Source: Moraxella nasicaprae (GTDB lineage: Bacteria; Pseudomonadota; Gammaproteobacteria; Pseudomonadales; Moraxellaceae). Taken from it: DNA of 32,000 nucleotides. Location: contig NZ_CP089977.1 in assembly GCF_025643275.1 (NCBI RefSeq), positions 810,001 through 842,000 of the forward strand, read 5' to 3'. Of the stretch, positions 1-32,000 are shown piece after piece. Every line of letters begins with the position of its first letter. Positions within the stretch are counted from its first letter, which is position 1. A program made the position numbers and the translations under genes. The notes beneath the pieces were generated by a model, which did no database searches, was not told the DNA's origin, and saw only the letters and a program-made list of their open reading frames with translations.

Positions 1-346
1 GACTGCTGGTGTCGTAGACAGATAATTCTGTGTCAGAAATTTTTTGAATGTTTTTTAGTAGCGTTTCAATATCGCTTACTTTGGGATTATGATAATGGTA
101 GGAAATGCTAATGGATTTTGCATCAGTCTTTTTATAATCCTCTCGTTTATCAAATTGGGGCAAGCCAATGGTAATGGTGTCTAATATGTATTGCAATTCG
201 ATTTTCTTTTTATCATAATCTAGTTTGATAGGCTTATGAAATTCAGCATTTTTAAACCTATCCACCCAAGAATAAATCATGATGGGCAACATACAAGCCA
301 AAACAGCGGCGATAAAAACACTACGAATCACTGTTTTGATTTTCAT
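1..346 (-). CDS. hypothetical protein, N-terminal part only (runs off the left window edge), with a hydrophobic N-terminal anchor or signal
   Basis: Absent from the supplied ORF track because there is no stop in the window. Reverse-strand ATG at 346-344, 21 nt after the prfC stop. My translation, MKIKTVIRSVFIAAVLACMLPIMIYSWVDRFKNAEFHKPIKLDYDKKKIELQYILDTITIGLPQFDKRED..., stays open for about 115 codons to position 1. Visibly more AT-rich than its neighbours. No family recognised. Confidence 0.45.
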   Translation of the reverse strand, partial: MKIKTVIRSVFIAAVLACMLPIMIYSWVDRFKNAEFHKPIKLDYDKKKIELQYILDTITIGLPQFDKREDYKKTDAKSISISYHYHNPKVSDIETLLKNIQKISDTELSVYDTSS

Positions 347-367
347 ATTACCCAATTCACATTCATA

Positions 368-1951
368 TCAATGCTCCCTCGTACTTCTAAACTCCACCTC
401 AGGATAGCGTTCTTGCATTAACTGCAAATTAACACGGCTTGGGGCAAGGTAGGTCAAATAACCACCGCCATCAAGCGACAGCTGGTCGTGGGCTTTTTTC
501 TTAAATTTTTCAAACGCCACTTTATCATCACAATGTACCCAGCGGACGGTGGCAATAGAAATCGGTTCAAAGGCACATTGCACCTTGTATTCTTCTAGCA
601 AACGATGAGCCACCACTTCAAATTGTAGCACGCCCACCGCCCCCAAAATCAGGTCGTTATTGATTTGGGGCATAAAGACTTGGGTTGCTCCTTCTTCGGA
701 TAATTGTTGCAGTCCCTTTTGTAATTGTTTGGATTTTAAAGGGTCTTTTAGCACCACACGGCGAAACAGCTCTGGGGCAAAGTGCGGAATGCCTGTAAAA
801 TTAAGGGTTTCGCCACTGGTGAAACTGTCGCCAATCTGAATCGTGCCGTGATTGTGCAAGCCGATGATGTCGCCAGCATACGCCTCTTCAAGGCTTTCAC
901 GGTCGCCTGCCAAAAACATCAACGCATCTGATACTCGCACTTCTTTGCCGATACGCACATGGTTTAATTTCATACCTTTTTCGTACTTGCCAGAGCAAAT
1001 CCGCATAAAGGCGACACGGTCTCTATGTTTGGGGTCCATATTGGCTTGGATTTTAAAGACAAAACCTGTGAAATTGGGTTCGTCTGCTTTTACCACTCGC
1101 TCCACGGCATTGTGGTCTTTGGGGGCTGGGGCGTATTTGGTTAGGGTATCTAGCACCATATCCACGCCAAAATTGCCAAGGGCTGTGCCAAAGAGTACAG
1201 GCGTTTGCTTGCCTGCCAAAAACTCATCAATATCCCAATCGCCAAACGCCATTTCGGCAAGCTCCACCCCTTCCAAAAACTCATTCCAAAGTAGCTCGCC
1301 AAGTCGCCCCTTAATCTCATCGTGGTCGTAGCCGTCTAGGGTTTCAATGTCGGTTAATTGCGTGCCAAAGCCTTTTTTGTATAGATAAGTTTTGTTATCA
1401 AAAAAGTTATACACCCCCACAAAATCCTGCCCCATACCAATGGGATAACAAAACGGCACGCATTTGATTTTTAGTACGCTTTCAATTTCATCAAGTAGGG
1501 AGAGCGGATTTTGGATTTCACGGTCCAATTTATTGACAAAACTGATGATGGGCGTATCACGCATACGGCAGACTTCCATCAGTTTAATGGTGCGTTCTTC
1601 CACGCCCTTTGCCCCATCAATGACCATCAAGGCACTATCAACGGCGGTCAAAGTGCGGTAAGTATCTTCACTAAAATCAGCGTGTCCGGGGGTGTCAAGT
1701 AGGTTTACCATACAATCGCCATAAGGAAACTGCATTACCGAAGTGGTAATCGAAATACCCCGCTCCTGCTCCATACTCATCCAGTCGGAGGTGGCGTGTT
1801 TGTCAGTTTTTCTGGATTTTACCTCGCCTGCGGTTAAGATGGCTTTGCCCCACAAAAGGAGCTTTTCGGTCATTGTGGTTTTGCCTGCGTCAGGGTGGCT
1901 GATGATGGCAAAGGTGCGGCGTTTTTGGATTTGATTGAGTGTGTTTTTCAT
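368..1951 (-). CDS. prfC: peptide chain release factor 3 (translational GTPase)
   Basis: 527-aa ORF. N-terminus [25 protein letters not shown] (G1/P-loop), DTPGHADF (G3), NKLDR (G4). Full-length resemblance to RF3. Confidence 0.95.
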
Positions 1952-2104
1952 AAAATAATTAACAGATTTATCTAAATAAAGTCGAATGAATTATACCATA
2001 AATCAACTTCATTGAACACACCCAAAGAGCGTTGCTGTTGGCTTGATTTTCTGGATAAATTTGCTTAAAATTGCACCATCGGATTACACAGATTGGGAAA
2101 TATA

Positions 2105-2932
2105 ATGCAAGCAAAAAATTGGTGGTATATTGCTCTTGTTGTCGCAGGGAGTGTTGTCTTGACTGGCTGCCCTTTTGACAAACACACAGGGTGCAGCGAT
2201 GAAGAGGGACTGGCTGCATTAAAAGAGATAATTCTTGAAAGCACCAATAAAGAGCTGACGGAACGACTGGGTGCAGAACAAAACACTGCCATCAAAAATG
2301 CTCTTGAATCCATCAATTTTGATGTCATTGGCGTTCGCACCATTGACAAAAGCTCAAAAAATACCCAAGTATTTTGTGAAGCCACACTACAAACCTCCCT
2401 GCCAAATACATTGCTTGCCAACGCTGATGAAGCCTTGAAGCTTGATGGTAGCAGCCAAACTGCACAAGAGATTCTAAACAGTAACTCTTACCAAAATAAT
2501 GACGACGGCACTTTTGACTACGAAATTGGCTACACCTTACAGCCTAGCGATGATGGCAAATGGATTTATGCCCAGCTAGACAAAGGTCAGCCTGCACAAG
2601 GGCTGACAGATATGCTTTATTGGAGTCTATCCAAAGAACAAATCGCCACAAAAATCCAACAGCAAAACGAGCAAGAAGCTGCCGACCTAGAACAGGCGAA
2701 CGCCAATTATCACGCTGCTGTCGCCCGCATTAACCGCACTTGGAACTCGCTAGACCCCTATATTCAAGATATGCTACGCCCAGAACAAAAGTCCATCAAC
2801 AACCAGCGAGAAGCAGAGTGCCGAGCCGAATCATTAGGCGTGGACGGTTCATTTGCCGCCCAAGAAATCTACCGTCTAAATTGTGAGGTTGAACGCCTAG
2901 ACAGTCGCAACGAGGAGCTTGGCTACTACTAA
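2105..2932 (+). CDS. lipoprotein with a DUF1311 / LprI-like C-terminal domain
   Basis: The ORF track starts at TTG 2093. ATG 2105 is preferred because GGGA lies 7 nt upstream. Signal peptide plus lipobox VLTGC. The C-terminal pattern NANYHAAVARINRTWNSL...QREAECRAE...YRLNCEVERLDSRNEEL resembles the Cys-containing helical DUF1311 fold. The N-terminal part is not recognised. Confidence 0.7.
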   Translation: MQAKNWWYIALVVAGSVVLTGCPFDKHTGCSDEEGLAALKEIILESTNKELTERLGAEQNTAIKNALESINFDVIGVRTIDKSSKNTQVFCEATLQTSLPNTLLANADEALKLDGSSQTAQEILNSNSYQNNDDGTFDYEIGYTLQPSDDGKWIYAQLDKGQPAQGLTDMLYWSLSKEQIATKIQQQNEQEAADLEQANANYHAAVARINRTWNSLDPYIQDMLRPEQKSINNQREAECRAESLGVDGSFAAQEIYRLNCEVERLDSRNEELGYY

Positions 2933-2994
2933 CATTAGCCAGATGGTTTTTAAATTTGATATCTTTAAACCTGATGGTAAAACAAATCAACATT

Positions 2995-3050
2995 CAAGCT
3001 GTTTTTGTCAATAAGAATCTCTTCAAAAAACAAAAACAGCTTGTTATTTT
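2995..3050 (+). terminator. intrinsic terminator after the lipoprotein gene
   Basis: Perfect 13-bp inverted repeat, CAAGCTGTTTTTG (2995-3007) / CAAAAACAGCTTG (3031-3043), followed by TTATTTTAT. The loop is rather long at 23 nt. Confidence 0.55.
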
Positions 3051-3129
3051 ATCCATAACGCCAAAGAAATCTATCAAGAAAATTATCAAAATATTTAAAT
3101 AAAAATTTAAAATTTATCATCATAAAATT

Positions 3130-3158
3130 TTAAAATATCGCCCAAAATGTGCTATACT
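3130..3158 (+). promoter_or_regulatory. candidate sigma70 promoter for polA (extended -10)
   Basis: TTAAAA (3130-3135), 17-bp spacer, TGcTATACT (TG 3150-3151, TATACT 3153-3158). It sits downstream of a very AT-rich UP-like tract and about 35 nt upstream of the polA ATG. Confidence 0.35.
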
Positions 3159-3192
3159 GGTCGTCAATAATTATGATGATGAACCAAATTTG

Positions 3193-6087
3193 ATGACCGC
3201 AATGAACAATTATCAACAAATTCCCAATCTTGCTCACTTTGACACAAGCAATATCGACACATCTGCCGCTCCTGTGGTGCTGGTCGATGGTTCTTATTAT
3301 TTATTTCGCTGTTTTTATGGTCTGCCACCCTTATCCAACAAAGACGGACTGCCCACCAATGCCGTGCGTGGCGTGCTAAATGCCCTAAACAAGCTCATCA
3401 AAAAATACAAGCCTGCCTACATGGCGGTCGCTTTTGATACCAAAGCCCCAACCTTTCGCCACGAATTATCGGAGGCTTACAAAGCACATCGCCCACCGAT
3501 GGAAGATGATTTGCGAGTACAGATTCCTTATGTGCATGAACTGATTAAACAGCTTGGCATTCCCCTCATCACCATTGATGGCTATGAAGCAGACGACATC
3601 ATCGGTACACTGGCTCATACCGCTTGCCAGCACAGACTGCCTGTCGTCATCTCAACAGGCGATAAAGACATGGCACAGCTTGTCAATGATTGCGTCATCT
3701 TAGAAGACAGCTTTACTGGCAAAATCACCGATAAAGCAGGTGTCATCGAAAAATTTGGGGTGCAAAATACCCAAATTGCCGACTACCTAACGCTGATGGG
3801 CGATGCCTCTGACGGCATTGCAGGAATTCCAAAAGTAGGACAAAAAACCGCCGCCAAACTGCTTAATGATTATGGCGATATTGATGGTATTTTGGCAAAT
3901 ATCGAACAAATCAAAGGCGTGGTTGGCAAAAACATCAAAGAGCACCAAGATACCATTCCGCTCAATCGTACGCTGGCAACCATCGTAACCAATTTGGATT
4001 TGCCCATTGGTTTTGAAGACATCAAGCTGGGCGATGCTAATGACGATGCCAAAGAACAACGCTTGACCAGTTTGTTAAGTTTTTATCAAAAGCTAGAATT
4101 CCGTCAAGAAATTACTGCCGTTTCAGAACAACTTGCCAAGCTAAACTTAGACCCACAGCACAGCACGCCAGTCGAGCAGACAGACGACCAAAATGATGCT
4201 GGCATCGTACCAAGCCTGCCTGCCGACACCGTGCAATATCACACCATCAGCACCGCACAAGAGCTTGATGATTTGGTTGCCACGCTGGCACAATCGCCCT
4301 ATTTTGCCATCGACACCGAGACAACACACCTAGATTGGCAACAAGCATCATTGGTGGGTGTCAGCATCAGCCACACCCATCATCAAGCATACTACATTCC
4401 CATCAATCATGTTGATGATTTGGGCACAAGACACGATGGACAGCTTGATGAAAACACGGTTTTGGGTGCTTTAAAGCCGATTTTACAAAACCCTGCCATC
4501 GGCAAAATCGGTCAGCATCTTAAATACGACACGCATATTTTTGCCAAATACGGCATTGATTTGCTTGGCGATATTCACACCCAGCCTGACAACTGGCACA
4601 TGGACACCATGTTGGCAAGCTATGTGATTAACGCTGCTGCCACACGGCACAATATGGACGACTTGGCAAAACACTATCTAAACACCACAACCACCACCTT
4701 TGAAGAAGTGGCAGGCAAAGGAGCCAAACAAATCACTTTTGATAGAGTGGACATCGATACAGCCAGCCACTATGCCTGTGAAGATGCGGATATTACTTTT
4801 AGATTATTTACGATATTCTCACAATATCTTGCCAATGACCATGCTGCCTCCAAGCTACTTCATCGTCTTGAAATACCCACCGCCAAACTATTGACCCAGA
4901 TGGAGCGGGCGGGTATTTTGATTGATATTGATATGCTAAGCAAATTATCACATCAATTTGATGAAGAAATTTTGGCATTAGAACACCAAGCTCACACTTT
5001 GGCGGCAGAGAATTTCAACCTTGCCAGCCCAAAACAGTTGGGCGAAATTTTGTTTGAAAAACTTGGCATTGCAGGCGGTAAAAAAACCAAAACAGGACAG
5101 TATTCCACCTCAGAAGCCGTTCTATCCAAAATCGACCACCCGCTGGTTGAGACCGTTTTGGCACATCGTAGCTTATCAAAACTAAAAAGCACCTACACCG
5201 ATGCACTTGCCAAAGCTGCTGATGACGCAGGGCGAGTACATACCAGCTATCATCAGGCATTGACCAGCACAGGCAGACTGTCGTCATCTGACCCAAATCT
5301 ACAAAATATCCCCATTCGCACCGATACAGGTCGCCTGATTCGTCAGGCATTCATTGCACCAAAAGGTCGTGTGATTTTGGCAGCTGACTATTCACAGATT
5401 GAACTTCGACTGATGGCACATTTTAGTGGAGATGAGCGATTGATTGCCGCCTTTAATGATGGGCTAGACATTCACACCGCCACCGCTGCTGAAATCATGG
5501 GTAAATCACTTGATGAAGTAACCAGCAATGAACGCCGTGCTGCCAAAGCGGTCAATTTTGGTCTGTTGTATGGCATGAGTGCCTTTGGGCTTGCCAAACA
5601 ATTAGGTGTGGATAGAAGCACCGCCCAAGACTACATCAAACGCTATTTTGCTCGCTATCCTGCAATTCATGACTACATGGAAAACACCAAAAATCATGCA
5701 AAACAGGCAGGCTATGTAAAAACCTTATTGGATAGAAAACTCTACTCGCCAGACATCAATAACAGCAACCGCATGATAAAAGAGGCTGCCGAACGAGCCG
5801 CCATCAACGCCCCGCTTCAAGGGTCGGCAGCTGAGCTGATTAAACTTGCGATGATTGCGGTGGATAAAGTATTGCCCAAAGAGCACGCCAAACTATTGCT
5901 ACAAGTCCATGACGAGCTGGTGTTTGAAATTGATGCCGATAAAGCACAAGAGATTGGCACACTCATCAAAAATGCCATGCAAAATGTACTGACCGACACC
6001 GCCAAAACGCTTGGCTGGACGGTGGATTTTGCTGTACCGCTGCTTGTCGAGATTGGTACAGGTGATAATTGGGACGAGGCTCATTAA
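3193..6087 (+). CDS. polA: DNA polymerase I (5'-3' exonuclease, 3'-5' exonuclease and polymerase domains)
   Basis: 965-aa ORF. The track start is TTG 3190 and the first ATG is at 3193. Motifs: LVDGSYYLFRCFY and GDxSDGIxGIPxVGxKTA (5' nuclease), FAIDTETT (Exo I), YACEDAD (Exo III), LxADYSQIELR (motif A), RRxAKxxNFGLLYG (motif B), QVHDELVFE (motif C). Confidence 0.96.
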   Translation: MTAMNNYQQIPNLAHFDTSNIDTSAAPVVLVDGSYYLFRCFYGLPPLSNKDGLPTNAVRGVLNALNKLIKKYKPAYMAVAFDTKAPTFRHELSEAYKAHRPPMEDDLRVQIPYVHELIKQLGIPLITIDGYEADDIIGTLAHTACQHRLPVVISTGDKDMAQLVNDCVILEDSFTGKITDKAGVIEKFGVQNTQIADYLTLMGDASDGIAGIPKVGQKTAAKLLNDYGDIDGILANIEQIKGVVGKNIKEHQDTIPLNRTLATIVTNLDLPIGFEDIKLGDANDDAKEQRLTSLLSFYQKLEFRQEITAVSEQLAKLNLDPQHSTPVEQTDDQNDAGIVPSLPADTVQYHTISTAQELDDLVATLAQSPYFAIDTETTHLDWQQASLVGVSISHTHHQAYYIPINHVDDLGTRHDGQLDENTVLGALKPILQNPAIGKIGQHLKYDTHIFAKYGIDLLGDIHTQPDNWHMDTMLASYVINAAATRHNMDDLAKHYLNTTTTTFEEVAGKGAKQITFDRVDIDTASHYACEDADITFRLFTIFSQYLANDHAASKLLHRLEIPTAKLLTQMERAGILIDIDMLSKLSHQFDEEILALEHQAHTLAAENFNLASPKQLGEILFEKLGIAGGKKTKTGQYSTSEAVLSKIDHPLVETVLAHRSLSKLKSTYTDALAKAADDAGRVHTSYHQALTSTGRLSSSDPNLQNIPIRTDTGRLIRQAFIAPKGRVILAADYSQIELRLMAHFSGDERLIAAFNDGLDIHTATAAEIMGKSLDEVTSNERRAAKAVNFGLLYGMSAFGLAKQLGVDRSTAQDYIKRYFARYPAIHDYMENTKNHAKQAGYVKTLLDRKLYSPDINNSNRMIKEAAERAAINAPLQGSAAELIKLAMIAVDKVLPKEHAKLLLQVHDELVFEIDADKAQEIGTLIKNAMQNVLTDTAKTLGWTVDFAVPLLVEIGTGDNWDEAH

Positions 6088-6113
6088 CACCCCAAGCCCA
6101 ACATCAAAAAAAA

Positions 6114-6160
6114 CCGCTTGTTTTGCCCAGTTTTGGACATATTAAACAGGCGGTTTTTTT
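6114..6160 (+). terminator. intrinsic terminator of polA
   Basis: CCGCTTGTTT (6114-6123) pairs with AAACAGGCGG (6144-6153) with one G-U pair, followed by a T7 run (6154-6160). An A-run precedes the stem. The loop is 20 nt. Confidence 0.6.
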
Positions 6161-6365
6161 GATAAGTGGTACATCATCAATCATCGATAAAATCAAAGCC
6201 ATGCATCATCTGCAAGCTCATTCATCGGCTGTTTGGACAATAGGTTGTTAAAAGTTAGCATTAAGAAAAACCGTTCGTGATAAGCTAAGTTTCAGCCATC
6301 AAGGGTTTCACCACTCTTGGGCAAGTCTTTGAGCGAACACAAAATCCAGCATGAAAAAATCTCAT

Positions 6366-6505
6366 AAAAAACAACGGGTCAGACCAAAAAGCCTAACCCG
6401 TTGTTTTTCCAAGATTTTACCAAAAGTAAAATCCGTATCCTTACCAACCTTCCTTGAATAGCACCTCATCCCTGCCCTGCTCCATCAGGGTTCTCCATTG
6501 CTATG
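6366..6505 (-). ncRNA. candidate Csr/Rsm-family (RsmY/RsmZ-like) CsrA-sequestering small RNA
   Basis: An ORF-free segment of about 140 nt between a -10 element and a strong terminator on the minus strand. It has seven GGA trinucleotides, six of them in ANGGA context (AUGGA x2, AGGGA, AAGGA x2, ACGGA). Hand-foldable stems: AUAGCA/UGCUAU enclosing CCCU-GAUGGAGC-AGGG, and GAUUUUAC-UUUUG-GUAAAAUC. Terminator: AACAACGGGU...ACCCGUUGUU plus a U6 run. The ends are estimates (TSS about 6504-6506, 3' end about 6366). Confidence 0.55.
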
Positions 6506-6511
6506 AGGCGT

Positions 6512-6579
6512 ATTATGCTGGATTTATGCCAAAATAAAAAGACGCAAAAATCGTCAATCCATGTAAGAAATTTCCTACA
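6512..6579 (-). promoter_or_regulatory. GacA/UvrY-box-like upstream activating sequence plus -10 element for the candidate sRNA
   Basis: The minus strand reads TGTAGG-AAATTT-CTTACA (6579 to 6562), which has one mismatch to the published GacA box TGTAAG-N6-CTTACA. CATAAT lies 44 nt downstream (6517 to 6512). The -35 is poor (TTTTTA), as expected for an activator-dependent promoter. The box centre is about 65 nt upstream of the predicted start. Confidence 0.5.
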
Positions 6580-6611
6580 AATCTACCATCAGCATACCAC
6601 ATACTTTGGCA

Positions 6612-7157
6612 TTAACGCATTCTGGCAAGCAGATTGTCTTTTTTGACAAATTGATGATACAACGCCGCACCGATATGTAGCACCACTAATGCCAATAAAG
6701 CATTCCACATCAACCCACGATGCACACCCATCAAAGTACGAGCCAAATCACGGTTTGCCTCAGCCGCCCCTGCTATCTGAAAAATACCAAAGACATCAAC
6801 GCCATAACCGCCAAAATATGCCGACAAAAAACCAGTTACAGGCATGCCAATCATCGCCACATATAACGCCAGATGCGTCAAGTGCGATATGGCAGTTTGC
6901 CACGCTGGCATCGGCAGAGCAGCAGGTGCTTTGCTAACAACACGATTGATGAGACGAAGTAGCGTCCAAATCAAAAAACTAAAACCCACCGCTTTATGCA
7001 AACCGATAAAATCCTCGCCTTGCTCCACCAAAAACCAAGCTGTCACAATCAATAATGCACCCACCCAGTGAAACAGGCGAGCGGCCAGATTGTATTTTTG
7101 AATTTGCATTGCATTTGTTGCTAGCTGTGTCATCATATCACCAAAAAAATAAGCCAT
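6612..7157 (-). CDS. cytochrome b561 family membrane protein
   Basis: 181-aa ORF with four predicted TM helices and conserved His positions (RLFHWVGALLIV..., HLTHLALYV, LHIGAALYH). The C-terminal KKDNLLARM matches the family end motif. The true start may be an internal Met (for example MQIQKY at about 7109). Confidence 0.85.
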   Translation of the reverse strand: MAYFFGDMMTQLATNAMQIQKYNLAARLFHWVGALLIVTAWFLVEQGEDFIGLHKAVGFSFLIWTLLRLINRVVSKAPAALPMPAWQTAISHLTHLALYVAMIGMPVTGFLSAYFGGYGVDVFGIFQIAGAAEANRDLARTLMGVHRGLMWNALLALVVLHIGAALYHQFVKKDNLLARMR

Positions 7158-7231
7158 AATTGCGATTATTCTATCAAGCCAACCTTAATTTTTGATAATA
7201 AGATTGTAGAAATTTTGTATATTTATTCAGC

Positions 7232-7252
7232 AATACGCATTAAATACGCATT
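7232..7252. repeat. exact tandem direct repeat AATACGCATT-A-AATACGCATT (11-bp phase) in a divergent promoter region
   Basis: Read directly at 7232-7241 and 7243-7252. It lies about 40 bp upstream of an extended -10 facing the lipoprotein gene and about 75 bp from the cytochrome b561 ORF start. Confidence 0.6.
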
Positions 7253-7288
7253 GATGATTAGGCGGGTCGATTGGCAAGCATCAAAATA

Positions 7289-7297
7289 TGTTAAAAT
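7289..7297 (+). promoter_or_regulatory. candidate extended -10 promoter element for the adaptor-like lipoprotein gene
   Basis: TGtTAAAAT (TG 7289-7290, TAAAAT 7292-7297), about 35 nt upstream of ATG 7332. TTGGCA at 7271-7276 is only 15 bp away, so the -35 assignment is doubtful. Confidence 0.3.
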
Positions 7298-7331
7298 GCT
7301 GTTTGTTGTACTTAGTTGATTGATTGATTTT

Positions 7332-8300
7332 ATGAACCATTTTGCCTTGGGCGTATGCCTGATGATGCTTGCTTGCCTGCTGTCATTGACCGCCTGCAAA
7401 CCAAAATCCGCCACGCCATCGCACGACACGCCCATCACTCTTAGCACCGACCAAGTCGCCAGCGTCAAAATGACTCGCTATCAGCCCAGCTTAACTTTGG
7501 CTGGCACCATCAAGCCACATCGCAGCCAACGATTGCACATGCCGTTTGATGGCAAGATTCTCTACATCGCCAAAACAGGTACTCATCATCAAGCAGGCAG
7601 CCCATTGGTGCAGATTTTGCCAATTCATCAGAGCGACATTCAGATGCTCACCACGCTCAAACAGTACGATGCACACAGTCAAAGTTATCAGCTGATGGTC
7701 GATTTTGATGGCACGATTGACCAACAATTTGTCCAAACTGACGATGAAGTGCTTGCTGAAAGTACGCTATTAAATGTGGTTGATACTAAGACACTTGACA
7801 TGGTCAGCCTTGCTCCTGTCAGCATAAAATCATATTTGCACATCGGTACAACCGTGCAGCTGAACACCCAAAACACCCAGCAAGGTCATTTTTCAGGGCA
7901 AATCAGCCAAATCGATGAAGAACAAAATCTGCTCAAAATCCACATTCGTATCAAACCAAAACCCGACCAAGCACCACTTGCTCTTGGGCAATCAGTCTAT
8001 GGCAGCCTAGACTATGGGCAATCTGCGGTGGCTGGACTTGTGCCATATCTTGCCATCAGCAATGAGCAAGGCAAATCTTTATCATTGGCACAGTTTCACC
8101 CACCTCGCCCTGCCCTGCCTGTCAAAGGTTACATTTGGCTCATCAAACAAGACCATACTTTGCACAAAAAATTGGTCGATGTCATCGAATATCGTCAAGC
8201 GTCCAATCAATTTTTGGTCACAGGTGTCAGTGAAGACAGTCTGGTCGTTACCACACCGCCAAACGATGCACTTGATGGGCGTACTGTCAGACTGCACTAA
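7332..8300 (+). CDS. lipoprotein resembling an efflux-pump periplasmic adaptor (membrane fusion protein) with a minimal or absent alpha-hairpin
   Basis: The track start is TTG 7320. ATG 7332 gives MNHFALGVCLMMLACLLSLTAC (signal peptide plus lipobox). Layout: split lipoyl-like halves (HMPFDGKILYIAKTGTHHQAGSPLVQI ... LMVDFDGTIDQQFVQTDDEVLAESTLLNVVD) separated by only about 25 aa. A beta-barrel-like part follows (GTTVQL...FSGQISQIDEE...LKIHIRI...LGQSVYGSL), then a membrane-proximal tail (...FLVTGVSEDSLVVTTPPNDALDGRTVRL). The family assignment rests on pattern recall only. Confidence 0.6.
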   Translation: MNHFALGVCLMMLACLLSLTACKPKSATPSHDTPITLSTDQVASVKMTRYQPSLTLAGTIKPHRSQRLHMPFDGKILYIAKTGTHHQAGSPLVQILPIHQSDIQMLTTLKQYDAHSQSYQLMVDFDGTIDQQFVQTDDEVLAESTLLNVVDTKTLDMVSLAPVSIKSYLHIGTTVQLNTQNTQQGHFSGQISQIDEEQNLLKIHIRIKPKPDQAPLALGQSVYGSLDYGQSAVAGLVPYLAISNEQGKSLSLAQFHPPRPALPVKGYIWLIKQDHTLHKKLVDVIEYRQASNQFLVTGVSEDSLVVTTPPNDALDGRTVRLH

Positions 8301-8361
8301 ACGCACGATGTCAGCTTGCGTTACATTATTGCTGACAATTTGCCAAAATCACGGATTTGTG

Positions 8362-8397
8362 TGCCAATTGGCAAAAAATAATGCAAATCACTACAAT
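8362..8397 (+). promoter_or_regulatory. candidate sigma70 promoter of the two-component operon, with a 12-bp palindrome over the -35
   Basis: TTGGCA (8368-8373), 18-bp spacer, TACAAT (8392-8397). The perfect palindrome TGCCAATTGGCA (8362-8373) overlaps the -35. Confidence 0.35.
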
Positions 8398-8478
8398 TTT
8401 GTGCTTGCCAAGCTGTACAAATATTGGCAAGATATAGCAATTAAACAGTTATCCGATAAAAGCAAGATAAGGCTTAAC

Positions 8479-9201
8479 ATGAATAAACAAATTTTATTGA
8501 TTGAAGACGATCCAGATTTGGCAGAATTGATTAGCGACTATCTGTCGATGAACTACTACGAAGTACACCATGCTGCCACAGGGCAAATGGGTCTGGATAT
8601 CCTAGAAGCCAAAGAACGAGAAATCAGCCTGATTGTGCTGGATTTGATGCTACCTGACATGGATGGCATGCAAGTTTGCCAAAAAGTGCGTTCATCAAAA
8701 AATACACTCATCAACAAAGTGCCAATCGTAATGCTGACCGCCAAAGGCGACACCACCGACCGTGTTTTGGGCTTGGAAATGGGTGCAGATGATTATGTCG
8801 CCAAGCCCTTTGAGCCACGAGAGCTGTTAGCTCGCATTCGTGCAGTATTGCGTCGCCATGAAACGCCCAACCAAGCAGATGCCAATTTGGGTAGTCTTAG
8901 CTTTGGTCGCTTATCGGTATTTCCCGACAGCCATGAAGTGACCATCGATGAAAAGCCTGTGCGTCTGACCACACACCAGTTCCAACTACTTCATTATTTT
9001 GCCACTCACGCTGGCAAAGTGCTAAGCCGTGAACAGCTGTGGCAAGCAATGCCAAATGATGACAGCTCTGAGAATATTGACCGTGCCATTGATGTGCACA
9101 TCTCTCGCCTGCGTGCCTTGATTGAAGACAATCCACGCCAACCAAAACGCATCATCACCGTGCGTGGCGTTGGTTATCAATTTGCAACCGATCAGGTCTA
9201 A
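8479..9201 (+). CDS. OmpR/PhoB-family DNA-binding response regulator
   Basis: The track ORF (8014-9201) overlaps the upstream gene. The conserved receiver domain starts at ATG 8479 (MNKQILLIEDDPDLAELI...LDLMLPDMDG...MLTAKGD...LGLEMGADDYVAKPFEPRELLARIRAVLRR). The winged-helix C-terminus contains RAIDVHISRLR...IITVRGVGYQF. Confidence 0.92.
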   Translation: MNKQILLIEDDPDLAELISDYLSMNYYEVHHAATGQMGLDILEAKEREISLIVLDLMLPDMDGMQVCQKVRSSKNTLINKVPIVMLTAKGDTTDRVLGLEMGADDYVAKPFEPRELLARIRAVLRRHETPNQADANLGSLSFGRLSVFPDSHEVTIDEKPVRLTTHQFQLLHYFATHAGKVLSREQLWQAMPNDDSSENIDRAIDVHISRLRALIEDNPRQPKRIITVRGVGYQFATDQV

Positions 9202-9243
9202 TGAGACATTGGCGTGCCAATCGGTACGCCTTTTTGGTGTTTT

Positions 9244-10821
9244 ATGCAAAATCAACATGGTAAATTCGGCTTTCGTTCTGTGGCGGCACGCTTATTCATC
9301 AGCGTGTTTTTGGCGTTAATCACTTTTACAATTGCATTCATCTTACTATCCCAATTTGCCCACAATAATTCAGATGCTGCTCGCTCTCGTGCCATCGCCA
9401 GCCAGATTCTAAGTCAAATAGACCCATTTTTGATTGAAGCTGAAACACTCAGCAGCCAAAACAACCTACTACAAGCCAGATTTTCTATGGTGGTCATCAA
9501 AAAAAGTTTTGATATTTTTGATGAAAGCCTTAGTGCCAAGATTGGCTTATACGCTCCTGATGGTCGTCTCATCTTACAAACCGAAGACACCGAGTTGCCA
9601 CAGCAGCTACCACCCAACCCGCCTTGGCTAAGCACTTTGTTTGCCCCAAGTCCGCCTCATACCACCATCACCAACCCACTGGGTTACACCATTTGGTATG
9701 AAAGTCGCACACCGCCAATCCAGCGACCTTTATCAGGCTGGTTTAACTTATTTTCTGGGACGATTTTACTGTTGGTCATCATGTCGGCGGTGCTGTGGTG
9801 GATTTCACACAACATCACTTGGCGTATCAATCAGATGAGCCGTCAAATTGGCAGATTGGGCGATGGTGATTTTAGCGTCAGGGTCAGCGAAGAAGGCAAT
9901 GATGAGATTGCTGCTCTTGCCTATGGCTTTAACCAATCTGCTCAAAAAATCGAACAACTCATCAATGCCAACAGCCTGCTTTTGGCACACGCCTCACACG
10001 AATTTCGCACCCCCATCACTCGCATTCGCTTGCAGATTGAGATGATGGACATGCTGGCTGCCAAACTAAGCGAGGAAGATAAAGCCAAATTTGACAAACG
10101 AGCTTTTGCCATCAACCGTGATTTGACGGGGCTAAATGACCTTGTCGAGAGTATCCTGCTGATCAGTCGCCTTGATGCAGGACACGCCCTACAAGCCACC
10201 GAGCAAGTTGATTTGTATGAGCTGGTTCGCCAAGAATGCCAGCATTATCCAGAAGCCAGTCTTGCTGCCGAAGCCATCGTTTTGCCCGCTCAGCCTAAGC
10301 TATTGACACATCTGGTTCGCAATCTGCTTAATAATGCCATGATTCATGGCGTGCCACCCGTACAAGTCTATCTATACGGTGTCAGTACACCTGACGATGC
10401 CCAACTCATTCCACAGGCACTCATCGACTGCATGAACGATGACTGCACCAGCGATGTCTTGTTTGAAAATACGTCAGATGATGAGGATAATACCCACAAA
10501 AAAACCGCCTTTTTAAAACGGTTTGGCAAAGATAAACCCAAAGAAAAGCCTAAGCCAAATTTTGCCGTACTGTCTTTCATCGATCAGGGCGATGGCATTG
10601 CCGAAGACAAACGCCAAGATATTTTTAGCCCCTTTGTTCGTCTAAAACAAGAGAAAAAAGGCTCAGGATTAGGCTTATCATTGGTATCGCAGATTGTCGA
10701 AGCCCACAACGGACAAATCTATACCGACACCTATCAAGGCAAAACTCGATTTGTGGTCATCTTGCCCACCAAGCCCAAAGCCACCTTTGATGACACCACC
10801 GACAAATCCGCCACAAAATAA
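9244..10821 (+). CDS. sensor histidine kinase (two TM helices, periplasmic domain, HAMP, HisKA, HATPase_c with a large insertion)
   Basis: The track start is GTG 9214. ATG 9244 is preferred because GGTG lies 5 nt upstream. H-box HASHEFRTPIT, N-box LVRNLLNNAMIHG, G1 DQGDGI, F-box IFSPFVR, G2 GSGLGLSLV. About 85 aa separate the N and G1 boxes. Confidence 0.9.
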   Translation: MQNQHGKFGFRSVAARLFISVFLALITFTIAFILLSQFAHNNSDAARSRAIASQILSQIDPFLIEAETLSSQNNLLQARFSMVVIKKSFDIFDESLSAKIGLYAPDGRLILQTEDTELPQQLPPNPPWLSTLFAPSPPHTTITNPLGYTIWYESRTPPIQRPLSGWFNLFSGTILLLVIMSAVLWWISHNITWRINQMSRQIGRLGDGDFSVRVSEEGNDEIAALAYGFNQSAQKIEQLINANSLLLAHASHEFRTPITRIRLQIEMMDMLAAKLSEEDKAKFDKRAFAINRDLTGLNDLVESILLISRLDAGHALQATEQVDLYELVRQECQHYPEASLAAEAIVLPAQPKLLTHLVRNLLNNAMIHGVPPVQVYLYGVSTPDDAQLIPQALIDCMNDDCTSDVLFENTSDDEDNTHKKTAFLKRFGKDKPKEKPKPNFAVLSFIDQGDGIAEDKRQDIFSPFVRLKQEKKGSGLGLSLVSQIVEAHNGQIYTDTYQGKTRFVVILPTKPKATFDDTTDKSATK

Positions 10822-10885
10822 ACCAACGATTTTGTCAATTTTGTGCTATATTATGAGGTTTTAAATTTTATCACCTCATCAATTT

Positions 10886-11947
10886 ATGAATACAGCCAAG
10901 CCCATGATACAACTGGACAATGTCAGCAAAGAGTTTTTGCTTGAAAAAGACGGCAAGCACACGCCATTTTTGGCGGTCAAACCCACCACTTTACACATCA
11001 AACAAGGCGAAATCTTTGGCATCATCGGTGCTTCTGGTGCAGGAAAATCCACACTAATCCGCTGTGTCAATCTGCTTGAACGCCCCACCACAGGCTCGGT
11101 GGTGATTGATGGCGAAGATTTAACCAAACTAGACGACCGCCAGCTCATCGCTGCACGCCGTCAAATTGGTATGATTTTTCAGCATTTTAATCTATTGCAT
11201 TCTCGTACTGTCTTTGACAATGTAGCATTGCCACTAGAATTGTCAAACACCCCAAGACAACAAATCAAACAAAAAGTCGATGAATTATTGGCATTGGTGG
11301 GCTTGACCGAACGACAACATGCCTATCCTGCTAACCTGTCTGGTGGACAAAAACAGCGTGTTGCCATCGCTCGTGCCTTAGCCTGCGACCCAAAAGTCCT
11401 GCTGTGCGATGAAGCCACCAGTGCCTTAGACCCTGCCACCACACAGTCTATCCTAAAACTACTCAAAGACATCAACGCCACGCTTGGCATCACCATCTTG
11501 CTCATCACGCACGAGATGGAAGTGGTCAAACGCATCTGCCATCAAGTCGCCATTATGGATCAAGGACAACTCATTGAACAAGGTAGTGTCAGCGATATCT
11601 TTGCCAATCCGCAAACCGCACTTGCCAAACAATTCATTCAGTCCACACTAGACATAGGCTTGCCCGATGAATACATAAAGCGTCTATCCGCCAAGCAAAT
11701 CGCTGGCACATATCCTGTCATCAAGATTGAGCTGACAGGAAATTCAGACGACTTACCTTTATTATCCCAACTTGCCAAACGCTTTGATGTCGAATTTGAC
11801 CTACTAAGCTCGCAAGTAGAATATGCAGGCGATGTTCGTTTTGGATTTATGATTGCCAGATTGGTCGGCAGTCAAGATGCCATCAATCAGAGCATCGAAT
11901 TTTTGCAAACGCACCAGACCACCGTAGGAGTACTTGGCTATGTTTAA
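10886..11947 (+). CDS. metN: methionine ABC transporter ATP-binding protein
   Basis: Walker [10 protein letters not shown], signature [15 protein letters not shown], Walker [13 protein letters not shown], and a C-terminal NIL-type domain. Followed by metI and metQ homologues. Confidence 0.9.
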
Positions 11948-12629
11948 TGAAATGTATCAAGATTTTCTGAACGAACTTAGCCCAAAAATGTGGGAAATGG
12001 TCGGTACTGCTACTTATGAAACGCTGTACATGGGGCTGGCATCAACCCTGCTGGCGGTGTTGATTGGCTTGCCACTTGGATTTTTGGCATTTTTGACGGA
12101 TAAAGGTCGCATTTTGCAAAACCGCACCATCTTTAACCTTCTTGATGTCATCATCAATGTCGGTCGGTCAGTGCCATTCATCATTTTGCTGATTGTCTTA
12201 TTGCCTATCACTCGTATGCTGGTTGGCACAACACTTGGCACGACAGCCGCCATCGTACCACTAAGTATCGCTGCCATTCCATTTTTTGCCAGATTAACCG
12301 CCAACGCTTTGGTTGAGATTCCCACAGGTCTGACCGAAGCCGCCAAATCAATGGGGGCAACGCATTGGCAAGTGGTCAGTAAATATTATCTGCCAGAAAG
12401 TCTGCCCATCATCATCAATGCCATCACTTTGACGCTGGTGTCGCTCATCGGTTATTCAGCGATGGCAGGTGTTGTCGGTGGTGGCGGTCTGGGTAGTCTT
12501 GCCATCAATTATGGTGAGCATCGCAATATGATTTATGTCAAATGGATTAGCACCATCATCATTGTCGCCATCGTGATGATTTGCCAAAAAATCGGTGATA
12601 TCCTAGCAGCAAAAGCAGACCATCGCTAG
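11940..12629 (+). CDS. metI: methionine ABC transporter permease
   Basis: The track start is TTG 11934. ATG 11940 has GGAG 9 nt upstream and overlaps the metN stop by 8 nt. Five-TM permease with an EAA-like loop ([17 protein letters not shown]). Confidence 0.9.
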
Positions 12630-12852
12630 ATGATTATGCCATTTTGGCATGAAGTTTTTTCATTTTAACTTGAAAAATATTGTTGTGAATCATTGTCATT
12701 TTATGGTTTAATATGCACAAGCAAACTTGGCGTCGATACCGCCCATTGTCTTTATACCAAAAGCAAATCGGGCAAGTCATTCGGTGCCAATGAAGTCAAG
12801 GAATGTCTTTGACAGGCTTTATGATTGGTTAATTTTTATTAAGGAATAAATC

Positions 12853-13689
12853 ATGCAATTAACAAAATTATTTGGTATCTGTGCCATCGTGTCAGGCTTG
12901 GCATTGGCTGGCTGTGGTAATGATAAAAAAGCAGAACAACCTGCCGCTGATACTCCTGCTGCCCAAAGCATCAAAGTGGGCGTGATGAGCGGTCCTGAAC
13001 ACGCTGTTGCCGAAGTGGCTGCCAAAGTCGCCAAAGAAAAATATAACCTTGATGTGACTTATGTCGAATTTAACGACTATGCCCTGCCAAACACCGCCGT
13101 TTCCAAAGGCGATTTAGACGCTAACGCCATGCAGCATAAGCCATATCTGGACAAAGATAAAGCCGAAAAACACCTAGACAACCTTGCCATCGTGGGCAAT
13201 ACTTTTGTCTATCCATTGGCAGGCTATTCAAAGAAAATCAAAAACATCTCAGAATTGGCTGATGGTGCGACTGTGGCTGTGCCAAACGACCCATCAAACC
13301 TAGCTCGTGCATTGATTTTGCTTGAAAAACAAGGCTTGATTAAACTAAAAGATAACAACAACCTATTCTCAACTTCACTGGACATCATCGAAAATCCAAA
13401 AAATCTAAAAATCCAAGAAGTGGATACTTCTGTTGCCGCTCGTGCCTTGGACGATGTGGATTTGGCAGTGGTTAATAACACCTATGCAGGTCAAGTTGGT
13501 CTAAATGCTACTGAGCATGGTATTTTTATCGAAGATAAAGATTCACCTTATGTGAACATCATTGTGGCTCGTACCGACAACCAAGATTCAGAAGCGGTTC
13601 AAAATTTCGTCAAGGCCTATCAGTCTGATGAAGTAGAAGCCGAAGCCAAAAAGCTGTTTAAAGAAGGCGGCGTGGTAAAAGGCTGGTAA
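12853..13689 (+). CDS. metQ: methionine-binding lipoprotein (NlpA/MetQ family)
   Basis: AAGGA Shine-Dalgarno, lipobox LALAGC, and full-length resemblance to MetQ/NlpA substrate-binding proteins (VGVMSGPEH..., NDYALPNTAVSKGDLDANAMQHKPYLD, VPNDPSNLARAL). Confidence 0.9.
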   Translation: MQLTKLFGICAIVSGLALAGCGNDKKAEQPAADTPAAQSIKVGVMSGPEHAVAEVAAKVAKEKYNLDVTYVEFNDYALPNTAVSKGDLDANAMQHKPYLDKDKAEKHLDNLAIVGNTFVYPLAGYSKKIKNISELADGATVAVPNDPSNLARALILLEKQGLIKLKDNNNLFSTSLDIIENPKNLKIQEVDTSVAARALDDVDLAVVNNTYAGQVGLNATEHGIFIEDKDSPYVNIIVARTDNQDSEAVQNFVKAYQSDEVEAEAKKLFKEGGVVKGW

Positions 13690-13702
13690 TTTTCAAGCCC
13701 AC

Positions 13703-13735
13703 AAAAAAAATCCCTTTTGATGAAGGGATTTTTTA
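13703..13735. terminator. bidirectional intrinsic terminator between the convergent metQ and ccmE genes
   Basis: ATCCCTT (13710-13716), loop TTGATG, AAGGGAT (13723-13729). Flanked by an A8 run upstream and a T5 run downstream. Confidence 0.65.
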
Positions 13736-13855
13736 TTTGTTGGCTTGACCACACCAATCAAGTTCCAAGCCATTAACGCTTAACTTATGACATCATGCCA
13801 CCTGTATCTTGTACGGCTCTTTTTTGGTTTTATCACTCAAATTACTGGCACTAGA

Positions 13856-14365
13856 TTATTGGCTTTGATTTCGTTCGTCAATCTCACTCATTGGCGTTGC
13901 TGGCACAAATTGCCCATTATTCACATCTGTGCCACGCTCGCTGTGTTCGGTTTTTAAAGACTTGGCAACTTCTGGTGGCATGTAGTTTTCATCATGTTTG
14001 GCAAGCACTTCGCTGGCAACAAACACACCATCTTGAAGTTTGCCTGTGGCAACCACGCCTGAATTTTCAGCAAACAAATCAGGCAATACGCCACGATAGG
14101 TCACAGGCACAACCGATTTGAAATCGGTGATTTGAAACTGGATATTAAGCTGGTCGCTTGGGTCACGCTTGACCGAACCTGCCACCACCATACCACCTGC
14201 ACGAATGCGTTTATCCTCAGGGGCTTGTCCTGTGCTGATGGCGGTTGGGTCAAAATAGTAGTCAGTTTGGTTGCGAATGGCGTATAAAATCAACGCAACA
14301 GCAACAATCGCCCCTAATAGCACCGCCATTACCCACATCATCTTTTTTTGTCGTACTACATTCAT
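13856..14365 (-). CDS. ccmE: cytochrome c maturation haem chaperone CcmE
   Basis: N-terminal TM anchor, an OB-fold-like body ([12 protein letters not shown]...), and the haem-binding motif [13 protein letters not shown]. Confidence 0.9.
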
Positions 14366-14378
14366 GTCATCACCACAG

Positions 14379-14585
14379 TCAGCTTGATTGTTGTTTGCGT
14401 TGTTTATTGGTTAGGCGTGATTGGTGCTGTCTGCCTAATCGTGCCAGCACCTGCCGTCTTTCGATTCTGGCATACATAATCAATGCAAACACCGCCACAA
14501 AAACGATGGCATAGCACAGCCAGACATAAAAACCATGCCCACCCATCGCCAAAAACGCTTGTATGCTTTGAAAATATGGGGTCAT
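14379..14585 (-). CDS. ccmD: haem exporter protein CcmD
   Basis: 68-aa single-TM protein ([24 protein letters not shown]...RRQ) lying between ccmC and ccmE. It overlaps the ccmC stop by 4 nt. Confidence 0.75.
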
Positions 14586-15394
14586 GACGACACCTCCGCA
14601 GGCTTGGTAAGTTTACGAAGTACCCACGCCTTATTATATTCTCTGCCTAAAATCAGCGAATTGGTGCGATAAATCGCCAAAGCCGCCACCAAAAAATACA
14701 TACCAAGTAACATTACCAATAAAGGCAACCACATTGATGCACTCATCTTTGGGGCATTGGTCACCGTAAAAGTCGCCCCTTGATGTAGCGTATTCCACCA
14801 TTCAACCGAATATTTGATGATGGGCAAATTGACCGCACCCACGATGGATAAAATCGCCGCCGCCTTGCCTTTGTTGGTGCTATGCTCAAAGGCGGTAAAC
14901 AATGCCATCACGCCAGCATATAAAAACGCCAAAATCAACATCGAAGTCAATCGTGCGTCCCACACCCAATAAGTACCCCAAGTCGGCTTTGCCCAAATCG
15001 ACCCCGTCAAAAGACTAAGCACGCACATCACAAACCCAATGGGAGCGATGGCTTGGGCGACCAGATTGGCGGTCTTGATTTTCCAAACCAAAAAAATCAC
15101 GCCAAGCACTGCCATCGCCAGATAGATAGACATCGCAAGGCTGGCGGTCGGCACATGAATGAAAATGATGCGATAGCTATTGCCTTGCAGATAATCAGGG
15201 GGTGCAAATCCCAAACCCCAAATCGTCCCAATGGTCAATAGCACGCCTGCAATCATCGCCAGCCATTTGACCCATGGCGAAAAAATATGAAAAAATCGCT
15301 CTGTGCCAACAGTTGTCAAAAATCCCTGCCACAAACGCTCAAAAAACCCTGTCTTGGCGGCAGCTTTTGGGGTATTATTTGGCATATTCATCAA
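14582..15394 (-). CDS. ccmC: haem lyase/exporter subunit CcmC
   Basis: Multi-TM protein with the tryptophan-rich WWD motif (WAKPTWGTYWVWDARLTS) and conserved His residues. Confidence 0.9.
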   Translation of the reverse strand: MMNMPNNTPKAAAKTGFFERLWQGFLTTVGTERFFHIFSPWVKWLAMIAGVLLTIGTIWGLGFAPPDYLQGNSYRIIFIHVPTASLAMSIYLAMAVLGVIFLVWKIKTANLVAQAIAPIGFVMCVLSLLTGSIWAKPTWGTYWVWDARLTSMLILAFLYAGVMALFTAFEHSTNKGKAAAILSIVGAVNLPIIKYSVEWWNTLHQGATFTVTNAPKMSASMWLPLLVMLLGMYFLVAALAIYRTNSLILGREYNKAWVLRKLTKPAEVSS

Positions 15395-15574
15395 CCCAAT
15401 CTCATCTGATGAGAATATTTAGATATGTGTTTAAATCTGCTTATTATAACACAAAAAGTCGATTACGGCATTGCTCTTGCCATTTTATCGAAGTTTGCCA
15501 AGATACCCTGATTCTGGCAAATATGACAGCAAAAATTCTTAAAATATTAGATTGGTAAAAATCATCATAAAAAC

Positions 15575-15603
15575 TTGTAAAATTGTTCATTTGCTTGCAT
15601 AAT
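15575..15603 (+). promoter_or_regulatory. candidate sigma70 promoter for the DUF1190 / ATP-grasp gene pair
   Basis: TTGTAA (15575-15580), 17-bp spacer, CATAAT (15598-15603). GGAG lies 8 nt upstream of ATG 15628. Confidence 0.4.
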
Positions 15604-15627
15604 GAATTTTTTGTTTTGGAGATTACG

Positions 15628-16176
15628 ATGACTACTTCTTCACGCCGCTCAGCACAAATTTCTTTGGTGTTACTTGGTACAGCAGGGCTTGGCTTGACCG
15701 CCTGTTCGCCTGAACAAGCTGCCACTCCCGCCCCAGTTACCCAAGAACAAACCACAGTTTCACAAAACGCACAGCCCACCTATTCTAGCCCAGAGGCACA
15801 AGCACTCCAAGAGCAAGCCGCTGCTCTGCAAGCCCAAGCAGCTCAGCTAGAAGAACAAGCCCTACAAACCGCCCAAGCCGAACAAACAGACCAAGCGTCT
15901 GCCGACAATGGTAGTGGTGTTGGCACAATGCTTGGTGCGGCAGCAGCTGGTGCGGCGGCAGGCTATCTGGCAAGTAAAGCTGCAAACAATCGTGCCACCG
16001 CAGCCGCTCAAACCGCTCAAACACCCACCACCACTCAGCAACCTGTCCAATCACAGGCTGCCACCAATGCCAACAACCAAAAAGCTGCTGCTGCCCAAAA
16101 CAGCCAAGACGCTCGCACAGGCACAAACCGTAGTGGTTTTGGAGCGACGGGCGGAGCAACAGGTGCTGGCTCATAA
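15628..16176 (+). CDS. Ala/Gln-rich lipoprotein, YgiB-like (DUF1190 family)
   Basis: The track ORF starts at 15583. ATG 15628 has a good Shine-Dalgarno and gives MTTSSRRSAQISLVLLGTAGLGLTAC (lipobox). The central region is low-complexity Q/A-rich. A Gly/Ala hydrophobic segment (MLGAAAAGAAAGYLASKA) and the C-terminal RSGFGATGG recall E. coli YgiB/YjfM. It sits immediately upstream of a YgiC-like gene, as in E. coli. Confidence 0.6.
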   Translation: MTTSSRRSAQISLVLLGTAGLGLTACSPEQAATPAPVTQEQTTVSQNAQPTYSSPEAQALQEQAAALQAQAAQLEEQALQTAQAEQTDQASADNGSGVGTMLGAAAAGAAAGYLASKAANNRATAAAQTAQTPTTTQQPVQSQAATNANNQKAAAAQNSQDARTGTNRSGFGATGGATGAGS

Positions 16177-16203
16177 ACAACTTTCTTAGATGGCTAAATA
16201 ACG

Positions 16204-17358
16204 ATGAAACGCATTCAAGTAACACCTCGTCCAAATTGGCAAGATGAAATGAGTCGAATTGGCTTTGATTATCACAGTATTGATGGTAATTATTGGCAAG
16301 AAGATGCCTGCTATCTGTTTGATGAGCAAGAAATTGATACCCTAGAAAGCACCACCGAAACCTTGCACGCCATGTACATGCAAGCAGTAGGACAAGTGGT
16401 CAAATCTGGCGACTATGCCAGACTTGGTATCAATGATACTGCCGCCACGCTGATTGAACGCAGTTTTGCTCGTCAAGAAATGAGCCTATACGGACGATTT
16501 GATTTATGCTTTGATGGCAAAAATCCCCCCAAGCTCTACGAGTATAATGCTGACACGCCAACCTCTTTGTTCGAGGCAAGTGTCGCTCAGTGGTATTGGT
16601 TGCAAGCTCAGACAGGAGAGCTTGCCAATGCCGACCAGTTTAACAGCATTCACGAGCGACTTTTGGTACAGTTTGGTGCATTAAAAGCACAAAGTTTGGG
16701 GGAGTTTTTCTTACATTTTACTGCCGTCAGCCGTAGTGATGAAGACCGCATTACCACCCAATACTTACAAGATGTTGCCATTCAAGCAGGATTGGCGACT
16801 GATTATCTGGACATTGGGGCGATTGGCTGGCGACAACATGACCTAAACTTTACCGACACCCAAGATAGGGTCATTCGCCATCTGTTTAAACTTTATCCTT
16901 GGGAGTGGCTGCTTGCCGAAGAGTTTGGGCAGCATATCGCCAGCAGTCAAACCAACTTTATCGAGCCTGCCTACAAGCTACTGATGAGCAACAAGGCTCT
17001 GCTGGCGGTACTATGGGAGATGTTCCCTAACCACCCCAATCTATTGCCCGCCAGTCTTAATCCCAACGAGCTGGGCGGTCAGGTTGTCAAAAAACCTTTC
17101 TTTTCTCGTGAAGGGGCAAATATTCATTTGCAATATGGCAACACCACGCTCAATACAACAGGCGACTATGGCAATGAAGGTTTTGTTTATCAAGCCACCC
17201 ATCCTCTACCAGCATTCACCAACAATCACGGACAGACTGTCTATGCCGTCATCGGTAGCTGGATTGTCGGCAATGGTGCAGCTGGTATTGGCGTGCGAGA
17301 AGATGACACACTCATCACCAAAGACACCAGCCTGTTTGTGCCACACGCTTTTTTGTGA
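16204..17358 (+). CDS. glutathionylspermidine-synthase-family ATP-grasp protein (YgiC/YjfC-like)
   Basis: 384 aa. Recognisable blocks: RPNWQDEMSRIGFDYH, NADTPTSLFEA, FKLYPWEWLL, SNKALLAVLWEMFPNHPNLLPA, KKPFFSREGANI, GSWIVGNGAAGIGVRED. Confidence 0.85.
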   Translation: MKRIQVTPRPNWQDEMSRIGFDYHSIDGNYWQEDACYLFDEQEIDTLESTTETLHAMYMQAVGQVVKSGDYARLGINDTAATLIERSFARQEMSLYGRFDLCFDGKNPPKLYEYNADTPTSLFEASVAQWYWLQAQTGELANADQFNSIHERLLVQFGALKAQSLGEFFLHFTAVSRSDEDRITTQYLQDVAIQAGLATDYLDIGAIGWRQHDLNFTDTQDRVIRHLFKLYPWEWLLAEEFGQHIASSQTNFIEPAYKLLMSNKALLAVLWEMFPNHPNLLPASLNPNELGGQVVKKPFFSREGANIHLQYGNTTLNTTGDYGNEGFVYQATHPLPAFTNNHGQTVYAVIGSWIVGNGAAGIGVREDDTLITKDTSLFVPHAFL

Positions 17359-17361
17359 AGT

Positions 17362-17398
17362 AAAAAAAATCCTAAGTCAGATTGACTTAGGATTTTTG
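17362..17398. terminator. bidirectional intrinsic terminator between the convergent ATP-grasp and MFS genes
   Basis: ATCCTAAGTC (17369-17378), 5-nt loop, GACTTAGGAT (17384-17393). Flanked by an A8 run upstream and a T5 run downstream. Confidence 0.7.
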
Positions 17399-17399
17399 T

Positions 17400-18626
17400 T
17401 TAATCCATCTTGGATAAGTCCAATGTTGGGTCAAGGCGATACACCAAAAAAGTACCCATCGCCACCAAAATCGTGATGATTGTACCTAGTTTGGCGACAG
17501 CATTGACATCAGCCAAGCCGATGAGCAATCCACCAAAAATCCCCACCGAAAACTGCAACGCCCCCTGCAAGGCACTTGCCATGCCTGCTCGCTTTTTCTG
17601 AAACGCCAAAGCGATGGCAGCAGCATTTGGTTGGGTAAATCCTAAGCCTGCAATGCATAAAAAGATACTGGCAAATACCAACCAAAAATTCGCCTGCTTA
17701 CCAAAAATCAAGCCCAGCCCAAGCAAGCATACAGCAAAGACCAACTGCATCAATGCCCCAAAACGCAGTAGTTGCACTAAGCGAAATTTTTTGGTTAAAA
17801 ATTGATTGACCTGAATGAGTGCCATGAACCCAAACGCATTTGCCCCAAAGACGATGGCAAACTGCTGTTCAGAAAGCCCGTAATTGACCATAAACAATTC
17901 ACTAGAAATCGATAAATAGATAAAAAATGCACCTTGCAATAAGCCTGCTGAAAATGCAGGAATGATGAAGGTCTTATCTTGCAATAAAGATAGGTATTGC
18001 GAAAAAGTCTCTCGCACAGGTCGAGTGTTGCGATTTTCAGGAGCGAGCGTCTCTTTGAGAAAAACCTTAGTCAAAATCAGATTTAGCACACCATAAGCGG
18101 TCAAAAACCAAAAAATCATGTGCCAACTTGCCACTTGCAGGACTGCCGCTCCAAGTGTTGGGGCTAAAATTGGAGCAACTCCCATCACCAACATCATCAA
18201 GCTAAACGCTCTGGCAGACTGGACGGGGCTAAGAGAATCTCGTACCGCTGCCCGAGTCACCACCGCCGTCACACACGCTCCCAACGCCTGCAAAGTACGG
18301 GCAGCAAACAACACATATTCATTCGTCGTGGTCGCACAGATGATGGAGGCAATGATAAAAATCGTCATGCCAAGATACATTGGCTTAACCCTGCCCACCC
18401 GATCGCTAAACGGGCCATAAAACAACTGCCCAAACACTAATCCCACAAAATAAGCTGGCACAGATTTGGCGATACTACCCACATCAACCCCAAACTCTGC
18501 CGCCATGCTAGGCAAGGCGGGTAAATACATATCAATCGATAAAGGACCGATGGCGACCATCAAGCCCATCGCCAAAATCCACAAAGTTGGTAATGGTGCT
18601 TGGCGAGCATTGGTAGAGTGTGTCAT
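17400..18626 (-). CDS. MFS transporter, Bcr/CflA drug-resistance subfamily-like (12 TM)
   Basis: 408 aa. N-terminus LAMGLMVAIGPLSIDMYLPALPSMAAEF and GQLFYGPFSDRVGRVKP (MFS motif A region) are typical of Bcr/CflA-type exporters. The substrate cannot be inferred. Confidence 0.85.
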   Translation of the reverse strand: MTHSTNARQAPLPTLWILAMGLMVAIGPLSIDMYLPALPSMAAEFGVDVGSIAKSVPAYFVGLVFGQLFYGPFSDRVGRVKPMYLGMTIFIIASIICATTTNEYVLFAARTLQALGACVTAVVTRAAVRDSLSPVQSARAFSLMMLVMGVAPILAPTLGAAVLQVASWHMIFWFLTAYGVLNLILTKVFLKETLAPENRNTRPVRETFSQYLSLLQDKTFIIPAFSAGLLQGAFFIYLSISSELFMVNYGLSEQQFAIVFGANAFGFMALIQVNQFLTKKFRLVQLLRFGALMQLVFAVCLLGLGLIFGKQANFWLVFASIFLCIAGLGFTQPNAAAIALAFQKKRAGMASALQGALQFSVGIFGGLLIGLADVNAVAKLGTIITILVAMGTFLVYRLDPTLDLSKMD

Positions 18627-18732
18627 GGCATAATCCTAAATAAACGGACTGATTATTATAGCACAAACCAGCATTTGATGAAAAATCATACCGTCCAACG
18701 CCCAGATACTCATCATGTCAATGCCTAAATGC

Positions 18733-18767
18733 ACAAAACCCCAAATCCAACCAAGTCAGATTTGGGG
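18733..18767 (-). terminator. intrinsic terminator after mraY
   Basis: On the minus strand, CCCCAAATC...GATTTGGGG (a 9-bp stem, plus-strand 18739-18747 / 18759-18767) is followed by TTTTG. It begins 20 nt after the mraY stop. Confidence 0.6.
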
Positions 18768-18786
18768 CTGTTGATGTATGGGGTAA

Positions 18787-19884
18787 TCAGCGTAATTTGA
18801 GCGTCATCAAGCCAAGCACCACCAAAATGATACACACGATATAAAAACGAGCCACCACTTTGGTTTCTTTAAGACCTTTTTCTTCAAAATGATGGTGCAA
18901 TGGTGCCATCAAGAAAATGCGTTTTTTACGCAGACGATACGAGCCTACTTGCAAGATGACCGACAAAGCCTCCGCCACAAAAATACCGCCCATGATGGCA
19001 AAGGCGAGTTCTTGACGGGTCATCACCGCCATCGTACCCAGCATACCACCCAATGACAACGCCCCAACATCGCCCATAAATACATCGGCAGGAGCAGCGT
19101 TGTACCACAAAAATCCTAAGCCTGCACCAATGATGGAGGCACAGACAATCGTGACTTCGGCATTATAAGTAATGAAAGGAACATGCATATAATCTGCATA
19201 ATTTGGCGTGCCAGAAATATAGGCAAACACTCCCAAGCCTGCCGCAACCAACACCACAGGAAAAATCACCAAGCCGTCCAAGCCATCGGTCAGATTGACC
19301 GCATTGGACGAGCCTGCCAGTACAAAATAGGTTGCCACAATAAAGCCCAACCCAAGCGGAATGGCAGAGAGCGGAATCGTCAAATCCTTAAACATCGGAA
19401 TGAGCATGTCCTGCATCGCCATCATCGTGGTTGCGTCTTGCTTGGTGGCAAGATAATACAATGAAATGCCTGCAAATAACGAGCCAACCGATAGCCAAAA
19501 ATATTTTTTACGAGCAATCAGACCTTGTGGATTTTTATGCTTGATTTTTAGCCAATCATCAGCCCAACCAACTGCCCCAAAAATGACCATCACGACCATC
19601 AAAATCCATACATAAGGATTGGACAAATCCGCCCATAACAAAGTCGCCACACCGATGGCAGCCAAAATCAGCACACCACCCATCGTTGGCGTTCCCTGTT
19701 TTGCCAAATGCGTCTTAGGGCCATCATCACGCACTGCTTGCCCATATTTGAGCGTACGCAGATAATTGATGACAGGCTTGCCACCAAACAGCACGATTAA
19801 AAAGGCAGTAATTACGGCAAAAAGCGACCGTAAAGTCAATGAGCTAATCGCCAAGTCGGTTTGTTGCAACAACCAATAAAGCAT
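18787..19884 (-). CDS. mraY: phospho-N-acetylmuramoyl-pentapeptide transferase
   Basis: 365 aa, 10-TM protein with conserved [38 protein letters not shown]. Confidence 0.95.
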
Positions 19885-19897
19885 AAATCAATCCTTA

Positions 19898-21373
19898 TTA
19901 TTCTTTGTCTTTTGTCAAATCGGCAATCAAACTTTCCATTTGCATGCCACGAGAACCTTTAAATAGTACCGTAGATTGCTGATTGAGCAACTGTGTTAAA
20001 TGGGCAAATAAGGCAGCTTTATCAGCAAAATGCTTAGCAATGAGGCGTGTTTGATTGATGGCAATGGCTGTTTGCTCCATGTGCTTACCTACCGTCAAAA
20101 CAGCATCCAATGCCAATGTCGCCAATGCCTCTCCCAGCTTAAAATGCTCATCATCGGCAGCATCGCCCAGCTCAAAAATATCGCCTAATACCAAAATTTT
20201 TTGCCCCATTTCACCTTCCAATACTTTGGCAGCAGCAATCATTGAGGTTGGGTTGGCATTATAAGTATCATCAATCAGCGTATGCTCGCCAAAACTTAGA
20301 CGGGTCAATCGACCTTTTGGAGCAACTGCCTGCTCCAAGCCTGATTTAATCTGCTCAATCGACACGCCAAGTGCATGACAAGCAGTGGCAGCCGCCAACG
20401 CATTGATGATGTTATGCTCGCCAATGAACGGTAGTTTAATCAATGCACTTTGAATCTTGTCATCGTCTTGGATATTTAGGCTAAAAGTGCTGTGTGTCGC
20501 TAAACATTCGGTATCATCAGCAAACACATCGCCCATCAATAGCACCTGCTCAACACCCTCTTGACTTAGCATCTGGCGGTCTTCTTGGGTTAGGTCAGCT
20601 TCATCAAGACCGACCAATCGTTCGCCAAAACTCAGTTGCTTTTGGGTAAATTTGCCAGCTTCATTGGTAAGTAAATCAACAAACTCATCGCCAAATGGCA
20701 ACACCGCCACACCATCTTGGCTTAGTGCAGTATAGATTTCTGATTTGGCACGAGCAATATTTTCTCGCCCACCAAATTCGCCCAAATGAGCCGTGCCAAT
20801 ATTAAGCACACACGCCACATCAGGACGCACCATGCTGGCGGTATAAGCAATCTCGCCCAAATGGTTTGCTCCAAGCTCCATCACGGCAAAACGATGCTCG
20901 TCTGATAAACGAAGTAGCATCATTGGCACGCCCAAATCATTATTCAGATTGCCATGCGTCATCAGCGTTGGAGCAAGTTGCCCAAAAATCGCCCCAATCA
21001 TCTCTTTGGTGGTGGTTTTGCCACTTGAACCTGTCAATGCCACCACCGTCAAATCAGGGTGTGCATCACGGCGATATCTGCCCAAATCGCCTAGGGCAAG
21101 TTTACTGTCTGCCACCACTAATTGAGGAATGTCACACGCCACCACTCGCTCGACAATCGCTGCCACCGCACCAGCATCTTTGGCAGTCTGCACAAAATCG
21201 TGTGCATCAAACTTATCGCCACGAATCGCCAAAAACACATCGCCAGCCTCAATCTTGCGAGTGTCGGTGATGATATTGGTGCTACTGATGGGCTTAGGCA
21301 GTTGATGCCAAGAGCCATTGGTTGCAGCAGCCAGACTGTCTGAATGCCAAGTATAGGCGGTGAGTGTGGTCAT
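19898..21373 (-). CDS. murF: UDP-N-acetylmuramoyl-tripeptide--D-alanyl-D-alanine ligase
   Basis: Mur ligase with GSSGKTTTKEM, LELGANHLGEI, DDTYNANP. Positioned between murE and mraY. Confidence 0.93.
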   Translation of the reverse strand: MTTLTAYTWHSDSLAAATNGSWHQLPKPISSTNIITDTRKIEAGDVFLAIRGDKFDAHDFVQTAKDAGAVAAIVERVVACDIPQLVVADSKLALGDLGRYRRDAHPDLTVVALTGSSGKTTTKEMIGAIFGQLAPTLMTHGNLNNDLGVPMMLLRLSDEHRFAVMELGANHLGEIAYTASMVRPDVACVLNIGTAHLGEFGGRENIARAKSEIYTALSQDGVAVLPFGDEFVDLLTNEAGKFTQKQLSFGERLVGLDEADLTQEDRQMLSQEGVEQVLLMGDVFADDTECLATHSTFSLNIQDDDKIQSALIKLPFIGEHNIINALAAATACHALGVSIEQIKSGLEQAVAPKGRLTRLSFGEHTLIDDTYNANPTSMIAAAKVLEGEMGQKILVLGDIFELGDAADDEHFKLGEALATLALDAVLTVGKHMEQTAIAINQTRLIAKHFADKAALFAHLTQLLNQQSTVLFKGSRGMQMESLIADLTKDKE

Positions 21374-21404
21374 TTTTTTACCTTAATGTTACTCAAATCG
21401 CAAA

Positions 21405-23000
21405 TTATTTTTGATACTTTTTTAATAAATCATTTAAAATAGCCAAGTCATCAAAGTCATGTCTTACGCCTTTGATTTCTTGATAAGTCTCATGTCCCTT
21501 GCCTGCAATCACTACAATATCTGACGCTTTGGCAGAACTAACTGCTAATTCTATCGCTTTTTTACGATCTGCTTCTATAAGAATTTTGTAATGCTCTTCG
21601 CAGCTTAATCCTTGTTGCATGTCCGACAAAATGGCTGATGGCTCTTCGCTTCTTGGATTATCAGCGGTCAAAATCACTTGGTCAGCATAGTCTAAGCCTG
21701 CCCGGGTCATCAATGGGCGTTTGGTTTTATCACGGTCACCGCCACAGCCAAAGACAGCAATCAACTTGCCAGTGCAATGCTTGCGTAAGCTGGATAGCAC
21801 CTGCACCAAAGCATCGGGCGTGTGTGCATAATCAACAATGAACGACCCTGTCTGGGAATTGGCTCTTTGCATTCTACCCCTTGCTCCTTCTAGGGTTTGC
21901 ACCATCTTGGGAATGTGTCGAACCTGCTGTGGATACAAACTGGCGAATGCCGCTACGCTTGCTAGTAGATTATCCACATTAAACAAGCCAAGCAGTGGGC
22001 TTTGTAGCGTCATTGACCCATGAGGCGATTGCAATTCAATGCGTACGCCGTCCAAACTTGGCTCAACCGATGTCGCCACATAGTCGCCCTGTTGCCAAGA
22101 ATAACGATATACAGGATAATCCACCTCATCGTCCAATAAAGCATATTGTGCATCGGCATTGACCACGCCTGCTTGCAAGGTGGGAAATAATGCTGGATTA
22201 AACAATCTGGCCTTTGCCAAACGATACTCTTCCATGTTGGCATGATAGTCTAGATGGTCGTGTGATAGATTGGTATAAACCGCCACCGCCACAGGCACGC
22301 CTTGCAATCGATACTGGTCAAGTCCATGCGAACTGGCTTCTAACGCCACTACTTGCACACCTGCCTGACCCATCTGATACAAAAATTTTTGGACAAGTAG
22401 CACATCGCCTGTGGTGTTGGCAGATTGGACAAGCTGACCTAGCTTACCATTGCCAGCCGTGCCCATGATGGCAGCAGAGATGCCTGATGCCTGACACAGC
22501 TGAGCGATGAGCTGACTGACGGTTGTCTTACCATTCGTGCCTGTGACGGCAATGACTTTTGGTAAAGTCACGGCAGATTGTAATTGCAAAGAAGCGGCTA
22601 TCAAATCACCCAGCACCGTGCGAATCTTTGGCACAAAAACCATCGGCACTTGACTCTCTGATAATGCCAAATCAGCCGCATCAAACTCGCTGATGATGAC
22701 ACTCGCTTTATCCTTGACCATCTCAATATATTCACAGGCTCGCTTGCTGGCGGTCTGTTTGTCTTGACTGCTGCTTTTAAGTAGCACAAATGCACAGTCT
22801 TTTGTCGCCTGACGACTGTCCAGACAAAACTCACTGACCGACTGCTCCAAAATCGGTGCAAACCATGCCAACAACTCGTCTGCACCCAAAGCCTGTGCGT
22901 GCGTCTGCTGGGTGTTTACTGCTTTCTCGATGATTTGTTTGATGGTCATTGAGTGTGTCATTGGTCGCTCCGATAAAATGTTACTATTGTCCTGCATCAT
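21405..23000 (-). CDS. murE: UDP-N-acetylmuramoyl-L-alanyl-D-glutamate--2,6-diaminopimelate ligase
   Basis: Mur ligase with GTNGKTT, EASSHGL, DYAHTPDAL, GCGGDRDKTKRP, DNPRSE (meso-DAP-type motif). The start ATG overlaps the ftsI stop (ATGA). Internal Met starts are possible. Confidence 0.93.
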   Translation of the reverse strand: MMQDNSNILSERPMTHSMTIKQIIEKAVNTQQTHAQALGADELLAWFAPILEQSVSEFCLDSRQATKDCAFVLLKSSSQDKQTASKRACEYIEMVKDKASVIISEFDAADLALSESQVPMVFVPKIRTVLGDLIAASLQLQSAVTLPKVIAVTGTNGKTTVSQLIAQLCQASGISAAIMGTAGNGKLGQLVQSANTTGDVLLVQKFLYQMGQAGVQVVALEASSHGLDQYRLQGVPVAVAVYTNLSHDHLDYHANMEEYRLAKARLFNPALFPTLQAGVVNADAQYALLDDEVDYPVYRYSWQQGDYVATSVEPSLDGVRIELQSPHGSMTLQSPLLGLFNVDNLLASVAAFASLYPQQVRHIPKMVQTLEGARGRMQRANSQTGSFIVDYAHTPDALVQVLSSLRKHCTGKLIAVFGCGGDRDKTKRPLMTRAGLDYADQVILTADNPRSEEPSAILSDMQQGLSCEEHYKILIEADRKKAIELAVSSAKASDIVVIAGKGHETYQEIKGVRHDFDDLAILNDLLKKYQK

Positions 23001-25027
23001 TGAGTTTTTGGTTTGTCATGACTGTCAGTCTGTGTATCGTTTTCAACATACAAAGGCTTATCATAAGGCACATTATACAATCTTAGCGTCTCTTGCATCA
23101 CATTGTGAAACACAGGGGCAGAGACTTGACCTGCATAAAACTGCTTTCTAGGGTCTTCCACCAAAATCGCCGCCACAAAGCGTGGGCTAGACGCTGGTGC
23201 CATGCCTGCAAAAATCGCACGATGCTGGTCGGTATAATAGCCGCCCTTTGGATTGGTGCGTCGAGATGTCCCTGTCTTGCCAGCCACACGATAGCCATTG
23301 ATGGCGGCAGCTTTGGCTGTACCACCATCAGCGGTCACCAGTTCCATCATCTTAATGATATCTTGGGCGTGCTTGGCTGAGATGACTTGTTTTGGTTCTT
23401 CCGCCTTGACATCTTTAACCAATGATAATGGACGCATCACGCCCTGATTGGCAATAGTGGCATACGCCTGAGCAATCTGTGCCAGCGTCACTTCCTGACC
23501 GTAGCCATAGCTTAATGTCGAACGCAATGAATATTCCTTTTCTTTTGGCGTGGGGACTTTGCCTTTGGCTTCGGCAGGGAAATTCAGGTGTGTTTTTTGT
23601 CCAAAACCAAACTTTCGTTGCATGTCCACAATGCTACTGGTCGGCAAGCTCAATGCAATCTTGGCAGAGGCGACAGTACTGGATTTTTGAATCAATTTTG
23701 AGAGTGTGATTGCCCCAAAATTTGCCCCATCACGAATGGTATAACCACCGACAAATAGACTACCTGGCGAAGTATTGATGATAGAGCTGGTGCTGTATTT
23801 GCCAGACTCTAAGGCAGCCGCCACCGTGATGGGCTTGACCACAGAACCTGGCTCAAAGACATCAAGCAAAGGGCGATTTTGTTCATTGCCACCATTGATT
23901 TCAGACAGATTGTTGGAGTTAAAAGACGGCCAAGAAGTCATCGCCAGCACCTCGCCTGTTTTGACATCAACCACGATGCCAGAGCTAGAACGAGCTGATT
24001 GTAGGCGACCTACCTGCTCCAATTCTTTGTACAAGACATATTGCAAGCGAGAATCAATCGTCAAGTGCAAATCTTTGGCATCAATGCGTGGCTTGATTTC
24101 CTCGATTTCGCTGATGGGCTTGTTGTTTTTGTCTCGCAAAATACGCAGCTGTCCTGCCTCGCCAGACAAATAATGATTGTACTGTGCTTCAAGCCCTGCA
24201 CGCCCTATCAGCCCTTCGTCCTTATCCGAACGCCCCATGTATCCGATGAGCTGGGCATTGGGTTCAGCTTGTAGATAGTAACGGCGATATTGGGTCTCAA
24301 CCGCCAACACATTGGATTTTTCATTCAACGCCAATACAGGGTCGGCAACCTCTGGCGATACCTTATCCAGCAGCACGATACGGCGACTGCCCTTGCCTGT
24401 TGGGAGAGATTTTTGGATTTGTTCGTCAATATTTTCTGCTTTATAATCTAGCGTCTGATTAAGCTTAACCGCTGCTTGTAATTTTTCCAATGGATAATTG
24501 GCGGTTGCTGCAATCTTGACCAAATCCACTTTTTCTAGCTCAGCGATGAGCTTGGCTCTGCGTGCTGGATTAGTGGTTTGCTGTAATTTTTTATGCGTTT
24601 CATAAAACAGCTCGGCATACGCTCTTGGGTCAAAAATAACCGTTTGCAAAGGTGCATTTGCCGCCAATGCCGCCCCATGTCTATCCAAAATCAAGCCACG
24701 CTGCGTATCAAGTTTACGAACGGTGGTCAGCATTTTTTCGCTTTTTTCCATGTAGGATTTGGCATTCACTACGCTAACCCATAAGGATTTTAAGGTCAAA
24801 ATACCCAAGCCTGCCGCCATTGCCAGCCAAATGGCATGATACCGCCAAGCATCTTGTCGATAGCCACCACCCTCAACCGCTGATTTGGCTTTTTTGCGTT
24901 TACCAAAATTGCCAAATAAAGCGAAGCGTTTGGCGGTATGTTCCTTTCTGGTTTGCTGTCTTTTTTGTCGCAGTGGTGCAGTAACACGAGAAGCAGATGT
25001 CTGAACAGGTTTTTTTGCCATACTCAC
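22997..25027 (-). CDS. ftsI: peptidoglycan D,D-transpeptidase FtsI (PBP3)
   Basis: 676 aa with a single TM helix. Active-site motifs: FEPGSVVKP (SxxK), YGYGQ after an SxN region, and AGKTGTS (KTG). Lies between ftsL and murE. It has a long basic N-terminal tail. Confidence 0.93.
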   Translation of the reverse strand: MSMAKKPVQTSASRVTAPLRQKRQQTRKEHTAKRFALFGNFGKRKKAKSAVEGGGYRQDAWRYHAIWLAMAAGLGILTLKSLWVSVVNAKSYMEKSEKMLTTVRKLDTQRGLILDRHGAALAANAPLQTVIFDPRAYAELFYETHKKLQQTTNPARRAKLIAELEKVDLVKIAATANYPLEKLQAAVKLNQTLDYKAENIDEQIQKSLPTGKGSRRIVLLDKVSPEVADPVLALNEKSNVLAVETQYRRYYLQAEPNAQLIGYMGRSDKDEGLIGRAGLEAQYNHYLSGEAGQLRILRDKNNKPISEIEEIKPRIDAKDLHLTIDSRLQYVLYKELEQVGRLQSARSSSGIVVDVKTGEVLAMTSWPSFNSNNLSEINGGNEQNRPLLDVFEPGSVVKPITVAAALESGKYSTSSIINTSPGSLFVGGYTIRDGANFGAITLSKLIQKSSTVASAKIALSLPTSSIVDMQRKFGFGQKTHLNFPAEAKGKVPTPKEKEYSLRSTLSYGYGQEVTLAQIAQAYATIANQGVMRPLSLVKDVKAEEPKQVISAKHAQDIIKMMELVTADGGTAKAAAINGYRVAGKTGTSRRTNPKGGYYTDQHRAIFAGMAPASSPRFVAAILVEDPRKQFYAGQVSAPVFHNVMQETLRLYNVPYDKPLYVENDTQTDSHDKPKTQ

Positions 25028-25380
25028 TCTCCTGCTTTTGGGGTTTGTGGGGTAATGATACGGCGATTATTGCCCGATGGAAAAAACATACCAAGCTCGC
25101 TGACGGCACGCTGAGCAACTTGCGGTGTGGCACTAAATGTCTGCTGTTCAATCAATAATCGTTGCTGCTCAGTACGCAATTTATCCATCTCAACATTCAG
25201 CTCTCGCAATTTGATGTGCGTCTGATGGCGTTCGTGCGTCTGTTGGACAGTTGCGATTGCCGTCCAAAAAATCGCCAGCACCAATACAGCCAATGTCGCA
25301 CGCAATCCCCACAGGACGCTTTTTTGAAGCTCCTGAGACTCTGGTAACTCATGCAGTTGCGAATTGATGCTCATTGTCAT
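25024..25380 (-). CDS. ftsL: cell division protein FtsL
   Basis: 118-aa bitopic protein with a TM helix (VLVLAIFWTAIATV) followed by a coiled-coil-like segment (KLRELNVEMDKLRTEQQRLLIEQ). Positioned between rsmH and ftsI, with a 4-nt overlap with ftsI. Confidence 0.8.
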   Translation of the reverse strand: MTMSINSQLHELPESQELQKSVLWGLRATLAVLVLAIFWTAIATVQQTHERHQTHIKLRELNVEMDKLRTEQQRLLIEQQTFSATPQVAQRAVSELGMFFPSGNNRRIITPQTPKAGE

Positions 25381-25411
25381 TTCACCGTTTTTAATTCATC
25401 GATTAGGCACA

Positions 25412-26392
25412 TCATGCCTGACCATACTCTTGTTTGGTGCGAACCGCCCCACGCAGCCACGCACTTCTTGCTCTTGGGTTTTGTTTGATTTCATCATCAC
25501 TTGGGGCGATGCGAGCAGGCTTACCAAAATATTTGGGTCTGACTGGCGGTATCGGCAAATGCTCATCTTCCTCGTAGCGTCCACGACTGTGCTTTTGCAA
25601 AAACTGCTTAATCAGTCTGTCTTCTAATGAATGAAAACTAATGACCGCCAGCTTGCCATCTGCTTTTAAGGCGGTCAAACTTTGCTCCAAAAATGACTCC
25701 ACATCACCCAGTTCATTATTGATAAAAATCCGCATCGCCTGAAAGCTCTGGGTTGCTGGGTGTTTACCCTTCTGCCAATTTGGGTGAGCTTGTTTGATGA
25801 CTTCGGCAAGCTGCAATGTTGAATGATAGCTATCCATCGCCTTGATGGCACGGGCAATCTTACGAGAATGTCGCTCTTCGCCATATTGATACAACACATC
25901 AGCCAGCTCATCGGTAGAAACCACCGACAGCCACTCCGCCACCGTCTGACCTGTCGTGGTGTCCATACGCATGTCCACCGCCCCATCATGGCGAAAACTA
26001 AACCCACGAGAACCATCGTCAAGCTGAGGGCTAGACACCCCCAAGTCCGCCATCAATCCATCGACTTGTGCAATGCCTAATCTGTCAAGCTGTCTATTTA
26101 AGCTGGCAAAACTGTCATGCACCACCAGCACTCTGTCATCTTGTGCTGCCAGTTCATTAGCCACCGCAATCGCCTGTGGGTCTTTGTCAAAGACGATAAG
26201 CTTAGCATCATCTGCCAAATATTGTAGCAACAGGCGACTATGCCCACCACGACCAAAGGTTGCGTCCACATACACACCAGACACGCTACGTTTGTCCAGC
26301 TTGGTCAAGGAATGCACGCCAAGCACCATCGCTACGGTCGGTTCAAGAAGCACTGTCGTATGAGCAAAAACTGTATCGGCAGACTGCGTCAT
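25412..26392 (-). CDS. rsmH: 16S rRNA (cytosine1402-N4)-methyltransferase
   Basis: HTTVLLEPTV, DATFGRGGHS, DLGVSSPQLD, ISFHSLEDRLIK. First gene of the dcw block. Confidence 0.95.
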   Translation of the reverse strand: MTQSADTVFAHTTVLLEPTVAMVLGVHSLTKLDKRSVSGVYVDATFGRGGHSRLLLQYLADDAKLIVFDKDPQAIAVANELAAQDDRVLVVHDSFASLNRQLDRLGIAQVDGLMADLGVSSPQLDDGSRGFSFRHDGAVDMRMDTTTGQTVAEWLSVVSTDELADVLYQYGEERHSRKIARAIKAMDSYHSTLQLAEVIKQAHPNWQKGKHPATQSFQAMRIFINNELGDVESFLEQSLTALKADGKLAVISFHSLEDRLIKQFLQKHSRGRYEEDEHLPIPPVRPKYFGKPARIAPSDDEIKQNPRARSAWLRGAVRTKQEYGQA

Positions 26393-26693
26393 TGTCTTTT
26401 ATTGTCCAAAAAAATGAAAGTATGAATAAAGATTTGCCAAAAATAAAATAAGCATACTATTTTAGCAGATAAATCATTGCTTTGTGGCAGTTTTTTGTGT
26501 CAGGATTATTGCTATTGGTGGGTTTTTTGGCAATTTTTTGCAATCGGTGGATAAATCTTTGCCAACGCTACCAAAAGTGATGCAAATTTGATATGATAAT
26601 GGGCAAAATTTTGCCAAATTCATCATCTAATTTGACAAGCAAAACTAATTTTTATTATTTAGTACATTGATTTAGCACATCGAGAAAATAACC

Positions 26694-28196
26694 ATGACTC
26701 GTCCAGTTCGTACCCGTATCGCCCCAAGCCCCACAGGTTTTCCACATGTTGGCACGGCATACATCGCCCTGTTTAACCTTGCTTTTGCCAAATCGCTTGG
26801 CGGTGAGTTTATCTTACGCATTGAAGATACCGACCAAGTTCGCTCAACCGCTCAGTCAGAGCAGATGATTTTAAACGCCCTTCGCTGGATGGGATTAGAA
26901 TGGGCAGAAGGTCCTGATGTTGGTGGGCCGCACGCTCCCTACCGCCAAAGTGAACGCAGTGATTTGTACAAAAAATACGCCAATCAACTGCTGGACGACG
27001 GTCACGCTTTCCGCTGTTTTTGCACACCCCAAGAATTAGACGAAATGCGTGAACAGCAGATGGCACAAGGATTGCCTGTCAAATATGACGGCAGATATGC
27101 CAATCTATCTCGTGAAGAATCAGACGCATTGGCAGCCTCTGGCAAGCCCTTTGTCATTCGTATGAGAGTACCCACCGAAGGCGTGTGCGTTGTGCATGAT
27201 ATGTTGCGTGGCGAGGTGGTCATTCCTTGGGAGCAAGTGGACATGCAGGTGCTACTAAAAACAGACGGTCTGCCCACTTATCATCTTGCCAATGTGGTCG
27301 ATGACCATTTGATGCAAATTACTCATGTGCTGCGTGGCGAAGAGTGGCTACCTTCTGCCCCAAAACATCAACTGCTGTATCAATATTTTGGTTGGGAGAT
27401 GCCCGTACTGTGCCACATGCCATTACTACGCAACCCCGATAAATCCAAGCTATCAAAACGCAAAAATCCCACTTCCATCACCTACTACCGTGATGCAGGC
27501 ATCTTGCCAGAAGCTCTGCTAAACTATCTAGGACGCATGGGTTATAGCTTGCCTGACGAACAAGAAAAATTCACCCTAGATGAATTTATCAATACTTTTG
27601 ACATCAATCGTGTCTCACTGGGCGGTCCTGTTTTTGACATCGAAAAACTATACTGGCTAAACGGCGAATATCTGCGTGCCATGCCTGTCGAAACACTCAA
27701 AAACACCATTTTGGCATGGGCAAGCAATGATGAAAAACTGACCGCCATTGCCAAAGCCATTCAGCCACGCATCAACCTATTGTCTGATGCGGTGAATTGG
27801 GCAGGTTTTTATTTTCAAAATCTACCTAACATCAGTGCCGATGATTTTGCCCATAAAACACTGGATAACGATACACTGCTTGAAATTCTTTATCTTGCCA
27901 CTTGGCAACTTGAAAGCCTGCCTGTATGGAGCGAAGAAAACATCTATCAAGTCCTCAAAGGTCTGGCAGCAACTTTTGAGATTAAGCTTAAAGACTTCAT
28001 GCAGCCGTTTTTTGTGGCGATTGCAGGTAGTACCAGCAGTACGCCTGTCATGAACTCGATGGCGGTCATTGGAGCAGACATGACGCTGGCAAGACTTCGC
28101 CACGCTTGTGAAGTGCTGGGCGGTCTTGGTAAGAAAAAGCTAAAAAAACTAGAAGAGAAAAACAAATCTTTGCCAAATTTTCTAGACCAAGCCTAA
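26694..28196 (+). CDS. gltX: glutamate--tRNA ligase
   Basis: [18 protein letters not shown] (HIGH region), LRIEDTD, KLSKRK (KMSKS), full length at 500 aa. Confidence 0.95.
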
Positions 28197-28210
28197 ACCA
28201 ACAAAAACAA

Positions 28211-28236
28211 AAAGAGCCAATACGGCTCTTTTTTTA
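28211..28236 (+). terminator. intrinsic terminator of gltX
   Basis: AAAGAGCC - AATAC - GGCTCTTT followed by a T-run (28230-28235), 15 nt after the stop. Confidence 0.7.
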
Positions 28237-28377
28237 TTGCCTTACCAAAATTATCACCGATAAGCAGTATCGTTTGAGGCTTATTTTCGTCAAAAACAAA
28301 CCAACAATGATTAGCGAATGATAGTGGCTATATTTTGATAAAAAACTTCATTTGATAATGAATTTTATTTATGAAAA

Positions 28378-28407
28378 TTTAATTGATAATTTAAATTATC
28401 AATTAAA
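28378..28407. promoter_or_regulatory. perfect 30-bp palindrome upstream of dps (candidate operator with iron-box-like half-sites)
   Basis: TTTAATTGATAATTT|AAATTATCAATTAAA, checked base by base. The core TGATAAT-TTAA-ATTATCA has the two 7-mers of the Fur 7-1-7 motif but with a 4-nt spacer. A second Fur-like stretch, GATAATGAATTTTATTTAT (my count 12 of 19 to the classical box), lies at 28354-28372. Confidence 0.4.
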
Positions 28408-28520
28408 AAAGCCAATCCATCACATAATAATATTTAATTTCACTTTACCGATTGTTTTTGTTATTATATCTCCATAAACACAATGTGTGTATTTATTAAC
28501 CAAAACAAAGAGAGTCTATC

Positions 28521-28991
28521 ATGAGTATCAATCAAATCGGTCTGACCAATGACAACGCCCAACCTGTCATCAACGCCCTAAACAACCTACTGTCAAGCTA
28601 TCACATCTACTACATCAATGTGCGTGGCTATCATTGGAACATCAAGGGCGAACATTTCTTTTCATTACACGCCAAATTTGAAGAACTGTACACCCAGCTA
28701 CAACTGCAAATTGACGAAATCGCCGAGCGAATCTTGACTTTGGGCGGTGTACCATTGCACGCTTATAGCGATTTTGCCAGCCACACCAGCATGAATGAAG
28801 ACAAAAATGTACATGACGGTCGAGCTTGTGTCGAGGGCTTGGTCAAAGGACTAAGACACCTAATCGAAGAGCAACGCACTTTGGCGGCACTTGCCGAAGA
28901 AGCTGGCGATCAAGGTTCAGTGGATTTGGTGTCAGGCTATGTCCAAGAACAAGAAAAATTGGTCTGGATGTATAATGCCTTCTTAGGTTAA
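28521..28991 (+). CDS. dps: Dps-family DNA-binding ferritin-like protein
   Basis: 156 aa. Ferroxidase-centre residues sit in the typical context (NVRGYHWNIKGEHFFSLHAKFEELY...DEIAERI). Confidence 0.92.
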   Translation: MSINQIGLTNDNAQPVINALNNLLSSYHIYYINVRGYHWNIKGEHFFSLHAKFEELYTQLQLQIDEIAERILTLGGVPLHAYSDFASHTSMNEDKNVHDGRACVEGLVKGLRHLIEEQRTLAALAEEAGDQGSVDLVSGYVQEQEKLVWMYNAFLG

Positions 28992-29012
28992 TTCATCTTA
29001 ATACTCCATAAA

Positions 29013-29040
29013 GCCGTGAAATTCTCACGGCTTTGTTGTA
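29013..29040 (+). terminator. intrinsic terminator of dps
   Basis: GCCGTGA (29013-29019), loop AATTC, TCACGGC (29025-29031), then TTTGTTGT. Confidence 0.65.
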
Positions 29041-29109
29041 TGTTTTTTATAAAAAAATATAATAATTTCAATAAGTTGTGATTTTTTTATAAAAAATTTC
29101 AAAAAAGAC

Positions 29110-29137
29110 TTGACCCAAAATCAAATTGCTGTATAAT
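29110..29137 (+). promoter_or_regulatory. near-consensus sigma70 promoter of the tRNA operon, with an AT-rich UP-like region upstream
   Basis: TTGACC (29110-29115), 16-bp spacer, TATAAT (29132-29137), 16 nt before the tRNA-Ala 5' end. Two copies of TTTTTTATAAAAAA lie upstream (about 29043 and 29083). Confidence 0.55.
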
Positions 29138-29153
29138 ACGCACTCATTAGCAA

Positions 29154-29229
29154 GGGGCTATAGCTCAGTTGGTAGAGCACTTGCATGGCATGCAAGGGGT
29201 CAGCGGTTCGACTCCGCTTAGCTCCACCA
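29154..29229 (+). tRNA. tRNA-Ala (anticodon GGC)
   Basis: Hand-folded cloverleaf. Acceptor GGGGCTA/TAGCTCC with the G3:U70 alanine identity pair, anticodon loop ATGGCAT, T-loop TTCGACT, encoded CCA. Confidence 0.95.
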
Positions 29230-29242
29230 AATTATGCTAATA

Positions 29243-29276
29243 AGAATGTAAGCACCTAGGCATTTTCTTACATTCT
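29243..29276 (+). repeat. inverted repeat (hairpin) in the tRNA-Ala / tRNA-Glu spacer
   Basis: AGAATGTAAG (29243-29252) / CTTACATTCT (29267-29276), a perfect 10-bp stem with a 14-nt loop. Probably a processing structure. Confidence 0.4.
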
Positions 29277-29302
29277 GATGAGTTGAAAGACTTTTTTCTT
29301 GC

Positions 29303-29378
29303 GCTCCATTCGTCTAGAGGCCTAGGACACCGCCCTTTCACGGCGGTAACAGGGGTTCGAATCCCCTATGGAGTGCCA
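29303..29378 (+). tRNA. tRNA-Glu (anticodon UUC)
   Basis: GCTCCAT-TC-GTCT-AGAGGCCTA-GGAC-A-CCGCC-CTTTCAC-GGCGG-TAAC-AGGGG-TTCGAAT-CCCCT-ATGGAGT-G-CCA. This is a typical gammaproteobacterial tRNA-Glu body. The first acceptor pair is G1:U72. Confidence 0.92.
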
Positions 29379-29401
29379 ATATTTTCTCATTGAGAGCAAA
29401 A

Positions 29402-29431
29402 AGCCAGTCAAAATAAGACTGGCTTTTTTGT
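29402..29431 (+). terminator. intrinsic terminator of the tRNA operon
   Basis: AGCCAGTC (29402-29409), loop AAAATAA, GACTGGCT (29417-29424), then a T6 run. Confidence 0.7.
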
Positions 29432-29444
29432 CATTGATGGATTG

Positions 29445-30122
29445 ATGATGGCTAATTTTCGTACACATCTTGGCGTGGCTACTGTTGCCAGTACCGCATT
29501 ATCAGGCGGTGGTTTTTATCTTCACATCTATGGTCTTAGCACAGCGGTACTGCTTGCCATCATCGGTGCGATGGGTGGCTTATTGCCCGACATTGATCTT
29601 GACCACTCAAAACCTGCCCAACAAGGTTTTTTTGCATTTGCCCTCATCGGTTCAACGCTCATCACCATCTTATATGCCAACAGCTATCAACAAAATGAGC
29701 TGATACTTGATTCTTTGATTTTATGGGCGGTGTGTTTCCTGTTTTTACGCTACGGTATTTTTGAGGCGTTTAGTCGGCTGACCATACATCGTGGCATGGT
29801 GCATTCTGTGCCTTATATGGCGTTTTTTGGACTGATTTTGACGCTGGTGGCGTTCTATGGTCTTAAACTAACCGCCTTTGTCAGCTGGCTGTTTGGGATA
29901 TTTTTATTCTTGGGTGGATTGGTGCACCTGCTGCTTGACGAGCTATACAGTGTCAATGTCTATGGACTAAAACTCAAAAAATCCTTTGGAACGGCGTTTA
30001 AATTCTTTGAACACTCAAAGCCATTGCCCTACTTATGTCTATATTTATTTATCGCTGGGCTGCTGTATGTCGCACCGCCCGTCAAAGATATTTTGCTTAG
30101 CATGGGCAAATTCATCAAATAA
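29445..30122 (+). CDS. membrane-bound metal-dependent hydrolase, YdjM/DUF457-like
   Basis: The track start is TTG 29442, with ATGs at 29445 and 29448. Polytopic protein with the family motifs LLPDIDLDHSKP and HRGMVHS. Confidence 0.7.
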   Translation: MMANFRTHLGVATVASTALSGGGFYLHIYGLSTAVLLAIIGAMGGLLPDIDLDHSKPAQQGFFAFALIGSTLITILYANSYQQNELILDSLILWAVCFLFLRYGIFEAFSRLTIHRGMVHSVPYMAFFGLILTLVAFYGLKLTAFVSWLFGIFLFLGGLVHLLLDELYSVNVYGLKLKKSFGTAFKFFEHSKPLPYLCLYLFIAGLLYVAPPVKDILLSMGKFIK

Positions 30123-30124
30123 TC

Positions 30125-30568
30125 TTAACCAAATGCCAATCCTGTCGCCACAAATGCCAGCGACCACAGACAAATCAAGATGATATGAACATACATGATT
30201 ATCAAGGTGTTTGGCGTATGGTTGCCATTGATTAGTTTTTTGACCACAAAAAATCTGGCGTGCAATGCCGTGATGAGCGTCAATAATAACCAAAATAGCT
30301 TGGCAAGCACCAAATGTCCAAGCACACCCGCCCTACCATCAATGAGCATCGACCAATCGGGCAAATAGCGATGCACCATGTATAACCCTGTCACAACCTG
30401 TATGGCAAGTGCAGTCATGCCAAGCGGTTCATAGCTTTGTTCAAATGCCAAAAATGCTTTGACATCGCCAGTCTTTAAGATGGGTGGCATCACTCGAATC
30501 AATAGATACAAATGACCACCCACCCAAATGCTTGCTCCAATCAGATGCAAAAATAAGACCATCATCAT
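30125..30568 (-). CDS. small 4-TM membrane protein, CopD-family-like
   Basis: 147 aa. The N-terminal LFLHLIGASIWVGGHLYL resembles the CopD-type first helix. The start ATG overlaps the upstream gene's TGA (ATGA). The family call is tentative. Confidence 0.55.
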   Translation of the reverse strand: MMMVLFLHLIGASIWVGGHLYLLIRVMPPILKTGDVKAFLAFEQSYEPLGMTALAIQVVTGLYMVHRYLPDWSMLIDGRAGVLGHLVLAKLFWLLLTLITALHARFFVVKKLINGNHTPNTLIIMYVHIILICLWSLAFVATGLAFG

Positions 30569-31452
30569 CGTCTGCGACCTGCTCGAAATACGCTGGCATC
30601 TTGATAAAATTCATCATCTTGATTTGCCCAAAAATAAGGAATGCCTAGCACGGGTAACGGCTGCAAATCTCTTGGCGTGGCATCATCACGACCAAGCCAA
30701 TCATCAAGTTGCTGTGCCAAAAGTTGGTCTAGATACGCCAGTTTTTCGTCCATCGTCCAGCCAAAAAATTCTGCTTGAACAGGCACTACTAATGTATGCC
30801 CACAGAGATTTTTGCGAGGATTGATTAGCTGTTCTAATAAAGCGTGTCCAAACAAAAAACTCTGGGCATGCGTTTGATGATTTGGCTGGTCAGGATTGTG
30901 CCAATATTGTCTTGGAGTAACCAAACTGTGCTGCCAATCAAAATGGCATAGACGACTGGCGATTTGCTGTCCAATCTGCTCGGTCGATACCGCAAGCACA
31001 ATGCCATTTTCATCGAACACCGTGATGGCATCTCGCACTCGATTGCGTTTATTTTGTGTGTCATCTACAAAAATATGTCGCAAATGATGCTTGTTCAAGA
31101 TTGCTTTTGCACGCCCAAACACCGACCAAACACACGCCCCAAACCAATCATGCAGATTGTCTCTGGTGGGAATTTTGTGAAAATCACCAATAAACTGCTC
31201 ATAAGCTGTGCCGTGTGGCAAATCATTTTGATGAGAAAATATGAGTGGTTTGTCCTGATAATTATTTAGGATAATTTTATTATCTGCAAAATAATCGTTC
31301 AGCCATGCATGAAGTGGCACATTCCCACCATTTACAAATGCCTGATGAATGAGCAAATAAGGCGATAACCAAAGTTTGGTTTGGTCAATGGTGTGAAAAT
31401 CGTCAAAAAAAGTATGCATAAGTAAGCTAAAATGAAAATTAGCATAGCACAT
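30565..31452 (-). CDS. DUF3025-like protein of unknown function
   Basis: 295 aa, soluble. The blocks FGHALLEQL and LQPLPVLGIPYFW recall DUF3025, from memory only. An alternative start is Met12 (31419). A TGcTATGCT extended -10-like element lies within the first codons of the long form. Confidence 0.5.
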   Translation of the reverse strand: MCYANFHFSLLMHTFFDDFHTIDQTKLWLSPYLLIHQAFVNGGNVPLHAWLNDYFADNKIILNNYQDKPLIFSHQNDLPHGTAYEQFIGDFHKIPTRDNLHDWFGACVWSVFGRAKAILNKHHLRHIFVDDTQNKRNRVRDAITVFDENGIVLAVSTEQIGQQIASRLCHFDWQHSLVTPRQYWHNPDQPNHQTHAQSFLFGHALLEQLINPRKNLCGHTLVVPVQAEFFGWTMDEKLAYLDQLLAQQLDDWLGRDDATPRDLQPLPVLGIPYFWANQDDEFYQDASVFRAGRRR

Positions 31453-31475
31453 TTTGGTAGGTTTGAGAAGTCAAT

Positions 31476-31501
31476 AAAAGCTCCCCAGTTGGGGAGTTTT
31501 T
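31476..31501. terminator. intrinsic terminator directly after the TonB-dependent receptor gene
   Basis: CTCCCC (31481-31486), loop AGTT, GGGGAG (31491-31496). Flanked by an A-run and a T-run. On the minus strand the stem is followed by CTTTTATT. Confidence 0.65.
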
Positions 31502-31503
31502 AC

Positions 31504-32000
31504 CTAAAATTTAAAGGTCAATTCTGCCAAATATTGTCGTCCGATTTCAGATTCTAGTGACGAGCCGTTTAGGTATTTGTTTTGGCGGTTTAGGACATTA
31601 TTGACCGTTACGCCCAAGATGGTTTGGTAGCGGTTGCCAAACGCATATTGGGCTTTTGCGTCCCATTCTAACGCACCCCCAATGTGCGTGGGGTTGTAGG
31701 CGGTGCGTACCAGTTCACCGTCATGATAAAACTGTTCGGCAGTAGGCAAACGACTGCCAACAGTAGCTTGATAATCAGTGCGATATCGCAGGGTATTGGT
31801 GAGTGTAAGCGGAATTTTGTGAAATTGGCTATTAATTCCTAGTCGATAGGTTCTAGGCTGGTTGTAGTTGTCAGCAGGTCTGTCCACATTGGCGATGACT
31901 TGACCATTATATAGGACGTATTTGTCTTCGTTGAGTGTGCTGTCGTCATAATCGTTAAAATTGCGATAAACATCGCTGACATCTGCACCAAAATACAACT
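31504..32000 (-). CDS. TonB-dependent outer-membrane receptor, C-terminal part only (runs off the right edge)
   Basis: Alternating beta-strand pattern rich in Tyr/Gly/Asn, ending in the barrel signature ...GRQYLAELTFKF with a terminal Phe. The leading Met in the track is an artefact of the window edge. Confidence 0.8.
   Translation of the reverse strand, partial: LYFGADVSDVYRNFNDYDDSTLNEDKYVLYNGQVIANVDRPADNYNQPRTYRLGINSQFHKIPLTLTNTLRYRTDYQATVGSRLPTAEQFYHDGELVRTAYNPTHIGGALEWDAKAQYAFGNRYQTILGVTVNNVLNRQNKYLNGSSLESEIGRQYLAELTFKF

Follow-up and report, generated by a model that had tools for sequence, protein, structure and literature searches.

A candidate CsrA-titrating small RNA gene with a GacA/UvrY-type upstream box beside polA in Moraxella nasicaprae

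Introduction

Does the long spacer between polA and the cytochrome b561 gene of Moraxella nasicaprae harbor a gene, and, if so, of what kind? In the window considered here, the whole 32-kb stretch of DNA that was analyzed, polA (3190..6087, plus strand; Pfam DNA_pol_A and related domains) and the cytochrome b561 gene (6612..7157, minus strand; Pfam PF01292) converge across 524 bp in which all open reading frames (ORFs) are of 60 aa or fewer. Coordinates and Pfam domains agree in this with the first-pass annotation, which had seen no credible ORF between the two genes and had read there, on the minus strand, an unannotated small RNA (sRNA) gene of the Csr/Rsm type.

In gammaproteobacteria, CsrA governs metabolism, biofilm formation and virulence as a master regulator acting after transcription, and decoy RNAs determine how active it is. 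To our knowledge, no CsrA-sponge RNA has been described in the Moraxella-like lineage to which the present locus belongs. In the Gac-Csr cascade of the Moraxellaceae, a family with pathogens in Acinetobacter and Moraxella, it is such decoys that are still missing; papers of 2021-2022 on A. baumannii list Csr decoys as unknown (bioRxiv 10.1101/2021.08.11.455981; PMC11611043). Five criteria for recognizing these RNAs were given by Kulkarni et al., 2006 (PMC1488887): an intergenic location, richness in AGGA/ARGGA (ANGGA in pseudomonads), a terminator, placement of GGA in loops and a conserved upstream GacA/UvrY-type site. Judging from the sequence and its conservation, we consider it probable that the spacer contains an independent minus-strand gene, running from ~6504 to 6366, for a GacA/UvrY-activated, CsrA-titrating sRNA of RsmX/RsmY size.

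Results

A GacA/UvrY-type box at a fixed distance from a -10 hexamer

Read on the minus strand, the unit begins with the palindrome TGTAGGAAATTTCTTACA (6562..6579, read 6579-6562), a putative GacA/UvrY-type upstream activating box at about -75 to -58 from the predicted start. As the earlier reading had it, the box departs at one position from the consensus TGTAAGN6CTTACA (PMC3171408). It is the sole match with at most one mismatch in the window, where 0.09 would be expected, and control polA loci totalling 454 kb contain none. Its spacing, TGT-N12-ACA, is of the GacA type and unlike that of CRP sites or lux boxes, and its centre consists of A/T only (AAATTT). Across 8 lineages the box is 78-100% identical, being perfect in loci L089 and L100 and degenerate in L093 (TGTCGCCAATTTCCTACA) and L101 (TGTAGGAAATATCGCACA).

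Exactly 44 nt after the box lies a -10 hexamer, CATAAT (6512..6517), preceded by a poor -35 region (TTTTTA at 17-nt spacing), which confirms on the minus strand what had been annotated. The hexamer recurs as (C/T)ATAATA in 7/7 full-length orthologues, and because no lineage has an indel between box and hexamer, the 44-nt spacing is fixed. A further conserved element, TTGACG (6552..6557, minus strand), whose TTG (6557-6555) is invariant in 8/8 lineages, follows the box by 4 nt; at 34 nt from the conserved hexamer it is too distant to be its -35. The combination of a good -10 and a poor -35 suggests an activator-dependent sigma-70 promoter. A simple promoter/terminator scan listed neither this predicted promoter nor the terminator of the RNA, the promoter being passed over because of its weak -35. 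Short palindromes between box and hexamer (GACG..CGTC, ATAG..CTAT), considered as possible covariation, did not fall in one register and were dropped.

A predicted RNA dense in GGA motifs, five of them conserved

The predicted sRNA is ~139 nt long (6366..6504, minus strand), with its start placed at A6504, 7 nt after the hexamer, and its end at a U6 tract. For an RNA of about 140 nt the first-pass annotation had counted seven GGA triplets, six of them as ANGGA and including CAGGGAUGA, and the same numbers were obtained for 6366-6505; the means over sliding windows of 140 nt are 1.0 GGA and 0.25 ANGGA, and the combination of seven and six is reached solely here in the 32 kb. Relative to dinucleotide-shuffled versions of this same region, ANGGA is enriched (P = 0.0006), whereas the number of plain GGA triplets does not reach significance (P = 0.12), as is explained by the richness of the sequence in G and A. 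Half of the ANGGA motifs (3/6) are strict AGGA/ARGGA, the remainder AUGGA or ACGGA. Five GGA triplets, 12-18 nt apart, are invariant across lineages. The invariance of all 15 of their columns has a hypergeometric P of 9.5e-5, no other trinucleotide is fully invariant at more than one place, and one of the conserved contexts, CARGGAUGA, resembles a high-affinity CsrA site.

Consensus fold and terminator

RNAalifold, applied to a structure-blind MAFFT alignment (A3), gave a consensus fold of three helices (P1, H1 and H2) and a small hairpin, all on the minus strand. In the 5' domain (6458..6504), P1 pairs AUAGCA with UGCUAU (6504-6499 with 6463-6458) and encloses GGA1 (6496-6494, in an internal loop), hairpin H1 and GGA3 (6471-6469, within CAGGGAUGA, in an internal loop). 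H1 itself, CCCU-GAUGGAGC-AGGG, pairs 6490-6487 with 6478-6475 and carries GGA2 (6483-6481) in its 8-nt loop. Further along come the small hairpin UCAA-GGAAGG-UUGG (6444..6457), with GGA4 (6453-6451) in its hexaloop, then GGA5 (UAAGGAU; 6438..6440), invariant in 7 lineages and lying in a single-stranded linker, and finally hairpin H2, GAUUUUAC-UUUUG-GUAAAAUC (6413..6433), with the non-conserved GGA6 (6434-6432) at its 5' base. P1 around H1, and H2, had been drawn by hand in the earlier reading and were recovered by the consensus fold.

The five conserved GGAs accordingly occupy two hairpin loops, an internal loop (two of them) and the linker, and in the alignment ensemble they are unpaired with probabilities of 0.94-1.0, the exception being the first G of GGA1 at 0.55 (GGA1-3, 0.55-1.0; GGA4, 0.94-0.98; GGA5, 0.96-0.98). 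The claim that the hairpins leave the GGA motifs exposed thus holds for the five conserved ones in the consensus but not throughout: in the single-sequence minimum-free-energy (MFE) structure of the window RNA, GGA3, GGA6 and GGA7 are partly sequestered, and single-sequence MFE structures are less clear than the consensus.

Several pairs vary across lineages in ways that keep the helices. H1 pair 22-31 is seen as U-A, U-G and C-G, and pair 54-65 of the small hairpin as C-G, U-G and U-A; in H2, two pairs are altered on both sides in L093 (A-U to G-C, C-G to A-U) and U-A becomes U-G in L089. P1 shows no substitutional covariation, and L093 carries a paired U:A insertion in it. In all, 92.9% of alignment cells are paired, against 29-50% when the partners are slid; changes on both sides of a pair number three, and as many arose in 11/500 shuffles. 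The effective sequence number of R1, our covariance model of the RNA, is 1.3, so that seven lineages supply few independent data points and covariation support is thin. The folding z-score of -5.3 comes chiefly from the terminator.

This putative intrinsic terminator (6366..6409, minus strand) comprises an A-tract, a 13-bp G+C-containing core stem (CAACGGGUUAGGC with GGUCUGACCCGUUG) and U6 (6371-6366). A GC-containing stem followed by U6 had been annotated and is found; the stem, however, is longer than the 10 bp given for it, with 20 pairs in the MFE structure when the A/U extension is included. All orthologues have a strong hairpin and U-tract in the same position, of unrelated sequence.

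Distribution and independence of the unit

The unit from box to terminator is present in 7 distinct Moraxella-like lineages and in one incomplete contig. It always converges on polA, which is the neighbor in every lineage carrying the RNA (seen in L082, L093, L089, L100 and L101) and which in the window has a terminator of its own at ~6100-6146. R1 scores the orthologues at 72-122 bits. Identity is 70-99% in the 5' RNA domain and 47-98% in the box-to-promoter spacer; upstream of the box it drops to 14-36%, that is, to unalignable sequence, in six lineages, the near-identical strain L081 standing at 94%. Box, spacing to the -10 hexamer and GGA motifs are therefore kept in related polA-side spacers, in seven lineages with unalignable flanks, as the first reading would predict.

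On its other side the unit follows the cytochrome b561 gene in some lineages; in L100 it follows an unrelated ORF, and in L101 topA. Such changes of upstream neighbor, with the unit left intact, show that the RNA gene in the polA/cytochrome b561 spacer stands alone and does not belong to a 3'UTR.

At the corresponding loci, M. caviae, M. catarrhalis, Psychrobacter and Acinetobacter lack the RNA, and downstream of polA in Psychrobacter alimentarius there is neither box nor GGA RNA. Cytochrome b561 orthologues of M. caviae, M. catarrhalis, P. arcticus, L085 and L095 are followed by other genes, with no copy of the RNA, and this gene is a useful synteny anchor for the closest relatives alone. A pattern scan of metagenomes yielded one true orthologue (L100), a second candidate (L099) proving to be a coding false positive; a scan of viral contigs yielded none. 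Eighty polA loci served as negative and positive controls. Adjoining polA in one of them, Acinetobacter L001, a 2-mismatch box lies in or beside an ORF with no GGA RNA and is attributed to chance. In the search with the polA C-terminus, the best among the matches listed was from Acinetobacter (64%); the lack of a close relative among these listed matches is explained by the universal motif DPNLQNIP.

Family status and the search for csrA and gacA

Rfam gave no match at the gathering score over the window. The Csr/Rsm families (CsrB, CsrC (RF00084), RsmY, PrrB_RsmZ, rsmX and relatives) were without match at E <= 10 in 6050-6700, and none of them matched in five orthologues, while the positive control, CsrC in Klebsiella locus L044, scored 238.8 bits. 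miRNA-like matches to the terminator hairpin at E <= 10 were judged spurious. The first-pass annotation had suggested an undescribed lineage-specific Rsm RNA, and the empty search agrees with it; the RNA is, on this evidence, most likely the founder of an undescribed family.

A tblastn search for E. coli CsrA, P. aeruginosa RsmA and UvrY found no csrA or gacA in the 32-kb window or the comparison loci, receiver-domain matches to an OmpR-type regulator apart. For relatives, csrA and a GacS/GacA-type system are documented (M. catarrhalis, PMC9409589; BarA group III of Moraxellaceae, PMC8639471; A. baumannii, bioRxiv 10.1101/2021.08.11.455981).

Discussion

A proposed mode of action

Each of the features named by Kulkarni et al. 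is found here. The location is intergenic, with ORFs within the RNA not conserved; the density of CsrA motifs is high (7 GGA/6 ANGGA per 140 nt); a Rho-independent terminator is present; GGA motifs stand in loops or unpaired regions of the consensus fold; and the upstream GacA/UvrY-type site is conserved, its spacing to the -10 hexamer being fixed. Their joint occurrence is far beyond chance. They support the architecture of a CsrA/RsmA-titrating sRNA that the first-pass annotation had proposed, and from them we infer transcription, its start site and the binding of a GacA-type regulator and of CsrA. In the scenario we favor, a response regulator of the GacA/UvrY family would bind at the palindrome, which precedes the -10 by 44 bp, and turn on a sigma-70 promoter with its good CATAAT and poor -35; the transcript would end at the strong intrinsic terminator and display five invariant unpaired GGA motifs. 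Because these five are all unpaired, we propose that the RNA acts as a decoy, on which several CsrA/RsmA dimers might be held at once, relieving the control that CsrA exerts on its target mRNAs.

Other explanations

Let us assume, instead, that the locus encodes a conserved independent sRNA with another mechanism, pairing with mRNAs with or without Hfq, or serving a different protein partner. The GGA stretches would then be a seed or anti-Shine-Dalgarno-like sequences, and the box might be bound by a different regulator of the NarL/LuxR family. Conservation and structure prove a functional RNA and not its partner, the U-tract terminator is compatible with Hfq, and both the lack of similarity to known Csr/Rsm families and the lack of csrA and gacA matches in the window and comparison loci would fit such an RNA. 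Against this, the five unpaired GGAs are conserved separately amid variable surroundings, which is expected of a repeated protein-binding motif and not of one contiguous seed. The box spacing is that of GacA-type sites, not of CRP sites or lux boxes, and all five published sponge features (PMC1488887) are present. We regard such an RNA as rather unlikely, and the CsrA decoy as the better account of the GGA pattern.

The region might also be no more than the tail of the cytochrome b561 mRNA, its 3'UTR plus terminator, with box and -10 fortuitous and no promoter of its own. The cytochrome b561 gene lies upstream on the same strand, and since no terminator intervenes between its stop (6612) and the box, read-through into the RNA is possible; the simple scan, moreover, called no promoter there. 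However, the unit follows an unrelated ORF or topA in two lineages, the cytochrome b561 orthologues of M. caviae, M. catarrhalis, P. arcticus and others are without the RNA, and box, spacing and -10 are conserved where the sequence just past the cytochrome b561 stop is unalignable. This makes a 3'UTR origin hardly credible.

Just as little credence attaches to a micropeptide gene, or a dual-function RNA, based on the 14-codon ORF MEQGRDEVLFKEGW (6484-6440), which starts at the AUG of GAUGGA with a Shine-Dalgarno-like GGAG 7 nt upstream. ORF and spacing recur, with conservative replacements, in the window, L081, L089 and L100, but the frame is shifted in L082 and cut to 10 codons in L093 and to 13 in L101, and pairing in H1 accounts for the same substitutions. 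Mimicry of a Shine-Dalgarno sequence plus AUG is itself expected of a CsrA decoy. Another ORF, of 35 aa (6362-6469), has no start codon in L082 and no Pfam match. A specific variant, which we also hold to be very improbable, is a CsrA sponge that doubles as a ribosome-binding site (GGAG and the AUG of GAUGGA) for a peptide of 10-14 residues, M-E/D-Q/W-G-R/K-D-E/D... If it were true, translation of the decoy would be in competition with CsrA bound to it, making a self-reporting sponge; we know of no Csr/Rsm RNA described as such.

That a palindrome resembling the box, a hexamer resembling a -10 and GGAs came together by chance beside a bidirectional terminator, for which a 2-mismatch box expected about once per 32 kb and the raw GGA count against shuffles might speak, is effectively refuted by conservation of the arrangement across lineages with unalignable flanks, besides the low expectation at the observed single mismatch and the ANGGA enrichment.

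Comparison with known systems

Taking the CsrA decoy as the preferred reading, the candidate and R1 offer a concrete RNA for tests and an annotation tool for related genomes, and the likely GacA-dependent promoter could be used as a reporter. As for position, the RNA resembles Spot 42 (spf; Enterobacterales, Vibrio, Shewanella) in occupying the spacer just downstream of polA. Spot 42, however, lies on the polA strand, acts by base-pairing and is not GGA-rich, whereas the window RNA is on the opposite strand; the Rfam model of Spot 42 (RF00021), which matched 8 control loci at 87-129 bits, had no match in the window or the orthologues.

CsrB and CsrC, which are ~245-370 nt long and have many more GGA repeats than the window RNA, share with it the proposed logic of a BarA/UvrY-activated CsrA decoy. 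CsrC shares the polA neighborhood as well, being placed by Rfam 1.26 kb downstream of polA in Klebsiella L044, but its model is without match here, its orientation relative to polA is opposite, and the window has no yihA/yihI synteny.

RsmX, RsmY and RsmZ of Pseudomonas belong to the same size class (~110-140 nt) and have 6-10 GGA, mostly loop-exposed, RsmX and RsmY having 6-7 (PMC7911923), so that in size and GGA count the window RNA matches these two. The upstream activating sequence of rsmY, TGTAAGCATTCTCTTACA, is an 18-bp palindrome of the TGTAAGN6CTTACA type (PMC4353343), and such a box, a weak -35, an intrinsic terminator and the placement as a separate gene in an intergenic region are common to both sides of the comparison. 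They differ in that no sequence or structure similarity is detectable, the window RNA lies on the 3' side of polA, its box centre is A/T-only and just 5 GGAs are conserved in its family.

Within the Moraxellaceae, the 2006 study used the same five criteria to predict rsmX, rsmY and rsmZ in Psychrobacter arcticus and Acinetobacter sp. ADP1 (PMC1488887), and as of 2021-2022 these RNAs were uncharacterised as sponges (bioRxiv 10.1101/2021.08.11.455981; PMC11611043). Compared by locus only, they lie elsewhere (Psyc_1521/1522, prc/slyD, ACIAD0938/0939 and others) and not at polA, and the Psychrobacter and Acinetobacter loci examined here, on the polA side as well as the cytochrome b561 side, are without the window RNA. 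Owing to that prediction for Acinetobacter and Psychrobacter (PMC1488887), a sponge architecture is not new to the family, and the candidate is a new case within a familiar class of regulators, with no new regulatory principle.

The polA 3' spacer and its predicted transcription signals

The 524-bp spacer between polA (3190-6087, plus strand) and the cytochrome b561 gene (6612-7157, minus strand; both assigned by Pfam) holds only ORFs of 60 aa or less, and its minus strand carries the elements that the first-pass annotation had read, from the sequence alone, as a Csr/Rsm-type sRNA gene. The putative GacA/UvrY box, an 18-bp palindrome TGTAGGAAATTTCTTACA, lies at 6579-6562, at about -75 to -58 relative to the inferred transcription start. 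A -10 hexamer, CATAAT, follows at 6517-6512, exactly 44 nt past the box, with a poor -35 (TTTTTA). The predicted RNA (about 139 nt, ~6504 to 6366) contains within a G/A-rich stretch seven GGA triplets, six in ANGGA context, CAGGGAUGA among them, and both hairpins previously drawn by hand are found in the minus-strand sequence. Only the terminator needs redrawing: its U6 tract is present at 6371-6366, but the stem, described as 10 bp, has a 13-bp core and 20 pairs in the minimum-free-energy (MFE) structure.

The cytochrome b561 gene shares its strand with the candidate RNA, and because nothing terminator-like follows its stop codon before the RNA begins, read-through transcripts may carry the RNA too; we regard this as an added possibility rather than an alternative explanation. 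On the other side, polA has its own long hairpin terminator (~6100-6146), flanked by A- and T-runs, which looks bidirectional. Two terminators separate polA from the sRNA in most lineages; L093 has a single one that both share (2240-2275). The 220 bp between the two terminators of the window (6146-6365) are without a credible ORF; the near-identical strain L081 matches this stretch only down to ~6255 and then diverges to its contig end, which suggests an insertion or rearrangement breakpoint.

Orthologues and conservation

Using neighbouring genes as anchors and one DNA-pattern scan, we recovered the unit of box, -10 hexamer, GGA-rich RNA and terminator in seven distinct lineages (the window, L081, L089-L092, L100, L101, L082 and L093), and in L083 the box is present just ahead of the contig end. 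The convergent neighbour is polA in every lineage. The upstream neighbour is mostly cytochrome b561, with an unrelated ORF in L100 and topA in L101, and in M. caviae, M. catarrhalis, P. arcticus and two further lineages different genes lie downstream of the cytochrome b561 orthologue, where the RNA is absent; the unit is therefore independent and no appendage of the cytochrome gene. Downstream of polA in Psychrobacter alimentarius and Acinetobacter the RNA is likewise absent; the polA C-termini there are 74% and 64% identical to that of the window, respectively (the latter among the matches listed). The best named relatives of the cytochrome b561 protein belong to Moraxella (M. caviae, 58%; M. 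lacunata; M. catarrhalis) and Psychrobacter, with a 98% match in one further assembly. Together, the polA and cytochrome b561 identities point to a Moraxella-like source within Moraxellaceae. As judged from these loci, the unit is a self-contained module that a single clade carries at the 3' end of polA. A covariance model of the RNA, R1, found only the known members and no nearby copy when searched against the window and 23 loci, and the core pattern of the RNA had no match in viral contigs, from which we consider that the RNA is not phage-borne. In L101 (ENA ERZ11448931 contig_16, 1-7086), polA and topA are fragmented into numerous short ORFs, resembling a long-read assembly with frequent errors, so that its homopolymer lengths, such as that of the terminator U-tract, are untrustworthy.

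Upstream of the box, identity to the window is 94% in L081 and 14-36% in the other six lineages (unalignable); it is 78-100% in the box, 47-98% in the box-to-promoter spacer and 70-99% in the 5' domain of the RNA. The boxes of L089 and L100 are perfect TGTAAGN6CTTACA, no lineage has an indel between box and -10 hexamer, and every one of the seven full-length orthologues retains (C/T)ATAATA. Across the seven lineages, five GGA triplets stay invariant amid variable adjacent bases (AAYGGAG, GAUGGA, CARGGAUGA, YAWGGAA and YARGGAW). With 46 of the 79 columns invariant, all 15 GGA columns would be so by chance with a probability of 9.5e-5, and no other trinucleotide has two or more occurrences that are fully invariant; the window's GGA6 and GGA7, numbered 5' to 3', are not conserved among the seven lineages. 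The terminators are unrelated in sequence between lineages, yet always stand at the same place, which indicates selection for a defined 3' end. The box, its -10 spacing and five GGAs recur in related polA-side spacers, in favour of the first-pass reading.

A TTGACG sequence on the minus strand (6552-6557), 4 nt downstream of the box, has its TTG invariant in eight of eight lineages. Lying 34 nt from the conserved -10 hexamer, it is too far away to serve as its -35. In L089 and L100, and not in L082 or L093, it could pair at 15-nt spacing with TATGAT or TATTAT to form a second promoter.

Coding potential

As far as its sequence tells, the candidate RNA is no conserved coding gene. A 35-aa ORF (6362-6469) lacks a Pfam match, and in L082 its start codon is lost. 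A 14-codon ORF, MEQGRDEVLFKEGW (6440-6484, minus strand), starts at the AUG of GAUGGA with a Shine-Dalgarno-like GGAG 7 nt upstream; L081, L089 and L100 retain it, L093 and L101 have it truncated, and in L082 it is frameshifted. In our reading this start mimics a Shine-Dalgarno/AUG pair, as a CsrA decoy would be expected to do, and we give a low probability to a dual-function RNA from which the ORF would also be translated.

Consensus structure

Single-sequence MFE structures are mutually discordant, with some GGAs partly buried. RNAalifold on a structure-blind MAFFT alignment of the orthologues gave a consensus fold in which helix P1 pairs AUAGCA with UGCUAU and encloses H1 (CCCU with AGGG), whose loop displays GAUGGAGC; a 4-bp hairpin presents GGAAGG as a hexaloop, and hairpin H2 pairs GAUUUUAC with GUAAAAUC. 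A hand alignment produced the same helices, and the hairpins of the first-pass annotation are among them. When P1, H1 and H2 are counted, leaving out the hexaloop hairpin, standard pairs occupy 92.9% of cells, against 29-50% with the 3' partners slid by 1-3 columns. Three two-sided changes (U-A to C-G in H1; A-U to G-C and C-G to A-U in H2) were matched by 11 of 500 shuffles. P1 has no substitutional covariation in the seven-lineage alignment, and L093 carries a paired U:A insertion in it. Four of the seven lineages are close relatives, and because the effective sequence number of R1 is only 1.3, the covariation is not statistically strong; we take its support for the fold as suggestive. The alignment ensemble gives each of the five conserved GGAs an unpaired probability of 0.94-1.0, except at the first G of GGA1 (0.55), and places the non-conserved GGA6 in the H2 stem. 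In L082 (2300-2345), apical H2 has an insertion of ~32 nt with a tandem duplication, GTGCATTGAC and GTGCATCGAC.

The conserved GGAs are 12-18 nt apart. One CsrA dimer bridges sites in this range, as known from E. coli CsrA, and by analogy the spacing here would allow one dimer to bridge neighbouring GGA sites.

Chance expectation and known families

With up to two mismatches allowed, about one such box per 32 kb is expected by chance; at the single mismatch observed, the expectation is 0.09 per window, and 454 kb of unrelated polA loci contain no box with one mismatch or less. Acinetobacter sp. NIPH 2699 (L001, 3418-3435) has next to its polA terminator a box-like sequence with two mismatches, TAAAAGCAAAAGCTTACA, which was judged a chance match, as it adjoins the 3' end of a minus-strand ORF (3444-3992) with no GGA-rich RNA nearby. 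Sliding 140-nt windows average 1.0 GGA and 0.25 ANGGA, and over both strands of the 32 kb only the candidate locus reaches seven GGA with six ANGGA. Relative to its own dinucleotide shuffles, the region is enriched in ANGGA (P = 0.0006); being G/A-rich, it shows no enrichment in raw GGA count (P = 0.12). As a positive control, the GGA-density scan also flags loci that Rfam calls CsrC, such as Klebsiella L044.

No Rfam family matches the candidate RNA, in agreement with the earlier failure to recognise a named relative. At gathering score the window yields two tRNAs (29154-29226 and 29303-29375, plus strand) and no other family; relaxing the cut-off to E <= 10 adds, for the spacer, only miRNA-like matches to the terminator, which are spurious, and five orthologues give nothing. 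The same run detected CsrC (238.8 bits) and Spot 42 in control loci. Rfam places Spot 42 immediately downstream of polA in eight loci from enterobacteria, Vibrio and Shewanella (L044, L005, L012, L034, L038, L047, L050, L064); in L044, with matches at 3514-3632 and 4630-4884, CsrC lies 1.26 kb after polA. The polA 3' neighbourhood is a recurrent sRNA site in gammaproteobacteria.

Proposed function and comparison with known systems

Neither csrA nor gacA was found within the 32-kb window or any comparison locus. The two-component pair near cytochrome b561 is of OmpR type with a Trans_reg_C output domain, not GerE as in GacA. Two mechanically listed plus-strand ORFs there (7320-8300 and 8014-9201) overlap; the real genes are probably a ~326-aa protein with weak HlyD-like matches and a 240-aa OmpR-type regulator (8479-9198), after which comes a HAMP/HisKA kinase (9214-10818, plus). 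The pair runs divergently to cytochrome b561, with synteny in L081-L084 and L088. Elsewhere in the family, M. catarrhalis has csrA, together with a hybrid kinase to which a LuxR-family response regulator is linked (PMC9409589), BarA/GacS forms a distinct Moraxellaceae branch (PMC8639471), and for A. baumannii GacSA and CsrA are known and the sponge RNAs are expressly given as unknown (bioRxiv 10.1101/2021.08.11.455981; table in PMC11611043).

The element is of a textbook kind and would not surprise a specialist; the same architecture was predicted for Acinetobacter and Psychrobacter in 2006 (PMC1488887). What appears new is a conserved polA-linked RNA family of a Moraxella-like clade without a match to any curated family, of which our literature search found no published description. 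It should aid annotation and offer a way into the Gac-Csr cascade of Moraxellaceae.

The five sequence features proposed for CsrA-regulating sRNAs (PMC1488887), namely a position between genes, a high density of the motif, a rho-independent terminator, GGA in looped or unpaired stretches and an upstream site that is conserved, are all present here, which bears out the first-pass reading of a CsrA/RsmA-titrating sRNA as a prediction from sequence. Because these features coincide with agreement in box, size and GGA number, we propose a GacA/UvrY-activated CsrA decoy: GacA/UvrY would switch on the putative promoter via the box, and the transcript would sequester CsrA. The box corresponds to the published UvrY/GacA consensus and spacing (PMC3171408) and to the rsmY upstream activating sequence (PMC4353343), and the candidate RNA matches in size and GGA number RsmX and RsmY of Pseudomonas, which carry 6-7 GGA (PMC7911923).
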